Assembly (NCBI GenBank): GCA_017542065.1
Contig: JAFXXX010000019.1
Location: 59,705 to 123,704, forward strand
Direction: 5' to 3'
From: Bacilli bacterium
GTDB taxonomy: Bacteria > Bacillota_I > Bacilli_A > RF39 > UBA660
DNA: 64,000 nt
Part shown: in pieces, positions 1 to 64,000 of the stretch
Layout of the letters: every line of letters begins with the position of its first letter
Numbering within the stretch: position 1 is the first letter of the stretch
Notes under the pieces: generated by a model
The model's input: only the letters and a program-made list of their open reading frames with translations
What the model was told of the DNA's origin: nothing
Database searches by the model: none
Translations under genes and position numbers: made by a program

Positions 1-291
1 GCAGGTGTAACGCTTACTACTGCAATTATTTCATCTTTAACAGGCATTAAAGTATCTCATAAGATAGCTATGACAGGAGAAATAACTTTAAAGGGTAAAG
101 TACTTAAAATAGGTGGTCTAAAAGAAAAAGTTATTGGAGCTTATAACTCTGGAGTAGACACTATATTTATTCCTAAAACTAATGAAAATGATTTAGATGA
201 AATTCCAAATGAAATTAAAAAGAAAGTAAACTTCATATTAGTAGAAAATTACAAAGAAATATATGAAAATATATTCTTAGGTGGTAAGTAA
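1..291 (+). CDS. lon: Lon protease, C-terminal fragment (gene starts before the window)
   Basis: Frame is open from base 1: AGVTLTTAIISSLTG...AMTGEITLKGKVLKIGGLKEK, the Lon protease-domain motif. Confidence 0.93.
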   Translation, partial: AGVTLTTAIISSLTGIKVSHKIAMTGEITLKGKVLKIGGLKEKVIGAYNSGVDTIFIPKTNENDLDEIPNEIKKKVNFILVENYKEIYENIFLGGK

Positions 292-292
292 T

Positions 293-649
293 ATGGAATT
301 TATTGATAACTTAAAAGATCATATTGGCGAAAAAGTAATAGTATATTTTTACCATGGTGATTTATTATTTAAGGTTACACAAGAACTAAAGGTAATTGAT
401 GAATATACAAATATAACTGTAGGAAATCAAATATTACCATTTATAAATAAAGTTTCTGGAATAGGAACTGTAACTCTTCCAGATAACACAATAATATATA
501 AAAATCCTGAAATATATGAAGGCTATTCTTGTGCTAATGATGAAGAATTAGATGAGATAAAAAAGAAAATGTATGGTAACTGTTGGAGATTAAAATTACA
601 AGCTCATAATAAGGAAAAACATACAGTTAAACCAAAAAATGTTAATTAA
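293..649 (+). CDS. hypothetical protein (ORFan)
   Basis: ATG at 293 follows AGGTGGT at the lon stop; no recognisable motif; a terminator follows. Confidence 0.7.
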   Translation: MEFIDNLKDHIGEKVIVYFYHGDLLFKVTQELKVIDEYTNITVGNQILPFINKVSGIGTVTLPDNTIIYKNPEIYEGYSCANDEELDEIKKKMYGNCWRLKLQAHNKEKHTVKPKNVN

Positions 650-681
650 GATATTATTTAAAAATAATATCTTCTTTTTTT
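648..681 (+). terminator. rho-independent terminator
   Basis: AAGATATTATTT/AAATAATATCTT inverted repeat followed by a T-tract. Confidence 0.7.
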
Positions 682-722
682 ATTAAATTTTGATATAATT
701 ATACATGTAGGTGGTGATAAAG

Positions 723-2657
723 ATGTTTAATAAAATTATAAATAATATTAACTTAACTAGAGCATCTTTATGCCTTGAAAAAATAACAACTGGTAACTAC
801 AAACAAAAGGTAAAAGCCTACGATAAATTAAAGAAAATTCCTATATCTAAGGAAATAGGATTAAGAATAATAGAAAACTCTACTAAAGTATATAGTGAAG
901 AGTTTAAAGACATGAATATTAATTCAATGTTATTACTATTATTATTTAAGAATTTTGATAAAGAATATGCAGATGAATTAAATAATATATTTGATGATTT
1001 AGATGAACAAACTAAATTAGATTTATTATCTTATTTAGCTGAATCTGATAACATTGATGCAATACTTCTTTGGAAATATTTAGTAATATATAGATTTGAT
1101 ACTGAAAGTAATAAAATACCTATTGGTAAACTAGGAGAAAATAAAGAAAACTATGATTTATTATTCCCAGATCTATATAGTGTATTTAAAACAGATAATA
1201 AGAGATATTCTTTAATAATTCTTTTAAATAGTTTTATTAATCTTGGAGTAGTTCCAATAGATGACTTAAAAAAGAATAAAAAGAATTTAATTAAACATAT
1301 AATAATGCCACTAGAAGAATTATCTAAGTTTAAATTAAATGCTAATGATAATTATATGACTAATAAAGAATATTTAGGTTTAAGATATGTAGTAGAGTGT
1401 ACATTAAATATTGAATATTACTGTAATAGTACTAAAACAAAAGCATTACTTGAAAAATTATTTAAACATAAAGATAATCAATTAAAACTATTTGTTTTAG
1501 AATCATTTATTAAAAAGAAAAAGAAAATTAAGAGTTTAAATCTTGCTCCAATAGCTAAAGATTTAAGAAGCAGATATTTATTATATAATTTACTATCATT
1601 CTATGGTGAACAAAAACTAATGCCAAAGAAATATAGTAATGAAAAAGATATATATGAATCAGAATTATATAATATTTATTCAAATACTTATAACTATGAA
1701 AAAGAACCTGAAGCTATTAAATTCTACAAGAAAGTAGAAAGAGACGGTAAGAATTATTATTTATATAAATTTAAAGCAAAAAGAGATTATAATTCTATAG
1801 TTAAAGATTTTGCTACAGACTTTATATTAAAAAATAATCATTTAGATAAATATTTAGAAAACATTGAAGAAACATATATAGGTATTGGTGGAGGTAGAGA
1901 AGATGGAGATCTTCTTACATTTAATCCTGAAATAACTAAATACTTTGATGTTTATGATAAAAAGAAAACAGTTGAAGATTATTTAGATATATTCTTTAAG
2001 AAAGCAGAAGAAGTAGAACCTACAGTAGTAGAAGAACCTACTATTATGACTCCTGAAGGAGAAGCTAGAGAAGAAAGATTATCTAAACTTAGAAAAGTAT
2101 TTAATATGAATGTATTTTATATTTTTCAATCAGCAGTTATAGTTATATTATTTATTATATTAATTTTATATATTAATGATATTAATATATTTAGATTTAA
2201 TAAAGGTAAATATAAAGTAGATAATATAACTTATAAATCAACAGAATTTGCTAAATTAACTGACTTTAATGAAATAAATGGTCATGATATATATAATGGT
2301 CAAGATGAAGTATATTATGTATTAGTATTTAAAAAGAAAGATTCTTCAGAATACTACACATTTATTAAAACTTTAATAGAAAATAATTATAAAGTATTCT
2401 ATGTAGATTTGAATAATGAAGATAATATATTCTTAAAAGAACCAAATGAAACAGGTTTAACAATATCAAAAGATAGATTTATTAAAGTTAATAATCATGA
2501 TTTTGAATTCTATGTTGATGGTAAAGAATTTATTTTAAAAGAATTAAGATCTGAAACTAATGAAGTTATTAAACAAAATACTTTAAGAAAAATAGAAGAA
2601 GAAAACAAGAAAATAGAAGAAAATGAGCAAAATGTTGAAAATACATCAAATGAGTAG
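723..2657 (+). CDS. membrane-anchored hypothetical protein (helical N-terminal part, one TM segment, C-terminal thioredoxin-like domain without CxxC)
   Basis: About 645 aa; hydrophobic segment VFYIFQSAVIVILFIILILYI; C-terminal YYVLVFK...KVFYVDL pattern. ATG at 723 follows a GGTGGTGA SD. Confidence 0.6.
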   Translation: MFNKIINNINLTRASLCLEKITTGNYKQKVKAYDKLKKIPISKEIGLRIIENSTKVYSEEFKDMNINSMLLLLLFKNFDKEYADELNNIFDDLDEQTKLDLLSYLAESDNIDAILLWKYLVIYRFDTESNKIPIGKLGENKENYDLLFPDLYSVFKTDNKRYSLIILLNSFINLGVVPIDDLKKNKKNLIKHIIMPLEELSKFKLNANDNYMTNKEYLGLRYVVECTLNIEYYCNSTKTKALLEKLFKHKDNQLKLFVLESFIKKKKKIKSLNLAPIAKDLRSRYLLYNLLSFYGEQKLMPKKYSNEKDIYESELYNIYSNTYNYEKEPEAIKFYKKVERDGKNYYLYKFKAKRDYNSIVKDFATDFILKNNHLDKYLENIEETYIGIGGGREDGDLLTFNPEITKYFDVYDKKKTVEDYLDIFFKKAEEVEPTVVEEPTIMTPEGEAREERLSKLRKVFNMNVFYIFQSAVIVILFIILILYINDINIFRFNKGKYKVDNITYKSTEFAKLTDFNEINGHDIYNGQDEVYYVLVFKKKDSSEYYTFIKTLIENNYKVFYVDLNNEDNIFLKEPNETGLTISKDRFIKVNNHDFEFYVDGKEFILKELRSETNEVIKQNTLRKIEEENKKIEENEQNVENTSNE

Positions 2658-2663
2658 TATAAT
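2635..2663 (+). promoter_or_regulatory. sigma-A promoter of the T-box/valS unit
   Basis: TTGAAA (2635-2640), 17-bp spacer, TATAAT (2658-2663). Confidence 0.8.
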
Positions 2664-2671
2664 ACACTTAA

Positions 2672-2900
2672 TGAAGCGATGAATAAGAGGAGTATATTAC
2701 TTAGTAATTATTAGAGATGAAAAGTCACTGGCTGAAAGCTTTTCTTAATAAAAGGTAATTGAAGGTAGCTTAGGAGCTTATTAATTGAACTAATAGTAAA
2801 TTAATACGTTAACTTACGTTACAGTTTTAAGGTAATAGAAATATTACGAATTAAGGTGGTACCACGACTAGATTGTCCTTTTAGATGACTAGTCTTTTTT
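2672..2900 (+). promoter_or_regulatory. T-box riboswitch, Val specifier
   Basis: Stem I with GA motif, AGAGA and GGCTGAA boxes; specifier loop GAAG-GTA-GC (GUA = Val, 2765-2767); T-box AATTAAGGTGGTACCACG (2849-2866); terminator GACTAG...CTAGTC plus T-run. Confidence 0.93.
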
Positions 2901-2917
2901 GTTTTAAGGAGGTAATT

Positions 2918-3829
2918 ATGGGTGTTGAAGATATTATTAAAAAGCATAATTATACTAAAGATATTTCAGTATTTCTAGAAAAAACATACCCTGAATTAGT
3001 AGCAAATATAGGTAATGAACAATTAATATATAATGCATTAATGGATTGTAAAATAGTTCTAACTGATAATTTATATACTTGCTTAAAAGGATATGGTTTT
3101 TTAGGAAATACAAAAGATGAAGGTTTAGTTTCTTTTGAAACACTAAAAATATGTTCAGGTGTATATCATTCAGAACCAGAAATTAAATATGAAAAAGGGC
3201 TAAATCAATATACATTAGAAGGTGTTAATAGAATAGTAGCAATTAATGCATCATCTTTAAATTTAGAGATTTATAAAGCTGCTTTAATTCATGAACTAGG
3301 GCATTTAATTAAATCATATAATAATGAATGGACTATAAAAGGTGATACAATCATTGAAAGATCTGGATTAATTACTAGAATATATCAATTACATGAAAAA
3401 AATGGAGTAGTAACTAAATCTCTATGGAGTGAAACAGGTGTTGGTTTAGAAGAAGGATTTAATGCTGTTTTAGAAGATGAAGTAACATCTAAAGTAATTG
3501 GTAAACCATATTTCTCAAACGGATATAAAGCATTAAAAGAAATAGCTAGATTAGTAATAAATTTAGTACCTGGGATACACGAAGTAATAAAAGAAGCACA
3601 AATTTATCATGATAATACAAGACTAGATAGTAAACTTGGTCAAACATTTTATGACTTACAAGAAATAACTGATACTATATATCCTATGATAGTTAAAATG
3701 TCAGATATGAATACACCTAAATATGAAAGGCATAAAATTTCTGAAAATGTTATTAAAATATTAAATGATAGATTTAAAGTAATAATTGATGAATTAAAAT
3801 CTGTAGGGCAAAGTTCTATAGAATATTAG
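2918..3829 (+). CDS. HExxH zincin-like metallopeptidase (putative), no signal peptide
   Basis: ALIHELGH motif with a downstream GLEEGFN (candidate third Zn ligand); AAGGAGG SD before ATG at 2918. Confidence 0.6.
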   Translation: MGVEDIIKKHNYTKDISVFLEKTYPELVANIGNEQLIYNALMDCKIVLTDNLYTCLKGYGFLGNTKDEGLVSFETLKICSGVYHSEPEIKYEKGLNQYTLEGVNRIVAINASSLNLEIYKAALIHELGHLIKSYNNEWTIKGDTIIERSGLITRIYQLHEKNGVVTKSLWSETGVGLEEGFNAVLEDEVTSKVIGKPYFSNGYKALKEIARLVINLVPGIHEVIKEAQIYHDNTRLDSKLGQTFYDLQEITDTIYPMIVKMSDMNTPKYERHKISENVIKILNDRFKVIIDELKSVGQSSIEY

Positions 3830-3844
3830 AAAGGAAGAATAAAA

Positions 3845-6376
3845 ATGTTAGATACAAAATATAATCATATTGAAATAGAAAAAGATAAATATAATAATTG
3901 GAAAGATAAAGGTTATTTTAAAGCTGATAGTGATTCAACAAAACCAGCTTATTGTATAGTTATACCTCCACCAAATGTTACAGGTAAATTACATATTGGA
4001 CATGCTTATGATACTGCTATTCAAGATGCAATCATAAGATATAAAAGAATGAAAGGTTTTGATGCATTATGGCTACCTGGAATGGACCATGCAGCTATTG
4101 CAACAGAAGCTAAAGTAGTTAAAAAACTAAAAGACATGGGTATTGATAAATATGAGTTTGGAAGAGAAAACTTTCTTGAAGCTTGTTGGGATTGGACTCA
4201 TGAATATAGTGATAACATTAGAAGCCAATGGGCAGGTTTAGGTTTATCAGTAGACTACTCTAGAGAAAGATTTACTTTAGATGAAGATTTAAACTATGCA
4301 GTTAGAAAAGTATTCGTAGATTATTATAACGAAGGATTAATCTATAAAGGTGAAAAGATAATTAACTGGGATCCTGCTGCTAAAACAGCATTATCTAACG
4401 AAGAAGTTGAATACTCAGAAGAAAAGAGTGCTTTCTATCATTTAAAATATCAATTAGAAGGTTCTGATAAATACTTAGATGTAGCTACAACAAGACCAGA
4501 AACATTATTTGGTGATACTGCTGTTGCAGTTAATGAAAAAGATGAAAGATATAAAGACTTTGTTGGCAAGAATGTTATTCTTCCAATTATGAATAAACCA
4601 ATACCAGTTATTACAGATGAACATGCTGATATGGAAAAAGGAACAGGTTGTGTTAAAATTACTCCTGCTCATGATCCTAACGACTTTGAAGTAGGTAATA
4701 GACATAACTTAGAAAGAATAATCATCATGAATGATGATGCTACTATGAATGAAAACGTTCCAGAAAAATATCAAGGAATGACTAGAGAAGAGTGCCGTGA
4801 CGCAGTTCTTGAAGATTTAAAAGAACAAGGATTACTTTTAGAAGTTGAACCACTTGTTCACGAAGTAGGTCATTCACAAAGAACTGGTGTAATGGTTGAA
4901 CCAATGGTAAAAGAACAATGGTTTGTTAAAATGGGACCACTTGCAGAAAAAGTTCTTAGATTCCAAGACGATAAAGATAAGAAAATAAACTTTGTACCAA
5001 AAAGATTTGAAAAGATACTTCGTCACTGGATGAATATATCTTATGACTGGTGTATATCTAGACAACTTTGGTGGGGTCATAGAATTCCAGCTTGGTATAA
5101 AGATGATCAAATTTATGTTGGAATGGAAGCTCCAGAAGGTGAAGGATGGGTACAAGATGAAGATGTACTAGATACTTGGTTCTCATCAGCTTTATGGCCA
5201 TTCTCAACACTAGGTTGGCCAAATCAAACTAAAGATTTAGAAAGATATTTCCCAACTGATTGTTTAGTAACAGGTTATGATATTATATTCTTCTGGGTAG
5301 CAAGAATGGCTTTCCAATCAGAATATTTAACAGATAATAGACCATTTAAAGATTGTGTTATTCATGGCCTAATTAGAGATAAAAACGGTGTTAAAATGAG
5401 TAAATCTCTAGGTAACACAATAGATCCATTTGAAATGATAGAAAAATATGGAGCAGATTCACTAAGATTCTATTTAACTACTGGTGGTGCTATGGGATTA
5501 GATCTTAACTTTGATGAAGTTAAATTAACATCTACATGGAACTTTATAAATAAAGTATGGAATGCATCTAGATTCGTTTTAATGAATATAGAAGATTTAA
5601 CATCAATAGAATTAAAAGATTTATCTAATGAAGATAAATGGATATTAACTAAGTATGAAAATACTATTAAAAATGTAACTAAATACATGGATAAATATGA
5701 CTTTAATTTAGCAGGTAATGAAATATATGATTTCACATGGAATTATTTCTGTGATTATTATATTGAAATGGCTAAATATTCATTAGATAAAGAATCTACT
5801 AAATCAACTTTATGTTATGTACTTCTTGGTATCATGAAAATGCTTCATCCATTTATGCCATTTGTAACTGAAGAAATCTATCAAATCTGTCCAGTTAAAG
5901 ATGCTGAAAGTATTATGATATCTACATATCCAGAATATGATAAAGCATTAGTATTTACTAAAGAAGAAAAGATAGTAGATGATCAAATAGATTTTATGAA
6001 GAAATTTAGAAATATTAAAGCAGAAAATAATATGACTAAAGACTTAAAAGTATTATTTGAAGACTCAGAATATAATGATTTAGTTATTAAAGTTCTAAGA
6101 TTAACTGATAACCTAGTAAACTCAGACTTAGATATTAAATCATATCCAGTTTCATCTAATAATATTAAAGCTACTATATATTTTGAGAAAGAAGAAACTA
6201 AAGAAGATATAGAAAACAAACAAAAGCAAATTGAAGAATTAAAGGCATCTATTGCTAGAAGAGAAAAACTATTATCTAATGAAAACTATGTTTCTAAAGC
6301 TCCTAGTAATATAGTAGAAATGGATAGGGTAAAATTAGAAGAAGAAAAAAACAAACTAGAAGAATTACTAAAATAA
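3845..6376 (+). CDS. valS: valine--tRNA ligase
   Basis: PPPNVTGKLHIGH (HIGH), WCISRQLWWGH, KMSKS and a C-terminal coiled coil; Val T-box upstream. Confidence 0.98.
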   Translation: MLDTKYNHIEIEKDKYNNWKDKGYFKADSDSTKPAYCIVIPPPNVTGKLHIGHAYDTAIQDAIIRYKRMKGFDALWLPGMDHAAIATEAKVVKKLKDMGIDKYEFGRENFLEACWDWTHEYSDNIRSQWAGLGLSVDYSRERFTLDEDLNYAVRKVFVDYYNEGLIYKGEKIINWDPAAKTALSNEEVEYSEEKSAFYHLKYQLEGSDKYLDVATTRPETLFGDTAVAVNEKDERYKDFVGKNVILPIMNKPIPVITDEHADMEKGTGCVKITPAHDPNDFEVGNRHNLERIIIMNDDATMNENVPEKYQGMTREECRDAVLEDLKEQGLLLEVEPLVHEVGHSQRTGVMVEPMVKEQWFVKMGPLAEKVLRFQDDKDKKINFVPKRFEKILRHWMNISYDWCISRQLWWGHRIPAWYKDDQIYVGMEAPEGEGWVQDEDVLDTWFSSALWPFSTLGWPNQTKDLERYFPTDCLVTGYDIIFFWVARMAFQSEYLTDNRPFKDCVIHGLIRDKNGVKMSKSLGNTIDPFEMIEKYGADSLRFYLTTGGAMGLDLNFDEVKLTSTWNFINKVWNASRFVLMNIEDLTSIELKDLSNEDKWILTKYENTIKNVTKYMDKYDFNLAGNEIYDFTWNYFCDYYIEMAKYSLDKESTKSTLCYVLLGIMKMLHPFMPFVTEEIYQICPVKDAESIMISTYPEYDKALVFTKEEKIVDDQIDFMKKFRNIKAENNMTKDLKVLFEDSEYNDLVIKVLRLTDNLVNSDLDIKSYPVSSNNIKATIYFEKEETKEDIENKQKQIEELKASIARREKLLSNENYVSKAPSNIVEMDRVKLEEEKNKLEELLK

Positions 6377-6432
6377 TCTTCTAGTTTTTTCTTTTAAATT
6401 ATGTTATAATTTTTTTAGAAAGTAGGGATAAT

Positions 6433-8793
6433 ATGAAATTTTGTACTAACTGTGGTAACAAACTTAGTCCAAGTAATAAGTTTTGTACTAACTGCGGAAA
6501 AGAAATCAAAAAAGATACTCCTAAGAAGGTAGTTAAAGAAGTTAAAGAACCAAAAGAATTTAACGTAAATAATCTTATTCTTTATGTAGGTGTATCTTTA
6601 GTTATTTTAGCAACATTAATATTTGCTATTTGTACTTGGGAAAATATGAGTGGATTATTTAAGATTTCATTCTTAACATTTGAAACTTTATTATTCTTTA
6701 TTATTTCATTTACATTTGCAAAAATAAAGAATAACGGATTATCAAAAGCATTTTATTTACTTGCTGTTATGATGATTCCAATAATTCTATATACAATTCC
6801 AGTATATAGTTTACTTGGAGATTATCTATCATATAAAGGAGCAGGTATATTCGTATATCTAGCAATATCAAATTTACTTTGTGCTGGAATATATTTCATG
6901 TCATATATGCTTCTTAGAACTAAAGCATTTACATTTATATCATATACATTCGTATATGGAACTTTAGTATCTATATTCTTAGCATTTGAAAAGAGTATAT
7001 CATTCTTATTAATATCTAGTTTAGTATTTGTATTACTTGTTATAATACTTAACTTTATTTTAAGAAAAGATTCATTCTTTAAAAGATCACTTACAATGTT
7101 TACAAGTATTTTATTTTCATTACTTAGTATATTTATGGTAGGTGCTTTATATGTAGAATTTAATAATAGTATTATTAAGAGTTTTGATACTATTAACTTA
7201 AATCTAATACTAATTACAGTATTATTTATAGCAAATACATTCGTATTTATTTATCAAAATAGAAAATCTATTTACACATATGTATCTCCATTTGTAGTAC
7301 TTCCAAATATGTTAGTTATACTTGGTTGTATGATTGAAGACGCTAGACTTGGTATTTGTTTATTTGCAGGTATTTCACTTGTTATATATATTGCATTCTT
7401 ATTATTTAAGAATAAATATTTAAATATTACATCAAAGATTATAACTTATGTAGCATTATATCTATTTACTTTAGGTATTCTATTTACAATGGATTATGAT
7501 TCAGATATGTATTTAGCTTTAGCTATAGTAGGAGCTATTACACTTGGATTTAATATTATTAATAGATATCTAGAAAAATTTAAATGGGTATCAGATTCAC
7601 TTATTCCACTTGCATGTATATTCATTGTATATGGACTAATTAGAACATTTATAGATTTCCCTAATGTATTTATAGTATTATTACTTGCATCTATTTATTT
7701 AGTTACTTATATGTTCTTAAAAGCATTTAATAAACCTATAAATAAAATATATTATTTATATGCATTAGCATCTATGATAGTAGCTATGTTTATGTGTACA
7801 TATTCGACTGGAGCTATATATATAATATTCTTAAATGTATTACTATTAATATTATTTATATTTGTTTCATTCATGGAAAAAATAAGTGCTGTAAATATTA
7901 TTACATTTATAGTTCTTGCAATATCTTTATTAAAGATCAGATTATTATTTGATATAGATGAAAGAATAATATTTGCATCAATATCATTAATATCTATAGT
8001 AGTAGGTATAATTCTTAGAAATACAAATAAAGTATTAAGTAAGTTCTACTTATATTCAGGACAAATATTATCATTAATACTTTCATTAACTATTTCATCA
8101 TATACTCAATATATAGTAACAGCTTTAATTGGAGTATTATTTGTTATTAACTTTATATCAATTTGTTTATTTAATAACTCTAAACCATTTAGAATTATTG
8201 CAGAAATGGTTGGATTAATACTAATATTCTTAATTATTAATTCTGTTATTGAAATAACATTATTTAGTACAATAATTACATTATTTGTATATATGACAGT
8301 TCTAGTAATATTTGGTTTAACTGGTAAAGAAAAAGCCGGAACTAATATAATTCTATCAACTGTATGTTTAATACCATATTATGATTATGTATTTAATAGT
8401 GGTAATACTTTTGGAATAACTAATCAATTAGTTATACTTCCATTTATAGTATATCTATTTGTATTAGCATTCTACTTCAAGATGAATGATAAGACTAGAT
8501 TCCATGTTATATTATGGCCACTTCTAGTATTATCTACAATAGCTATTAATACTACAACAGTAGGTGTTATATTTGCATTAACACTTGCTCTTGGATATAT
8601 CTTTATAGGTATTATTAAGAAATATAGATATTTAGTTACATATGGTATTATCTATATGTTTGTAACATTAGTAATAGAACTAATGAAACTATTTAATAAC
8701 TTGGCTTTATTAATTGCAGTTTTAGCAATAGGATTAATCTTAATACTATATGTAGTTATTAATGAAGTTTATAAGAGTAAAAAGAATAAGTAA
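6433..8793 (+). CDS. zinc-ribbon polytopic membrane protein (DUF2157-like)
   Basis: N-terminal FCTNCG...FCTNCG double zinc knuckle followed by about 20 hydrophobic segments. Confidence 0.7.
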   Translation: MKFCTNCGNKLSPSNKFCTNCGKEIKKDTPKKVVKEVKEPKEFNVNNLILYVGVSLVILATLIFAICTWENMSGLFKISFLTFETLLFFIISFTFAKIKNNGLSKAFYLLAVMMIPIILYTIPVYSLLGDYLSYKGAGIFVYLAISNLLCAGIYFMSYMLLRTKAFTFISYTFVYGTLVSIFLAFEKSISFLLISSLVFVLLVIILNFILRKDSFFKRSLTMFTSILFSLLSIFMVGALYVEFNNSIIKSFDTINLNLILITVLFIANTFVFIYQNRKSIYTYVSPFVVLPNMLVILGCMIEDARLGICLFAGISLVIYIAFLLFKNKYLNITSKIITYVALYLFTLGILFTMDYDSDMYLALAIVGAITLGFNIINRYLEKFKWVSDSLIPLACIFIVYGLIRTFIDFPNVFIVLLLASIYLVTYMFLKAFNKPINKIYYLYALASMIVAMFMCTYSTGAIYIIFLNVLLLILFIFVSFMEKISAVNIITFIVLAISLLKIRLLFDIDERIIFASISLISIVVGIILRNTNKVLSKFYLYSGQILSLILSLTISSYTQYIVTALIGVLFVINFISICLFNNSKPFRIIAEMVGLILIFLIINSVIEITLFSTIITLFVYMTVLVIFGLTGKEKAGTNIILSTVCLIPYYDYVFNSGNTFGITNQLVILPFIVYLFVLAFYFKMNDKTRFHVILWPLLVLSTIAINTTTVGVIFALTLALGYIFIGIIKKYRYLVTYGIIYMFVTLVIELMKLFNNLALLIAVLAIGLILILYVVINEVYKSKKNK

Positions 8794-8860
8794 TGCTTAT
8801 TCTTTTTTATTGTAATAAATACATATATTTGATATAATTTTTATGTGGAAGTGATTTTAT

Positions 8861-10567
8861 ATGAAATTAAAAAATAGTTATTTTTATACTATTAGAGAAA
8901 ACATAAAAGATGAAGATAGTGTATCTGGTAACTTACTTGTTAGAGCTGGTATGCTTAAGAAAACTTCATCTGGTATATATATGTTTATGCCACTTGGATA
9001 TAAAGTATTAGAAAATATACAAAAGATAATTAAAGAAGAAATGGATAATGCTGGTGCATCAGAACTTCTTATGCCTGCATTAATACCTGCTGATGTATAT
9101 GCTAGTTCTAATAGATTAGATGCATTTGGTAAAGATATGTTTAGATTAAACGATAGATTTAATAAAAATTATTGTTTAGGTCCTACACATGAAGAATTAT
9201 TTACTATAGCAGCTAAATGCAAAGTAAATTCATATTCTGATTTACCATTTACTCTATACCAAATACAAACTAAATTTAGAGATGAACCAAGACCAAGATA
9301 TGGACTTATAAGAGTTAGAGAATTCTTAATGAAAGATGCATATTCATTTGATAAAGATGAAGAATCATTAGATAAGAGTTATACAGCTATGTTTAATGCT
9401 TATAAGAAAATATTTGGTAGATTAGGTATAGACTATAAAATAGTTAGATCTGATGTTGGTGCTATGGGTGGTTCTTTATCAGAAGAATTCCAAGCTATTA
9501 CAGATATTGGAGAAGATACTTTAGTACTTTGTGATAGATGTGATTTTGCATCTAACATGGATGTATGTGAATGTGTACATGTAGAAGATAAATCAAGCGA
9601 AACTCCTTTAGAAAAAGATTTAGTTCTTACAAAAGACGCATATACTAGAGAAAAATTAATAGAATGCTTACCAGAAGCTAAAACTAAAGAAGTTAAAACA
9701 TTAATATATAAAACAGCTGAAGATAAATATTATGCAGTTATGCTTAAAGAAGAATCAGTTGTTAATGAAAGTAAACTTTGTAAATTACTTAATACTACTT
9801 CAGTAGAACTTGCTGAAAAAGAAGTAGTAGAAAAGAACTTAGGAACATATATTGGATTTGTTGGACCAATTAATTTAAGTATTCCAGTAGTTATGGATAA
9901 TGAAGTATCCAATATGGTTAACTTTGTAGTAGGTGCTAATAAGAAAGACTATCACTATAAGAATGTTAATTTAAGTGATTTTGAAGTAGCTATTACAGGA
10001 GATATTAGAAATGTTAAAGAATCAGATGTATGTCCTAATTGTGAAGGCAAATTAACATTTAAAAAAGGTATTGAAATAGGTAATACATTTAAACTTGGAA
10101 CTAAATACTCTAAAGCATTAGATTTACTATATCAAGATAAAGATAATAGTTTAAAACCTGTTGTTATGGGATGTTATGGTATTGGTGTTGGAAGATGTTT
10201 AGCATCAATAGTAGAACAAAGATCTGATGAAAAAGGTATTATATGGCCTATGAATATAGCACCATATAAAGTAGCTATAGTAGTTATTGATACATTAAAT
10301 GTAGATCAAATGGATGCTGCTAATCATTTATATCAAGAATTAACAGATTTAGGTATAGAAACTATCTTAGATGATAGAGATGTTAGACCTGGTGTTAAAT
10401 TTAATGATATGGATTTAATTGGTATTCCAATTAGAATTACTATAGGTAAGAAAATAGTAGATCATATAGTAGAAATGAAAAGAAGAAATTCTGATGAAGT
10501 TAAAGAAGTTTCTATATTTGATGTAGTATATAATATGCAAGATATAATAGAAGAAGAAAATATATAG
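8861..10567 (+). CDS. proS: proline--tRNA ligase (bacterial type with editing insertion)
   Basis: LGPTHEE, FRDEPRPRYGLIRVREFLMKDAYSF, GIEIGNTFKLG and MGCYGIGVGR motifs. Confidence 0.97.
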   Translation: MKLKNSYFYTIRENIKDEDSVSGNLLVRAGMLKKTSSGIYMFMPLGYKVLENIQKIIKEEMDNAGASELLMPALIPADVYASSNRLDAFGKDMFRLNDRFNKNYCLGPTHEELFTIAAKCKVNSYSDLPFTLYQIQTKFRDEPRPRYGLIRVREFLMKDAYSFDKDEESLDKSYTAMFNAYKKIFGRLGIDYKIVRSDVGAMGGSLSEEFQAITDIGEDTLVLCDRCDFASNMDVCECVHVEDKSSETPLEKDLVLTKDAYTREKLIECLPEAKTKEVKTLIYKTAEDKYYAVMLKEESVVNESKLCKLLNTTSVELAEKEVVEKNLGTYIGFVGPINLSIPVVMDNEVSNMVNFVVGANKKDYHYKNVNLSDFEVAITGDIRNVKESDVCPNCEGKLTFKKGIEIGNTFKLGTKYSKALDLLYQDKDNSLKPVVMGCYGIGVGRCLASIVEQRSDEKGIIWPMNIAPYKVAIVVIDTLNVDQMDAANHLYQELTDLGIETILDDRDVRPGVKFNDMDLIGIPIRITIGKKIVDHIVEMKRRNSDEVKEVSIFDVVYNMQDIIEEENI

Positions 10568-10588
10568 TTTTCTTCCTGGAGGTTTGGA

Positions 10589-11038
10589 ATGGATGAAATG
10601 TATGTAGAAGTAGTAGATAAAGAATATGATTTCTTATGTTTATTATTATCAGTTAGACGCCTTAATAATGATAAAGTAATAGTTAATTTTACTAAATTAG
10701 CTAAAGATTTATTTACATATTCACAAAATAAAGAATATAAACCATTATTTAAAGATATAACTGATTGTATTAATGAAGATAAAGAATATATAGAAATAAG
10801 AAAGTCTATAGAAAAAGCTAATAAAAATGGCTTTATTGAACTTACACCTGATGGAACTGATGATACTATAGGTATTAATATGGTTCTAGATGATGAAGCT
10901 GAATTATTAGTAAGAGATGCCGGAGAAGAAAAATTCAATTTAATGAATAAAATTGTTCAAGAATTAAAAGCTAAAAATGATACTAAAAAACCATACACTA
11001 TGCATCCAATTAAACATAATGAAGAAAGTAATAAATAA
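10589..11038 (+). CDS. hypothetical protein (ORFan)
   Basis: 149-aa ORF with a GGAGG SD; no motif recognised. Confidence 0.65.
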   Translation: MDEMYVEVVDKEYDFLCLLLSVRRLNNDKVIVNFTKLAKDLFTYSQNKEYKPLFKDITDCINEDKEYIEIRKSIEKANKNGFIELTPDGTDDTIGINMVLDDEAELLVRDAGEEKFNLMNKIVQELKAKNDTKKPYTMHPIKHNEESNK

Positions 11039-11050
11039 GGAGGTATTATT

Positions 11051-11758
11051 ATGAGTGAATTTGAAAGTAAAATAGAATATGAACTAAATGATCCATATGG
11101 ATTAACTATGAAAATGAAGGACGGAACTGTAATTAATAGAGGAGAAGAAACATGGTATGATGATGATTTATTATTTGACAGTTTACAGCTATTTAAATAT
11201 CTACCTAAAGTAGAATCTTATATGTATGATAATCTCCCAAATCCTGGTGATACACAAATAGAAAGTAAAGAAATAAGATCATTACTTAGCGTAATGCATA
11301 ATGAAGCATATGGTAGAAAAGTAAATAATAATGCAGGGTTAATAGAAAGTATAGTTCGTCAATATATGAAAACTATACCAGATGATCTTAGAAATAAACT
11401 TGATGTTAATAAAGCAAAAAATGAAGTTAAAGAATTTCCTAAAACACCATATGATACATTAGTAATATATGATGCATTAACATTTATTAAATACTTATCA
11501 AAATTAGAAGATTTCATGGATGAAAACATACTTAAAAAGAATGAAGAAACTGGTTTATATGATGTTACTGTAGGTGATGTTAATACAGAATATTATGCAA
11601 TAGCAACAATGCTTAATAGAATGACTAATAAAACATATGCTAATAAAGTATATTATTACGTAAATAGAATTAATAGTATTATTAAACCAGCTATTAATGA
11701 ATTTGTTAATTCAAATGAAGAACCTGGTTATCCAACAGGATCTGGACCTAAAATGTAA
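11051..11758 (+). CDS. hypothetical protein (ORFan) with a possible internal duplication
   Basis: AAGGAGG SD; two similar segments, FDSLQLFKYLPKVESYMYDN and YDALTFIKYLSKLEDFMDEN; terminator at about 11761-11788. Confidence 0.7.
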   Translation: MSEFESKIEYELNDPYGLTMKMKDGTVINRGEETWYDDDLLFDSLQLFKYLPKVESYMYDNLPNPGDTQIESKEIRSLLSVMHNEAYGRKVNNNAGLIESIVRQYMKTIPDDLRNKLDVNKAKNEVKEFPKTPYDTLVIYDALTFIKYLSKLEDFMDENILKKNEETGLYDVTVGDVNTEYYAIATMLNRMTNKTYANKVYYYVNRINSIIKPAINEFVNSNEEPGYPTGSGPKM

Positions 11759-11825
11759 TAAAAAGAAAACAAATTGTTTTCTTTTTTTAATGGATTTTTA
11801 TAAATAAACAGATAATAATAAATAT

Positions 11826-12509
11826 ATGAATAATATATTAGTAAAAGATATCCCCATTTTAGATAGGCCTAGAGAAAGATTACTTAAATATGGAGTAATT
11901 AATCTATCTAATGAAGAATTACTCTCTATAGTGCTTAAAAATGGCACTAAAAACGAATCTGTTATGTCTCTATCATATAATATTTTAAAAAGTATAAATA
12001 ATATATCTGACTTAAAAGATATATCTATAAATAAACTAACTAAAATAAATGGAATAGGGGAGGTAAAAGCTATTACTTTAATAGCAGCTATAGAACTAGG
12101 AAAAAGAGTATATCAATTAAAAGAAGATAAAAAAGTATTATTAAATGATTCTAAACTCATATATAACTTACTTCATGATGAATTATATGATAAGAAACAA
12201 GAATACTTTATAGTTTTATATTTAGATAATAAAAAATATCTTATAGAAAAGAAAGTATTATTCATAGGCACTATTGATTATTCTACTGTTCATCCAAGGG
12301 AAGTCTTTAAATATGCTTATATAAATTCTGCATCATCAATAATACTAGTTCATAATCATCCTTCAGGAGATGTATTACCCTCTAAGAATGATATTAACCT
12401 AACAAAAACTCTAAAAGAGATAGGAAAACTAAATAATATTCCAATAATAGATCATATTATTATAGGAAATAATAATTATTATAGTTTTTATTTAGAAGAC
12501 ATGCTATAA
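11826..12509 (+). CDS. radC: RadC family JAB-domain protein
   Basis: RPRERLLKYG, HhH GIGEVKA, VHPREVF and HNHPSGD...PS..D motifs. Confidence 0.95.
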   Translation: MNNILVKDIPILDRPRERLLKYGVINLSNEELLSIVLKNGTKNESVMSLSYNILKSINNISDLKDISINKLTKINGIGEVKAITLIAAIELGKRVYQLKEDKKVLLNDSKLIYNLLHDELYDKKQEYFIVLYLDNKKYLIEKKVLFIGTIDYSTVHPREVFKYAYINSASSIILVHNHPSGDVLPSKNDINLTKTLKEIGKLNNIPIIDHIIIGNNNYYSFYLEDML

Positions 12510-12533
12510 TGAAATAGTAGGGAGGTTACGGTT

Positions 12534-14031
12534 ATGATAGTCATAGACGGAAAAGAAGTAAGAATAAATAGGGCAAATGTTGCAATATCTGAAATAGATG
12601 AAGTTTATATTAACTTGTGTAAACTAATTCTAGATACTGGTGTTGAAACAGAAAATAGAACTGGTGTAAATACTAAAGCAATTGCTGGATGGACACATAC
12701 ATTTGATATTAGTACATATTTTCCAATTCCAGAGACAAAGCTTACAAACGCTTCATTTCTTTCACAAGAAATACAATGGATACATCAAGTACAATCAAAT
12801 AAAGTATCATGGTTACAAGAAAAAGGAAATAGTATTTGGAATGAATGGGTTGTTGACTCTGATGGTATTTGGAGAGAATACATGCCTGTACAAAAAGATA
12901 AATACGGGAATAAAATAAATGGAAATATAGAAATAGAAGTTCCATTAATGAGACAAGTATTAAATCATAAAGATGTAGCACAAAAAGGTGAATATCAAAA
13001 GAATCTATAAACGTGATGAATTTGGTAAAACAATAAGTGTTAGACCGGATAAAGAATCACTTGAAAACTTTGTTAAAAAGCATAAAGTTCTTCCAACAAT
13101 AAAAAGAGCGACATATTTTGGTGAAAAATATGCAGGTTCTATAGGAGAGCAATACGGTTTTATTAATGCTTTATATCAACAACCACAAATTGTTGAATAC
13201 ATGTTAAAAAATAATCCAACAGATAGAAGAATGCAAATAAATTTATGGCAAAGAGCACACTTTGCAAAAGCAGTTCTTCCAAGTTGTGTTTTTGATATTT
13301 TATTCACTGTAATTGATGGTACTTTACATGCAACAGTAATTCAAAGAAGTGCAGATGTTCCTGCAGGACTACCATTTAATATTGCTCAATATGCATTACT
13401 TGTAAACATGTTTGCAAAAGTTGCTGGTCTTAAAGTTGGAACATTAACATGGACTATAATGAACGCACATATTTATGTTGATCAAGAAGAACCAATTAGA
13501 CAACAAATAAGAAGATATGAATATATGAAAGAATATGAAAAACTAATTCTTACATCAACAGATGAAACTGTAGAAAGAAAATATAATAATGTTAAAGATA
13601 AATTTGAATTACTTAATAAAAAGGTATTTGCTGGTTTATCATATTTATATTCATCATCAGAACAATTTAAAAATAAAATTGGCGAATATACAAAGAATGC
13701 TGATGTTTTAACAACTGAAATATTTGATAAAATACCTATGTCAAAAAGATATACAATTTTAGACATAGCCTTAAAAGAATATAATTTAAGTTTAATGGAA
13801 AACTCTAAAGACTATGAAGAAGCATTTGAAAGAAAGATTAGCTTTGAACATATGCTTACAAGAGGTAATCCAAAAATTGAATTAGAAGATCATAAGAGTA
13901 TCTTTGATTATTCAACTGAATATGCTCCAAAAGGAGATGCATATTATGAGCAAAATCAAACAGGAAATAAGGAATTATTATTAAAGGATTATCATCCAAC
14001 TCCATTTATTGCTGTACCAGTTGCACAATAA
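12534..14031 (+). CDS. thyA: thymidylate synthase ThyA split over two frames (12534-13010 and 12988-14031, +1 shift) with two large insertions; frameshifted, split or pseudogene status unresolved
   Basis: ORF1 has ENRTGVNT, FP..TK, E..W and IWNEW. ORF2 has GEQYG, NPTDRR, LPSC (catalytic Cys), QRSAD, GLPFN, HIY and the C-terminal PVAQ. Confidence 0.88.
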
Positions 14032-14075
14032 TGAATAAAATAGTATAATACTATGCAGTTTTGGTGGTGAAAAAG

Positions 14076-15182
14076 ATGAAAAAGGTTATAGTTGGTATAT
14101 CTGGTGGTGTAGACTCAATAGTAGCAGCATATTTACTTCAAAAAGAAGGATATGATGTAGAAGGTCTATTTATGAGAAACTGGGATTCATCCGTTAATAA
14201 TGATATTAAAGGTAATCCAAGTTTAAATGGTGATATATGTACTCAAGAGAAGGATTTTAATGATGCTCAGGACGTATGTAATAAACTAGGTATTAAACTT
14301 CATAGAATAGACTTTGTAAAAGAATATTGGGACTATGTATTTACTTACTTTTTAGATGAACTAAAAAAAGGTAGAACACCTAATCCAGATATTATGTGTA
14401 ACAAATATATTAAATTTGATATGTTTAAAAAAGAAGCTGATAAACTAGGAGCAGATTATATTGCTACTGGTCACTATGCTAGAATGATTGATGGTCATTT
14501 ATATAAAGGTATAGATGATAATAAAGATCAATCATACTTTCTATCTCAAGTTTCTATTGATAAATTCTCTAACGTATTATTTCCAGTTGGAGACTTAAGA
14601 AAAGAAGAAGTTAGAAAGATAGCAGAAGAACTAGAATTATCAGTAGCTGATAAAAAAGATTCTACTGGTATATGTTTTATTGGTGAAAGAAACTTTAAAG
14701 AATTCTTAACTAACTATTTACCTAATACACCAGGAAATATTATAGATATAGATACTAATAAAAAAGTAGGGGAGCATATAGGCCTTATGTATTACACTAT
14801 TGGTCAAAGAAGAGGACTAGATATTGGTGGTAATGATAAGAGATTATATGTTGTAGGTAAAAACCTAGATAAAAACGAATTATATGTATCTTTAGGAGAT
14901 GATACTAAATATCTTCAATCTACTTCATGTATAGTAGAAGATATAAATTATCTATCCGAAAAGAGACCTAAATCTGCAAACGCTAAGTTTAGATATAGAC
15001 AAAAAGATATACCTGTTACAATTGAGTACCTAGAAGATGGTAACATAGAAGTTTTTTATGACAATGTTAAATCCGTAACTCCAGGGCAAGCTTGTGTTAT
15101 CTATGATGGTGATGAAGTTGTAATTGGTGGTATTATAAAAGAAGTCAGAAAAGACGGAAAGAAATTAGAATACTTATTATAG
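14076..15182 (+). CDS. mnmA: tRNA 2-thiouridine(34) synthase
   Basis: SGGVDS, TPNPDIMCN, ATGHYAR, KDQSYFL, DSTGICFIGER and PGQ motifs; own promoter TTGCAC-17-TATAAT (14021-14049). Confidence 0.97.
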   Translation: MKKVIVGISGGVDSIVAAYLLQKEGYDVEGLFMRNWDSSVNNDIKGNPSLNGDICTQEKDFNDAQDVCNKLGIKLHRIDFVKEYWDYVFTYFLDELKKGRTPNPDIMCNKYIKFDMFKKEADKLGADYIATGHYARMIDGHLYKGIDDNKDQSYFLSQVSIDKFSNVLFPVGDLRKEEVRKIAEELELSVADKKDSTGICFIGERNFKEFLTNYLPNTPGNIIDIDTNKKVGEHIGLMYYTIGQRRGLDIGGNDKRLYVVGKNLDKNELYVSLGDDTKYLQSTSCIVEDINYLSEKRPKSANAKFRYRQKDIPVTIEYLEDGNIEVFYDNVKSVTPGQACVIYDGDEVVIGGIIKEVRKDGKKLEYLL

Positions 15183-15218
15183 TATTCTTTTTTATGCTAT
15201 AATTATATTGGTGATAAT

Positions 15219-15737
15219 ATGATAAAATTAGTACCTTTTAAAGATAAAGAAGAAAATTATGAATTAATGCATAGATGGTGTTCTCAAGAGTTTATTTATG
15301 AATGGTTTGAACAAAGAATACTTTCTTTAGATGAAATTAGGCATAAATATAAGACTAAATTAAACTTAATGGAACAAAATCTATTCTTTATACATTATAA
15401 CGGTGAAAGAATAGGGTATGTACAAATATATAAGTATAAGAATGAAATGTATGGAGATCTATCTAATTATAAAAACATATATGAATTAGATTTATTTATA
15501 GGAGAGGAAAAATACCTTTCTAAAGGAATAGGAACCGTTATTTTAAATTTTATTACTGATTATATATATGATGCTTATTCTGCTGATTGTATCGTTTTAA
15601 GGCCATTTAAACGTAATATTAGAGCAATTAAATGTTATCAAAAGTGTAACTATAATATAATAGATGAATATGATGGAGTAGACTCTTTAGGAAGACCTGA
15701 AAGATATACTGTTTTAAGGAATACTAAGAACATTTAA
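15219..15737 (+). CDS. GNAT N-acetyltransferase, AAC(6')-Ie-like
   Basis: IGYVQIYK, DLFIGEEKYLSKGIGT and P...N.RAIKCYQK motifs. Confidence 0.8.
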   Translation: MIKLVPFKDKEENYELMHRWCSQEFIYEWFEQRILSLDEIRHKYKTKLNLMEQNLFFIHYNGERIGYVQIYKYKNEMYGDLSNYKNIYELDLFIGEEKYLSKGIGTVILNFITDYIYDAYSADCIVLRPFKRNIRAIKCYQKCNYNIIDEYDGVDSLGRPERYTVLRNTKNI

Positions 15738-15751
15738 TATGTTCTTTTTTA

Positions 15752-15791
15752 TTTACTTTTACTTGACATTTACACTTTACTAACATATAAT
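15752..15791 (+). promoter_or_regulatory. consensus sigma-A promoter overlaid with TTTAC direct repeats
   Basis: TTGACA (15763-68), 17-bp spacer, TATAAT (15786-91); TTTAC at 15752, 15758, 15769 and 15776. Confidence 0.75.
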
Positions 15792-15811
15792 TAAATTAAC
15801 AATAGGAGGGT

Positions 15812-16585
15812 ATGTTTATGAACAGACTTAATGAAATATTATCAGAGATAGGGGTAAGTAAAGTAAAGCTTGCTAAATACCTTGGTGTATCAAGACAAAT
15901 GGTATACAATTACTTAGAAATGGATAGTATAAGCGATTGGCCACTTGAGAAAAAAATGAAATTATTTAATTTATTAAATATTAAATCTCAAGATGAAATC
16001 GATTCTATAGAAGTAGATAGTGATTTTATTAAACATGCTAATAATTTAATTAATGATTCTACTTACTTCTCTACTTTACAAGAGAAGGGGAGGATATCAT
16101 TCAATGATCTTAACAATAATGATCAAAAACTATTAAATGATATTATTAGCCTACTTAAAGAAAAGATTGATGATGATGAAGTTAATGGTAGAAATATGCT
16201 TAGATATTTATATTATTTCTTAGAAGTTTCTGATAATAACGATACAATTAATTACTTATTAGCATACGTAGCTAAGACTACAGGATTTATTAATGCTAAT
16301 GAATATGTATTTAATGAAGATGAACAATTTGCATTTGAATCAATACTATATTCAGCTATGGTAATGTATCAATCTAAGAGTGCTTCTAGAAATAAGATAA
16401 TTGAAGTACATAAGAAATATGAAGATGAAATTAAAGAAAAACATGAGGAAGTATTATCTAGAACACAAGAATTAGTATCAGCTCAAGAACAAGCTTTAAA
16501 AGAACTTGGATATACAGAAATAACACAAGAAAATAGTACAGAAGTATATGAAAAGATGGCTGAAATTCAATCTAGAAATATATAG
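15812..16585 (+). CDS. XRE-type helix-turn-helix protein
   Basis: N-terminal SKVKLAKYLGVSRQMVYNYL HTH and a helical C-terminal region; AGGAGG SD. Confidence 0.8.
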   Translation: MFMNRLNEILSEIGVSKVKLAKYLGVSRQMVYNYLEMDSISDWPLEKKMKLFNLLNIKSQDEIDSIEVDSDFIKHANNLINDSTYFSTLQEKGRISFNDLNNNDQKLLNDIISLLKEKIDDDEVNGRNMLRYLYYFLEVSDNNDTINYLLAYVAKTTGFINANEYVFNEDEQFAFESILYSAMVMYQSKSASRNKIIEVHKKYEDEIKEKHEEVLSRTQELVSAQEQALKELGYTEITQENSTEVYEKMAEIQSRNI

Positions 16586-16591
16586 TATATA

Positions 16592-16619
16592 ATTTCATAT
16601 AATAATTATTATGTTAACT
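16592..16619 (+). other. dif chromosome dimer resolution site
   Basis: ATTTCATATAA-TAATTA-TTATGTTAACT (11-6-11), close to the Firmicutes dif ACTTCCTAkAA-TATATA-TTATGTAAACT; it lies at the switch from + to - gene orientation. Confidence 0.85.
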
Positions 16620-16650
16620 AATTAAAATCTACAAAATAAAAGACCTAGTA

Positions 16651-17148
16651 TTATAGGTCTTTTTTTCTTCCCCTAACCTTGTTGCTATTCATTAATAATA
16701 TAAGTCTCTTAATATCAAAATATGTTACAGTTACATCATTATTTAATGAATCTTTCTCTAGATCTGTTTTAATATCTTTAATAGATAAAGAACCAATAGT
16801 TTGTTTCTTATCATCATACTTTTCTATTACAGTAATAGGTAACTCTTTACCATTATCATGCATTTCTGTATCAAACATAGTAGCACCTTTATATGTTTCT
16901 ACTAAGAATCTTAATCTATTATCATCAAATGAAAATATATCAGTAATAAAACTTACATCATTTGGTCTTAATACATTATTATCATGATCTAATTTAGTAA
17001 TAGTACAAATATTACCATATTTATGTTTATAGTTTTTTATACCTCTGTGAGGCATTATAAAGAATCTATTTCTTTCTAATAAGAATCTATCATTATTAGC
17101 AGTAGTAATAGTTGCACGTTTTTTAAATTTAACAAAGTTGTTATTCAT
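16651..17148 (-). CDS. hypothetical protein (ORFan)
   Basis: ATG at 17148 follows a GGGGGA SD; own promoter upstream and a bidirectional terminator at about 16637-16665. Confidence 0.65.
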   Translation of the reverse strand: MNNNFVKFKKRATITTANNDRFLLERNRFFIMPHRGIKNYKHKYGNICTITKLDHDNNVLRPNDVSFITDIFSFDDNRLRFLVETYKGATMFDTEMHDNGKELPITVIEKYDDKKQTIGSLSIKDIKTDLEKDSLNNDVTVTYFDIKRLILLMNSNKVRGRKKDL

Positions 17149-17214
17149 AATAATCCCCCACCCTTTCAAATGAAGATATTATTATATAAAAAAAAGACTA
17201 ATTTGTCAAATAAA

Positions 17215-18732
17215 CTAGTCTTTATTTTTGTTATCATTATTAGATTTCTTTTTCTTTTTTCTCTTAACTTTATAAGATTGAAATTTACTTGTTTTACCAG
17301 TGTTGTTTATTATAAACTCTGATGCTGATAAAGTTGACACTGAATCTTTATTTGCAACCTCTAATAGGGCCTTAGTATAGTTTTCAGATTTAGTATGATG
17401 TTTATGAGTAATTAACTCTTTCCCCTTCTCTTCTGTTAATCTATATTGAAGAATTTTACCTGCATCTCTATCTAATGCTTGATATAGATCAAGAGGTAAT
17501 GCATATACAGCAGCATTTAAAGTAGGTCTACATGTTCCATCTTTAAATTCATCAAAGAACTTATCAAGTACAATATAATCATTATCTAATATAAATCCTA
17601 CATAACCAGCGTCACTATCATCTTGTTCATATATTCTACATACTATATGTTCACTAAATTCAGGATTATATGAATAAAACCTAATTTTACTAAATAATTG
17701 TGATAACGCTGTATTATTATCTTTTTCCTTTTTATGTTTTTTAGATGTTTTACTTTTATATTCCATAAAAGTACCAAAGTCTTCATCATCTAATTTCATA
17801 CTTCCAGGATTAAGAGTTTCAAGAACTGTTAATCTATTATTATCTTTATAATGAAGTAAAAAATCTAATCTATAAGGATTTTTTAATACTTCCTCTATTT
17901 CACTATTAAATGTTTTAAATTCAGGATCTAAATATTTATCTTCTACTAATAAACTTGAAACATATTCCATTTGTTTACCATTTTCATCTGGTTTAGTACA
18001 TCTTTCATAAAATTTATAAGGGTATTCTAGATATAAATATTCTCCTGTCTTTTTATATATTTGTAATGAATAATATGCAATATATTGAGCCAAATTACGC
18101 CATGAAATGTGAGGGTTTTCAACTTCATATGTACAACCTTTTCTTGTAATAAAGCCTTTACTAGAATATGTAGTTAGACTTTTTTTATTATATAAACTAG
18201 CAATATAATCAGTATAATAATGAGCTCTCCATATAAACGACATAATAGTTTTATATTTTTCACATAGTTTATATGTATAATCATTATCTATTGGACCGAT
18301 ATTATCTATTTTAGCTTTATATTTATTATATTGACCTATTAAAATGTTTCTTATTCTATTTAATTCAAATTTTATATTATCTTTATCATTAAATATAATA
18401 TTACTTTTTTCATTAATATCTAACACTTCAAATATAGCATTAAATATTGCATTAGGAGAATATCCAATAAAGAAACCATTTGTCTCATAATCAGGTAAAA
18501 TAGATAAATGTACTTTTCTTTTGAATTTCTCTTTTAGATCTGAGTCCTCAAATATTTTACAAATACGATTTTTACTATCATTAACATATCCTAAATAAGA
18601 TGCATCTTTTATAAAATAATTATAGTCACTTTCAAGTAAAGGTATTTCTATATCACAAGCACTAATTAGTTTAAGAGTTCTATCTTTATTCATGTCATGA
18701 TATCTAGGTTTATTAAATGACCAGTTACCCAT
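17215..18732 (-). CDS. hypothetical protein (ORFan) with a C-terminal GY.GF...IVLDKF...AVY...H domain
   Basis: 505-aa ORF with a GGGGTG SD and a Lys-rich tail. Confidence 0.75.
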   Translation of the reverse strand: MGNWSFNKPRYHDMNKDRTLKLISACDIEIPLLESDYNYFIKDASYLGYVNDSKNRICKIFEDSDLKEKFKRKVHLSILPDYETNGFFIGYSPNAIFNAIFEVLDINEKSNIIFNDKDNIKFELNRIRNILIGQYNKYKAKIDNIGPIDNDYTYKLCEKYKTIMSFIWRAHYYTDYIASLYNKKSLTTYSSKGFITRKGCTYEVENPHISWRNLAQYIAYYSLQIYKKTGEYLYLEYPYKFYERCTKPDENGKQMEYVSSLLVEDKYLDPEFKTFNSEIEEVLKNPYRLDFLLHYKDNNRLTVLETLNPGSMKLDDEDFGTFMEYKSKTSKKHKKEKDNNTALSQLFSKIRFYSYNPEFSEHIVCRIYEQDDSDAGYVGFILDNDYIVLDKFFDEFKDGTCRPTLNAAVYALPLDLYQALDRDAGKILQYRLTEEKGKELITHKHHTKSENYTKALLEVANKDSVSTLSASEFIINNTGKTSKFQSYKVKRKKKKKSNNDNKNKD

Positions 18733-18768
18733 AATAACACCCCTTTAATTGCATAATATTATACGTTT

Positions 18769-20361
18769 TTAGCTTAATTTGTCAAATATAATGGTAGTTC
18801 TATTAACTAGGTTTTCTAGTCTATTACTTGCAAGTTCTTTAGTAGTATCACATACAAAATAATAAACTTTTATTTTATTTTCAGTACCTGATGGTCTTAC
18901 CATAAAGTATTCATTATCATTAATAATAAATTTTAATGCATTAGTTTGATTTTCTTTTTCTTTTAAATAATCTATTTTCTTTTCATAATCAAATAGTTTT
19001 TCAGTAGCTAGTTTAACCATAAATCTACCCTTATCTTTAGGCAAAACATCTATAGTTTTAAACGCATGGTATCCATATTTAGTAAATATTTCATTAATAT
19101 AATCACCTAAAGTCATATTGTTCTTCTTTAAGTAACATAGTATTTCTAATAACATATTAATAGAAGAAAAAGCATTCTTATCATTAACAGCTATATTAAA
19201 CATATAACCAAGTGATTCTTCAAATCCAAAGAAATATTCTGGATCATCTATTTTTTCTTTAGCTATGTTTTTACAACCTGTTAAGACTTCTAATACTCTA
19301 ATATGATGTTCCTGACATATTTTATCTACTAAATTAGTCGTAACAATACTTCTTACAACATGTTTTTTAAAATAATCACTATTATTAATTAAATAATATA
19401 AGAATATTACTCCAATCATATTGCCATTTAAAGGTATATAATCATTATCTTCTTTATATAGTATACCTACTCTATCAGAATCTGGATCTGTTGCTATTAT
19501 TACATCACTATTATTCTTTTTAGCATATTCTATAGGTAATTTAAAATTATCTAGTATTTCAGGATTAGGTTTAGGAGCATAAGTAAACATAGAGTCTATT
19601 ACACATTGTTCCCCTACTAGATTATATTTAATATTATATTTTTCTAATATATTAGGAACTACATTTATACCAGTTCCATGTAAAGAAGTATAAGTAATTC
19701 TTAAATCTTTACCATATTCATTTAATAATTCTTTATTAATAAATACTCTTTCATTTTCTTTATCAAACTCTTCATAAATAATATCATCTATAACACTAAA
19801 TTTATCGTTATTTAGAGGGGCTTTTTTGACACTTTTATAGTCAGTTATATCATTTATATATGGAGTTAAATCTGCTGTCTCTTCAGTGCTTAATTGGCCT
19901 CCAAAAAGATTATATATTTTAAGACCATTATATATATATTCATTATGTGAAGAAGTAATAACTATTCCGCCTTCTAAACCTAAATGATTAACAGCATAAG
20001 ATACTAAAGGAGTACTAGCTATATCATTAAACAAATATGTTCTAATACCATATGCATTAAGAACTAACGCACATTCCATAGCAAACTTATATGAATTATT
20101 TCTAGTATCATAACCAATAACTACTGCAGCATTATGATTCATATTATTTAGATATTCAGCATAACCCTTCATAATCATTCCAATATTATAGATATTTAGT
20201 CTATTTGTTCCAAGACCCATAATACCTCTAATACCTGCAGTACCAAAAGATAAAGTATCACTAAAAGAATCTCTTTTTTCTTCTTCAGACATATTTAGCA
20301 TTATTTCTTTATCTTCAGGTGAAACAAATTCTAACCATTTCTCATAATTTTCTTTATACAT
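18769..20361 (-). CDS. phosphoglucomutase/phosphomannomutase
   Basis: FGTAGIRG, ITSSHN (phosphoserine loop), DPDSDR (metal loop), FEES and RPSGTE motifs. Confidence 0.93.
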   Translation of the reverse strand: MYKENYEKWLEFVSPEDKEIMLNMSEEEKRDSFSDTLSFGTAGIRGIMGLGTNRLNIYNIGMIMKGYAEYLNNMNHNAAVVIGYDTRNNSYKFAMECALVLNAYGIRTYLFNDIASTPLVSYAVNHLGLEGGIVITSSHNEYIYNGLKIYNLFGGQLSTEETADLTPYINDITDYKSVKKAPLNNDKFSVIDDIIYEEFDKENERVFINKELLNEYGKDLRITYTSLHGTGINVVPNILEKYNIKYNLVGEQCVIDSMFTYAPKPNPEILDNFKLPIEYAKKNNSDVIIATDPDSDRVGILYKEDNDYIPLNGNMIGVIFLYYLINNSDYFKKHVVRSIVTTNLVDKICQEHHIRVLEVLTGCKNIAKEKIDDPEYFFGFEESLGYMFNIAVNDKNAFSSINMLLEILCYLKKNNMTLGDYINEIFTKYGYHAFKTIDVLPKDKGRFMVKLATEKLFDYEKKIDYLKEKENQTNALKFIINDNEYFMVRPSGTENKIKVYYFVCDTTKELASNRLENLVNRTTIIFDKLS

Positions 20362-20364
20362 AAT

Positions 20365-21249
20365 TTACTCCTTTTTACTCCTTGGATGAGCACTTTCATA
20401 TTCTTCTTTAACCATATTATTTGATACATGAGTATATATTTGAGTAGTCTCTATATTTTCATGTCCAAGCATAGTTTGTATACTTCTTAGATCTGCTCCA
20501 TGATTTAATAAATGTGTAGCAAATGAATGTCTTAAAGTATGCGGAGACAATTCTTTTTTAATACCTTTTTCTCTAGCTATTTCTTTAAGTATTTTAAAGA
20601 AACCTTGTCTAGATAACTTTTCTCCCCTACTATTTAAAAATAATATATCATTTATTTTATTTTTTAATAATGTTTTTCTATATATATTTATATAATCATA
20701 AAGATAAGATGTAGCTATTTCATTTATAGGCATTATTCTTTCCTTAGATCCTTTTCCAAATATCCTAACTATATTTAAATCAAAATCTATATCATTAACA
20801 TTTAAATTAAGTAATTCAGATACTCTAAGGCCAGAAGAATACATTAACTCAAGCATAGCCTTATTTCTATATTCAAAAGCATTAGTAGGATTAATATCAA
20901 GAAGTTTATCTATATCTTCTTCTGATAATACTCTTGGAATACTTTTCTTAGTTTTAAGACCAGTAATATCTTCACATGGATTAATTTTAATCATAGAGTT
21001 CTTCTCTAAAAAATTAAAATAATTTTTTAAAGTGACTATATGTCTATTAACACTCTTAGGATTAAGTTCACTATTTAAATATTTAATATAATTAATAATA
21101 TCTTCTTTAGTAATATTATTATATTTCTTTTTAACATAGTTAAAGAAACTATATAAATCTCTTTTATATGCATCTATAGTATTAGAACTTAATTGTCTTT
21201 CAATTATAAGATAATTCATATAATCATATATTTCTTTCTCTATGTCCAT
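20365..21249 (-). CDS. xerD: site-specific tyrosine recombinase XerD
   Basis: LSSNTIDAYKRDL, ELMYSSGLRVSEL, GKGSKER, LSRQGFFK, SPHTLRHSFATHLL.GADLRSIQ and TTQIYTHV motifs. Confidence 0.92.
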   Translation of the reverse strand: MDIEKEIYDYMNYLIIERQLSSNTIDAYKRDLYSFFNYVKKKYNNITKEDIINYIKYLNSELNPKSVNRHIVTLKNYFNFLEKNSMIKINPCEDITGLKTKKSIPRVLSEEDIDKLLDINPTNAFEYRNKAMLELMYSSGLRVSELLNLNVNDIDFDLNIVRIFGKGSKERIMPINEIATSYLYDYINIYRKTLLKNKINDILFLNSRGEKLSRQGFFKILKEIAREKGIKKELSPHTLRHSFATHLLNHGADLRSIQTMLGHENIETTQIYTHVSNNMVKEEYESAHPRSKKE

Positions 21250-21328
21250 ATCTATTACCCTCTATTATAATTATATCATAAAAATATTATGTAAACAAAA
21301 AGAACAACTATTGTTGTTCTTTTATTTT

Positions 21329-23170
21329 CTAACTACGAAAGAATCTTGAAATCTTTCCGTTATTTTCATAAGAATATGATTTAATACGACTATCTTCTAT
21401 ACCTTTTGTAAATGTTTCTACTATCCCATTTAGTCTTTCAATTTCTTCATCTTTTTCTTTTAATTTTGCTTCGTATAAAGCACGTAATTGATTTTGTTTT
21501 CTAATAGTTAATTCAGCTTCTGAAATACCAAGTTCTTGAGCTTCTTCTCTAACTGAAATTTGTAATGCTTGGTCTTCTAATTCTGTAACCAACTGTGCAG
21601 CTTTATAAACAGCAGCATATTCATAGATTTGATCAATTAACGCATCTCTATCACCATCAATTAATAATGTTGATTGATCAACTTCTTTACAACGAGCTAT
21701 ATCACCTATTTTTTTTGCAACTTCTTCTAGCTCATCTAAAAAATTATGGTTGTTAGAATCAAATTCATTCTTTAATCTCTCAAAAATTACTAATAATTTA
21801 TCAAGCATTTCTACTAAACCATTTATTGCATCAACAAGACCATTTCTAAAATCATCATTATCAGCCCTTTGGTATAATATAGCTTCTACAAGAGGTAAAT
21901 GATCTAATTCAAAGAATTTTTTCCTTAAATAATCTCTTCTCTTTCTATATAGTTTTATTTGTTCACTAACAACTGTTTTCTTAAATTCAATTTCAGATTT
22001 ACGTCTAAAGAATATTGGAGCTGAATATCCATCAAACATAGAATCAACTTTAGAAATTTCTTTAGTAGGAATACCACCATTATGCATAATTAATGGAAAA
22101 GTTTGATTTCTTTCAAAAAAATCTAAAACTGCATCTTGAGCCTCAGTATTATTAACATCACCATAAACTATTTCATCACGATTAGCTTTTTTACATTCTA
22201 GTTCATAATTATTTAAAGCTACTAAAGCAGTTCCTATTTCACCTATTTGATAAGACAAAGTATAATAATCTGATGCTTGTGATAAAACTTTACTTTTATA
22301 TTCTTTAATTATTTCAATTGCTTTATCTGGATTAATAAGTATTTTTGAACAAAATACTTCAGGATTATTAAAAATCCTTTTTTCTAATTTTTCAGGAAGT
22401 AGTTGTCCATCAACAGTTGTATTATCATAAATAACAGGTTTTGGACCTACGATATTTTTCCCTCTATATTCTGTTAATAAATCTGCTAATATATTTACAT
22501 TATCAGGGCTATTAGATACACTAGCAAATACTCTATATTTTTTAATACCAGCTTTTAATTCTTCAGCAATATCAATAGTATCATTAGAATCCTTAATACT
22601 ATCAATTAAAATATTTCTAAAGCCTTCTAAAGGTAAAGATACTATTCTGTTATAATTATTATTCCAAAATGATAATTTATCTTTACTCTCAGAAATTTCT
22701 TCTCTAATTTGATCTTTTGACTTAGCACTGTCAGATCCTTTAGATAATAAATCTGTTAATTTTTTTGCTTTATCAGCATCAGCTTCATCACTTTTTAATA
22801 ATTCAAAATAACTAGCAATTAATTCTTTTTCTGCATTAGATAATCCATCAATTTTAATGTCACCCATCGTAATAGTATGAATTACATGATGTCTACATGC
22901 TCTAATTTCTTGTAATTTTGCTTCTTTTAAAGTATTTAGTTTTTCATCAGACGCATATTTAATATATAAGATTTCAGGTAAATCAGCAATTTGTTCTAAG
23001 AATAATAATTCTTTTTCTGCTTTCTTCTTAGCAAATGTTGCTAAAGCATAATCTTCTCCATCTTTTCTTACTGCGCCATAAAAACTTAGAGCTTCTTCCG
23101 CTTCTTCTTTTCTTTTTTGAGCTTCTTTAATTTCGACTTGTACTTTACTCAAAAATTCATTTTTTTTCAT
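21329..23170 (-). CDS. large coiled-coil-rich hypothetical protein (ORFan)
   Basis: About 613 aa with heptad-rich termini; GGGGGAG SD before ATG at 23170. Confidence 0.75.
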   Translation of the reverse strand: MKKNEFLSKVQVEIKEAQKRKEEAEEALSFYGAVRKDGEDYALATFAKKKAEKELLFLEQIADLPEILYIKYASDEKLNTLKEAKLQEIRACRHHVIHTITMGDIKIDGLSNAEKELIASYFELLKSDEADADKAKKLTDLLSKGSDSAKSKDQIREEISESKDKLSFWNNNYNRIVSLPLEGFRNILIDSIKDSNDTIDIAEELKAGIKKYRVFASVSNSPDNVNILADLLTEYRGKNIVGPKPVIYDNTTVDGQLLPEKLEKRIFNNPEVFCSKILINPDKAIEIIKEYKSKVLSQASDYYTLSYQIGEIGTALVALNNYELECKKANRDEIVYGDVNNTEAQDAVLDFFERNQTFPLIMHNGGIPTKEISKVDSMFDGYSAPIFFRRKSEIEFKKTVVSEQIKLYRKRRDYLRKKFFELDHLPLVEAILYQRADNDDFRNGLVDAINGLVEMLDKLLVIFERLKNEFDSNNHNFLDELEEVAKKIGDIARCKEVDQSTLLIDGDRDALIDQIYEYAAVYKAAQLVTELEDQALQISVREEAQELGISEAELTIRKQNQLRALYEAKLKEKDEEIERLNGIVETFTKGIEDSRIKSYSYENNGKISRFFRS

Positions 23171-23292
23171 ATATTCTCCCCCATCAAATAATCGATGTAA
23201 CATCTATTATAATATATTTAATAATATATATACAATAGATATAACTAAAAATCATATGAAAATATGTTATAATTATTAAAGGAAGTGATATT

Positions 23293-24516
23293 ATGGAAAA
23301 ACCTTTAGCAATTAAACTTAGACCTACTAAACTAAGTGAAATTATTGGTCAAGATCATTTAACTAGTAAAGGTGCTCCTTTATATAATTTAGTACATAAC
23401 GGCAAAGTGTTTTCCATGATACTTTATGGTGAACCTGGAACTGGTAAAACTAGTATAGCTAATGTAATAGCAGAAAATACTAAAAATAAATATAGATTTT
23501 TAAATGCTGTAACTTCAAATAAGAAAGATATTGAAGTTGTAGTTGAAGAAGCTAAAATGTATGATGGTTTAATTCTTATAATGGATGAAATACATAGACT
23601 TAATAAAGATAAACAAGATTTATTATTACCTCATTTAGAATCAGGTTTAATAGTATTAATTGGTTTAACTACATCAAATCCATATTTTAAAATTAATCCT
23701 GCAATTAGAAGTAGATGTCAAATATTTAAATTAAATACTCTTAAGAAAGAAGATATTATTAAAGGACTTAATAGAGCTATTAAATCAGAATACTTAGATG
23801 GTATTAAGATAAAAAAAGATGCTATTGAGTATATCGCAGAACTATCTTCATTTGATTTAAGATATGCTTATAATTTACTTGAATTATGTTACTACTCTAC
23901 TTCTGATAAGAACGTAACAATAGACCTAATTAAGAAGATTAATAATAAACCAGTAATTATATCAGATAGTGATGAATCAGGCCATTATGACCTATTATCT
24001 GCCTTTCAAAAGTCTATTAGAGGCTCTGATGTAAATGCTACTCTATATTATTTAGCGAGATTAATAACTATTGGGGATTTAGATTCAATTTATAGAAGAA
24101 TGACAGTTATAGCTTATGAAGATATAGGTCTTGCTAATCCATCTATTGGTCCTAAAGTAGATGCTGCAATTAATGCATGTGAAAGAGTTGGTATGCCAGA
24201 AGGAAGAATTCCTCTTTCAGTAGTAATAACAGAAATGGCATTATCTCCAAAAAGTAATTCTGCTCATGTTGCTTTGGATGTTGCTTTAAAAGATGCAGAA
24301 TCAGGTTTGAATTATGAAATACCTGATACAATTAAGATTACTTCTACTACATATAAATATCCTCACGATTATCCAGGATCATTTGTAGTTCAAGATTATA
24401 TGCCAAAAGAATTAAAAAATAGAAAATACTATAAAGCAAAACTAACTAGTAACTATGAAAAATCTTTAAATGAAATATATGAAAGAATTGAGAAAAAGAA
24501 AAAAGAAGAGAATTAA
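23293..24516 (+). CDS. rarA: replication-associated recombination protein A (RarA/MgsA)
   Basis: PLA..LRP, GEPGTGKT, MDEIHR, SAFQKSIRGSD, EDIGLA and YKYPHDY motifs. Confidence 0.96.
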   Translation: MEKPLAIKLRPTKLSEIIGQDHLTSKGAPLYNLVHNGKVFSMILYGEPGTGKTSIANVIAENTKNKYRFLNAVTSNKKDIEVVVEEAKMYDGLILIMDEIHRLNKDKQDLLLPHLESGLIVLIGLTTSNPYFKINPAIRSRCQIFKLNTLKKEDIIKGLNRAIKSEYLDGIKIKKDAIEYIAELSSFDLRYAYNLLELCYYSTSDKNVTIDLIKKINNKPVIISDSDESGHYDLLSAFQKSIRGSDVNATLYYLARLITIGDLDSIYRRMTVIAYEDIGLANPSIGPKVDAAINACERVGMPEGRIPLSVVITEMALSPKSNSAHVALDVALKDAESGLNYEIPDTIKITSTTYKYPHDYPGSFVVQDYMPKELKNRKYYKAKLTSNYEKSLNEIYERIEKKKKEEN

Positions 24517-25190
24517 TTCTCTTCTTTTATTATATCTTTTATAATATAGTCTGCGATTAGAATACCAGCATAATTAGTAACAGGACTATAAGAGTATAAT
24601 TTATCTCCACCTATACCCTCTTCAGCACTAGAACAAACTATTATATTATCAGTTATACCTTCATCTCTAAGTCTTTTTCTAATTACTTTAGCTAGTGGAT
24701 CATAACTAGTTTGATTAATCTTCATAATAGATACTTTAGATGTATCTATTTTTTTAGCCATACCCATAGATGATATTATCTTTTTATTATATTTTAATGC
24801 ATATTTAATAAGTAATATTTTAGTATCTACTGTATCACAAGCATCTACTACATAATCAAAATCAAGTTTAAATATTTCATCTATATTAGATTCGTCTAAG
24901 AACTCATTAATAACAGTTACCTTTGCATCAGGATTAATATCTAATATTCTTTCTTTAAACGCATCACATTTATATTTATCTATAGTAGAATCAAGTGCTA
25001 TTATTTGTCTGTTTTTATTAGTTATATCTACTTTATCTTTATCAACTATAATAATACTTTCAATACCATTTCTAATAAGTGTTTCAAGAGTCATACCACC
25101 GACACCTCCTACACCTACTAATAATACTTTCTTAGATTTAATTAAATCAACTTTATCTTTTCCTAATAATCCTTCTAATCTATCAAACAT
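24513..25190 (-). CDS. tcdA: ThiF-family tRNA t6A dehydratase (TcdA/YrvM)
   Basis: GVGGVGG, D.VDITNKNRQ, YVVDACD, SSMG and DPLAKVIR motifs; synteny with 6S RNA and rarA as in Bacillus. Confidence 0.88.
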   Translation of the reverse strand: MFDRLEGLLGKDKVDLIKSKKVLLVGVGGVGGMTLETLIRNGIESIIIVDKDKVDITNKNRQIIALDSTIDKYKCDAFKERILDINPDAKVTVINEFLDESNIDEIFKLDFDYVVDACDTVDTKILLIKYALKYNKKIISSMGMAKKIDTSKVSIMKINQTSYDPLAKVIRKRLRDEGITDNIIVCSSAEEGIGGDKLYSYSPVTNYAGILIADYIIKDIIKEEN

Positions 25191-25209
25191 AATTTACCCC
25201 ACAAAAATA

Positions 25210-25372
25210 GATATAGGAAATCGGCAACGTTAAACCTACACGTATGTGCAGGTGGGTGCCCCGTGATGCTCATTAGGATTCCTAATTAAAGGCATTCAAC
25301 ACAGAAGCATCATTCCCGGCTCCCTTATAAATAGTTTAGTCGGTTAAATACACTTCCCAATTTCCTATATCC
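25210..25372 (-). ncRNA. ssrS: 6S RNA
   Basis: GC-richer element of about 165 nt closed by a 12-bp terminal stem GATATAGGAAAT/ATTTCCTATATC; minus-strand promoter TTGACT-18-TATAAT just upstream; located between hisS and tcdA-rarA, like B. subtilis 6S-1. Confidence 0.85.
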
Positions 25373-25411
25373 ACTTTTATTATAATGTGTATTTTAACTG
25401 AAAGTCAATTC

Positions 25412-25495
25412 TTGAAATCACCCAAAATTTATGGTATAATGTACATAACAATTGGGGCAAAAATAAAAGTGTACTTATATTAGTACACTTTTTTT
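25412..25495 (+). promoter_or_regulatory. orphan sigma-A promoter followed about 20 nt later by a terminator
   Basis: TTGAAA (25412-17), 17-bp spacer, TG.TATAAT (25435-40); hairpin AAAAGTGTACT/AGTACACTTTT (25465-25492). Confidence 0.6.
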
Positions 25496-25718
25496 ATATT
25501 AATTTTAAATATACTTTCTTTAAATCTTCTTCAGAAAACTTTAAGTCTCTAAGTATAGAATAAGCATATTCTATATCCATTTTTAAAAAGCAATTATCAT
25601 CTTTTAATATCTCTTTTATTAAGAGATATTTTTTTAATTCTTTAGGATTATTTTTATTAATCTCTATTAATTTATCGTTAATTAATCTAATATCCTTTAA
25701 CAACTTTAATACCTCCAT
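25494..25718 (-). CDS. small helical hypothetical protein
   Basis: 74-aa ORF overlapping the 3' end of the upstream gene and ending at a terminator. Confidence 0.6.
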   Translation of the reverse strand: MEVLKLLKDIRLINDKLIEINKNNPKELKKYLLIKEILKDDNCFLKMDIEYAYSILRDLKFSEEDLKKVYLKLI

Positions 25719-27417
25719 TTACTATACCAGGGATTTTAGGATCATCGTCAAATATATACTCGTATGCACCTATATTGAATCTATGTTGAAGTTCTTCTAA
25801 AGGAATATCTACAAGGTAATCTTGATTTGTTTCATATAGATAATATTTAGTACTTTCTATATCTTTTTGAAAACTATTATTATTTACTGCAAAAACTGCT
25901 AGACACATAGCTTCTTTACTTTTATCTGATGGACGATTGTTACCTAAAACTGATAATCTAAAATTTTCATACTTTTGCCTACCAGTAAATAATGCCCCTC
26001 TTAGTTGAACTAAATAACCATAAACGTCAGTACCTTTCATTCTTGATGAATTGGCCTTATCAATCATAATACTTAATCTTTCATCAAAAGATATTTTAAA
26101 AAGATTATCTGTTGTCAATGCATACTCTTTTAAAACACCTTCTAGATCTGCTGGTCTTTCAATCTGACCAGTTTGTTTTCTTACTAGTTCATACATTTTG
26201 TTTAACATATTATCAAATTCAATTTGTGTTCTTAGATTAGCATTATTAACTTTTAACCCTTTAATTGGTTGATTTATTTTTGCGTTTAAAATATCAATTT
26301 CTGTTAATACACCAGTTATTGGATCTGCAGAAACTAAATATTTACCTATTCTGAAATCTAAATGAGCATGTGGAGCACCATATACTTCACCAATAAAATC
26401 TTTATAAGTGCTTTCAAAATGAATACCTAAATCATTTAAAAGTTTAGAATACATCGCATTAAATTCAAAACATACTGCTTCATTATTCTCTAAATCTATT
26501 GTAGAAATATAGTTTATATCTTTATGTTTTTGAGTAGCAGGCCCCATTTGACCAACAGCAAAGTATTCTTCATCGTATGTTAATAATACACACATTTTAA
26601 GATATATATATATTGCTTTTTCTAGAACAGTTGCATCTTCAGGCATACCATCTAAAATAGCAGCCTCAAGTTCTGGATTCATTTTTACTTTCTCATATAA
26701 TGTATCAGTAGTAGTCAAATACTGATTAACAGCTTGGCAATCTATATCTTTATATTCTTTCAATGATTTATATCTTTTTTTGAATGATTTAGATAACAAT
26801 CTAGTTTTAGTTAATTTATTTGCATTAATATATTCTATAGTTGCATAAGCAAAGTGTTCTATTGGAATACCATTATATGTTCCTTGCTTACACACTGATT
26901 CATATTCTTCATCAGATAATTCCATAAAACTAATTATTTCATTTGCAGGGATAGAATAACTATTACCATCCATTTCAATATCAAATTTATCATCTTTTAC
27001 TTTTTCTTTAAATAAATCAAAAGAAATAAATGATTTTAAATATTCATATCTTTCTTTTTCTTTTTCAGTAAGAGTAATCATACCATCATTAACAAGTTGT
27101 TCAATAGCTTCAATAATAATTGGTTTAGTATAACTTATTTTTTCTCCAAAATCTCCATTAATAATATATATAACTGAGAAATAATCTATATCTCCTCTAA
27201 ATAATTTAGAGGCATATTCAAAATATATGTTATTATCAAGTATATTTTTTATGAACTCAATGTATACTCCACAATCTTCATCTACATTAATCAAACCACC
27301 ATCTTTTATTTTTTCAAAATCTTTAATAGTTACAAAGAGATTTTCATCCTCATAATTTTTAAGATAAGGCCATTTTTCTAAACTTTGTTCAATACTTAGT
27401 TCTTCCATCTCACTCAT
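25687..27417 (-). CDS. transglutaminase-like (Cys-His-Asp) domain protein, no signal peptide
   Basis: EKAIYIY...YD, AVCFEFNAMYSKLLNDLGI, HAH and SADP motifs. Confidence 0.65.
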   Translation of the reverse strand: MSEMEELSIEQSLEKWPYLKNYEDENLFVTIKDFEKIKDGGLINVDEDCGVYIEFIKNILDNNIYFEYASKLFRGDIDYFSVIYIINGDFGEKISYTKPIIIEAIEQLVNDGMITLTEKEKERYEYLKSFISFDLFKEKVKDDKFDIEMDGNSYSIPANEIISFMELSDEEYESVCKQGTYNGIPIEHFAYATIEYINANKLTKTRLLSKSFKKRYKSLKEYKDIDCQAVNQYLTTTDTLYEKVKMNPELEAAILDGMPEDATVLEKAIYIYLKMCVLLTYDEEYFAVGQMGPATQKHKDINYISTIDLENNEAVCFEFNAMYSKLLNDLGIHFESTYKDFIGEVYGAPHAHLDFRIGKYLVSADPITGVLTEIDILNAKINQPIKGLKVNNANLRTQIEFDNMLNKMYELVRKQTGQIERPADLEGVLKEYALTTDNLFKISFDERLSIMIDKANSSRMKGTDVYGYLVQLRGALFTGRQKYENFRLSVLGNNRPSDKSKEAMCLAVFAVNNNSFQKDIESTKYYLYETNQDYLVDIPLEELQHRFNIGAYEYIFDDDPKIPGIVNGGIKVVKGY

Positions 27418-27483
27418 TTTTATCACCTATTATATTAATTATAACATAAAAAAACCATAAATTTATATTTATGGTTTCTATTA

Positions 27484-28728
27484 TTATAAGTTTACATTTA
27501 AGAAATCTAATAGTTCTGTAGATTCTATTTTTTGTTCTTCTTTTGTTAGATTATCTTTAATAGTTAAAACACCAGTTTTAACTTCTTCTTCACCAATAAT
27601 AATTATATATTTTGGATTAAGTCTATCTACTTCTTTAAATTTAGCTTTCATGCTCTTATTAAGTAGATCTATATCTACTTTAAATCCACACATTCTAAGA
27701 TCTTGTGCTAGATTATATGAATACATTAATTCATTTTCAGTAACATTCATAATATATAAATCTATATTATTATCAGCAACTTCAATATTATCTCTATTCA
27801 TAACATCTACTAATCTATCAAGTCCAAATGCAAAACCTACTGATGGAACATCAGGACCATCTAATGAAGCAGTAAGGCCATCATATCTTCCTCCACCACC
27901 AACAGATCCAAATTCATCATCTAAAGTCTTATATTCAAATACTATATCATTATAATAATCAAGTCCTCTAACAAGTCTTGTATTAACTTCATATTCAATA
28001 TTTAAATATCTTAAATATTCTTGAATCTTAACAAAGTTTTCAGATTCTTCTTCAGTTAAGAAATCTAGTATACTTGGAGCACTTGCCATTAATTCTTTAT
28101 CAGCATCTACTTTACAATCTAATACTCTAAGTGGATTCTTATATAATCTTTCTTTACAATCTTCACAAAAATTATCTATATCAGATTCAAAATGTTTAAT
28201 TAAAGCTTCTCTATATTTCTTTCTTGTTTCTACACCGCCAAGATAGTTAATAATAACTTTAGTTTCAATACCTAGTTCATCTAAGAAATTCTTTCCTAAA
28301 GAAATAACTTCAGCATCTGAAACAGGTTCAGTAGAACCATATAATTCTACTCCCATTTGTCTAAGTTCTCTATATCTACCCTTTTGAGGTCTTTCATATC
28401 TAAACATTTGACCAATATAATAAAATTTTAATGGTAATGTAGTATATAATTTATCTTCAATAATACATCTAGCAACTGATGCAGTTCCTTCAGGTCTAAG
28501 TGTTATATCTCTTCCACCTTTATCTTGGAAATCATATGTTTCTTTAGTAACTATATCAGTAGTTTCACCTACTCCTCTATGGAATAGTTCACTTCTTTCA
28601 AACATTGGAGTTTCAATATAACCAAAGTTATAACTTTCACAAACAGCTCCAAACATTCTTTTAACATAGTCTTGTTTTTTAGCTAAAGAACCATATACAT
28701 CATATGTACCTTTTGGTCTTTGAATCAT
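27484..28728 (-). CDS. hisS: histidine--tRNA ligase
   Basis: LRPEGTAS, FRYERPQKGRYR, LVRGLDYY and GGGRYDGL motifs. Confidence 0.98.
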   Translation of the reverse strand: MIQRPKGTYDVYGSLAKKQDYVKRMFGAVCESYNFGYIETPMFERSELFHRGVGETTDIVTKETYDFQDKGGRDITLRPEGTASVARCIIEDKLYTTLPLKFYYIGQMFRYERPQKGRYRELRQMGVELYGSTEPVSDAEVISLGKNFLDELGIETKVIINYLGGVETRKKYREALIKHFESDIDNFCEDCKERLYKNPLRVLDCKVDADKELMASAPSILDFLTEEESENFVKIQEYLRYLNIEYEVNTRLVRGLDYYNDIVFEYKTLDDEFGSVGGGGRYDGLTASLDGPDVPSVGFAFGLDRLVDVMNRDNIEVADNNIDLYIMNVTENELMYSYNLAQDLRMCGFKVDIDLLNKSMKAKFKEVDRLNPKYIIIIGEEEVKTGVLTIKDNLTKEEQKIESTELLDFLNVNL

Positions 28729-28835
28729 AATAATCACTTCCTTTAATAATTATAACATAAATATAAATAGTTTTACATATTTATTGTAAACGTTGTAAAT
28801 ATATGCTAAAATATGGGAGTTATTAGGAGGATTTT

Positions 28836-30014
28836 ATGAATATATTAGTATTAAATGCTGGTTCATCTTCTTTAAAGTTCCAAGTTATTGATACAAATAC
28901 TAAAGATGTACTTGGATCAGGTAACTTTGAAAGAATTGGTGATGCAGCACAATCATTTCTAGGTATTAAGTATGATGGTAATAAAGAAAAATTTCAATTA
29001 CCTGCAAATAATCATACTGAAGCTTTAGGATTCATTATTGAAAAATTAAATGAATTAGTTTTAAAAGGAGAAAAAGAAATTAACGCTGTTGGGCATAGAA
29101 TTGTTCATGGTGGTAGTAAGTTTATTAAACCACAACTTGTTACTGAAGAAGTTGTTAATGGTTTAAAGGATGTTATTCATTTAGCACCACTTCATAATCC
29201 TGCTGCTATAGCTGGTATTGAAGCTGTTAATGAAATTCTTCCAGGTGTAAAGTCTGTAGTATGTTTTGATACAGGTTTCCATCAAACAATGAAAGAAACT
29301 CAATATATATACCCTATTCCATATAAGTATTATGAAGAATATGGTATTAGAAAATATGGTGCTCATGGTATTTCACATGAATATGTTTCAAAAAGAATTG
29401 CTGAAATTAAAGGAAATAATGAATTAAAAGTTATTAACTGTCACTTAGGTCAAGGAGCATCTATATGTGCTATTGATAAAGGTGTATGTGTAGATACATC
29501 TATGGGATTTACTCCAGCTGCTGGTATTCCAATGGGATCTAGAACTGGTGATATTGATCCATCTGTAATTACATTTATTATGAAAGAAGAAAATCTTACT
29601 CCAGAAGAAATGAATGTTATTATTAATAAAGAATCTGGTAAAAAAGGTATATCAATGTTATCTGCAGATGATAGAGATTTAGAAGAAGCTATGGCTCAAG
29701 GTAATAAACAAGCTAAACTTGCTTTAGATATATTCCATTATAAAGTAGCTCAATATATTGCTTCATATATGGTAGCACTTGGTGGATGTGATGTTATTAC
29801 ATTTGCTGGTGGTATTGGTGAAAGAGGAAACTATTCAAGAGAAGAAATTTGTAAATATTTATCTTGCTTTGGTGTTAAATTAGATCTTGAAAAGAATAAA
29901 GTTAAAGCCGAAGAAGAAAAGATTTCTTCAGATGATTCTAAGATTGAAGTTTGGGTAGTTCCAACAAATGAAGAATTAATGATTGCATTAGAAACTGAAA
30001 AGTTAACAAAATAA
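28836..30014 (+). CDS. ackA: acetate kinase
   Basis: VLNAGSSSLK, GHRIVHGG, APLHNP, FDTGFH, HLGQGAS and PTNEE motifs. Confidence 0.97.
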   Translation: MNILVLNAGSSSLKFQVIDTNTKDVLGSGNFERIGDAAQSFLGIKYDGNKEKFQLPANNHTEALGFIIEKLNELVLKGEKEINAVGHRIVHGGSKFIKPQLVTEEVVNGLKDVIHLAPLHNPAAIAGIEAVNEILPGVKSVVCFDTGFHQTMKETQYIYPIPYKYYEEYGIRKYGAHGISHEYVSKRIAEIKGNNELKVINCHLGQGASICAIDKGVCVDTSMGFTPAAGIPMGSRTGDIDPSVITFIMKEENLTPEEMNVIINKESGKKGISMLSADDRDLEEAMAQGNKQAKLALDIFHYKVAQYIASYMVALGGCDVITFAGGIGERGNYSREEICKYLSCFGVKLDLEKNKVKAEEEKISSDDSKIEVWVVPTNEELMIALETEKLTK

Positions 30015-30038
30015 AAGAAGACATAAGTCTTCTTTTTT

Positions 30039-30836
30039 TTATAATCCAGTAACTCCTATTGTTATAGATTCTTTTTCAGATTTATATTTTTCTTTTAATA
30101 AATATAATACTTCTTCAAAATTATCTATCATAGGTTCTTTTTCTTCATTAGGTATATCTCTTCTTCTACCCATTTTTTCTAGGAAGAAATCTTTTAAAGA
30201 TTCAATTATAGCATTAAAATCTTCATTTAATACTTCATCATCAATACTATTAGCTTTATTTTGATGACCAAAGAAAGACTCACATCTTTTCATAAATCTC
30301 TCAAATGAACCTACTCCCATAATATTTTCATAAATACTTTTAATATTATTTCTATTATATAAAGCACATATTACTAAATCATTATTAAAATCAGGATTAT
30401 ATTCATTAGCAAATGCAAGTAATCCTAAATGACCAAGTTCTTCATTAATACCAGATTTATCTTCAGTATGTAAATACTTACGAATATATCTAGCATATAC
30501 AAATGGATAGAATACTTCTAAGAATATATCATCTTTTGATCCAGATGAACTAAACATTATATTAGTCATTAAATCTTCTTTAAAAACATTTAATGCATAT
30601 TCACTTCTTTCACCATAACATCTATAAAAGCAATCGTTACCCTTATGAAATAATGCACCAACATTAGTATCAATATATTCAGTAAGAGATTTTTTTACTT
30701 TTTCATATGGTATAAGTTTAACAAAATTGTCTAATGAAGAAATATCTTCATCACCATAGATAAACTTTCGCATTCCAATCATTTCTTCGATGATAGCTTC
30801 TTTTTCACTTTTTGTTTTATAAACAAAGTAATCCAT
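30039..30836 (-). CDS. hypothetical protein (ORFan), possibly a degenerate zincin-like paralogue
   Basis: 265 aa, translationally coupled to the PFOR stop; has GINEE but no HExxH. Confidence 0.6.
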   Translation of the reverse strand: MDYFVYKTKSEKEAIIEEMIGMRKFIYGDEDISSLDNFVKLIPYEKVKKSLTEYIDTNVGALFHKGNDCFYRCYGERSEYALNVFKEDLMTNIMFSSSGSKDDIFLEVFYPFVYARYIRKYLHTEDKSGINEELGHLGLLAFANEYNPDFNNDLVICALYNRNNIKSIYENIMGVGSFERFMKRCESFFGHQNKANSIDDEVLNEDFNAIIESLKDFFLEKMGRRRDIPNEEKEPMIDNFEEVLYLLKEKYKSEKESITIGVTGL

Positions 30837-33800
30837 TATTCTTCTATCACCTCTTCTTTTAGTTTGTTTTCTAAATCTAAATAGAAGTTAAATCTATCCT
30901 TAGCAGTATTAATATTATCTAGTAATAATCTTTTAGCATTCTTTGGATTAACAGATGCTATCATCTTATATCTAGTTTCATTTTTTAATACTTCTGAATA
31001 TAAACTAAAATCTACATTCTTATAATCTAGTTTAAATTCACCTTTAGATTTATCATATCTAAATATTGGATAATAACCAGATTTAACTATTAGTTTTTCT
31101 TCTTCTAAAGAGTTCTTCATACCACCTTTAATACCATGTAATATACATGGAGCATATGCAATTATTATAGATGGTCCTTTATGTTCATTTGCCTCTTTAA
31201 ATGCCTTTATAGTGCTTTCTAAATTAGCACCTAAACATACTTGAGCAATATAAACATTATCATAGTTCATAAACATTTTAGCTAAATCTTTTTTAGATGT
31301 TTTCTTACCCATAGAAGTAAACTTAGATATTGATGCTTTAGCAGATGATTTAGATGATTGACCACCGGTATTAGAATATATCTCATTATCTAATACCAAG
31401 ATATTAACATCTTTATTAGATGCTATAACATGATCTATACCACCAAAACCAATATCATAACTCCATCCATCTCCTCCGATAATCCATACACTCTTTTGAG
31501 GTATATATTCCTTTAATGGAAGTAATTCAGGAACTTCTTCATAATCTATATTATCTTTTATTATTACACTATTTTTATAATTAAATGGATCTTCTATATA
31601 TCTTCTAAATAATTCTGAATTCTTAGTAGACACTTTATCCATTTTATCTTTCATTATTCTAAGAATTTTCTTTCTGTTTACATCTTCTGCAGATCTAATA
31701 CCAAGTCCAAATTCAGCATTATCTTCGAATAATGAATTAGCCCAAGATACACTAAATGGACTAGTTGGAGAAGATCCTCCATAAATAGATGAACATCCAG
31801 TAGCATTAGCTATAACCATACCTTCTCCTACAACTTGAGTAAGTAGTTTAATATATGGTGCTTCCCCGCATCCTGCACAAGCTCCACTATATTTAAATAA
31901 TGGTTTATTATATGCTACTTGCATAGAAGAAAATTTAGGATAAATATTCTTTTTAGTTACTTTATTTATCTTTTCATTTGATCTATCTACCGCACTATTT
32001 GGCATCATAGCAATTGCTTTATTAGGACATACTGTAGAACATAGCCCACATCCTAAACAAGCATCATAATTAATTTCTAATGCATAATATAAATCTTTAC
32101 CAGGAACTCCTCTATATTTAATATTTGGATGTTCTCTAAGTTCATCTTCTGTAAGTAATTTTGGTTTAATTACTCCATGAGGACAAACAAGTGAACATTT
32201 ATTACATGAAATACATGCTGATGAATCCCAACAAGGTAAATTCTCTGCTATATTTCTTCTTTCAAATCTAGATGTATTAATATCGTATGTTCCATTATCA
32301 TGAATTAAGAATTCTGATACAGGCAAATTATCACCCTTTAAATGAAGAACAGAATTAATAATACCTTCATATTCTTTTTCTTCATATATTTTATCTGAAT
32401 CATCTATAACAATACTATTGATAGATTCAGATGCCATCATAATAGCAGCTATATTACTATTAACTATATCTTCACCTTTATTAGATAAAGATTTTTCTAC
32501 TTGTTTAATCATTACTTCTAAAGCTTTTTCATATGGATATATATTAATAATCTTCATAATAGCAGCTTCCATAATATAACTAATCTTACCAGGTATATTA
32601 TTTAATTTAGCAATCTTAGATGCATCAATAGTAAAGAATCTTACTTTCTTCTTATATATTAATGCTTTTATATTATCATCTATTTCATCAATTGTTTTAG
32701 ATGTATTAAGTATAAATATTCCATTTTCTTTTATATTAGATAACATATCATAATTATCTAAATAACTATCTTTAGAACATACTACTATATGAGGCGTTTC
32801 AATATAATAAGGACTTCTTATTTCATCTTTACCAATTCTAATAAATTCTCTTGTTACTCCTCCACTCTTATGTGAATCATATAAACCATATTCTTGAACA
32901 AATAATGGTGTATTTTCACCTACTAAAGTAACAATATTTTTAGAAGCCATATTCATACCATCAGAACCATATCCATATATAACCATTTCTATATTTGTAT
33001 TTGGAATAGGAGTATTATTCTTAGGTAAACTCTTATTAGAAACATCATCTATTATTCCTAAAACAAAATCATCTTTCATAGAAGCAGATGCCATATTATC
33101 ATAAACAGATAATATATCATTTATATTAGTATTCTTAGAAGATATTCCATATCTTCCTCCTACTACCTCTATATCAAGTTTATTATTTTTAATAATATTA
33201 TTAATATCTAAATACATAGCTTCTCTAGATGTAGTTTCTTTATATCTTTCTAGAACTGTTATTCTAGTACAATTCTTTGGAAGTACATCTAAGAAATATT
33301 TTTCAGAGAAAGGTCTAAATAAATGAACTTCTATTAAACCTAGTTTTTCTTCAGATACTTTAATAGCTTCTTTAATAGTATCACAAACAGATCCCATAGC
33401 TACTATTACTCTTTTAGCATCTTTATCTCCATAATAATTAAATGGTTTATAATCAGTTTTAAACTTCTTATTAACCTCTTTCATTTTCTTATTAACTATA
33501 TCAGGTAACTTCTCATAATATTCATTTCTAACTTCTAAATTTTGAAAATAAATATCTTCATTTTGAGTAGTTCCTTTAATTATCTTAGATGAAAGTAAAG
33601 TTTCGTTTTTAAACCTATTTATTTGGTCCATATCAACGAGTTCTTTAATTTCACTATCATCTAATAGATTCACTTTATTTAGTTCGTGAGAAGTCCTAAA
33701 ACCATCAAAGAAATTAACAAATGGAACTGAACCCTCTAATGTACTTAAATATGAAAGTAATGTCATATATTCAGTATCTTGTACTGAAGAAGAAGCCATA

Positions 33801-34216
33801 ATAGCAAAACCTGTTCCTCTTACAGCATATATATCAGAATGATCTCCAAAAATAGATAATGCATGAGTAGCAACTGTTCTAGATGCTACATTTATTACGC
33901 ATGGAAGTAATTCCCCTGCTATTTTATACATTTCTGGAATCATTAGTAATAAACCTTGTGATGATGTATAAGTACTTGATAGTGATCCAGATAAAAGCGA
34001 TCCATGTATTAAAGCAGCAGCACCCGCTTCACTTTGCATTTCAACTAATTTTACTTTATTATCAAATATATTTAATCTTCCATCTATAGCCCATTTTTCA
34101 ATTAATTCAGGCATTTTAGAAGAAGGAGTTATTGGATATATACCTGCTACTTCTGTAAATAAATAAGATATATAAGCACAAGCATTATTTCCATCAATTA
34201 CTTTATATTGACTCAT
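30836..34216 (-). CDS. nifJ: pyruvate:ferredoxin (flavodoxin) oxidoreductase
   Basis: YPITPS, EMQSEAGA, FFDGFRTSHE, two CxxCxxCxxxCP clusters, GACAGCGE and GGDGW.YDIG motifs. Confidence 0.96.
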   Translation of the reverse strand: MSQYKVIDGNNACAYISYLFTEVAGIYPITPSSKMPELIEKWAIDGRLNIFDNKVKLVEMQSEAGAAALIHGSLLSGSLSSTYTSSQGLLLMIPEMYKIAGELLPCVINVASRTVATHALSIFGDHSDIYAVRGTGFAIMASSSVQDTEYMTLLSYLSTLEGSVPFVNFFDGFRTSHELNKVNLLDDSEIKELVDMDQINRFKNETLLSSKIIKGTTQNEDIYFQNLEVRNEYYEKLPDIVNKKMKEVNKKFKTDYKPFNYYGDKDAKRVIVAMGSVCDTIKEAIKVSEEKLGLIEVHLFRPFSEKYFLDVLPKNCTRITVLERYKETTSREAMYLDINNIIKNNKLDIEVVGGRYGISSKNTNINDILSVYDNMASASMKDDFVLGIIDDVSNKSLPKNNTPIPNTNIEMVIYGYGSDGMNMASKNIVTLVGENTPLFVQEYGLYDSHKSGGVTREFIRIGKDEIRSPYYIETPHIVVCSKDSYLDNYDMLSNIKENGIFILNTSKTIDEIDDNIKALIYKKKVRFFTIDASKIAKLNNIPGKISYIMEAAIMKIINIYPYEKALEVMIKQVEKSLSNKGEDIVNSNIAAIMMASESINSIVIDDSDKIYEEKEYEGIINSVLHLKGDNLPVSEFLIHDNGTYDINTSRFERRNIAENLPCWDSSACISCNKCSLVCPHGVIKPKLLTEDELREHPNIKYRGVPGKDLYYALEINYDACLGCGLCSTVCPNKAIAMMPNSAVDRSNEKINKVTKKNIYPKFSSMQVAYNKPLFKYSGACAGCGEAPYIKLLTQVVGEGMVIANATGCSSIYGGSSPTSPFSVSWANSLFEDNAEFGLGIRSAEDVNRKKILRIMKDKMDKVSTKNSELFRRYIEDPFNYKNSVIIKDNIDYEEVPELLPLKEYIPQKSVWIIGGDGWSYDIGFGGIDHVIASNKDVNILVLDNEIYSNTGGQSSKSSAKASISKFTSMGKKTSKKDLAKMFMNYDNVYIAQVCLGANLESTIKAFKEANEHKGPSIIIAYAPCILHGIKGGMKNSLEEEKLIVKSGYYPIFRYDKSKGEFKLDYKNVDFSLYSEVLKNETRYKMIASVNPKNAKRLLLDNINTAKDRFNFYLDLENKLKEEVIEE

Positions 34217-34273
34217 CACTATCACCTACTATAATTATAACAAAAAAATAACTAGTTTTACTAGTTATTTTAT

Positions 34274-35437
34274 TTAAAACTTTGGCGCAGATCTAATTAT
34301 TTCAAATCTATATTTAATAATAATATTCATTGCATCATCTATATATTCATCAATTTGTTCTTCAGGCATACCTTCAATTCTTTTTACAGTTCTTAAAACT
34401 TCAGGTAATATATTAATTATTTCAGAAAATTTTAAGTTGTCAGTATCTAAACTATCTATATTAATATCTTCAGAATATTCAACTTCTTCATCTGTAGGAT
34501 ACTTTTCTAACGTATCTATAATTTCATTTGGAAAATATTTTTTATATTCTCTTGCAGGTACTAAGAAGAAGTTATATGAAACAGTTCTAGGTAATTCTTT
34601 TATAACTTTAACATCATCATCTAATCTAGAGCCATAATATTTCTTACCATCTTTAGTCTCAGTTAAATACATATCTTGAGAAGAATCCCAAGTTGGATCA
34701 AATATGTATAATCCATTAATATTATATTTTTTATCATTTACTTGAACCAAAGGTCTTACATGATTAAACTCATTATCTTCATCATCTTCTTGTACAGACA
34801 TAATAGCAGACTCAATACCCATTTCTCTAAGTAATTCGCAAAACATATATGTATATCCCGCACATACTATATTACTAGTAGAAAATACTTTAGCTATATT
34901 TCTAGAACTTAATGAATGACTATCTTCCTCATCCCATTGATATTCAAAAAACTTAACATGATCATAAGCAAGAGTTATCTTTTCCAACTCTGACATTCCT
35001 TCAGTAGGATAAGTTTCTAAAAAAGTATTAAAGAATTCTCTCATATCTAAAAATTCATCTACAGAACAAAATCCTGGCATTCCTTTAATTCTAACAAGAA
35101 TACTATCATATTTATTTAAATTTTCTAAACCAGGATAATTCTTATTATCTAGTTCTACTATTATTCTTTTATAATTTGAAGGTTCATTATCTTCTATTTC
35201 TTTTTCAATATCGTTAGTAGTTTTATCATTAGCCTTTATAATAAGACTATCAGACGATATATAGTAAGAAGTTAAATACCAAAAATCATCATCTTTTGCA
35301 GCATCAAATAGTTCTTCAACATCCTCTATACTATCAAAATTTATTCCAGGAGGACGTTTTTCCACAAAAGTTTTATAATCTGGATAATGACTAAATAATT
35401 TTCTTAACTCTTCTAATATTTCATCATTAAGCTTCAT
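34274..35437 (-). CDS. transglutaminase-like (Cys-His-Asp) domain protein, no signal peptide
   Basis: EKITLAYDHVK, IVCAGYT..FCELLREMGI, NHVR and FDPTWDS motifs. Confidence 0.78.
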   Translation of the reverse strand: MKLNDEILEELRKLFSHYPDYKTFVEKRPPGINFDSIEDVEELFDAAKDDDFWYLTSYYISSDSLIIKANDKTTNDIEKEIEDNEPSNYKRIIVELDNKNYPGLENLNKYDSILVRIKGMPGFCSVDEFLDMREFFNTFLETYPTEGMSELEKITLAYDHVKFFEYQWDEEDSHSLSSRNIAKVFSTSNIVCAGYTYMFCELLREMGIESAIMSVQEDDEDNEFNHVRPLVQVNDKKYNINGLYIFDPTWDSSQDMYLTETKDGKKYYGSRLDDDVKVIKELPRTVSYNFFLVPAREYKKYFPNEIIDTLEKYPTDEEVEYSEDINIDSLDTDNLKFSEIINILPEVLRTVKRIEGMPEEQIDEYIDDAMNIIIKYRFEIIRSAPKF

Positions 35438-35516
35438 ATACTTCACCTAATATAATTATATATTATTTTTATTAGTTTTAAAATAAAAAAAAAGAATGTC
35501 AAAGAAAAATGAGCAA

Positions 35517-37337
35517 TTATTTTTGCTCATTTCTTATTCTTGCATCATATTTTTTTCTTTCTTCAGTATTAAGAATCTTCTTTCTTAATCTAAAGTTAAT
35601 TGGTGTAATTTCTACAAGTTCATCACCATTAATATATTCAAGTGCAGCTTCTAAAGATAATTGTTTTGGTCTTTTTAAAACTACAGTATGATCTTTACCT
35701 GCACTTCTTGTATTAGTTAAGTTCTTACCTTTAACAACGTTAACAGCAAGGTCAGCATCTTTATTAGCTTCTCCTACTATCATACCTTCATATACTTCTG
35801 CACCAGGTTCTACAAACATTACACCTCTATCTTCTAATTGACCTAAAGCGTAAGCTGTACAAGCACCATTTTCCATAGAAACAAGAACACCAAGTTTTCT
35901 TTCTCCAACTTGTGCTACTTGTTTTGGTAAATATTCTTTAAATGTATGATTTAAGATACCAAATCCCTTAGTCATTGTCATGAAGTCTGTTGTGAAACCA
36001 ATTAAACCTCTAGATGGAACAGTATAAGTTAACTTAACTACTCCAGGTAAATTAGTCATAGTTTCCATTGTACCACCTCTAAGGCCTAAAGCTTCAATAA
36101 TAGATCCTACAGTATCTTCTGGACATTCAATAGAAACATCTTCATATGGTTCACATTCAACACCATCAATTTCTTTAATAATAACTTCAGGTTTAGATAC
36201 TTCAAGTTCGAAACCTTCTCTTCTCATATTTTCAATTAAAATAGATAAGTGAAGTTCTCCTCTACCTGAAACAATAAAACTTTCTTGATCGTTATCTCTA
36301 ATTTTTAGTGAAACATCAGATTCTGCTTGTTTATATAATCTTTCTCTAATTTTAGTAGCAGTTACAAATTTACCTTCTTTACCTACAAATGGTGATGAAT
36401 TAACACCAAATGTCATTTGTAAAGTTGGTTCATCTATTCTAAGTTTTGGAAGAGCCTCTTCATGACCTTCAGCACATATAGTTTCTCCAACTTCTATGTC
36501 AGCAAGTCCTGCAATAGCAATAACATCACCAGCATGAGCTTCTTCAACTTCTAATCTTTTTAATCCATAATAACTAAATAGTTTTTGAATTCTAAATTTC
36601 TTAATAGAACCATCTAGTCTTACACAAGAAACCATTTCATTTACTTTAACAGATCCTCTATTAATAGTACCAATACCAATTCTTCCTACATAGTCATTAT
36701 AATCTAATAAAGCAGGTTGGAATCTAAATGCACCTTCTTCTACTTTTGGAGCAGGTACTTCATTAACTATTAAATCAAATATTGGATCCATAGTTTTTTC
36801 TTGAGTAGATAAATCTGGACTTAATGAACAAGTTCCATTAATAGCAGATGCATAAACTGTTTTGAAATCTAGTTGTTCATCAGATGCACCTAATTCCATT
36901 AATAATTCTAAAACTTCTTCTACTACTTCGTTAATTCTTGAAGTTGGTTTATCAACTTTATTTACTACTACTATAATTTTTAAATTAGCTTCTAATGCTT
37001 TTTTAAGTACGAATTTTGTTTGAGGCATAACACCTTCATAAGCATCAACAAGTAATATAGCACCATCAACCATGTGCATAATTCTTTCAACTTCTCCACC
37101 AAAATCAGCATGTCCAGGAGTATCTAAGATATTAATTTTATAATCTTTATACTTAACAGAAGTAGGTTTAGCTAAAATAGTAATACCTCTTTCTCTTTCA
37201 ATATCATTAGAATCCATTGCTCTTTCAGCTACTACTTCATTTTCCCTAAATGTATTAGATTCTTTTAATAATCCGTCTACTAAAGTAGTTTTACCATGGT
37301 CTACGTGTGCAATAATTGCTACGTTTCTAATTTCCAT
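35517..37337 (-). CDS. typA: translational GTPase TypA/BipA
   Basis: RNVAIIAHVDHGKTTLVD, DTPGHADFGGEVER and GRGELHLSILIENMRREG motifs. Confidence 0.98.
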   Translation of the reverse strand: MEIRNVAIIAHVDHGKTTLVDGLLKESNTFRENEVVAERAMDSNDIERERGITILAKPTSVKYKDYKINILDTPGHADFGGEVERIMHMVDGAILLVDAYEGVMPQTKFVLKKALEANLKIIVVVNKVDKPTSRINEVVEEVLELLMELGASDEQLDFKTVYASAINGTCSLSPDLSTQEKTMDPIFDLIVNEVPAPKVEEGAFRFQPALLDYNDYVGRIGIGTINRGSVKVNEMVSCVRLDGSIKKFRIQKLFSYYGLKRLEVEEAHAGDVIAIAGLADIEVGETICAEGHEEALPKLRIDEPTLQMTFGVNSSPFVGKEGKFVTATKIRERLYKQAESDVSLKIRDNDQESFIVSGRGELHLSILIENMRREGFELEVSKPEVIIKEIDGVECEPYEDVSIECPEDTVGSIIEALGLRGGTMETMTNLPGVVKLTYTVPSRGLIGFTTDFMTMTKGFGILNHTFKEYLPKQVAQVGERKLGVLVSMENGACTAYALGQLEDRGVMFVEPGAEVYEGMIVGEANKDADLAVNVVKGKNLTNTRSAGKDHTVVLKRPKQLSLEAALEYINGDELVEITPINFRLRKKILNTEERKKYDARIRNEQK

Positions 37338-37418
37338 ATACTCATCCCCTTTTTGGAAAGCCTAAGATATTATAACACTTATTTAAGATTTTGCAAATAA
37401 AAAAAGAAGTAAAACTTC

Positions 37419-37937
37419 TTATTTTTTAAATATATTTATTACTTTTCCAACTCTTTCTGTTATTGCTTTAGAATTCTTAATAGCAATAGTTTTACCAAGT
37501 GCTTTAGTAGTAATAGTTAAAGATGCAATTATTGATGTAACTAGTAACACTAATAATGATGGATTAATCTTTACTTTATCTACTAAAGAAGCTGCTACCA
37601 TCATACCAGCAGAACCACTAACTACTCCGCATACATCACCTACTACGTCATTACAAATAGAGGCTAATTTATCAGAGTTTTTAATAAGTTTAACTGAATG
37701 ACTAGATCCCTTTATTTTCTTTGATGCCATTGAATTAAATGGTGTCTCATCTTGTGCTGTAATAGCTACTCCAATCATATCAAATATCATACTAATAAAT
37801 ATAAATAATACTATTATTAATATACCAAAATATACATTTATTTTAGGTATAACTCCTTCTGATAATAAACTCATTCCCATTGATAATGCAAATGATAAAA
37901 ATAGAACTGTTATTAACCAACCAAATTGTTTTTTCAT
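37419..37937 (-). CDS. oapA: OLE-associated protein A (OapA; CNNM/DUF21-related membrane protein)
   Basis: About 172 aa with 4 hydrophobic helices; FDMIGVA...PFNSMASKK.G and ICNDVVGDVCGVVSG (DxxGD) motifs; OLE RNA about 1 kb upstream on the same strand. Confidence 0.88.
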   Translation of the reverse strand: MKKQFGWLITVLFLSFALSMGMSLLSEGVIPKINVYFGILIIVLFIFISMIFDMIGVAITAQDETPFNSMASKKIKGSSHSVKLIKNSDKLASICNDVVGDVCGVVSGSAGMMVAASLVDKVKINPSLLVLLVTSIIASLTITTKALGKTIAIKNSKAITERVGKVINIFKK

Positions 37938-37982
37938 ATTTCTCACCTAATATAATTATATCATAAAAAAATAAGAATAATA

Positions 37983-38813
37983 TTAATTCTTATTTTTAAG
38001 TGTATATGCATAATCAGCAATACTTATAGGAGCATTATTAGTTAAATTCTCATTACCTATAGGAAATTGATTCTTTTTGTTTGCTTCATTTTCAACATAA
38101 CTTAAGAAAGTCCCACTAAACATATTAAATCCTTTAGGATAATATCTAGATTTCTTTTCTAAACTAGTAAACGAAAAATAGTTTAATCCTAAGTAATCCA
38201 TAATTTTTCTACTATTAGTATAATATGATACATTATGTCCTTCTCTTGGATATTTAGGCATTGAATCAGTATATCCAACTAAATTATTTGTAGTTTTAAA
38301 ATAAAAAATAGGATTAGTATGGTTTACTTTGCCTGTATCAATAGGATAATCTAGATTAGGATCTAATATAGAATAAGCTCCATTAATACCATATTTTCTA
38401 AGACATTTATCTATATTTTCTTCGCCGTTTTTAAGTAAATAATAAAGTAATAAAATAGGATTATTTCTTACTTTATTTCTATCTTCCTCATTATCAATTA
38501 CATCTTCAATTATTCCGGATTTTAACACTCTTTGTTCATCTAGAATACCAGCTAAATAGTATTCTTTTATTTGCATACCATTTTCATCTTCATAATATAC
38601 ATAACTTGGAAAGTTTTTATCTTCATTTGAAACTATTTGACCCATAAAGAAACTTTGTGTTCCTGTAGTTAAATCATCTTTTCTATATTTCATTTCATGG
38701 ATTTCTACAACTCTTACAATTTCTTTTTCAGAGTCTATAACCATTCTTTGAAGAGCATTAATTAGTTTATCACTATCATAATTACCTTCTGCTACTAATA
38801 ATATTTTGTTCAT
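37983..38813 (-). CDS. hypothetical protein (ORFan) inserted between ole and oapA
   Basis: ATG at 38813 follows GAGGTG; own TG.TATAAT promoter and own terminator (about 37965-37997). Confidence 0.75.
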   Translation of the reverse strand: MNKILLVAEGNYDSDKLINALQRMVIDSEKEIVRVVEIHEMKYRKDDLTTGTQSFFMGQIVSNEDKNFPSYVYYEDENGMQIKEYYLAGILDEQRVLKSGIIEDVIDNEEDRNKVRNNPILLLYYLLKNGEENIDKCLRKYGINGAYSILDPNLDYPIDTGKVNHTNPIFYFKTTNNLVGYTDSMPKYPREGHNVSYYTNSRKIMDYLGLNYFSFTSLEKKSRYYPKGFNMFSGTFLSYVENEANKKNQFPIGNENLTNNAPISIADYAYTLKNKN

Positions 38814-38867
38814 AGTACACCTCTTAAACAATTGAAAACTATTATATCATACTAAATATTTAAAAAC

Positions 38868-38900
38868 AAAAAAAATCATCTTTTATAAGATGATTTATTT
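38868..38900 (-). terminator. rho-independent terminator after the OLE RNA
   Basis: 10-bp stem AAATCATCTT/AAGATGATTT with a U-tract on the minus strand. Confidence 0.75.
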
Positions 38901-38910
38901 CATAAAAAAA

Positions 38911-39424
38911 TATGACTGGTACTATCACAATTAACTTTGCGCCATAGGTCAAGTAGAAGTTTCTCATATTTAAACCTTTCGTTACCAAAAGGCGGTTCCC
39001 CTTTACTTAAATATATATACCGTCACCTAAGTATACGACTTGATTACCACTTAGTACGCACTGCAAACTCATGATAGTATACAGCCTAGGAGATTTCCTC
39101 CCTGATATTATTCTATTATTAGTCTTTTTTGCAAATACAGTTTCATATAAGATATAAATACCTAAATACTTTGGCCATTAATATATAGATATTCCTATAA
39201 TTCCCATATATTCACTCAAGATTAGCAATTATTATTTTGTCATGTGTTAAATGGGTAGAGTCTTATATGCCATTATAAGATTCCCATAAAACTACTTTTA
39301 TATAAACACCCAGCTTTGGGCAAGCCAAGCAATCTATACAAAGTGTACTTGTATGCTATTTAACGAATTTTTAGGCTCGTCTTCATAATAGATGTATCAA
39401 CTAGGATACTGCACCCTTCATACG
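38911..39424 (-). ncRNA. ole: OLE RNA (ornate large extremophilic RNA), compact variant of about 510 nt
   Basis: The minus strand carries OLE hallmark segments in order: GUGCAGUAUCCUAGU, UGAAGACGAGCCUAAAAAUUCGUU, AAUGGCAU, CUUGAGUGA, UUUGCAAAA, GAGGAAAUCUCCUAGGCUG, ACUAAGUGGUAAUC, AAAGGGGAACCGCC and CUACUUGACCUAUGGCGCAA. The 5' GUAUGA pairs with the 3' UCAUAU. The region has no ORF and oapA lies downstream. Confidence 0.92.
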
Positions 39425-39430
39425 AGAAAA

Positions 39431-39459
39431 ATTATAGCATATTTACGTAAAATAGTCAA
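39431..39459 (-). promoter_or_regulatory. sigma-A promoter of ole
   Basis: TTGACT, 17-bp spacer ending in TGC, TATAAT on the minus strand. Confidence 0.8.
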
Positions 39460-39496
39460 ATTTTTGGTTGACTTTTGAAATCATCAAAAAACAATA

Positions 39497-39715
39497 CTAT
39501 TTAGTATTGTTCATTGCCTTCATAACTTGATTAACTTGTTTTTGAGAAGGTGTTCTTCCCATTTGAATCATCATAGTTCTAATCATTTGTTCATTTATTG
39601 GTGGATTCTTCTTTAAATATTTTTCCATAAATATTTTAGCAACAAAGAATCCAATTATTAAACCTGGTACTAATCCAATAGCAACCATTAATATATCATG
39701 CCACATATTACTCAT
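39497..39715 (-). CDS. yneF: YneF (UPF0154) small membrane protein
   Basis: [34 protein letters not shown] motif; downstream of tkt as in Bacillus. Confidence 0.93.
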
Positions 39716-39778
39716 ATTATTTTCCTCCTTAAATACATATATATTATATATTATTTTTATTTAAAATAAAAGAACTTA

Positions 39779-41755
39779 TTACAATAAGTTCTCTATTCTA
39801 CTAATTAATTTATCTATATTTATATTCATATAGTTAAGAACATCATCTTTAGAACCAGAAGCTCCAAATGAATCTACAGTTAATAAATAATCTGAACTAG
39901 GAACAAATTTTTCCCATCCAAATGAAGAACCAAATTCTAATATAAATATAGGTTTACCCTTTGGAATAATACTCTCTTTATATTCATCACTTTGAATATT
40001 ATATAATTCCATACAAGGCATACTAATAATTCTTGCATCTATATTTTTATCTTGTAATAGTTTTACTTGCATTGATTTAGCAAGTTGAACTTCAGCTCCA
40101 GTAGCTATAATAACAGCATCTACTCTTTCTTTTTCCTCTCCTACTATATAAGCACCTTTAGAAACGCTTTCTCCTTTAGTTCCTTGTTCTGCTTTAACTT
40201 CAGTTTTAGGAAGTGAAATAACACAAGGGATCTTATTACTTAGTATTACATTCCAAGTACCAATAATTTCTTTAATATCAGCAGGTCTAAATACATATAA
40301 ATTAGGTATAGATCTAAGATCTGATAATTGCTCTACTGGTTGATGAGCAGGTCCATCAAATGAATTAGTAACAGAATCATGAGTAAATATATATGTTACT
40401 GGTAAATTCATTAATGCAGTTTGTCTAATAGATTCTCTCATACTATCACTATAAACAAGTAATGTTGATCCAAATGATCTAAATCCAGATACTGCAAGAC
40501 CATTTAAACAAGCTCCCATAAAGTTATCTCTAACTCCGAATGGAATATTCTTTCCAGTATATTTCTTATATCCTATTTCTTCTGAACCATCAATATATAC
40601 TCTAGTAGTATTAGCTAAGTCAGAACTACCTCCAATAAAGTTATAAACACTATTACCAATAAGGTTCATAATTCTATGATTACTTTCTCTCATAGATTCT
40701 TTATTATTATAATCTATTGGAATCTCTGCTCTGTTTAAATCTACATTTACTAAGTTTTGATTAATATTATTTAATTCAAGTAATTGTTGTGGTGTTAAAA
40801 CTTGTTTGTATTCATTAACTAGTTTTTCCCATTCTTGATAAATCTTAATAGATCTACCAATTACAGTATCTCTCATGTAACTAGCAGGTTCTTTTAATAT
40901 AGTAAATGGTATTGTACCAACTCCTGCTTTTTGTTTAAATTGATCTAAATCATTTTTTTCAAGTAATTGTGAATGAGTAGTTAATTTACCTTGATTAAGT
41001 AATCCTTCACCAATTATAGTTTTAACTTGAATAATTGTTGGAGCTTTAGCTCTTTTAGCTTTTTCGATAGCTTTATTAATTTCATTAGATGAATTACCAT
41101 TCTTAACAAATATAGTATTCCATCCCATAGATGAGAATCTAGATAAAACACTTTCACTAAATGTTCTTTTTATTTCTCCATCTGATGATACATCATTTGA
41201 ATCATATAAAACTATTAAATTATCTAATCCCATAGTTCCAGCAAAAGATGCAGCTTCATATGAAATACCTTTCATTAAATCTCCATCAGATACTAAAACG
41301 TACACTTTATAATCTATTATTTTATTTAATTTAGATTTACTCTTATCATTATATAATGCTTCATATTTCTTTTCAGCAAGAGCCATACCTACAGCTGTCG
41401 CAAATCCTTGACCTAATGGCCCTGTACTTAAATCTACTCCAAGAGTATTAATATTAGGATAAGCAGGTGTCTTAGAACCTAATTGTTTATAGTTTTTAAG
41501 GTCATCTATCATTAATGGATATCCAGTTAAAAACATTGTTGAATATAATAATGCTGATGCATGTGATGCACTTAAAACAAATCTATCTCTATTTATCCAA
41601 TCTGGTATAGAAGGATTAACTCTTAAATGTTTGGTAAAAAGTGTATATAAAATTGGTGCCGCAGAAAAACTTATACCATAATTTCCTTCTGTTCCAGAAT
41701 TTTGAATCATATCTAAAGCTAAATTCTTTATAACATTAATTGCCTTTTGATCCAT
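39779..41755 (-). CDS. tkt: transketolase family protein with a degenerate active site
   Basis: WINRDRFVLS..H, STGPLGQG, THDS...DGPAHQPVEQL and RPAD motifs; lexA-yneA-tkt-yneF synteny. Confidence 0.9.
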   Translation of the reverse strand: MDQKAINVIKNLALDMIQNSGTEGNYGISFSAAPILYTLFTKHLRVNPSIPDWINRDRFVLSASHASALLYSTMFLTGYPLMIDDLKNYKQLGSKTPAYPNINTLGVDLSTGPLGQGFATAVGMALAEKKYEALYNDKSKSKLNKIIDYKVYVLVSDGDLMKGISYEAASFAGTMGLDNLIVLYDSNDVSSDGEIKRTFSESVLSRFSSMGWNTIFVKNGNSSNEINKAIEKAKRAKAPTIIQVKTIIGEGLLNQGKLTTHSQLLEKNDLDQFKQKAGVGTIPFTILKEPASYMRDTVIGRSIKIYQEWEKLVNEYKQVLTPQQLLELNNINQNLVNVDLNRAEIPIDYNNKESMRESNHRIMNLIGNSVYNFIGGSSDLANTTRVYIDGSEEIGYKKYTGKNIPFGVRDNFMGACLNGLAVSGFRSFGSTLLVYSDSMRESIRQTALMNLPVTYIFTHDSVTNSFDGPAHQPVEQLSDLRSIPNLYVFRPADIKEIIGTWNVILSNKIPCVISLPKTEVKAEQGTKGESVSKGAYIVGEEKERVDAVIIATGAEVQLAKSMQVKLLQDKNIDARIISMPCMELYNIQSDEYKESIIPKGKPIFILEFGSSFGWEKFVPSSDYLLTVDSFGASGSKDDVLNYMNINIDKLISRIENLL

Positions 41756-41819
41756 AACTATCACCCTAGCCCTTTATTCTTTATTAATTATATCAAACAT
41801 TTAATAAAAAATAAATAGA

Positions 41820-41975
41820 TTATTCATAAACATAGTATTCTTCATAATTATAATCTTCAATTACTGTATCCTCTACTCCGTATACATTAATTAATCTAAT
41901 AGCTAGTGAATATAATAAAACAACACATATAACAAATGTTACTCCTACTTTTAAAATTCCTTTTAATTTTTTCAT
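41820..41975 (-). CDS. 51-aa single-TM peptide at the yneA/sosA position (putative SOS cell-division inhibitor)
   Basis: MKKLKGILKVGVTFVICVVLLYSLAIRLINVYGVEDTVIEDYNYEEYYVYE; GAGGTGA SD; divergent from lexA; absent from the ORF track. Confidence 0.75.
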   Translation of the reverse strand: MKKLKGILKVGVTFVICVVLLYSLAIRLINVYGVEDTVIEDYNYEEYYVYE

Positions 41976-41996
41976 ATATCTTCACCTCTTGTCTTC

Positions 41997-42073
41997 ATTG
42001 TATTACGAACAAGTGTATGTGTCAATATGCTTTCAAACAAATGTTTGACATTTTACATTTTTTGTGATAATAT
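41997..42073. promoter_or_regulatory. divergent promoters with two LexA (Cheo) boxes
   Basis: CGAACAAGTGTATG (42006-19) lies in the spacer of the minus-strand TTGACA-17-TACAAT promoter; CAAACAAATGTTTG (42034-47) overlaps the -35 TTGACA of lexA. Confidence 0.8.
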
Positions 42074-42095
42074 TATTTTAGTAAAGGAGAATAAT

Positions 42096-42707
42096 ATGGA
42101 GAAACTAACTGTAAAACAAAATCTAGTTTTAGATTATTTAAAAAGAAGTATAGCTAAAAATGGTTATCCACCTACTGTTAGAGAAATTGGTAAAGCACTA
42201 GATTTATCTAGTCCTGCAACTGTTCAAGCTCATTTAAATACTTTAGAAACTAAGGGATATATAAAAAGAGGAGATTCAAAGAATAGAGCTATTGAGTTAT
42301 TAGTTCCAAATGATTATGCTGAATCTGATACAATAGACGTTCCTCTACTTGGTAAAGTAACTGCAGGAAATCCAATTGAAGCTATTGAAATGCCAGATGA
42401 ATTCTTTACATTACCAGCTTCCATGATACCTACTAAAAAAGAAGTATTTACACTTAGAGTATCTGGAACTTCAATGATCAATGCTGGTGTTCATGATGGA
42501 GATATAGTTATAGTTCAAAGACAAGCTACTGCTAATAACGGAGATATGGTAGTTGCTATGACAGAAGATAATGAAGTTACACTTAAAACATTTTATAAAG
42601 AAGACGGATATTTTAGATTACAACCTGAAAATGATACTATGGCCCCTATTATACTTGATAAAGTATATATAGTTGGTAAAGCAATAGGATTATATAGAAA
42701 ATTCTAA
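42096..42707 (+). CDS. lexA: SOS repressor LexA
   Basis: GYPPTVREIG, VTAGNP cleavage site, VSGTSM, VTLK and RLQPEN motifs; AAGGAG SD before ATG at 42096. Confidence 0.97.
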   Translation: MEKLTVKQNLVLDYLKRSIAKNGYPPTVREIGKALDLSSPATVQAHLNTLETKGYIKRGDSKNRAIELLVPNDYAESDTIDVPLLGKVTAGNPIEAIEMPDEFFTLPASMIPTKKEVFTLRVSGTSMINAGVHDGDIVIVQRQATANNGDMVVAMTEDNEVTLKTFYKEDGYFRLQPENDTMAPIILDKVYIVGKAIGLYRKF

Positions 42708-42733
42708 AAAAGACTGCAATAAGCAGTCTTTTT
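42706..42733. terminator. bidirectional terminator
   Basis: AAAAAGACTGC/GCAGTCTTTTT hairpin between convergent genes. Confidence 0.75.
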
Positions 42734-43364
42734 ATATTAATTCTTTTTCTTTTAAATATGCATATATTAAATTAGTAGATGTGCTAATAAATGTTTTAAT
42801 ATCTTCAATATCAAATATATACTCTTTTTTCTCTTTAGTGTTTTCAATTATATAACTTGATTCATTTATTAATAAATTTAATTTATCCATTGGAATTTCA
42901 GTAATTATATTATTCAACTCAGGAAGTTCATTATAGAAAATGCTTAAATCCATATTATACTCATCAAGTAATCTAGTATTTAGATTTGTATAATCATTAT
43001 ATACATATAAAGTAAATATATTTTCAGTACATTTAACTTTAGTACCATCTAGTTTAGTAATTAATTCTTTTTCTTGATTAAATAATTCAGGAATGAAATA
43101 TTTAAACCATAAATAATCTGTATATAAATGAATAAAATAGCCCATTACAAAATCATCATTCATTTTAGAACTATATTTATTTAAAAATCTTTTTATATTT
43201 GGAATATCATTATTAGTATCTTGAAAATGAGCTTCTATTTTAGAACCAGTAGCTATCTTGCCAAGATCTGGTGCTATTCCTCCAAGTAATATAAGATTAT
43301 TATCTCTATTTAATTTTTTATTTAATTCATTTGCTACAGCCATATGTATAATTGTTGATGCCAT
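42732..43364 (-). CDS. zinc-dependent phospholipase C-like hydrolase
   Basis: MAS..IH..VA, GGIAPD, HF and GYFIHLYTD.LW motifs. Confidence 0.75.
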   Translation of the reverse strand: MASTIIHMAVANELNKKLNRDNNLILLGGIAPDLGKIATGSKIEAHFQDTNNDIPNIKRFLNKYSSKMNDDFVMGYFIHLYTDYLWFKYFIPELFNQEKELITKLDGTKVKCTENIFTLYVYNDYTNLNTRLLDEYNMDLSIFYNELPELNNIITEIPMDKLNLLINESSYIIENTKEKKEYIFDIEDIKTFISTSTNLIYAYLKEKELI

Positions 43365-43400
43365 ATTTTATCACCACAATAATTATAGCACAAAAAAAGA

Positions 43401-43847
43401 CTAGTTTTCACTATTCTTTTTTTTACTTTGAAGTTTTTTAACTCTTTTATAAGTTTTGCCCTTACCAAGTTCAGTAACAGTAAATGTTCTATTAATAATT
43501 TTTCTACAAGATTTTTTAGTCTTTTTATTAAAGTGTTCTGTTACTAAAGCATCACTAACTATATCTAGTAATGTAGCATTGTCAACATTTAATTCTTTTT
43601 TTACAATATGTCTAATATCATCAAATGATAATGTAAAGTATGATTTTGTTGCTTTACCTGTTTCAGGATCTACAATGTTTTCTGTTGCTTGACAAGAAAA
43701 TAAATTATCAGAGCAATATTGTTTTTTATATTTAAAAGATATACTAACATCTCTTTTTAATTTTTTGTAATGAGCTCTTATTAATAAAGATATTTGCTCA
43801 GTATTAAAAGAATATGTTGTTTTTTGACCGTTTCTTACAAATTCCAT
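43401..43847 (-). CDS. hypothetical protein (ORFan)
   Basis: ATG at 43847 follows GAGGTG; basic C-terminal tail. Confidence 0.65.
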   Translation of the reverse strand: MEFVRNGQKTTYSFNTEQISLLIRAHYKKLKRDVSISFKYKKQYCSDNLFSCQATENIVDPETGKATKSYFTLSFDDIRHIVKKELNVDNATLLDIVSDALVTEHFNKKTKKSCRKIINRTFTVTELGKGKTYKRVKKLQSKKKNSEN

Positions 43848-43915
43848 TTTTACACCTCTTTTTTTCTGCAAGTAAAAAGTATTATAGCAAAGTAAAAAAT
43901 CAAAATCAATATGCA

Positions 43916-45853
43916 TTATTTAATTTTAAACAAAACGCTTCCATCTTGATCTGTTCTATATATAATTGATTTATTTAGATTATCTAATACTTCTTTATTA
44001 GGATGACCATATCTATTATTTTTACCAACGCTAATAATAGAATATTTAGGATTAATTTCAGTAATAAATTCTTTACTAGAACTAGTTTTAGATCCATGAT
44101 GGCCTACTTTTAATACATCTATATTAGACAATTCATATTTATTTAATATATCTTTTTCTTTAGTAATACTAGCATCTCCCATAAATAAGAGTTTATGATT
44201 ATTTAGCTTAGTATATATTACATTTGAATTATCATTTTCATTATCATATTTTTTTGTTTGTAAAAATTCTAGATTATCTACCCTATTTACACAAGTATAG
44301 TAATTAATATTTTTATTTTTTAAAACTTTAATTAATTCATTTTCTAAATCGTTGTAAGGTCCACAATTAAATACTACATTATCTACTTTAAATTTATTAA
44401 CTAAATTAATGGCCTCACCCATATGATCGTAATCACCATGAGTTAAAATTAGATAATCTATTTTTTTAACTCCTACACTTCTTGATAAAGGTATTATTAA
44501 ATTATCAGCTAAAGAATAATTATATTTTCCCCCAGTATCTATTAAATAGTTTTTATTTTTAATTCTAATTAAACTTGAATCTCCTTGACCTACATCCAAG
44601 AAATAAACTCTTGGATTAATCATATATGAATTATTTAGATAAAATATAAATAATAAACTAATAATTCCAAGATAATATTTCTTATTATTTTTAGATAAAA
44701 AAAGCACTAAATAATAGATAATTATTAGTAATATATTTAATTTAGAAAAAGATACTGTAAATATACTTATTTCACTCATTTTAAGCATGATTTTATCCAT
44801 GTAATTAGTTATGTAGAAGAAATACTTGTCTAAGAAATTAAATATGAAAACAAGGCATGAAAACGGGAATATTATATAACTAATAAATGGTATAAATATT
44901 ACATTCATAAATAATGAAATAAAATTAATTTTAAAATAGTTATTTATAAGTATTGGAATAGAATAAAAGAATGCTACTAAGGATGAATATTTTGATTTTG
45001 AATAATATAATCCAAATGATATTACAAACGAAAATATAAAAGCTATATTATAGATATTAAATGGATTAATAACTAACAAGAATAACATTATTATTAATAA
45101 TAGTTTCTCATTAGATATATTTAGTTTTAAACTTTTTAATAAATACATTAAGAAACATCTAACTATTGATGCAGAAAAGTTTAATAAAAACATATATAAA
45201 ATTAAAAAGATATATATAAATATCTTTTTTGTTTTTAATTTATTTAAAAGCATAATTATATATGATATATGCATACCAGATATACATATTAAATGTACTA
45301 ACCCTAGATTCTTATAAGAAGAATATAGATCATCTTCTAAAAAGTTTTTATTTGATAATAGGAATACATATAAATATTTTTTAGAGTATTTACACTTTTC
45401 TATTCTTTTTACTATTAAGTTTTTAATAGTAAATAAAATATTCTTATTCTTTTTTATTAGTTTAATACTATCAGCATTAAACATATAATATATTCTTTGG
45501 CTATATAAATACTTTTTATAATTAAACATGTTAAAATTTGTATTTTCACTTATAGGTGTATATTCACCTTTTAGTTCAACATAATCACCATATTTAAGAT
45601 TAAAAGTTTCTGTTTTTAAATAATAATTAACTATTATTCTTCTTTTTGATTTAATCTTTATAGTTAATTTATTACCATCTGTTTTATAGTCATAAATATA
45701 ACCTGTAATAGTATTATCATTTATGTCTTTTGGATTAAATAATATGATAAATAATGAACAATACAATATTACAATTATGGATAATAATATTAATAATTTA
45801 TTCTGTAGTAATATTATCTTTAATCTTTGTATATATGCTTTCACCAATACCAC
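43916..45853 (-). CDS. comEC: DNA uptake channel ComEC/Rec2
   Basis: HLICISGMH, FLDVGQGDS, LTHGDYDHMG, LKVGHHGS and NRYGHP motifs; start codon uncertain. Confidence 0.93.
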   Translation of the reverse strand: MVLVKAYIQRLKIILLQNKLLILLSIIVILYCSLFIILFNPKDINDNTITGYIYDYKTDGNKLTIKIKSKRRIIVNYYLKTETFNLKYGDYVELKGEYTPISENTNFNMFNYKKYLYSQRIYYMFNADSIKLIKKNKNILFTIKNLIVKRIEKCKYSKKYLYVFLLSNKNFLEDDLYSSYKNLGLVHLICISGMHISYIIMLLNKLKTKKIFIYIFLILYMFLLNFSASIVRCFLMYLLKSLKLNISNEKLLLIIMLFLLVINPFNIYNIAFIFSFVISFGLYYSKSKYSSLVAFFYSIPILINNYFKINFISLFMNVIFIPFISYIIFPFSCLVFIFNFLDKYFFYITNYMDKIMLKMSEISIFTVSFSKLNILLIIIYYLVLFLSKNNKKYYLGIISLLFIFYLNNSYMINPRVYFLDVGQGDSSLIRIKNKNYLIDTGGKYNYSLADNLIIPLSRSVGVKKIDYLILTHGDYDHMGEAINLVNKFKVDNVVFNCGPYNDLENELIKVLKNKNINYYTCVNRVDNLEFLQTKKYDNENDNSNVIYTKLNNHKLLFMGDASITKEKDILNKYELSNIDVLKVGHHGSKTSSSKEFITEINPKYSIISVGKNNRYGHPNKEVLDNLNKSIIYRTDQDGSVLFKIK

Positions 45854-46421
45854 TTACATTTTTAATATCTTCAATAGAATTAAATATATTACTTTTTCTA
45901 TATTCAATTATTTTATCTGCTTTAGATTCTCCAATACCTATTAGAGTCATTAACTCTTCTTTTGTAGCAGTATTAATATTTACTTTACCAGTAACTTTTA
46001 CTTCTTCTTTTGATGCATTACTCTTTTCACAAGCATCATTACTATTATCTGGACATATTATTTTTTCTTCTACCTTTTTAATAATTTCTTTTGATGGTAA
46101 TGATTTTTCTTTATACTCTTTTATTTGATCATTAGTATAGATAATAATATACATTTCATCTTTTACTTTTTTACTTAAATTAAGAATAGTAGTATCAGCA
46201 TTATCAGTTAATCCTCCTGCCAGGTTAATAACATCTATTACTCTCTTATTACACTCTATTTCATATACACCAGGATTATTAATAGCACCTTTTATATCTA
46301 CAAAACAGTTATGAGTAATTACTTCATCATCTGCTTTAACTTCTTTAGGATTATAATAAATAGATATAACAATAACTAATATAGTAAATAAAACTAATAT
46401 AATTTTTAATTTGTTTTTCAT
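45798..46421 (-). CDS. comEA: DNA receptor ComEA
   Basis: N-terminal TM, VDIKGAINNPGVY (SLBB) and VNINTAT.EEL..L.GIG..KA (HhH). Confidence 0.95.
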   Translation of the reverse strand: MKNKLKIILVLFTILVIVISIYYNPKEVKADDEVITHNCFVDIKGAINNPGVYEIECNKRVIDVINLAGGLTDNADTTILNLSKKVKDEMYIIIYTNDQIKEYKEKSLPSKEIIKKVEEKIICPDNSNDACEKSNASKEEVKVTGKVNINTATKEELMTLIGIGESKADKIIEYRKSNIFNSIEDIKNVSGIGESIYTKIKDNITTE

Positions 46422-46444
46422 AATAAAAACACCTCCTAAAAGTT

Positions 46445-46474
46445 ATATTCTCTTTTAGAAAGTGTTATTCCTTT
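46445..46474 (-). promoter_or_regulatory. sigma-H-type promoter of comEA-comEC
   Basis: AAAGGAATA-12 bp-AGAGAATAT matches the SigH consensus RNAGGAWWW-N11/12-RNNGAATWW. Confidence 0.55.
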
Positions 46475-47618
46475 AATTTAATACTTTTCTTTTTAAACTA
46501 TCATAGTTTTCTATAGATACTCTTTGAACTATAGCAAGCGAAGTAGAGACTGTTAATGCAAATGATCCACCATAGCTTAAGAATGGAAGTGGTACACCTG
46601 TTAAAGGTAATATACCTAATACTCCAACCAAGTTAATAATTATATGTGAAAATAAGAATACTGCTACACCATAACATAATATTTGATTATGAATATTAGT
46701 AGCTTTCTTACCTACTAATATAATTCTATATATAATTAATACATAAATTAATATTACAAGTATTGCAGGTATTAAACCAAATTCCTCTACTATAATTGGA
46801 AATATAAAGTCTGTATAAGCTTCTGGTAAATATAAGTATTTTTGTTTACTATTACCAGGAGAAACAGATATTAATTTACCATTATTAATAGCTATATATC
46901 CATTACATACTTGGTAACCTGTATTTTCTTGATATCTAGTACATGGTTTTAAGAAATTAAATCTAGCCATTTGCATAGAGTTAAATACATTACCTTTAAT
47001 TATTAAAACTAGTCCTATAACTGTTATTAAAGCACCTATTCCAATTAAGGAAGCTCTTAGTTTATGTTTAACAGGAACTGGTGACATAAAGTATAAACTA
47101 GTTGTTATTATAAATAATATTAAACCTGTTCCAGCATCTGGTTGAGCAACAGTTAATCCAGTCATAATAGCACCTGCTATTATTGCATATGATGTTTTAA
47201 AGTTATTTAATGTAGGATTCTTTGAAACTGCTCCATATACAAAAGCAGAAAATATAATAATAGCTATTTTAGCAAATTCTGATGGTTGAACAGTAAATGG
47301 TCCTACTGGAAACCATGATCTAGCACCATTAGCTTTAGCACCAAATACAAATAATAATCCAAGTAATATAATTATTCCAATAGCTACTGGTAAAGCCCAT
47401 TTTTTATATTTTCTTGTAGGATACAATATAACAATAATAGTAACTATAATAGATAGCACCATAAAAAGGATTTGTCTAAATAAATAATGAGTTGGTGCTA
47501 CTCCTTCAGATATAGATTTAAAAGAAGAAGCATCAAATATCATAAATAAACCAAATCCAAATAAAATAATACTAGAAATCAATAAAACTTTGTCTAATTT
47601 GTTTATTAATCTTCTCAT
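46473..47618 (-). CDS. ftsW: FtsW/RodA/SpoVE family (SEDS) protein
   Basis: NGARSWF, QPSEFAK, QPDAGT, LPEAYTDFIF and PLTGVPLPFLSYGGS motifs. Confidence 0.9.
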   Translation of the reverse strand: MRRLINKLDKVLLISSIILFGFGLFMIFDASSFKSISEGVAPTHYLFRQILFMVLSIIVTIIVILYPTRKYKKWALPVAIGIIILLGLLFVFGAKANGARSWFPVGPFTVQPSEFAKIAIIIFSAFVYGAVSKNPTLNNFKTSYAIIAGAIMTGLTVAQPDAGTGLILFIITTSLYFMSPVPVKHKLRASLIGIGALITVIGLVLIIKGNVFNSMQMARFNFLKPCTRYQENTGYQVCNGYIAINNGKLISVSPGNSKQKYLYLPEAYTDFIFPIIVEEFGLIPAILVILIYVLIIYRIILVGKKATNIHNQILCYGVAVFLFSHIIINLVGVLGILPLTGVPLPFLSYGGSFALTVSTSLAIVQRVSIENYDSLKRKVLN

Positions 47619-47740
47619 ATTCCTACCTCTAATATAATAATATCATGTTTTATATTTATTATTCTACGGACTTTACACTGTCTTTAATTTGATTTTTTTA
47701 AAAAATATGATAAAATACTTGTGTGATTTGGGGTGATACT

Positions 47741-48289
47741 ATGCTAAAAACTAAAGATGTTATTGATGAATACGATAAGAGAATTAGATTAGTAAGTAAA
47801 GAAGTTAGTTTTCCTTTAGATGATAAGACTAAAAAAACTATAGAAGACTCTATAGAAATGCTTAGACTTAGTCAAATAGATGAATATGCTAAGAAATATG
47901 ATTTAAGACCTGGTATGGGACTTTCTCTTATACAATTAGGTATAGCTAAAAGAATATTTGTAATAGTATATGAATATGAAGAAGGAAAGTTTGAAACATA
48001 TACAGTTATTAATCCTAAGATACTTAGTGAATCAGAAGAAAAGATATATGTATCTGAAGGAGAAGGATGTTTATCTATTAATAGACCAATTGAAGGAATT
48101 GTTCCAAGAAGTGCTAGAATAAGTGTTGAATATTATGATATAGATGGTAATAAAATAGAAAAAAGATTTAGAGAAGAACTAGCTATTGTATTCCAACATG
48201 AATTTGATCATTTAAATGGTATTCTATTCTATGATAGAATTGATCCTAAAGATCCATATAAATATAAAGATATTTATAGAGGTATATAA
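47741..48289 (+). CDS. def: peptide deformylase
   Basis: GMGLS..QLG, EGCLS and QHEFDHLNG motifs. Confidence 0.96.
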   Translation: MLKTKDVIDEYDKRIRLVSKEVSFPLDDKTKKTIEDSIEMLRLSQIDEYAKKYDLRPGMGLSLIQLGIAKRIFVIVYEYEEGKFETYTVINPKILSESEEKIYVSEGEGCLSINRPIEGIVPRSARISVEYYDIDGNKIEKRFREELAIVFQHEFDHLNGILFYDRIDPKDPYKYKDIYRGI

Positions 48290-48301
48290 AAAAGATGTGA
48301 A

Positions 48302-48997
48302 TTATTCACATCTTTTTATTTTTCCATGACTTTCTAAATAATCAATAGATTTTTCACTAACAATCTTATCTTTTTTCATTACTTTAATAGCTTTACAGTT
48401 AAATTCATCTGTAGAAACTTTATCTTTTTCTTTATATATATCTACTAATTCTTCAATAGATTTTAATGTATTTTTTGTATAGTAAGATAATACTGGAGTT
48501 TTCTTTAACATATAACCTGCTATTTTAGAGTTAGTTACAGGTTTAATTTGATGAAAGTTTTCTGAGAATACAATTGGACCAGATAATATAAATAATACTA
48601 TAAATGTAATAATATAATATTCAACTGCTCCAAGAATCATACCAAGTATTTTAGATGGTATAGCAAGTATTACAGTATCCTTAAAGAATTCTTCTAGTTT
48701 AGAACTAACTTTTACAAGTAATCCAAATACTATACTAAATAGTAAGAATAAAATCATAAATGAAATAAACTCATATACAAGTATATTTAATACTGTATAA
48801 TCATATAAAACTCCAAATGTTAAGAATGGAAGTCTACTATAAAGGAAAGCTGATAAAGGATTCTTAAGTAAGAATGATAATACTACTACTAAAATCATTC
48901 CTATAGTTAAAACTGATTGTTTTAATACTCCTCTTTTAAATCCTATAATAGCTCCTGCTAATATAACCATTAAAATAATAATATCTACATAATTCAT
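48302..48997 (-). CDS. CvpA family membrane protein
   Basis: MNYVDIII...GFKRG and K.LGMILG motifs; divergent from rnhC as in Bacillus. Confidence 0.85.
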   Translation of the reverse strand: MNYVDIIILMVILAGAIIGFKRGVLKQSVLTIGMILVVVLSFLLKNPLSAFLYSRLPFLTFGVLYDYTVLNILVYEFISFMILFLLFSIVFGLLVKVSSKLEEFFKDTVILAIPSKILGMILGAVEYYIITFIVLFILSGPIVFSENFHQIKPVTNSKIAGYMLKKTPVLSYYTKNTLKSIEELVDIYKEKDKVSTDEFNCKAIKVMKKDKIVSEKSIDYLESHGKIKRCE

Positions 48998-49079
48998 ATA
49001 TTACACCTCTACTAATATTATATTATATTTTTAACAATTTATCTAATAAATATGATAAAATATACATAGAGGTGTTAAC

Positions 49080-50003
49080 ATGACTATATCATTTAAAGTT
49101 AGTGACAAATTAAAAGAGGAAATGATTAAACATTTTGAAGATAAAAAAAGAGATAAGACTCCTATGTATGCTATATTTCAAGCAGATGAAGAAGATACAG
49201 TAGTTACTCTTTATGAATCTGGTAAAGTAGTATTCCAAGGTGTATCTGCAGATGTAGATGCTAATTACTGGAAAGAAACTGAAAAAATACTAACTGGTTC
49301 TTATCCTGAAGAACAAGAAAAGAAAGAAAAGAAGGAAGAAGTTGATAATACTGATTACTACTTTATCTCATCTATTGGATCAGATGAAGTTGGTACTGGT
49401 GATTATTTTGGACCTATTATAGTTACTGCTTCCTATGTAGATAGAAAAGATATTTCTTTTCTAGAAGAACTAGGAGTTAGAGATTCTAAAAAAATAACTG
49501 ATGAAAAAATTATGAAGATTGCCCCTACTCTTATAGAAAAGATTCCTCATTATTCATATATATTAACTAATGAAGAATATAATAAGATGCAAGATACTGG
49601 TAATAACATGAATAAAATAAAATCTATTCTTCATAATAAATGTATACTAGGTTTATTAAAACAAGGTAATTATTCATATGATATGGTTGTTATGGATCAA
49701 TTTACACCAAAAAGAAATTATTATGGTTATTTAAAGAACGAAGAAAATGTATTTAGAAAAATAACATTTACTACTAAAGCTGAAGATAAATGTTTATCAG
49801 TTGGAGTATCATCAATAATATCTAGATATATGTTCTTAAAAGAAATGGAAAAATTATCTAAGAAAGCAGGTACTTCTTTACCACTTGGAGCTTCAACAGT
49901 AGTTGATGAAACTGGTAAGAAAATAGTAGAAAAATATGGCAAAGAAAAACTTAGTGAAATCGCTAAGTTAAACTTTAAGAATACAGAAAAGATCCTAAAC
50001 TAG
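49080..50003 (+). CDS. rnhC: ribonuclease HIII
   Basis: TBP-like N-terminus (LYESGKVVFQG), IGSDEVGTGDYFGP, DSKK, DQF and KLNFKNT motifs. Confidence 0.95.
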   Translation: MTISFKVSDKLKEEMIKHFEDKKRDKTPMYAIFQADEEDTVVTLYESGKVVFQGVSADVDANYWKETEKILTGSYPEEQEKKEKKEEVDNTDYYFISSIGSDEVGTGDYFGPIIVTASYVDRKDISFLEELGVRDSKKITDEKIMKIAPTLIEKIPHYSYILTNEEYNKMQDTGNNMNKIKSILHNKCILGLLKQGNYSYDMVVMDQFTPKRNYYGYLKNEENVFRKITFTTKAEDKCLSVGVSSIISRYMFLKEMEKLSKKAGTSLPLGASTVVDETGKKIVEKYGKEKLSEIAKLNFKNTEKILN

Positions 50004-50014
50004 GATCTTTTTTA

Positions 50015-51196
50015 TTATCTAAAAAAGGCCATGAATACTAAGAAACCTGTTAAAAGTGCAAGTATTACTGCTCCACTTATTCTAGATGATTTCTTGTTTT
50101 CTACTCCTGCTCCTAGCATATAACTAATAGCAAGACCACCAATTAAACCACCTAAGTGAGCATAATTACTAATACCAGGTATAGCAAATCCAATAGCTAA
50201 GTTAATTACTATAACAGATAGTAATGAACCTATCATTTTATTACCAATATAACCTCTATAAGTATATCCAAAGTATAATAGTGCTCCAAGTAAACCAAAT
50301 ATAGCTCCAGAAGCTCCTACTATAAATACATTATCTCCATGGAATATAAGTGCTACTAAAGATGCAGTAATTGCACTATATAAATATATTAGTATAAACT
50401 TTAACTTACCATAGAAATAATCTACTGTAGGTCCTAATACAAATAATGAATACATATTACATAATAAGTGAATTATATCAACATGTAAAAATGTACTAGC
50501 TATTAATCTATAATAGTCTCCACCTTTAACTAAGATACCTGCATTAGCACCAAAATTCTTTAGAATTGAATCAGATAATCTAAGTAATGGGAAACTTGCA
50601 TGACCAAGAATACACATAATAATAAATAATGTTACATTAATTCCTATTAATATAAATGTTAATAGTTTATCATTCTTATTTTTAAACATCTTAGCGCTCT
50701 TCTCACTTTCTTTAAAATTATTATCACTTACTTCAGAAACAAGTTTAACAAATAATTCTAAATCTTTTTCTTCATAAGTCATATTACTTTCTATATCACT
50801 ATAGTATTTCTTAATATCTTCATTATCATAAATATCTTTTTCTTTATATACTCTAATATATTTATATTTACTTTCTTCTTTACTCTCTTCATCAGTTTCT
50901 ATTACTAGATCTTCATCCATATTTAAATAGAATGTTAATACTTTAATAGAAATAGATAAAGTTTTTCTTTTAACTTGAGAAAGTATATTATCTATTTTTA
51001 ATAAATCTAATTCATATTGTTCCATATTAATTATTTTATTTAAAACTATTCTAATGATTCTATAGTTTTCATTATCGTTTTCAAGCCATATTTCATTTTC
51101 TACACCATTAACTATTATTGGTTTATAGTTTTTGTTACAAATAAAATAATGCATAAGTTTCATAGATAAGATATCTTGACTCTTAACCTTTTTCAT
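50015..51196 (-). CDS. rhomboid intramembrane serine protease
   Basis: YYRLIASTFLH, HLLCNM, GASGAIFG and HLGGLIGG motifs. Confidence 0.93.
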   Translation of the reverse strand: MKKVKSQDILSMKLMHYFICNKNYKPIIVNGVENEIWLENDNENYRIIRIVLNKIINMEQYELDLLKIDNILSQVKRKTLSISIKVLTFYLNMDEDLVIETDEESKEESKYKYIRVYKEKDIYDNEDIKKYYSDIESNMTYEEKDLELFVKLVSEVSDNNFKESEKSAKMFKNKNDKLLTFILIGINVTLFIIMCILGHASFPLLRLSDSILKNFGANAGILVKGGDYYRLIASTFLHVDIIHLLCNMYSLFVLGPTVDYFYGKLKFILIYLYSAITASLVALIFHGDNVFIVGASGAIFGLLGALLYFGYTYRGYIGNKMIGSLLSVIVINLAIGFAIPGISNYAHLGGLIGGLAISYMLGAGVENKKSSRISGAVILALLTGFLVFMAFFR

Positions 51197-51205
51197 ATTA
51201 ACCTC

Positions 51206-52096
51206 CTATCTATATGTATCTAGTATTTTATTAAATTCATCTTCTAAAGGAGCATTAAATGTCATAACTTCTTTAGTAGTTGGATGAATAAATGTAATTT
51301 CATATGCATGAAGCATTTGACCATAATTATCTATGTTTTTACCACCTAGATAAACTGGATCATTAATTATTGGATGTCCAATATATTTCATATGAACTCT
51401 TATTTGATGAGTTCTACCAGTATCTAGAATGCATTCAAGTAATGTTGCTTCTTTAAATCTTTCTAAAACTTTAAAATGTGTTATTGCTTCTTTAGAATTT
51501 TCAGGTGTTACACACATCTTTTTTCTATCTAATTTATCTCTACCTATTGGAGCATCTATAGTACCAGTATCATGTTGTATAACTCCTTTAACTAGAGCAA
51601 TATATTTTCTTTTAACTTGTTTATTTTTTATTTCTTCTGCTAAAACTAAATGAGCTTTATCGTTTTTAGCTACTACAAGTAAACCTGATGTATCTTTATC
51701 TATTCTATGAACTATACCAGGTCTAAATTCTCCATTAATAGTACTAAGTTTACTATGATTCATAAGTGCATTAACAAGAGTTCCAGAATGATTACCATTA
51801 CCAGGATGCACAACCATTCCACTTTGTTTGTTAACTACTATTACATCATCATCTTCATATACTATGTTAATAGGAATATCTTCAGCTTCAACATGCATTT
51901 CTTCATCAATCATAGTAATATCTATTTCATCACCATCATTAACTATATATGAGTTTTTAGCCTCTTTTCCATTAACTAGTACATTACCTGTTTTAATAAG
52001 ATTTTGAATCTTAGATCTAGATATATCTATATCTTCACATTCAAAAATATATTTATCTAATCTTTCATTAAAACTATCACTTACTACTAACTTCAT
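51206..52096 (-). CDS. rluD: RluA/RluD family pseudouridine synthase
   Basis: S4 domain, RPGIVHRIDKDTSG and TGRTHQIRVH motifs; follows lspA. Confidence 0.93.
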   Translation of the reverse strand: MKLVVSDSFNERLDKYIFECEDIDISRSKIQNLIKTGNVLVNGKEAKNSYIVNDGDEIDITMIDEEMHVEAEDIPINIVYEDDDVIVVNKQSGMVVHPGNGNHSGTLVNALMNHSKLSTINGEFRPGIVHRIDKDTSGLLVVAKNDKAHLVLAEEIKNKQVKRKYIALVKGVIQHDTGTIDAPIGRDKLDRKKMCVTPENSKEAITHFKVLERFKEATLLECILDTGRTHQIRVHMKYIGHPIINDPVYLGGKNIDNYGQMLHAYEITFIHPTTKEVMTFNAPLEDEFNKILDTYR

Positions 52097-52541
52097 TCTT
52101 ATCACCATCTTTTCTAAATAATAGGATTATGGCACCTATAACAATTAAAGCATCAGCTATATTAAATATTGGAAAATAATATTTAAATATAATTACACCA
52201 ATATAATCAATAACATAACCAAATACTATTCTATCAATTAAATTACCAATTAAACCGCCTATTATCAAAGCAAATTCTATATTATACTTTTTCTTTTTGT
52301 ACATATAATAAATTATAAATACTAAAAAAGCAATTGATATAGCAATAAGAATATATCTAAGGCCATACATAATAGAAAAAGCTGCTCCTTCATTATGAAC
52401 ATTAGTTAAATAAAATATATTTTTAATTACACTAATACTCTTATTTAAAGGAATATATCTATTAACTATAATCTTAACTACTCTATCTATAGCTATAATT
52501 AAAAAAGAAATAATTGATAATATAGCGATTTTCTTTTTCAT
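52077..52541 (-). CDS. lspA: lipoprotein signal peptidase
   Basis: N.GAAFS, GNLIDR, VIDYI and FPIFNIAD motifs. Confidence 0.95.
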   Translation of the reverse strand: MKKKIAILSIISFLIIAIDRVVKIIVNRYIPLNKSISVIKNIFYLTNVHNEGAAFSIMYGLRYILIAISIAFLVFIIYYMYKKKKYNIEFALIIGGLIGNLIDRIVFGYVIDYIGVIIFKYYFPIFNIADALIVIGAIILLFRKDGDKNEVSSK

Positions 52542-52549
52542 AATTCTCC

Positions 52550-53491
52550 TTATAAATTTAATAAGAACATTTCAAATCCAAAATTAGAATCTACTTTTCC
52601 AATAATAGAATTATAGTTTAAATCAGATAATTCTTCCAGCTTTCTTTCTGCTTCCTCAATACTTACAAATGAATTTTTAGCAAGTTTAATTCTATATGGA
52701 TGTTCTTTTAACTTAGAGATAATTTCATCATCTCTATAACCATTTTTAACCATTAATTTGACTTCTAAAATAAGTCTATACTGATTTGATAAAGTAACCA
52801 TTAATTTAAATGGATCTTCCCCCATTTTAATTAAATTATTATATGTTTCTATTAATCTAGATTTTTCTTTATTAACAATCATATTAGTTAAATCAAATAT
52901 ATTGTCATTTATATTTGAAGATATTACTTTATCTAAATCTTCTTTAGTAATGTTTTTATCATTACCCTTATATATAAATAATTTTTCAAGTTCATTAGTT
53001 ATAATTGATAAATTATATAATGACCTTTTAAGTATTATATCTATGTTTTTTCTGTCTATTTTATATCCATGACTAGTTATATATTCATATACATAATTAT
53101 TTAAATCATAATTTTCAATTTTATTACATACTATTACTTTACTTATCTTCTTAAGAGCCTTAGTTACTTTCTTCCTTTCATCTAATTTTTCGTTTCTAAC
53201 TATAAATATTAGATAAACATCTTTAAAAGGATGTTCTAAGTATCTTAATAGATTTGTATCTGATTCAAGTGAATCTGATCCAGTTAAAAAGTTTGCATTA
53301 TCAAGAATTAAAACTTTTTTATCATCAAACATTGATACAGTAGATGCATCAATTAATGCTGATTCTATTGAATCAGTATCTAGATTATATCTACTAATAT
53401 TATCATTTGAATCAATCTCATTAAGTATGTCAGTAAGATTCTTATTTATTAAATAATCTTCATTACCATATATTAAATATATATTGTTCAT
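52550..53491 (-). CDS. holA: DNA polymerase III subunit delta
   Basis: YLIYGNE, KLDERKK, NELEKL, NIFDL and HPYRIK motifs. Confidence 0.92.
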   Translation of the reverse strand: MNNIYLIYGNEDYLINKNLTDILNEIDSNDNISRYNLDTDSIESALIDASTVSMFDDKKVLILDNANFLTGSDSLESDTNLLRYLEHPFKDVYLIFIVRNEKLDERKKVTKALKKISKVIVCNKIENYDLNNYVYEYITSHGYKIDRKNIDIILKRSLYNLSIITNELEKLFIYKGNDKNITKEDLDKVISSNINDNIFDLTNMIVNKEKSRLIETYNNLIKMGEDPFKLMVTLSNQYRLILEVKLMVKNGYRDDEIISKLKEHPYRIKLAKNSFVSIEEAERKLEELSDLNYNSIIGKVDSNFGFEMFLLNL

Positions 53492-53502
53492 GTATATCAT
53501 TC

Positions 53503-54432
53503 CTAACTAAATATTTTGTGTAATAAACTGTCTTTATCATGAATACCATTTAAATAGTCTTTAACTAGTATTCTATTTTTCCCCTCTTCTTTTATTTCAG
53601 TTATTATGATTTCTCCATCACTTGTTTTAACACCTATTCCATCTGGATAGATATTAGTTATTTCACCATTATCTCCACTAGGATTCTTATCAGATATTCT
53701 AGATGAATAAATTTTAAACACTTTACCATCTAAAGTAGTATAAGCGACAGGCCAAGGATTTAATCCTCTCACCCTATTAAATATCTCTCTAGATGTTTTA
53801 TTAAAGTCAATATGTTCATCTCCTCTAGTAACGTTATATCCATAAGTAGCTTCTTCATTGTTTTGCTTTATTGCAGTAAAATCTCCACTCTCTAATCTAG
53901 GAATAAAATCTATAATCATTTTAGATCCTAGAACACTTAGTTTATCATGAAGAGTTTCTACGTTATCAGTATCTAGTATTTCTACTTCTTCCTGATAAAG
54001 GATATCTCCTTCATCCATTTTTTCATTCATATACATAATAGTTATTCCTGTTTTAGAATCACCATTAATAATAGACCAATGTATTGGAGCACCTCCTCTT
54101 AGTTTTGGAAGAAGTGATGCATGTATATTAATGCATTTATATTTTGGATAATCAAGTATTTCTTTTGGAATTATTTGTCCATAAGCGCATGTAATAATTA
54201 CATCAGGATTAGCATCTAATACATTTTGATAATCAAGTCTTATTTTCTCTGGTTGAAATACTTCTATACCATGATCTAAAGCATATTTCTTAACTTCAGA
54301 ATACTTGATTTCTTTTTTTCTTCCAACTTCTTTATCAGGTTGAGTTACAACCATAACAACATCATAATTATCATCTAATTTCTTTAAAGGATTTACCGCA
54401 AATTCAGGCGTACCCATATAAACTATTCTCAT
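53503..54432 (-). CDS. fmt: methionyl-tRNA formyltransferase
   Basis: YMGTPEFA, VTQPD, INIHASLLPKLRGGAPI and RGLNPWP motifs. Confidence 0.97.
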   Translation of the reverse strand: MRIVYMGTPEFAVNPLKKLDDNYDVVMVVTQPDKEVGRKKEIKYSEVKKYALDHGIEVFQPEKIRLDYQNVLDANPDVIITCAYGQIIPKEILDYPKYKCINIHASLLPKLRGGAPIHWSIINGDSKTGITIMYMNEKMDEGDILYQEEVEILDTDNVETLHDKLSVLGSKMIIDFIPRLESGDFTAIKQNNEEATYGYNVTRGDEHIDFNKTSREIFNRVRGLNPWPVAYTTLDGKVFKIYSSRISDKNPSGDNGEITNIYPDGIGVKTSDGEIIITEIKEEGKNRILVKDYLNGIHDKDSLLHKIFS

Positions 54433-54441
54433 AATAACCCC

Positions 54442-55536
54442 CTAGAATAATTTAATAATGTCTTTAATTGTAATAAATACCATTAATATCATTAATAAAA
54501 TAAATCCTACACCATTAATAATAGATTCTACTTTTAATGGTACTTTCTTACCTATTATCTTTTCTACTATAAGAAGGAATGCTCTTCCTCCATCAAATGC
54601 TGGGAATGGTAGTAAATTCATAAATCCAACATTAATTGATAAATAAGCTGTTAAATACAATAACATAACCATGCTACCTTTAGCCATATCTACAACAGTA
54701 TAAATACCAACAGGGCCAGATACACTATCTATTCCAAGTTTACCCGAGAATAAACTTATGATTATTATAATTAATTGTTTAAATATAGATACTGTTTTAG
54801 TAAATGCATATTTAACTGAAGGTATAAATCCTTTTTTAACTCCTGATTTAACAGAAATACCAAAGTATTTACTACCCTCTACTTCTTTAGAGTTAACTTT
54901 ATAAGTAACTGTTTTTTTAGTATCTTTCTTCTCTACAGTTATATTTAATGGTTTATCAGTACCATTAATAGCAACCCATAAAATAATATCATCATCAGTT
55001 TTAATCTTATGACCATTAATCTTTACAATCTTATCACCATCTCTAGCACCAGCTTCATATAATGGTAAATCTTTTTGTAAATTACTTAGTTTATTATTTG
55101 AATAATCACATCCATAAACAAGACCCATTATAAATAATAAAACTAATCCTAAAACAAAGTTATTAAATACTCCTGCTACCATAATTAAAAACTTTTGATA
55201 AAATCTTTTGTTATATAATTTTTGGTTTTCAGAAACTATTACTTTTTCTTTTTCTTTTTTCTTTCCTTTTTTACTTTTTTTATCTTCTTCCTCTTCTTCG
55301 TCTTCATACTCTTCACCAGCAAGCATTACATAACCGCCTAATGGAAAAAGTTTAATCATATATTCTGTTTCATCATTTTTTCTTTTAAAGGAAAAAAGTT
55401 TAGGCCCAAACCCTAAAGAAAATTCATGAACATAAACTCCATTCATTTTAGCTAATATAAAATGACCAAATTCATGTATAAATACAATTAATCCTAATAT
55501 AAGTAAAAAAATTAAAAGCGTAACTATATGTCCCAT
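54442..55536 (-). CDS. rseP: RIP metalloprotease RseP/RasP
   Basis: HEFGH, PLGGYV, a PDZ domain and NLLPFPAFDGGR. Confidence 0.94.
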   Translation of the reverse strand: MGHIVTLLIFLLILGLIVFIHEFGHFILAKMNGVYVHEFSLGFGPKLFSFKRKNDETEYMIKLFPLGGYVMLAGEEYEDEEEEEDKKSKKGKKKEKEKVIVSENQKLYNKRFYQKFLIMVAGVFNNFVLGLVLLFIMGLVYGCDYSNNKLSNLQKDLPLYEAGARDGDKIVKINGHKIKTDDDIILWVAINGTDKPLNITVEKKDTKKTVTYKVNSKEVEGSKYFGISVKSGVKKGFIPSVKYAFTKTVSIFKQLIIIIISLFSGKLGIDSVSGPVGIYTVVDMAKGSMVMLLYLTAYLSINVGFMNLLPFPAFDGGRAFLLIVEKIIGKKVPLKVESIINGVGFILLMILMVFITIKDIIKLF

Positions 55537-55544
55537 ACATCCTC

Positions 55545-56318
55545 CTATAAAATAATTGCTTTAATAATAAAATACATAATAGATACAAATATTAAACTAT
55601 CAAATCTATCTAATATTCCTCCATGTCCAATAATAATATTACTATAATCTTTAATATCAAATTCTCTTTTAATTGAACTAAATACTAAGTCTCCTACTTG
55701 ACCTACTATAGATAATGCTAGTGTAACTAATACACATACAACAACATTACAACCAGGATCAATCATAAATAAATAATAAATAACTGGTCCAATAGTTCCT
55801 ATAACAGATCCTATAATAGAACCTTCTATAGTCTTATTTGGAGACACTCTTTCAATTAATTTATGAGTTCCAAATAAAGAACCTCCAATATATGCAAATG
55901 TGTCTGTAAGCACTGTAATAAGTATTATATAAACTAAGTTATGAATACTTTCTAATCTAATATCTTTAATGATATAAAAAGCTACTCCAAGAAATATAAT
56001 AGATACTAAAACTTGACATGCATTCTTATAATTAAACTCTTTAGTAGTAATCATAGAGGCTACTATAAAAATAACTGCAGTTAATGCAATAGCATAAAGT
56101 ACATAATCAAAACTAAATACTATCATTAATAAACATAAATAACTAAGTATTTCTAATACTATATGTAACTTCTTTTCTCTTTTATATAGACTATTTAATT
56201 CCCATAATCCAAGAACTGCTATAAGTCCAATTAAAGCGCTATAATACCATCCACCAAGTATAGTAAGTGGTACGCATATTGCAATAAGTAATATTGCTCC
56301 AAGTATTCTTTTTTTCAT
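55545..56318 (-). CDS. cdsA: phosphatidate cytidylyltransferase
   Basis: DTFAY..G, SPNKTIEG and GDL..S.IKR...IKD....GHGGILDRFDS motifs. Confidence 0.95.
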   Translation of the reverse strand: MKKRILGAILLIAICVPLTILGGWYYSALIGLIAVLGLWELNSLYKREKKLHIVLEILSYLCLLMIVFSFDYVLYAIALTAVIFIVASMITTKEFNYKNACQVLVSIIFLGVAFYIIKDIRLESIHNLVYIILITVLTDTFAYIGGSLFGTHKLIERVSPNKTIEGSIIGSVIGTIGPVIYYLFMIDPGCNVVVCVLVTLALSIVGQVGDLVFSSIKREFDIKDYSNIIIGHGGILDRFDSLIFVSIMYFIIKAIIL

Positions 56319-56395
56319 ATATTATCACCTTTATTAATTATATCATTTTTACTAATTATAAACAATAAAAGTATTAGATATTTCTAATACTTTTA

Positions 56396-57805
56396 CTACT
56401 TTATTTCTTCTATTTTCATGTAATTTGTGTAATTAACTGATAATGGAAAACTACCAACAATTACTATCTTACCTTCATCTTTTTTAAGCATAACTCTATA
56501 TGCTTTTTTAGATAACTCTACAAGTTCATCAGTAGATGTCATCATTTTAGTATAAACAGGTATAATTCCATAGTTTAAACTAAGTCCTCTTGCAACATAT
56601 TCCGAAGGAGATATTGCAATAACTGGACATCCTGGTCTATAACTACTAATTAATTTAGCAGTTAAGCCTGAAGTTGTAGAACATACTATTGCATCAGCAT
56701 TTATATTATTCGCAGATGTAGCTGCTGAATAAGATATTGCTTTAGATATAGTATTACTTTTATTAATTACACTCTTTAAATAACTAGAATAGTCTAATTC
56801 TTTTTCAGTAGATTCAATAATTTTACTCATAGTTTCAACTGTTTGTACTGGATTTTTTCCAATTGCAGTTTCAGATGAAAGCATTAATGCATCAACTTGT
56901 TCTACTACAGAAGAAGCTACATCAGATACTTCTGCTCTAGTTGGTCTAACATTTTCTTTCATAGAAGCTAACATTTCAGTTGCTATAATTATTATTTTCT
57001 CTTCTCTTTTAGTTAAATCCACTATTCTTTTTTGAATTGATGGAATTTTTTCAAGTTCTGTATCTAATCCAAGATCTCCTCTTGAAACCATTATTCCATC
57101 ACTTGCTTTAATAATATTTTCTATATCATCTATTGCATTCTTATTTTCTATCTTAGATATTAATTGAATATTATTATTATTTAATCCAATTAATACATCA
57201 TTAACATCTAATACATCTGCTGCATCTTTAACATAAGATAAAGCTATATAATCAACTTTATTTTCAGATGCGAATTTAATACATTCTATATCATAATTAG
57301 ATAAGAATTTTATATCATAATCTAAATTTGGAATATTAACTATTGAATATTGGTTAATAATAGCATCATTTAATATTTTACAAAGTATAATATCAGGTCC
57401 TTTTTCTATAACCTCTAATTTTACTTTACCGGAATCAAGATATACATAGCCCCCAATATCTATATGTGAAATAAGTCCTTTAGAACTTAATGATATAAGA
57501 TCTTTATTACCTACTATTTCACTTTCAGAAAGTCTAATAATTTTATCTTTTTGTAAGAAGACTTTCTTTTCTTCTAAAGCACCTATTCTAATTTCAGGTC
57601 CTTTAGTATCTAACATAATACCGGTTAAAATTTTTTCTTCAAAATTAATTTCCCTTACGTAGCCTATTATCTTTTTAGCCTCATCAAGATTAGAATGTGA
57701 CATATTAATTCTAATAACATCACTTCCACCCTTAATTAATCCCCTAATAATCTCTTTATCTAATGAACTAGGCCCGACTGTAGAAATCATCTTAGTCTTG
57801 TTCAT
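56396..57805 (-). CDS. pyk: pyruvate kinase
   Basis: KTK.ISTVGP, DTKGPEIR, KIEN, DGIMVSRGDLG and PTRAEVSDV motifs. Confidence 0.95.
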   Translation of the reverse strand: MNKTKMISTVGPSSLDKEIIRGLIKGGSDVIRINMSHSNLDEAKKIIGYVREINFEEKILTGIMLDTKGPEIRIGALEEKKVFLQKDKIIRLSESEIVGNKDLISLSSKGLISHIDIGGYVYLDSGKVKLEVIEKGPDIILCKILNDAIINQYSIVNIPNLDYDIKFLSNYDIECIKFASENKVDYIALSYVKDAADVLDVNDVLIGLNNNNIQLISKIENKNAIDDIENIIKASDGIMVSRGDLGLDTELEKIPSIQKRIVDLTKREEKIIIIATEMLASMKENVRPTRAEVSDVASSVVEQVDALMLSSETAIGKNPVQTVETMSKIIESTEKELDYSSYLKSVINKSNTISKAISYSAATSANNINADAIVCSTTSGLTAKLISSYRPGCPVIAISPSEYVARGLSLNYGIIPVYTKMMTSTDELVELSKKAYRVMLKKDEGKIVIVGSFPLSVNYTNYMKIEEIK

Positions 57806-57853
57806 AGTATCACCTAGTATAATTATATAATTTTTTATAAAAAAAGAAAAGAC

Positions 57854-60652
57854 TTAAATCATCTTTTCTATGTTATTTGCGATTAACTGATAATCACTAT
57901 TTCTTCTTTCTACCATAGCAGTAACTTTAATTATATTTCCTTTATCTATGTTAACATTCTTTTCAAATATTTTAGGAAATAATATTACTTCAATAGAACC
58001 AAATTCATCTTCAGCATTAACAAATGCCATTTGATCTTTATTTTTAGTTTCTACCTGTTTTTTTCTATTAACAAGTAAATATATTTCTATTTGTTTATTA
58101 AAGTTACTTGGTATATCTTTTGTAGAAATATTATTATCTTTATACTTTAATACTGGATGATTAAATAGATAAAGTCCAAATGCATTATATTCTCTATCTA
58201 GTAGTTCATCTTTAGTAAATTCATCTACTTCTTTGATTAATGGTTTTTCTATTGAATCATCATCTAGATCATTAGATAGTTTTGCATAATTAATTGCAGA
58301 ATCAATATTCTCAATTAAAGTATGATGATTATAACCAGTATAATCAAATGCTGATGCATCAATTAAATAAGTAATATCTTTCTTAGTGAATCCTACACTA
58401 GTTAAAAGTTTAACATAATCAAAGAAATCCATATTTTCATTTCTTTGTTCTAATATTTTTTTAACTTGCAATTCAGATATATTTCCAGTACCACTAAGAG
58501 GATAAATAATATTACTATCTTTAATAATATATTTATCTTCACTAAGTCTAATATCAGGTTTTAATAAATTAATACCATATTTTCTAAGGTCATTAATATA
58601 TTCTTTAGTCTTAACATCATTCTTAATAACAGAGTTAAGCATTTCAAGCATGAAGTCTTTTCTATAATGAACTTTTAAATAAGCCATCCAGTAAGATATT
58701 ATTGAGTATGCTACTGAATGTGATTTATTAAATCCATATGAAGAAAATTTATGTATTAAATCAAATACTTTGGATGCTATTTCTTTTGAGTATCCATTTT
58801 CTACTGACTTAGTAATAAACTTATCTTTTTCTTCATTCATAGCTTCTTCTTTTTTCTTAGACATTATTCTTCTAAGAAGGTCTGCTTCAGCCATTGAATA
58901 ATTAGCCATAGTGGATGCTATCATCATTATTTGTTCTTGGTAAATAATAATACCATAAGTTTCTTTTAATATATTTTCTAAAGAAGGATCAATATAATCA
59001 ATCTTTTCTTTACCTTCTTTTCTTTTAATATATGAATCTATATTATCCATAGGTCCTGGTCTATATAGAGCAATTAATGCAACTATATCATTAAATGAAG
59101 TCATATTAAATTTCTTTAATACTTCTTTTATACCAGTACTTTCAAATTGGAATATTCCATCAGTATTAGCAGTATTAAATACTTTAAATGTTTCTTTATC
59201 ATCAAATGGAATATCTTTTATATTAATACCTAATTTATTAGTTAAATTATCTATGAATGTTAAATTATCAAGAGATAAAAAGTCCATCTTAAGTAGACCT
59301 AGACTTTCTAGATAATCCATTTGATAACCTACTAAATCTATATCTTCATTTTTAATAATTGGAACATAACTATCTAAGTCTTTAGACGCTATAACTACAC
59401 CTGCAGCATGCACTGATGTTTGTCTTTTTAATCCTTCAAGTTTTAATGATACATTAAATATCTTAGATAATAATGGATCAGAATCTATTCTAGATTTTAT
59501 ATTCTTGTTTTCTAAGTTTTCTTTTAGAGTTTTCTTTGAATCAAATAACTTGATAAAATTATCAGTATTAGCATTCTCAAATACTCTAGAAACATCTCTT
59601 AAAACCATTTTAGATTTTAAAGTAGAATATGTAACTATTTCTAATGTTCTTTTTGAACCATATTTTTCTTTTACATAATCTATTACTTCATTCTTTCTCT
59701 TTGAATCAAAGTCTACGTCTATATCTGGCATAGTTACTCTATCTGGATTTAAGAATCTTTCAAAGTATAAATTATACTTTAACGGATCTATATCAGTTAT
59801 TCCAAGTGAATAAGAAACAAGTGAACCTGCTGCAGATCCTCTTCCAGGACCTACTAATATACTATTTTTCTTAGCAAATTTAACGTAGTCCCATACAACA
59901 AGAAAATAGTCTTCAAATCCCATTTTCTTAATAATATTAAGCTCATAAATAAGTCTATCAGCATATTCTTTAGATACTTTATTATCAAGTCTTTTAGATA
60001 GTCCTTTTTCACATAAAGATTTTAAATAATCAAACGAAGTATATTTTCCATCTAAATCATACTTTGGAAGTAAATCTTGTTTCTCTATTTTGAAATCAAC
60101 TTCATTATAAATTTCATCAAATAGTTTATTATCACTGCGTATTTCAAAGTAACTATCTTCTTTTTCATATTCAGATTCTTTTAGAGTTTTACCTTCTTTA
60201 ATTAAATATAAATATTCTAAATAATTATTATCTTCTTTATTAAGGCATCTAACTACTTTAAAATCTAAATCACTCGCTTTATACTTTTTAATATTAATTG
60301 CATCCATTAAAACTATTGATTCATCTGAAATTACTGCAAATATATCTTTTAATGAATTAATACTTGTTAATGAAATTTCATTATTATAAAGTATGCATAA
60401 TTCTCTATAACCACTATAGTTTTTAGCATACAAATATAACTTTAAACCATCTATTTCTACTTCTAAACCAGGTATTAATTTAATACCATTTTGTTCACAT
60501 AATCTTTGGGCTTCCATTACGTAAGATAAATTATTATCTACTATACCTACTGCACTAATATTTTTATCTTTTAAAAACATGATTAAATCAGATAATTTTA
60601 TTAAACTACCTAGTATTTCATAATCAGTTTTTATCCCTAATGGTATATACAT
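57854..60652 (-). CDS. dnaE: DNA polymerase III alpha subunit (DnaE), compact, with an eroded PHP domain
   Basis: GPGRGSAAGS, FERFLNP.R..MPDIDVDF, HAAG, KMDFL and YGFNKSH motifs. Confidence 0.96.
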   Translation of the reverse strand: MYIPLGIKTDYEILGSLIKLSDLIMFLKDKNISAVGIVDNNLSYVMEAQRLCEQNGIKLIPGLEVEIDGLKLYLYAKNYSGYRELCILYNNEISLTSINSLKDIFAVISDESIVLMDAINIKKYKASDLDFKVVRCLNKEDNNYLEYLYLIKEGKTLKESEYEKEDSYFEIRSDNKLFDEIYNEVDFKIEKQDLLPKYDLDGKYTSFDYLKSLCEKGLSKRLDNKVSKEYADRLIYELNIIKKMGFEDYFLVVWDYVKFAKKNSILVGPGRGSAAGSLVSYSLGITDIDPLKYNLYFERFLNPDRVTMPDIDVDFDSKRKNEVIDYVKEKYGSKRTLEIVTYSTLKSKMVLRDVSRVFENANTDNFIKLFDSKKTLKENLENKNIKSRIDSDPLLSKIFNVSLKLEGLKRQTSVHAAGVVIASKDLDSYVPIIKNEDIDLVGYQMDYLESLGLLKMDFLSLDNLTFIDNLTNKLGINIKDIPFDDKETFKVFNTANTDGIFQFESTGIKEVLKKFNMTSFNDIVALIALYRPGPMDNIDSYIKRKEGKEKIDYIDPSLENILKETYGIIIYQEQIMMIASTMANYSMAEADLLRRIMSKKKEEAMNEEKDKFITKSVENGYSKEIASKVFDLIHKFSSYGFNKSHSVAYSIISYWMAYLKVHYRKDFMLEMLNSVIKNDVKTKEYINDLRKYGINLLKPDIRLSEDKYIIKDSNIIYPLSGTGNISELQVKKILEQRNENMDFFDYVKLLTSVGFTKKDITYLIDASAFDYTGYNHHTLIENIDSAINYAKLSNDLDDDSIEKPLIKEVDEFTKDELLDREYNAFGLYLFNHPVLKYKDNNISTKDIPSNFNKQIEIYLLVNRKKQVETKNKDQMAFVNAEDEFGSIEVILFPKIFEKNVNIDKGNIIKVTAMVERRNSDYQLIANNIEKMI

Positions 60653-60754
60653 AAAAATAGCCCTTTCTTAATTAAATTATAACAAATAATTGACTAAAAT
60701 TAAACAATATGTTATAGTTAGTTGTAGACAAATTTTTGAAGGAGGAATAAAACG

Positions 60755-60925
60755 ATGGCAATTAAAATTACTAGTAAACAACCTAACTTTGGTAATAGTA
60801 GATCACATGCTAAAAACCAAGGTAATAAAATACAAAAATTAAACTTTCAAACAATAACAGTAAACGGAGTTAAAGTTAAAGTTACTGCTAGAGAAAAAAG
60901 AACTTTAGATAAAGGAAACAAATAA
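60755..60925 (+). CDS. rpmB: 50S ribosomal protein L28 (Cys-free type)
   Basis: MAIKITSKQPNFGNSRSHAKN...KLNFQ...VKVTAREKRTL; AAGGAGG SD; absent from the ORF track. Confidence 0.9.
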   Translation: MAIKITSKQPNFGNSRSHAKNQGNKIQKLNFQTITVNGVKVKVTAREKRTLDKGNK

Positions 60926-60940
60926 AAAATAGGCATTAGC

Positions 60941-61450
60941 CTATTTTTTTAGTTTATAATAATTTCCATTTTGAAAACCATCTTTAGTTAGTTTTCTTCT
61001 AACAAAAGATTCAAGTGTTCTCCAAAACTTAGTAGTCAACGGTTCTTTATTACCTATTCTATCTACTAGTATTACTTTAAAATCATTCTTATGAGCGCCC
61101 CATACATCAGTCATAAACTGATCACCTATAAATATAGATTCATTAGTATTATAAATCTTTTTAATCTTTTTATAAGTTCTATTTAATGGTTTCATTGATG
61201 AAGTATATCCTGTAATGCCTAGGTCTTCAATTATAGAGTTAATTCTATGACTATTAGAGTTAGATACTATTACAAGATTAAAATCTTTTTTTAATTCATT
61301 AAATAGTTTTATATTATCTTCAGTTACTTTATCTTCTGTATATGGAATGATTGTATTATCTACATCAAAGAATATATTCTTGATACCAAGATCTTTTAAT
61401 TCTTTATAATCAATTTCATAGATGTCTTTATAATATGCGTCTGGTTTCAT
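60941..61450 (-). CDS. yqeG: YqeG family HAD IIIA phosphatase
   Basis: FDVDNTI, VSNSN, KP and IGDQFMTDVWGA motifs. Confidence 0.9.
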   Translation of the reverse strand: MKPDAYYKDIYEIDYKELKDLGIKNIFFDVDNTIIPYTEDKVTEDNIKLFNELKKDFNLVIVSNSNSHRINSIIEDLGITGYTSSMKPLNRTYKKIKKIYNTNESIFIGDQFMTDVWGAHKNDFKVILVDRIGNKEPLTTKFWRTLESFVRRKLTKDGFQNGNYYKLKK

Positions 61451-62275
61451 TTATTTATTTAATCCTTTCAAAATATATTCCCTTTTATTCATTAAAAATC
61501 TAAATCTTTTTGGATAAATTCTATTATTAATAAATATCTTATTTAAATCATTTATCTTAACAATATATAATATTCCAATTAAATATATACTTAGTACAAA
61601 TAATGATATTAATAATAAGTTATACATCATTGTACTTTTAGCATCTGTAATTATTGAGAAGAATAAATTATATGTAGTATGTATTAACATTGGTATTAAT
61701 AAACCTTTTAAAAGTAATACAAACTTCTTTTCTTTTAATCTAGAAAACTTAGATATTGATACATAATAACCCATTACTATTCCACATGCTATATGAAGAG
61801 GAATTGTAGTAAAATTACGAAGTAATGCAAGCGATGACATAGATGTATAACTATCTTCTCTAATAACATATAAGAATGTTTCTATTAATGCAAATGAAAG
61901 TGCAATAACAGCAGAATAAACAAATCCATCATATATATCATCATATGCTTTATTATGAGAAATAAACACATATAAAGCTGTTAATTTAGCAAATTCTTCT
62001 ACTAAAGCAAGAATAGCTATTCTAGTTAAATTAAGTGTTTTATATGTATTAAATAAATCTGAAAAGAAATTAGATCTTAATATATATTTATCTATTAATA
62101 ATGATATACAAATAGTAAATACTCCAGATAAAACTGCTATTAAAATCATAGGTATTGGTTCTTTTGATTTTCTATCAGAATACATAATTAAAATAAACAT
62201 TAATATACTTGGTAATATAGTAATAGCTAAAACTGTTATTAACTCTACTATTGTTAATCCTGAAAATGCACCCAT
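61451..62275 (-). CDS. prsW: PrsW family intramembrane metalloprotease
   Basis: D..KEP, VEEFAK, DGFVY...LSFALIE, H and H..YN motifs. Confidence 0.88.
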   Translation of the reverse strand: MGAFSGLTIVELITVLAITILPSILMFILIMYSDRKSKEPIPMILIAVLSGVFTICISLLIDKYILRSNFFSDLFNTYKTLNLTRIAILALVEEFAKLTALYVFISHNKAYDDIYDGFVYSAVIALSFALIETFLYVIREDSYTSMSSLALLRNFTTIPLHIACGIVMGYYVSISKFSRLKEKKFVLLLKGLLIPMLIHTTYNLFFSIITDAKSTMMYNLLLISLFVLSIYLIGILYIVKINDLNKIFINNRIYPKRFRFLMNKREYILKGLNK

Positions 62276-62365
62276 TTTTATTCATCTCCTACTATATTAA
62301 TTATATCATATATATAATAATTATAAGACTAAAAACATATTTGTTTACAAATAAAAAAAGAGTAA

Positions 62366-63070
62366 TTATTTACCCTTCTTTTTATTTTTACCTCTATGTG
62401 CTCTTAATGTTAAAGGAACAGCATAACCAAAATATGATGTTGAGCCATCATTAATACTATCCTTTAAGAAAGTTATTTGATGTCTTACAGATGTATCAGT
62501 TGGATTAACTCCTTCTACATAATTAAGAAAACCAAGTTTCTTACTATAATCACGAACATCAATCATTCCTTTAGCATATACTTTTCCTTCTGGTAAACGA
62601 TTATAATTAGCATTACATTCACCATAAACAGAACCAGTATAATCACATGTATCATAGAATTCAACTAAAGCATAATTAGAAAAGCTCTTAGAATAATTAT
62701 CTCTTATGAATTTAATAAATTCTCTATTTACTTGACTAGATACTTTTGAAGATTCATAAAGTGGAGCATGTTTAATCTTTTCTATACATACTTTTTGAAA
62801 TTCTAATATTTTTTCAGCAGCTTCTTTTTCAACTAAGAATCCAATCTTACCACACATAAGCATAAAATCAACCTTTATTCCTTTTTGCCCTTGACTAATT
62901 AGATATTGAAGCATTGCCTTATTACACTTAAATAAAATACTATCTGTATCATTATGTAATTCATTTTCTAAATAAGTTTTGCCCTTTATACTAAGTTCAG
63001 CATAATCAGTACAATAAAGAGCAACATATTCTTTTTTCTTTTCTTGTTGCTTCTCTTCAATCTTTTCCAT
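62366..63070 (-). CDS. hypothetical protein (ORFan)
   Basis: 234 aa with a GGGGGA SD and a basic C-terminal tail. Confidence 0.7.
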   Translation of the reverse strand: MEKIEEKQQEKKKEYVALYCTDYAELSIKGKTYLENELHNDTDSILFKCNKAMLQYLISQGQKGIKVDFMLMCGKIGFLVEKEAAEKILEFQKVCIEKIKHAPLYESSKVSSQVNREFIKFIRDNYSKSFSNYALVEFYDTCDYTGSVYGECNANYNRLPEGKVYAKGMIDVRDYSKKLGFLNYVEGVNPTDTSVRHQITFLKDSINDGSTSYFGYAVPLTLRAHRGKNKKKGK

Positions 63071-63128
63071 ATATATTTCCCCCTGATGGGTAAATATAAT
63101 ACACTATTATTTAAATATATGCAAATTT

Positions 63129-64000
63129 TTAAGCATTAGTTACAATATCAATAATTCTATCTTTAAGTCCTGTTCTTCTTTCATAAGAATTATTATTACT
63201 TACGGCATAAGTAAATGCACTCTTTTCCCCTACTATAGTAAGTGAATGTTTAGCTCTAGTTATACCTGTATAAATAAGTTTCTTATAAAGCATAATTCTA
63301 TATGAACTAATTATTGGAATAATAACTAGATTAAACTCACTACCTTGCGATTTATGTATTGATATAGCATAAGCATGCTTAATAGTAGATAAATCTTTAT
63401 ATTTATAGATAACAACAGTCCCATCAAAATTAATATGAACTTCATCGTCTTCAATTTTTGTTATATAACCAATATCACCATTAAATACATTATTATCAGG
63501 ATCATTTTCTAGTTTTAATACTTTATCATCCACTTTATAGATAGTGTCATAATGTTTAATACTTGGTTTATCATTTGGATTAAAGACTTCTTCAAGCATT
63601 ACATTTAAATTATCTATACCATTTACTCCTTTATACATTGGAGCAAGCACTTGAATATCTTGTGATGTATAACCCTTTTCTATAGCCTTTAAAACTAGTT
63701 TTTTAGTATATTCAAGAAGATTGTCTTTAGTACATTCAATAAAGTTATAATCATCTTTTTTAAGAGTAAAGTCTTCATCTAAATTGTTTTCTCTTATTTC
63801 TTTAGCAAGTGTTGCTATATAAGAGTTTTCTTCTTGTCTATATAGTTCATTTAAGAAGGTAACATTAAGCATATCTGAATCTATTAGATCTTTTAATACT
63901 TTACCAGGAGCTACTGATTCTAATTGATTATAGTCTCCTATCATAACAATATTTACATTTCTATTTAATCCTAGTAATAAATTATTAAGAAGTAATGTAT
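63129..64000 (-). CDS. recD2: RecD2-like ATP-dependent helicase, C-terminal part (starts beyond the window)
   Basis: IGDYNQLESV, YRQ, QVLAPMYKG, VFNGDIG, HAYAISIHKSQGSEF and YTGITRA motifs. Confidence 0.92.
   Translation of the reverse strand, partial: TLLLNNLLLGLNRNVNIVMIGDYNQLESVAPGKVLKDLIDSDMLNVTFLNELYRQEENSYIATLAKEIRENNLDEDFTLKKDDYNFIECTKDNLLEYTKKLVLKAIEKGYTSQDIQVLAPMYKGVNGIDNLNVMLEEVFNPNDKPSIKHYDTIYKVDDKVLKLENDPDNNVFNGDIGYITKIEDDEVHINFDGTVVIYKYKDLSTIKHAYAISIHKSQGSEFNLVIIPIISSYRIMLYKKLIYTGITRAKHSLTIVGEKSAFTYAVSNNNSYERRTGLKDRIIDIVTNA

Follow-up and report, generated by a model that had tools for sequence, protein, structure and literature searches.

The ole-oapA locus described here is probably an ordinary OLE RNA/OapA locus of an AT-rich, RF39-type gut bacterium with a small genome, and the gene that separates ole from oapA, here called orfX, would be a passenger accessory cassette and not a conserved component of the OLE RNP. 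The locus lies in a stretch of 64,000 nucleotides, referred to as the window. Its features are listed in the direction of transcription; promoters and terminators, here and throughout, are predictions from sequence only.

39431-39459, reverse strand: ole promoter-like site (TTGACT, 17 nt, TATAAT, with TG; 11/12 matches)
38900-39433, reverse strand: ole, the OLE RNA gene, of the short "variant 2" type (match to Rfam RF01071)
38873-38896 (stem) with T-run to 38868, reverse strand: terminator-like hairpin behind ole, 10-bp stem and 4-nt loop followed by the T-run
38841-38849, reverse strand: extended -10 box TGATATAAT before orfX, without a good -35 and unlisted by a two-hexamer promoter scan
37983-38813, reverse strand: orfX, soluble protein of 276 aa, called from the ORF and ribosome-binding site (ATG at 38813, stop at 37983-37985)
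37967-37997, reverse strand: second terminator-like hairpin, 12-bp A/T-rich stem followed by a T-run, overlapping the orfX stop
37955-37963, reverse strand: extended -10 box TGATATAAT before oapA, without a good -35
37419-37937, reverse strand: oapA, 172-aa membrane protein and OLE RNA partner (ATG at 37937; Pfam CNNM, PF01595)
37404-37420, reverse strand: weak hairpin and T-run behind oapA (37395-37430 folds at -6.4 kcal/mol, z -2.3)
37369-37397, reverse strand: typA/bipA promoter-like site (10/12 matches with TG; TGTTATAAT at 37369-37377)

The original prediction had described an ole gene ending in a terminator (38868-38900), a soluble ORFan of about 276 aa with its own TG.TATAAT box and hairpin, and an oapA gene with a third promoter whose -10 lies at 37955-37960. 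We recovered all of these elements. A hairpin and T-run are predicted at the end of ole, orfX and its signals lie where they had been placed, and the -10 position before oapA is exact, within the predicted TGATATAAT box.

The identity of the two conserved genes is clear. A covariance model search (cmscan) matched ole to RF01071 at 244.2 bits (E-value 8.6e-68) over the whole model (1-616) without truncation, and since the gathering score is 50, ole qualifies as an OLE RNA on both score and full model. The ole promoter-like site ends on the first base of this match. The alignment contains large mid-model deletions, in which 44 and 36 model positions are reduced to 9 and 5 bases. The sections of PMC11332333 drawn on here describe variant 2 OLE RNAs as scoring 235-310 bits and lacking stems P7 and P8. 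In both bit score and missing middle stems ole resembles the variant 2 RNAs that these sections describe for the RF39 clade, with the deleted region equated to P7/P8 from that description and not from a stem-by-stem mapping. The OapA protein has a CNNM/DUF21-like transmembrane domain (PF01595, 31.7 bits, cut-off 28.4, residues 43-174). The DxxxD motif, named as distinctive for OapA in the same sections of PMC11332333, is present, with D97 and D101 unchanged across 26 orthologues. The CNNM-like membrane domain and DxxxD are shared with OapA of Halalkalibacterium halodurans, and the strand and gene order (ole, then oapA) are those of the known OLE locus. Orthology is also clear from the 88-98% identity to the OapA proteins of relatives, including a genome (G010) in which oapA adjoins ole, and oapA orthologues stand behind ole throughout the family.

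Our locus differs from the known one in that oapA is not immediately downstream of ole. The two are separated by a gap of 962 nt with an extra gene, orfX, inside it. Among 96 ole-oapA pairs found on one contig in the family, the distance is no more than 258 nt in 90 and 834 nt or more in the other six. A further difference from the known locus is that each gene has a predicted -10 box and hairpin of its own, an arrangement common to members of the genus that lack orfX.

Folded as RNA, the hairpin behind ole (38862-38905) reaches -11.5 kcal/mol (z -4.4; 0/200 shuffles equal it) and the second hairpin, behind orfX (37967-37997), reaches -8.3 kcal/mol (z -4.1 in RNA folding against shuffles). They are followed by 8 and 7 U, respectively, and contain only 1-2 G-C pairs. 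The ole hairpin was not listed by a generic terminator scan because the scan needs at least three G-C pairs and the stem has two. Counterparts of the ole hairpin are present in G010, G006, and G002, and the second hairpin has a conserved counterpart in G006 and G002. The headline of the original prediction, that ole is uncoupled from oapA by a terminator, is misleading, as a hairpin and T-tract after ole are normal in the genus whether or not orfX is there (9/10 OLE loci, including loci where oapA is directly next). A TGnTATAAT motif likewise stands before the next gene after ole in 9/10 OLE loci of the genus, and the equivalent TGTTATAAT is found upstream of oapA in four genomes without orfX (G010, G001, G007, and G013). 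By sequence comparison, the hairpin and the -10 box before oapA are ancestral, and the predicted independence of oapA was not created by orfX. In this genus, ole, oapA, and typA would each form their own transcription unit, with TGnTATAAT in front and an A/T-rich hairpin and U-run behind.

It could also be that there is no real uncoupling. The hairpins would be leaky or inactive, one transcript would start at the strong ole promoter, the OLE RNA would be cut out later, and the boxes would be chance occurrences at 25% G+C. We consider this unlikely. The few G-C pairs of the hairpins, their absence from the generic terminator scan, and the lack of a good -35 at the boxes before orfX and oapA are all consistent with it. 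So is the modest enrichment of TGNTATAAT in the window (28 matches against 16.9 expected, about 1.7-fold, a count reached by 1/100 shuffles), of which four consecutive matches lie just upstream of typA, oapA, orfX, and ole. In a first sample, 15/26 OLE loci of the family had a hairpin and T-run at the OLE 3′ end; the other 11 had no hairpin, and there the oapA match starts 5-77 nt after OLE, therefore co-transcription is clearly compatible with function. Against a single transcript, both hairpins beat at least 199/200 shuffles in folding, and the distance from the box to the ribosome-binding site before oapA is constant in 9/10 loci of the genus. The hairpin and T-run are also fixed in position among species of the genus although the stem sequence varies, which argues for selection on structure. 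The six RNA runs contained only 5-8% of the sampled words, and four were compared, as Logan contigs. These gave short pieces on OLE (X15, X18, X20) and one 205-nt piece on orfX (X17) that matches at 204/205 positions and may be DNA carry-over. No RNA contig spans the ole-orfX or orfX-oapA junction, in a set so sparse that uncovered stretches carry no weight.

The start of orfX is preceded by AAGAGGTG. An in-frame TTG at 38831, which would add MFKRCT before Met1, was rejected as the start because G006 has a stop there and the extra codons coincide with the ribosome-binding site. The gene is rare. It was found in 3/14 genomes of the genus, in 3/61 relatives, and in 2/401 genomes of a family sample (G000 and G006, both of the window's genus). 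Protein searches returned seven proteins among 5.8 billion and ten clusters among 1.84 billion representatives; none of these clusters exceeds 290 aa, and therefore there are no fused forms among them. Scans of genomes and metagenome contigs added only G006, G002, and a metagenome contig, L032. All four copies with visible context (G000, G006, G002, and L032; this leaves out the seven distant clusters P0008-P0014) lie directly behind ole, on the same strand, between ole and oapA, and none of them is at a locus without ole. The original prediction had expected a passenger to occur at unrelated loci, which is not what these four copies show. Descent from one insertion explains the unbroken link of orfX to ole, and a functional tie would explain it too.

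The comparison of relatives that had been proposed agrees with an insertion. In 6/10 OLE-bearing genomes of the genus, ole directly adjoins oapA without orfX, and a seventh (G009) has an unrelated gene in the gap. The closest relative lacking orfX, G010, whose OapA is 88% identical, offers a clean empty site consisting of ole, hairpin, TGTTATAAT, and oapA. Its alignment to the window breaks off at the T-run and picks up again about 30 nt ahead of the oapA start, leaving an extra segment of about 899 nt in the window. In G006 an identical 17 nt (T-run and TGTTATAAT) is found at both junctions. The corresponding direct repeat is 11 nt in the window, and in either case the repeat is also merely the T-run plus the -10 box. 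No recombinase or mobility gene was found among the neighbours of orfX. The short stretch that separates the ole hairpin from the oapA -10 box may be a permissive landing site, which in one sub-lineage (G000, G006, G002, and L032) would have received a cassette of about 0.9 kb made up of orfX, the second hairpin, and another T-run/-10 box. Such an insertion need not disturb OLE and OapA because oapA would keep its own promoter.

Other genes occupy the same gap elsewhere. G009 carries a 270-aa membrane-anchored ORF; L032, a 214-aa membrane-anchored ORF in addition to orfX; G020, two antisense genes; G082, an acyltransferase-3-like gene (under the Pfam cut-off); G140, a 215-aa ORF; and G105, a UbiA prenyltransferase and a 559-aa membrane protein. 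The ORFs of G009 and L032 were considered as diverged orfX genes or as relatives of each other and were rejected (BLASTP E-values 0.56 and 1.3). Of the two branches left open by the original prediction, the passenger insertion is thus borne out by the empty site, the rarity of orfX, and the unrelated genes in the gap; the new OLE RNP partner gained no positive evidence.

That second branch can be given in a fuller form, in which orfX serves a reduced OLE RNP as an accessory subunit or regulator peculiar to this lineage and, for example, couples a small-molecule signal to OLE/OapA, with its place keeping the three genes together. We consider this quite unlikely. It would fit the position of all four copies between ole and oapA. 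According to the sections of PMC11332333 drawn on here, most members of the RF39 and TANB77 clades lack OapB and OapC, and their complexes may have fewer partners; in this reading, a local protein could take over a role. Most OLE-bearing genomes of the genus do without orfX, and in the 401-genome family sample there is no orfX outside the genus, although OLE was found in 100/151 family genomes searched. The unrelated genes in the same gap also speak against such a subunit. A complex prediction with two copies of OapA and orfX gave 0.00 in both runs, returned as "no answer", and is informative neither way.

The sequence divergence of orfX bears on the same question. Compared with its closest copy, in G006, orfX has a dN/dS of 0.21, and it is, by this comparison, a real gene under purifying selection, as a subunit of the OLE RNP would also be. 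Across the copies of orfX, OapA is 95-98% identical and orfX only 36-57%. G002 and the window share 98% identity in OapA and 99.5% in TypA, against 36-40% in orfX. A gene so variable beside a conserved OapA is not expected of a subunit that fits a conserved RNA and protein. The orfX dN and dS are 0.55 and 0.87 against G002 (flanking genes, dN 0.005-0.01 and dS 0.12-0.15) and 0.29 and 0.51 against L032 (flanking genes, dN 0.005-0.07 and dS 0.14-0.42), with orfX dS values that are unreliable at the GC3 of near 10% in this genome. From these alignments, orfX diverges far faster than its flanking genes. As GC3 limits dS, swapping of orfX alleles and very fast change in place are both compatible with the data. 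In the passenger reading, orfX would be an accessory gene that varies among strains, its alleles being exchanged by recombination through the conserved flanks, and the allele pattern may resemble that of genes in conflict with phages or competitors.

The orfX protein could be placed by its predicted structure, as the original prediction had suggested trying for 37983-38813. An AlphaFold2 model built with 18 sequences (pLDDT 84, pTM 0.85) supersedes a first model built with nine close sequences (pLDDT 57.8), whose weak Foldseek matches were already amidotransferases. Against 48,161 chains, the best 13 matches (Z 9.2-13.9) are all class-II amidotransferase domains and the next is a proteasome subunit (Z 5.1). 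Foldseek searches against the PDB and against viral models agree with this fold, and the predicted structure has the four-layer alpha-beta-beta-alpha arrangement of Ntn proteins. The matched class-II (Ntn) amidotransferases include AsnB (1ct9), TsnB9 (7ylz), PurF (8w7d), GlmS (1xff/4amv), EgtC (4zfj), and 1te5/3mdn; orfX residues 3-251 align to such domains over 164-197 residues with an rmsd of 3.5-4.3 Å. According to the model, orfX is a cytoplasmic protein with a class-II (Ntn) amidotransferase-like fold. It resembles in size the stand-alone members of the class (218-253 aa; e.g., 1te5/3mdn) and is without an attached synthetase domain. The identity in the structural alignments is only 6-12%, and sequence searches did not reveal the relationship: no Pfam family matched at an E-value up to 1, GATase_2/4/6/7 included, and a profile search of the PDB found no amidotransferase at an E-value up to 10 (best 0.4, unrelated proteins).

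Unlike the class-II amidotransferases, orfX does not offer a Cys, Ser, or Thr as N-terminal nucleophile; its family begins M-N-K/R-I. The structural alignments begin with residue 3 of the orfX model opposite Cys1/Cys2 of the enzymes. Across 12 diverse sequences, position 3 holds K or R, and position 2 holds N in all but one, which has D. Thus the N-terminal catalytic Cys is absent, and neither residue 2 nor residue 3 is a conserved Cys, Ser, or Thr (a single member carries S at residue 2). The loss of Cys1 is deduced from where the structural alignments begin, together with the sequence alignment, and not from superposing individual residues. In GlmS and PurF an Asn-Gly pair forms the oxyanion hole, and Arg and Asp hold the glutamine. 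Residue G89 of orfX is invariant and is preceded by A, S, V, or F, and the sequences suggest that the oxyanion-hole Asn is missing. With Lys or Arg at the Cys1 position and two residues in front of it, orfX most likely lacks glutaminase activity. A binding protein or pseudo-enzyme without catalysis is the more probable identity, or else an enzyme with other chemistry. The orfX fold also matches the N-terminal domains of beta-lactam synthetase (1jgt, Z 10.3) and carbapenam synthetase (1q15, Z 9.2), which we take to be class-II amidotransferase folds that have lost Cys1 and glutaminase activity and, presumably, a precedent for the fold without catalysis. In both synthetases the domain is joined to an active synthetase domain, whereas orfX stands alone. 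One could combine such a dead enzyme with the OLE RNP, making orfX a strain-variable factor that passes the signal of a small amide or amino-acid ligand to OLE RNA or OapA, replaces OapB/OapC, and is kept in place for that reason; we think this very unlikely.

In a narrower form of the passenger reading, orfX would stem from a phage or act in conflicts (defence, counter-defence, or exclusion) and be kept under diversifying selection. We regard this as possible and rather doubtful. It would account for an allele divergence far above that of the flanks, for a dN/dS of 0.57-0.63 between distant alleles, and for the presence of at least ten clusters at 50% identity inside a seemingly single narrow lineage. 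In the ESM-Atlas, the nearest clusters consist of viral hypothetical proteins of 263-340 aa (score 0.91-0.92, a lead only), and stand-alone phage proteins with a class-II amidotransferase domain (235-340 aa) are among the best viral fold matches. Against this, neither 50,697 phage records nor IMG/VR contigs yielded a sequence relative of orfX, and no PHROG matched at an E-value of 0.01 or below (best 0.028). PADLOC gave nothing consistent, with six families each matched by 1/18 members, which we treated as noise. Prophage genes are absent around orfX, and its composition (GC 25.0%, GC3 11%) is the same as that of its host.

To our knowledge, few bacterial non-coding RNAs without an assigned biochemical role are as large as OLE RNA. 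Gene neighbourhood has been the main source of clues to its role. In these gut relatives with small genomes, ole and oapA have the appearance of separate transcription units and the spacer between them appears to acquire foreign genes repeatedly, therefore neighbours of ole should not be called OLE partners before relatives have been checked. The 90 adjacent ole-oapA pairs out of 96 in one family provide a baseline for later neighbourhood arguments. orfX itself represents a tiny, fast-diverging family, placed by structure prediction alone, with a predicted class-II amidotransferase fold that lacks the nucleophile. The family may be of interest to those who study pseudo-enzymes or the strain-variable genes of rumen and gut bacteria.

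The covariance-model scan found a complete OLE RNA (RF01071) at 38900-39433 on the minus strand (244.2 bits, E 8.6e-68). This score falls inside the 235-310 bit band of what passages of Fernando and Breaker (PMC11332333) term "variant 2" OLE, and the window's OLE resembles that variant in that two middle segments are largely missing (9 and 5 bases stand in for 44 and 36 model positions); the passages describe such missing segments for the OLE of RF39-clade bacteria. The product of oapA, the membrane partner of OLE RNA, is 172 aa long, scores above the Pfam CNNM cut-off and carries the DxxxD motif, typical of OapA according to passages of the same paper (PMC11332333). Its D97 and D101 are invariant among 26 orthologues. 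The ole promoter is predicted to be near consensus (TTGACT, 17 nt, TATAAT, with TG), and its end coincides with the OLE start. The locus lies in a 0.9-Mb assembly that is 81% complete, in a window of 25.5% G+C, with tkt and a UPF0154 (yneF-like) gene upstream and typA/bipA downstream. Between typA and a 1129-aa ORF (30836-34225), which, judging by eye from its translation, we take to resemble pyruvate:ferredoxin oxidoreductase, is a 390-aa ORF (34274-35446, minus strand) whose match to the transglutaminase core is weak (20.7 bits, under the cut-off of 23). The window also contains a T-box leader at 2670-2883 on the plus strand (RF00230, 108.4 bits against a gathering score of 93 in the Rfam scan).

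The original prediction described a terminator-like hairpin behind ole, an ORF of about 276 aa (orfX) with its own box and hairpin, and a further box before oapA. All of these elements were found, on the same strand as ole.

Features between the OLE RNA gene and the end of oapA
38868-38896, minus strand: hairpin 3' of ole, 10-bp stem and a run of eight T (-11.5 kcal/mol, z -4.4)
38841-38849, minus strand: TGATATAAT box 5' of orfX (motif match)
38813-37983, minus strand: orfX, AAGAGGTG and then a 276-codon ORF (ORF reading)
37967-37997, minus strand: A/T-rich 12-bp hairpin across the orfX stop codon, T-run after it (-8.3 kcal/mol, z -4.1)
37955-37963, minus strand: TGATATAAT box 5' of oapA (motif match)
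37937-37419, minus strand: oapA (ORF reading)

A generic terminator scan of the window lists neither hairpin because they have only 1-2 G-C pairs, and there are 28 copies of TGNTATAAT in the window versus 16.9 expected. Thus, the hairpins and -10 boxes are reasonable predictions of terminators and promoters, not demonstrations. Contigs from RNA libraries match stretches of OLE in three runs and, in one run, 205 nt of orfX; none of them crosses a junction.

OLE loci from 26 of 61 relatives were oriented and oapA was located in each, lying 5-212 nt after OLE in 22. A perfect hairpin and T-run are present at the OLE 3' end in 15/26 of these loci and in 9/10 loci of the window's own genus, where a TGnTATAAT box also directly precedes the ribosome-binding site of the next gene (9/10). 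The position of the hairpin is kept across species and its stem sequence varies. By these comparisons, ole and oapA ancestrally had signals of their own in this genus, and orfX did not create them. The terminator-like hairpin named in the proposed uncoupling, like the box before oapA, is not special to the orfX locus. For RF39 relatives, the passages found in the Breaker-laboratory papers mention neither intervening ole-oapA genes nor a hairpin/promoter spacer. Neither OLE nor OapA was found in three genomes of the genus (G004, G005 and G008; 85%, 95% and 59% complete); some members of the genus may have lost the system.

The synteny comparison showed an empty site between ole and oapA in the closest relative without orfX. 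This genome, G010, whose OapA is 88% identical, matches the window as far as the T-run and again from ~30 nt 5' of the oapA start codon, the window having ~899 extra bases. The same 11 bases occur at both junctions of the orfX segment in the window, and the same 17 (the T-run and TGTTATAAT) in G006, a carrier of the same genus. The family profile search found orfX in 3/14 genus genomes (G000, G006 and G002) and in 2/401 genomes of the family sample, which spans 214 genera (G000 and G006). The G002 contig starts within the OLE 3' end, so the order ole, orfX, oapA holds there too. In a metagenome contig (L032) the order is tkt, yneF, OLE, orfX (57% identical to the window's), an extra ORF, oapA, typA. 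The extra ORF (3852-4496, plus strand; 214 aa, N-terminal membrane anchor) has no Pfam family. The orfX family amounts to 7 proteins among 5.8 billion, and to 10 clusters, all of at most 290 aa, among 1.84 billion representatives. From the empty site and its distribution, orfX is probably a lineage-restricted insertion. The original prediction also offered orfX as a new OLE-RNP partner, and its one favourable point is position, with 4/4 copies of known context behind ole; descent from one insertion accounts for this equally well. Of ten genomes of the genus that bear OLE, six are without orfX, as are all the OLE-bearing genomes found in other genera of the family sample; a role in the OLE particle is unsupported and seems unlikely.

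Divergence of orfX from the window's copy
G006: dN/dS 0.21; flanking genes 0.07-0.12
L032: dN 0.29, dS 0.51, dN/dS 0.57; flanking genes dN 0.005-0.07, dS 0.14-0.42
G002: dN 0.55, dS 0.87, dN/dS 0.63; flanking genes dN 0.005-0.01, dS 0.12-0.15

By these comparisons, orfX is a real gene that is changing unusually fast; its base composition is the same as the host's. OapA and OLE remain constant while orfX diverges, again arguing against membership of the particle. G002 carries another species label. Its OapA (98%) and TypA (99.5%) resemble the window's more closely than the G006 proteins do, but its orfX is only 36-40% identical. In BLASTN of window 35517-38813 against this locus (L003/L031, contig C43), 95% identity returns from ~40 nt before the orfX stop, placing a breakpoint inside the gene. 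The likely source is either recombination within orfX or a mixed assembly, G002 being 71% complete with 3% contamination. The divergence fits either old alleles exchanged via conserved flanks or very fast in-place change, GC3 of ~10% making dS too unreliable to separate them.

Sequence searches with orfX in Pfam, PHROG, PADLOC and PDB gave no match. Structure prediction, also suggested originally, was more informative. An AlphaFold2 model from 18 family sequences (pLDDT 84, pTM 0.85) was compared exhaustively with 48,161 chains, and the top 13 are all class-II (N-terminal nucleophile) glutamine amidotransferase domains (Z 9.2-13.9, 164-197 aligned residues): AsnB, TsnB9, PurF, GlmS, GFAT, EgtC, beta-lactam and carbapenam synthetases, two stand-alone proteins and glutamate synthase. 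The next match is a proteasome subunit (Z 5.1). Foldseek likewise returned the amidotransferase fold from the PDB and from viral models, the latter including stand-alone phage proteins of 235-340 aa. The alignments start at model residue 3 versus Cys1 of the enzymes (Cys2 if Met is numbered); the family begins M-N-K/R-I, so the defining catalytic nucleophile is absent. The model thus indicates a class-II amidotransferase fold, yet we file orfX under the fold only and not in the enzyme family; a non-catalytic or differently catalytic protein would be expected.

Other genes occupy the same gap in relatives.

Genes between ole and oapA in other genomes
G009 (same genus): unrelated 270-aa membrane-anchored ORF, also unrelated to the 214-aa ORF of L032
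G020: two antisense genes
G082: gene for an acyltransferase-3-like membrane protein (22.3 bits, under the Pfam cut-off of 31)
G140: 215-aa ORF
G105: UbiA-family prenyltransferase (72.9 bits) and 559-aa multi-pass membrane protein (L038 568-3047, minus strand)

Several inserted genes, as in G105 and G082, thus appear to encode membrane or envelope proteins. In G020, where 1443 nt separate OLE from oapA downstream, an antisense gene stands on either side of OLE (L017 497-1429 and 2472-3452, minus strand). The encoded proteins, of 310 and 326 aa, look alike; both begin MY.WN, and the second has an HELGH motif. The two genes tested downstream of this OLE have no Pfam family.

The spacing survey took one genome per genus from the whole family (151 genomes) and found OLE in 100. 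OapA matches lie on the same contig for 96 OLE matches, always on the same strand, at a distance of <=258 nt in 90 and >=834 nt in six. Three further genomes have oapA on another contig than OLE, one OLE-bearing genome gave no oapA with the OapA profile used, and one (G072) contains a further, partial match to OLE. OLE and the sole OapA match are on separate contigs in G101 (C1 and C4; only about 6 contigs in the assembly) and G117 (C8 and C2), where the two genes are probably truly unlinked. Separation of ole and oapA is thus uncommon but recurrent, with different cargo each time. That unrelated genes use this gap is a further point against orfX as a partner and, together with the empty site and the restricted distribution, supports orfX as a passenger between ole and oapA. 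The locus is a modest variant of the known ole-oapA locus, and orfX represents a new, small family of proteins whose fold is known.

Follow-up and report, generated by a model that had tools for sequence, protein, structure and literature searches.

Our results support the conclusion that the window, by which we mean the whole 64,000-nucleotide stretch analyzed here (positions 59705-123704 of contig 5 in the draft genome that we call G000), carries a functional ole gene of the "variant 2" type, which lacks helices P7 and P8, in a gut member of the Bacilli whose genome is about 1 Mb in size. We place the probability of this reading at roughly 90%. Few conserved bacterial RNAs without a known biochemical function are as large as OLE, and natural deletions show which of its parts that function can spare. 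The compact RNA described here belongs to a variant class that has been published, and both the finding and its proposed meaning are already in print. What goes beyond the literature accessible to us is confined to a matched set of compact and full-length OLE RNAs within one genus and to a pair of ultra-short forms of about 378 nt.

The identity of the RNA, as named in the original prediction, was confirmed by an Rfam scan of the whole window, in which the OLE family (RF01071) gave a complete, untruncated match to model positions 1-616 that scored 244.2 bits (gathering score, 50; E = 8.6e-68); the match is highly significant, and helices of the model are missing from it. No other OLE match occurs in the assembly (902,559 bases in 23 contigs, 81% complete). 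The interval first proposed for the gene, 38911-39459, is bounded by the 3' strand of P1 and the -35 hexamer and is therefore correct, with the proviso that it includes the promoter. By the Rfam bounds the RNA is 534 nt long. Its shortfall had been estimated at about 90 nt, which proved too large: the RNA falls short of the 616-position Rfam model by 82 nt and of its closest full-length relatives, four RNAs of 585-598 nt, by 51-64 nt. The accompanying description of the gene as AU-eroded is only mildly true, the G+C content being 32.0% compared with 33.7-36.5% in the same four relatives and 26.7% in the genome. The stretch was rightly called free of open reading frames, since none of at least 60 aa lies within it and only two, of 42 and 45 aa, overlap it.

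Table 1. Features of the ole locus and its surroundings, in window coordinates
Feature	Position	Strand	Remarks
T-box leader	2670-2883	plus	RF00230; 108.4 bits, cut-off 93
typA/bipA (TypA/BipA)	35517-37337	minus	
oapA	37419-37946	minus	175-aa CNNM-like membrane protein; PF01595
Orphan gene	37983-38813	minus	276 aa, counting from the ATG that follows AAGAGGTG; flanked by the ole terminator and oapA
Extended -10	38841-38849		precedes the orphan gene
Terminator-like hairpin and U run	38861-38896	minus	10-bp A/U-rich stem at 38873-38896
OLE RNA, Rfam bounds	38900-39433	minus	P1-bounded structured core about 38911-39423
3' domain, P12-P15	38922-39077	minus	includes ACUAAGUGGUAAUC; sub-helix labels are our own assignment
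P13 hairpin	39015-39036	minus	GUGA tetraloop
P10 hairpin	39090-39100	minus	GGAAA loop; P12 directly after
P9	39123-39221	minus	full length; palindromic loop GGCC at 39173-39176 (L9.3, kissing-loop bridge B3)
Linker in place of J6/7, P7 and P8	39229-39243	minus	A-rich, 15 nt
P6	39246-39292	minus	loop AAUGGCAU
P5	39297-39341	minus	loop GCCCA at 39317-39321
P4 hairpin	39362-39381	minus	loop CUAAAAAU (L4); L4 is A-A dimer bridge B1 in cryo-EM
P2, 5' strand	39401-39412	minus	includes CCUAG; partner 39081-39089
P1, 5' strand	39413-39419	minus	partner 38914-38920
Predicted ole promoter	39431-39459	minus	-35 TTGACT at 39454-39459, 17-nt spacer, TG-extended -10 TATAAT at 39431-39436
yneF (YneF/UPF0154)	39497-39715	minus	
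tkt (transketolase)	39779-41764	minus	
lexA, tkt and yneF, upstream of ole	39497-42707		lexA on the plus strand

Helix names follow the OapC paper, the cryo-EM paper (PMC12286853), the OapB paper (PMC7936274) and Breaker 2025 (PMC12265935), in the sections of these papers that were accessible to us and on which we draw throughout. Both the Rfam alignment and an alignment of 15 OLE RNAs from the family indicate that P1-P6, P9-P10 and P12-P15 are retained. The paired ends that had been recognized at the outset correspond to P1, in which alignment columns 15-21 pair with 616-622 and compensatory changes occur at three of five pairs; helices 1-3, including P1 and P2, are paired in 88-100% of cells across the 15 sequences. 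Relative to the full P1-P15 set at about 600 nt, the 534-nt RNA lacks J6/7, P7, P8 and P11, the last of which is missing from every one of the 15 aligned family RNAs, even those of full length. The stretch between ACCC and CUUGAGUGA had been described as collapsed, and the Rfam alignment bears this out: a gap of 44 + 36 model positions, about 80 in all, is filled by 9 + 5 nt, or 14 nt. In the 15-sequence alignment, columns 212-294 are empty in the window's OLE, and only 56 nt separate L6 from the beginning of P9, compared with 111-140 nt in nine full-length relatives. The RNA would be expected to fold into the OLE architecture of P1-P6, P9, P10 and P12-P15, with the 15-nt linker standing for J6/7-P7-P8.

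The loss leaves the loops that make the dimer bridges in the cryo-EM structure (L4, L5, L6 and L9.3; PMC12286853) all in place. L7, which Kretsch et al. (PMC12286853) count as part of bridge B2, is lost; according to Breaker 2025 (PMC12265935), neither P7 nor P8 is a dimer contact. By analogy with the cryo-EM dimers, the compact RNA would be expected to form dimers with contacts at L4, at L5/L6 and at the GGCC loop in P9. In H. halodurans, OapB binds at the P13 hairpin (PMC7936274), which is present here with its GUGA tetraloop. The motifs UGAAAC in J4a/5 and GGAGAC in J6/7 are invariant in the nine full-length relatives, whereas they are altered in the three compact sequences. In the cryo-EM structure these joining regions build a k-turn (PMC12286853), which has probably been lost or rebuilt in the compact lineage, and with both motifs altered part of domain 1 may fold differently.

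The predicted promoter matches the consensus at 11 of 12 positions, has a TG ahead of its -10 element and is the top site in 37300-39800, in agreement with the TTGACT-17-TATAAT element reported from the start. Because promoter-like sites as a class are not enriched in this interval (17, against 20.1 +/- 4.2 in shuffles), support for the promoter consists of its rank as top site and its conservation in relatives. The arrangement TTGAC(T/A)-17-TA(T/A)(A/T)AT, at an equal distance to the conserved GGUGCA, is found in nine of the ten related loci with a complete 5' flank; the exception has an extended -10 only, and an eleventh locus ends at a contig edge and is hence outside the count of ten. A hairpin and U run lie at the equivalent place beyond the 3' end in 9 of 11 related loci. 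With just two G-C pairs in its stem, the ole terminator escaped the consensus scan. A site that the terminator scan did return, 39331-39307, was rejected as a terminator, being the P5 hairpin. A sigma-70-type promoter at this position would start the RNA near 39424, and the A/U-rich hairpin with its U run would end it, so that ole in this lineage is predicted to be its own transcription unit, from about 39424 to about 38865. The OLE RNA of H. halodurans, in contrast, is cut out of a long operon transcript.

The window's RNA looks to be under selection rather than decaying. RNAalifold, applied to the 15 family OLE RNAs, gave 101 consensus pairs, and in 66 of these both partners have changed. 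With the consensus structure derived from the same alignment as was used for the pair counts, standard pairs fill 95.5% of cells, against 38-48% when the partners are slid by 1-3 columns, double-change pairs number 66 against 18-22 when slid, and none of 500 shuffles reached the observed pairing values. The window's OLE forms 97 of the 101 consensus pairs as standard pairs. The other four pairs are non-standard and are confined to the lower stem of P5, which is A/U-rich and re-registered relative to full-length relatives, and a one-base register shift restores pairing there (both the register and the shift were read by eye). Relative to the full-length sister group, five pairs have changed on both sides and eight on one side with pairing kept. 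Folded as a single sequence, the RNA is not clearly better than its shuffles (z = -1.75; 6 of 100 fold as well). OLE also exceeds every compared part of its locus in conservation, as judged by identity to two other genomes with the compact form: 93.8% to G010 (tkt, 80.4%; yneF, 87.7%; oapA, 87.4%; typA, 91.0%; orphan gene absent) and 98.1% to G006 (tkt, 89.8%; yneF, 95.3%; oapA, 94.3%; orphan gene, 88.0%).

These figures bear directly on the alternative that ole is a non-functional pseudogene, a relic shedding pieces in a shrinking genome. Such decay would fit a reduced genome (0.9 Mb at 81% completeness) from which an OLE module has been deleted, in which the lower stem of P5 exceeds that of relatives in A/U content and the k-turn motifs are altered, and it would fit an order in which loss of OLE does occur, as seen in the 55 of 151 genomes that lack it; yet across three species no DNA of the locus is better conserved than that of OLE, and the RNA keeps nearly all its consensus pairs and has acquired compensatory changes since its split from the full-length sisters. 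Neither the promoter nor the terminator has been disrupted, and both are conserved; oapA is likewise undamaged and retains DxxxD; and RNA-library contigs fall on OLE (see below). We regard decay as improbable on this evidence and favor a functional compact RNA.

On the minus strand, the gene order is transketolase, YneF, ole, the orphan gene, oapA and TypA/BipA. Upstream, the order lexA-tkt-yneF resembles the corresponding region of Bacillus subtilis, and the ole-oapA pair comes after yneF and not within an isoprenoid operon. The oapA gene is downstream of ole on the same strand with one inserted gene between them, and because both this orphan gene and a terminator intervene, co-expression of ole and oapA is not guaranteed. 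The 175-aa product matches PF01595 at 31.7 bits (cut-off, 28.4), carries the DxxxD motif as DVVGD at residues 100-104 and has four hydrophobic stretches, counted by eye; it thus has the features of an OapA, namely, a CNNM-like transmembrane domain, a DxxxD motif and a length of about 170-200 aa. An oapA homologue adjoins OLE in 14 of 15 loci. MpfA was not found, OapA being the sole CNNM match in G000, a provisional result for a genome that is 81% complete. By analogy with H. halodurans and the cryo-EM dimers, OapA, encoded two genes downstream, would be expected to bind OLE at the membrane, and a membrane location and a role in stress responses may be presumed for the RNA.

Of the other proteins, bS21 has been put forward as a partner of OLE, and its gene lies at a different site on the contig. 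The KOW model PF00467 finds nothing in G000, but this model is blind to OapB (YbzG, a KOW protein); in five other Bacilli genomes it finds frames of 105-120 and 181-184 aa, together with two weak matches, and by size alone we read the frames of these two lengths as L24 and NusG, respectively. A KOW-like regular expression run over our own set of open reading frames gave no candidates. The search of the genome for oapC, which had been suggested as a check, gave no PF01248 (L7Ae/YbxF) match in G000, provisionally, given its 81% completeness. Searches of 24 family genomes and of one genome from the sister family gave no L7Ae-family protein (OapC/YbxF/YlxQ), compared with 12 positive genomes out of 15 from other families in the class. 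UGAAAC and GGAGAC are still retained by nine full-length OLE RNAs from the genomes where none was found, so these nucleotides are conserved without the protein. We considered whether loss of P7-P8 is tied to loss of OapC and rejected the idea, as L7Ae was not found in any of the 24 family genomes, whatever the OLE form (full, compact or absent). OLE would appear to work here without an OapC (L7Ae-type) partner, which is seemingly missing from the whole order.

The orphan gene between ole and oapA matches nothing in Pfam, NCBIfam or the ESM Atlas and, among 15 loci, occurs in G000 and G006 only. In G010, an equivalent compact OLE is followed by oapA straight after the terminator. The extended -10 that precedes the orphan gene precedes oapA in relatives. 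Because the gene is found only in G000 and G006 and is absent from G010, it is best explained as a recent insertion and not as a conserved partner. One might still propose that the 276-aa protein, which belongs to no known family and whose gene is placed precisely between those for OLE and OapA, following the promoter found ahead of oapA in relatives, is a lineage-specific replacement for the role of P7-P8 (or of OapC). We consider this very improbable, even more so than decay of the RNA: G010 combines a compact OLE with an oapA directly downstream and lacks the gene, which argues against a required role, and between G000 and G006 the orphan gene is the least conserved gene of the locus. A compact OLE that functions with no such substitute is the reading we retain.

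Public sequencing runs provide a further view of the locus. At least 70% of the stretch's sampled words occur in 14 DNA runs, and 20-23% occur in six RNA runs. Contigs of 84-487 nt lying wholly inside OLE were obtained from all four RNA libraries (four studies) when contigs were aligned to 37400-41800 at 90% likeness. One contig from X20 (487 nt, 38916-39404, 25 differences) and one from X17 (180 nt, 39197-39377, two differences) span the deletion junction without extra letters. X19 gave contigs of 96 and 125 nt with no base differences and one 1-nt gap in the longer piece, and X15 gave contigs of 159 and 193 nt. The flanking genes appear in the RNA libraries only as short pieces of up to 63 nt at 90-95% likeness, which does not imply that these neighbors are silent. 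Contigs concentrate at 39033-39066, the universally conserved ACUAAGUGG region, which draws the OLE contigs of other organisms. These contigs lend weak support to expression of the compact form, as strand and ends are unseen, the runs were picked for OLE words and the source could be DNA. They also help to dispose of the notion that the deletion is an assembly or binning artefact of a full-length gene in a metagenome-assembled draft of 23 contigs, which is scarcely credible given an identical junction in three separately assembled genomes (G000, G006 and G010), the 14 DNA runs and two junction-spanning RNA-library contigs from different studies.

OLE was found in 96 of the 151 sampled genomes of the order, with scores of at least 334 bits in 71 and at most 287 bits in 25. 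When 35 RNAs (20 short forms plus the 15 loci, with 61 full-length matches left out) were classed by the spacings between anchor motifs, nine were full length (585-614 nt), four had only a short P9 through loss of its distal part (533-545 nt), seven lacked P7-P8 through loss of J6/7-P8, as in the window (514-541 nt), 13 lacked P7-P8 and had a short P9 (480-516 nt) and two were ultra-short (378-381 nt). Loss of J6/7-P8 and loss of distal P9 thus occur both separately and jointly. Distal P9, with its kissing-loop palindrome, has been lost independently of P7-P8 (for example, in L108-L111): four RNAs have P7-P8 with a P9 span of 36-43 nt, and thirteen are without both. Where P9 is long, the loop palindrome varies among GGCC, AGCT and GATC.

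A maximum-likelihood tree of the 35 OLE RNAs, built from 476 shared columns, unites G000, G006 and G010 in one clade (support 100/100), which is nested within a clade that also holds four full-length RNAs (100/100) and lies far from the 18-member clade containing most of the P7/P8-less forms. The tree requires at least two changes of P7-P8 state. Since the compact clade is nested among full-length RNAs, its deletion appears to be independent and fairly recent. One genus thereby provides a matched set, with compact RNAs in G000, G006 and G010, full-length RNAs in G013, G012, G001 and G007, and an oapA of its own in each; over shared columns, the window's OLE is 77-79% identical to its full-length congeners. 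Such congeners would offer a clean comparison of what P7-P8 contribute. A further member of the genus, G009 (L014), has its OLE in the other of the two deepest clades of the tree, where it groups with RNAs lacking P7-P8 and distal P9, whereas the other congeners fall with the full-length clade; the genus may be broad, or the ole-oapA pair may have been transferred.

The variant class to which this RNA belongs was described by Fernando and Breaker in 2024 (mSphere; PMC11332333), the only full text that we found to pair OLE RNA with RF39. In the sections of that paper available to us, all GTDB R214 genomes were searched for OLE, and variant 2 RNAs, which "entirely lack P7 and P8," are reported as common in RF39, uncultured gut microbes with reduced genomes that are largely without OapB and OapC; the authors suggest that such organisms are under pressure to shrink their OLE RNAs. 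Breaker 2025 (RNA; PMC12265935) adds that the non-contact status of P7 and P8 may explain their loss and makes the dispensability argument. The window's OLE likewise lacks P7 and P8 with conserved nucleotides elsewhere kept, and its host is likewise a reduced-genome gut bacterium in which OapC was not found. It scores 244 bits with the Rfam model, and the accessible text gives a variant 2 range of 235-310 bits with the authors' own model. Its lineage differs in that the loss of P7-P8 is separate from that in the family's large P7/P8-less clade. Variant 1, from the TANB77 clade (PMC11332333), is also a shortened OLE in a reduced gut lineage, but according to the same sections its P7, P8 and P9 are shorter and the OapB site at the tip of P13 is often missing, whereas the window's OLE lacks P7 and P8 entirely and has a full P9 and P13 GUGA loop.

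Set beside the full-length OLE RNAs of H. halodurans, C. acetobutylicum and C. botulinum, the window's RNA has the conserved segments in the same order and with the same sequence, and it shares P1-P6, P9, P10, P12-P15, the loops L4, L5 and L6, the palindromic L9.3, the GUGA tetraloop in P13 and a downstream oapA. It differs in lacking J6/7-P7-P8 and P11, in its altered J4a/5, in having its own predicted promoter and terminator and in a genome where OapC was not found. That this might be a natural minimal OLE revealing dispensable domains, as first put forward, is a reasonable reading, but the P7-P8 argument had already been published, so the window offers one well-documented example and no new idea.

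The shortest forms extend the comparison further. In G099 and G120, which represent two other genera of the same family, OLE is only 378 nt (L106:2001-2378; 139 bits) and 381 nt (L107:2001-2381; 134 bits), respectively. Model positions 74-277, from J4a/5 through P8, are reduced to 12-14 nt in these RNAs, and P5, P6, P7 and P8 are missing; P1-P4 with L4, P10 and the whole 3' domain are retained, and a short P9 is capped by the palindrome CUGAUCAG. A 172-aa oapA starts 5 nt downstream, and identity between G099 and G120 is 92% for the RNAs, compared with 85% for the oapA genes. We found no description of a 378-nt form in the accessible sections of the OLE variant literature, and it may be previously undescribed. 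Its scores fall far below the 235-bit cut-off of the 2024 paper, which may therefore have excluded this form, with the uncertainty that the model used there differs from that of Rfam.

In summary, the family may hold a graded deletion series of OLE RNAs, each paired with an oapA, in which the window's loss of P7-P8 is an independent and recent step, a view that we offer tentatively. If confirmed, the 378-nt forms would matter more than the window's own deletion, as they remove most of the structurally resolved domain, including the P5-P8 block with its k-turn, bS21 site and dimer bridge B2. If the short forms are functional, the indispensable core of OLE would be P1-P4, a self-complementary P9 loop and domain 2, and most of the domain 1 resolved by cryo-EM would be accessory.
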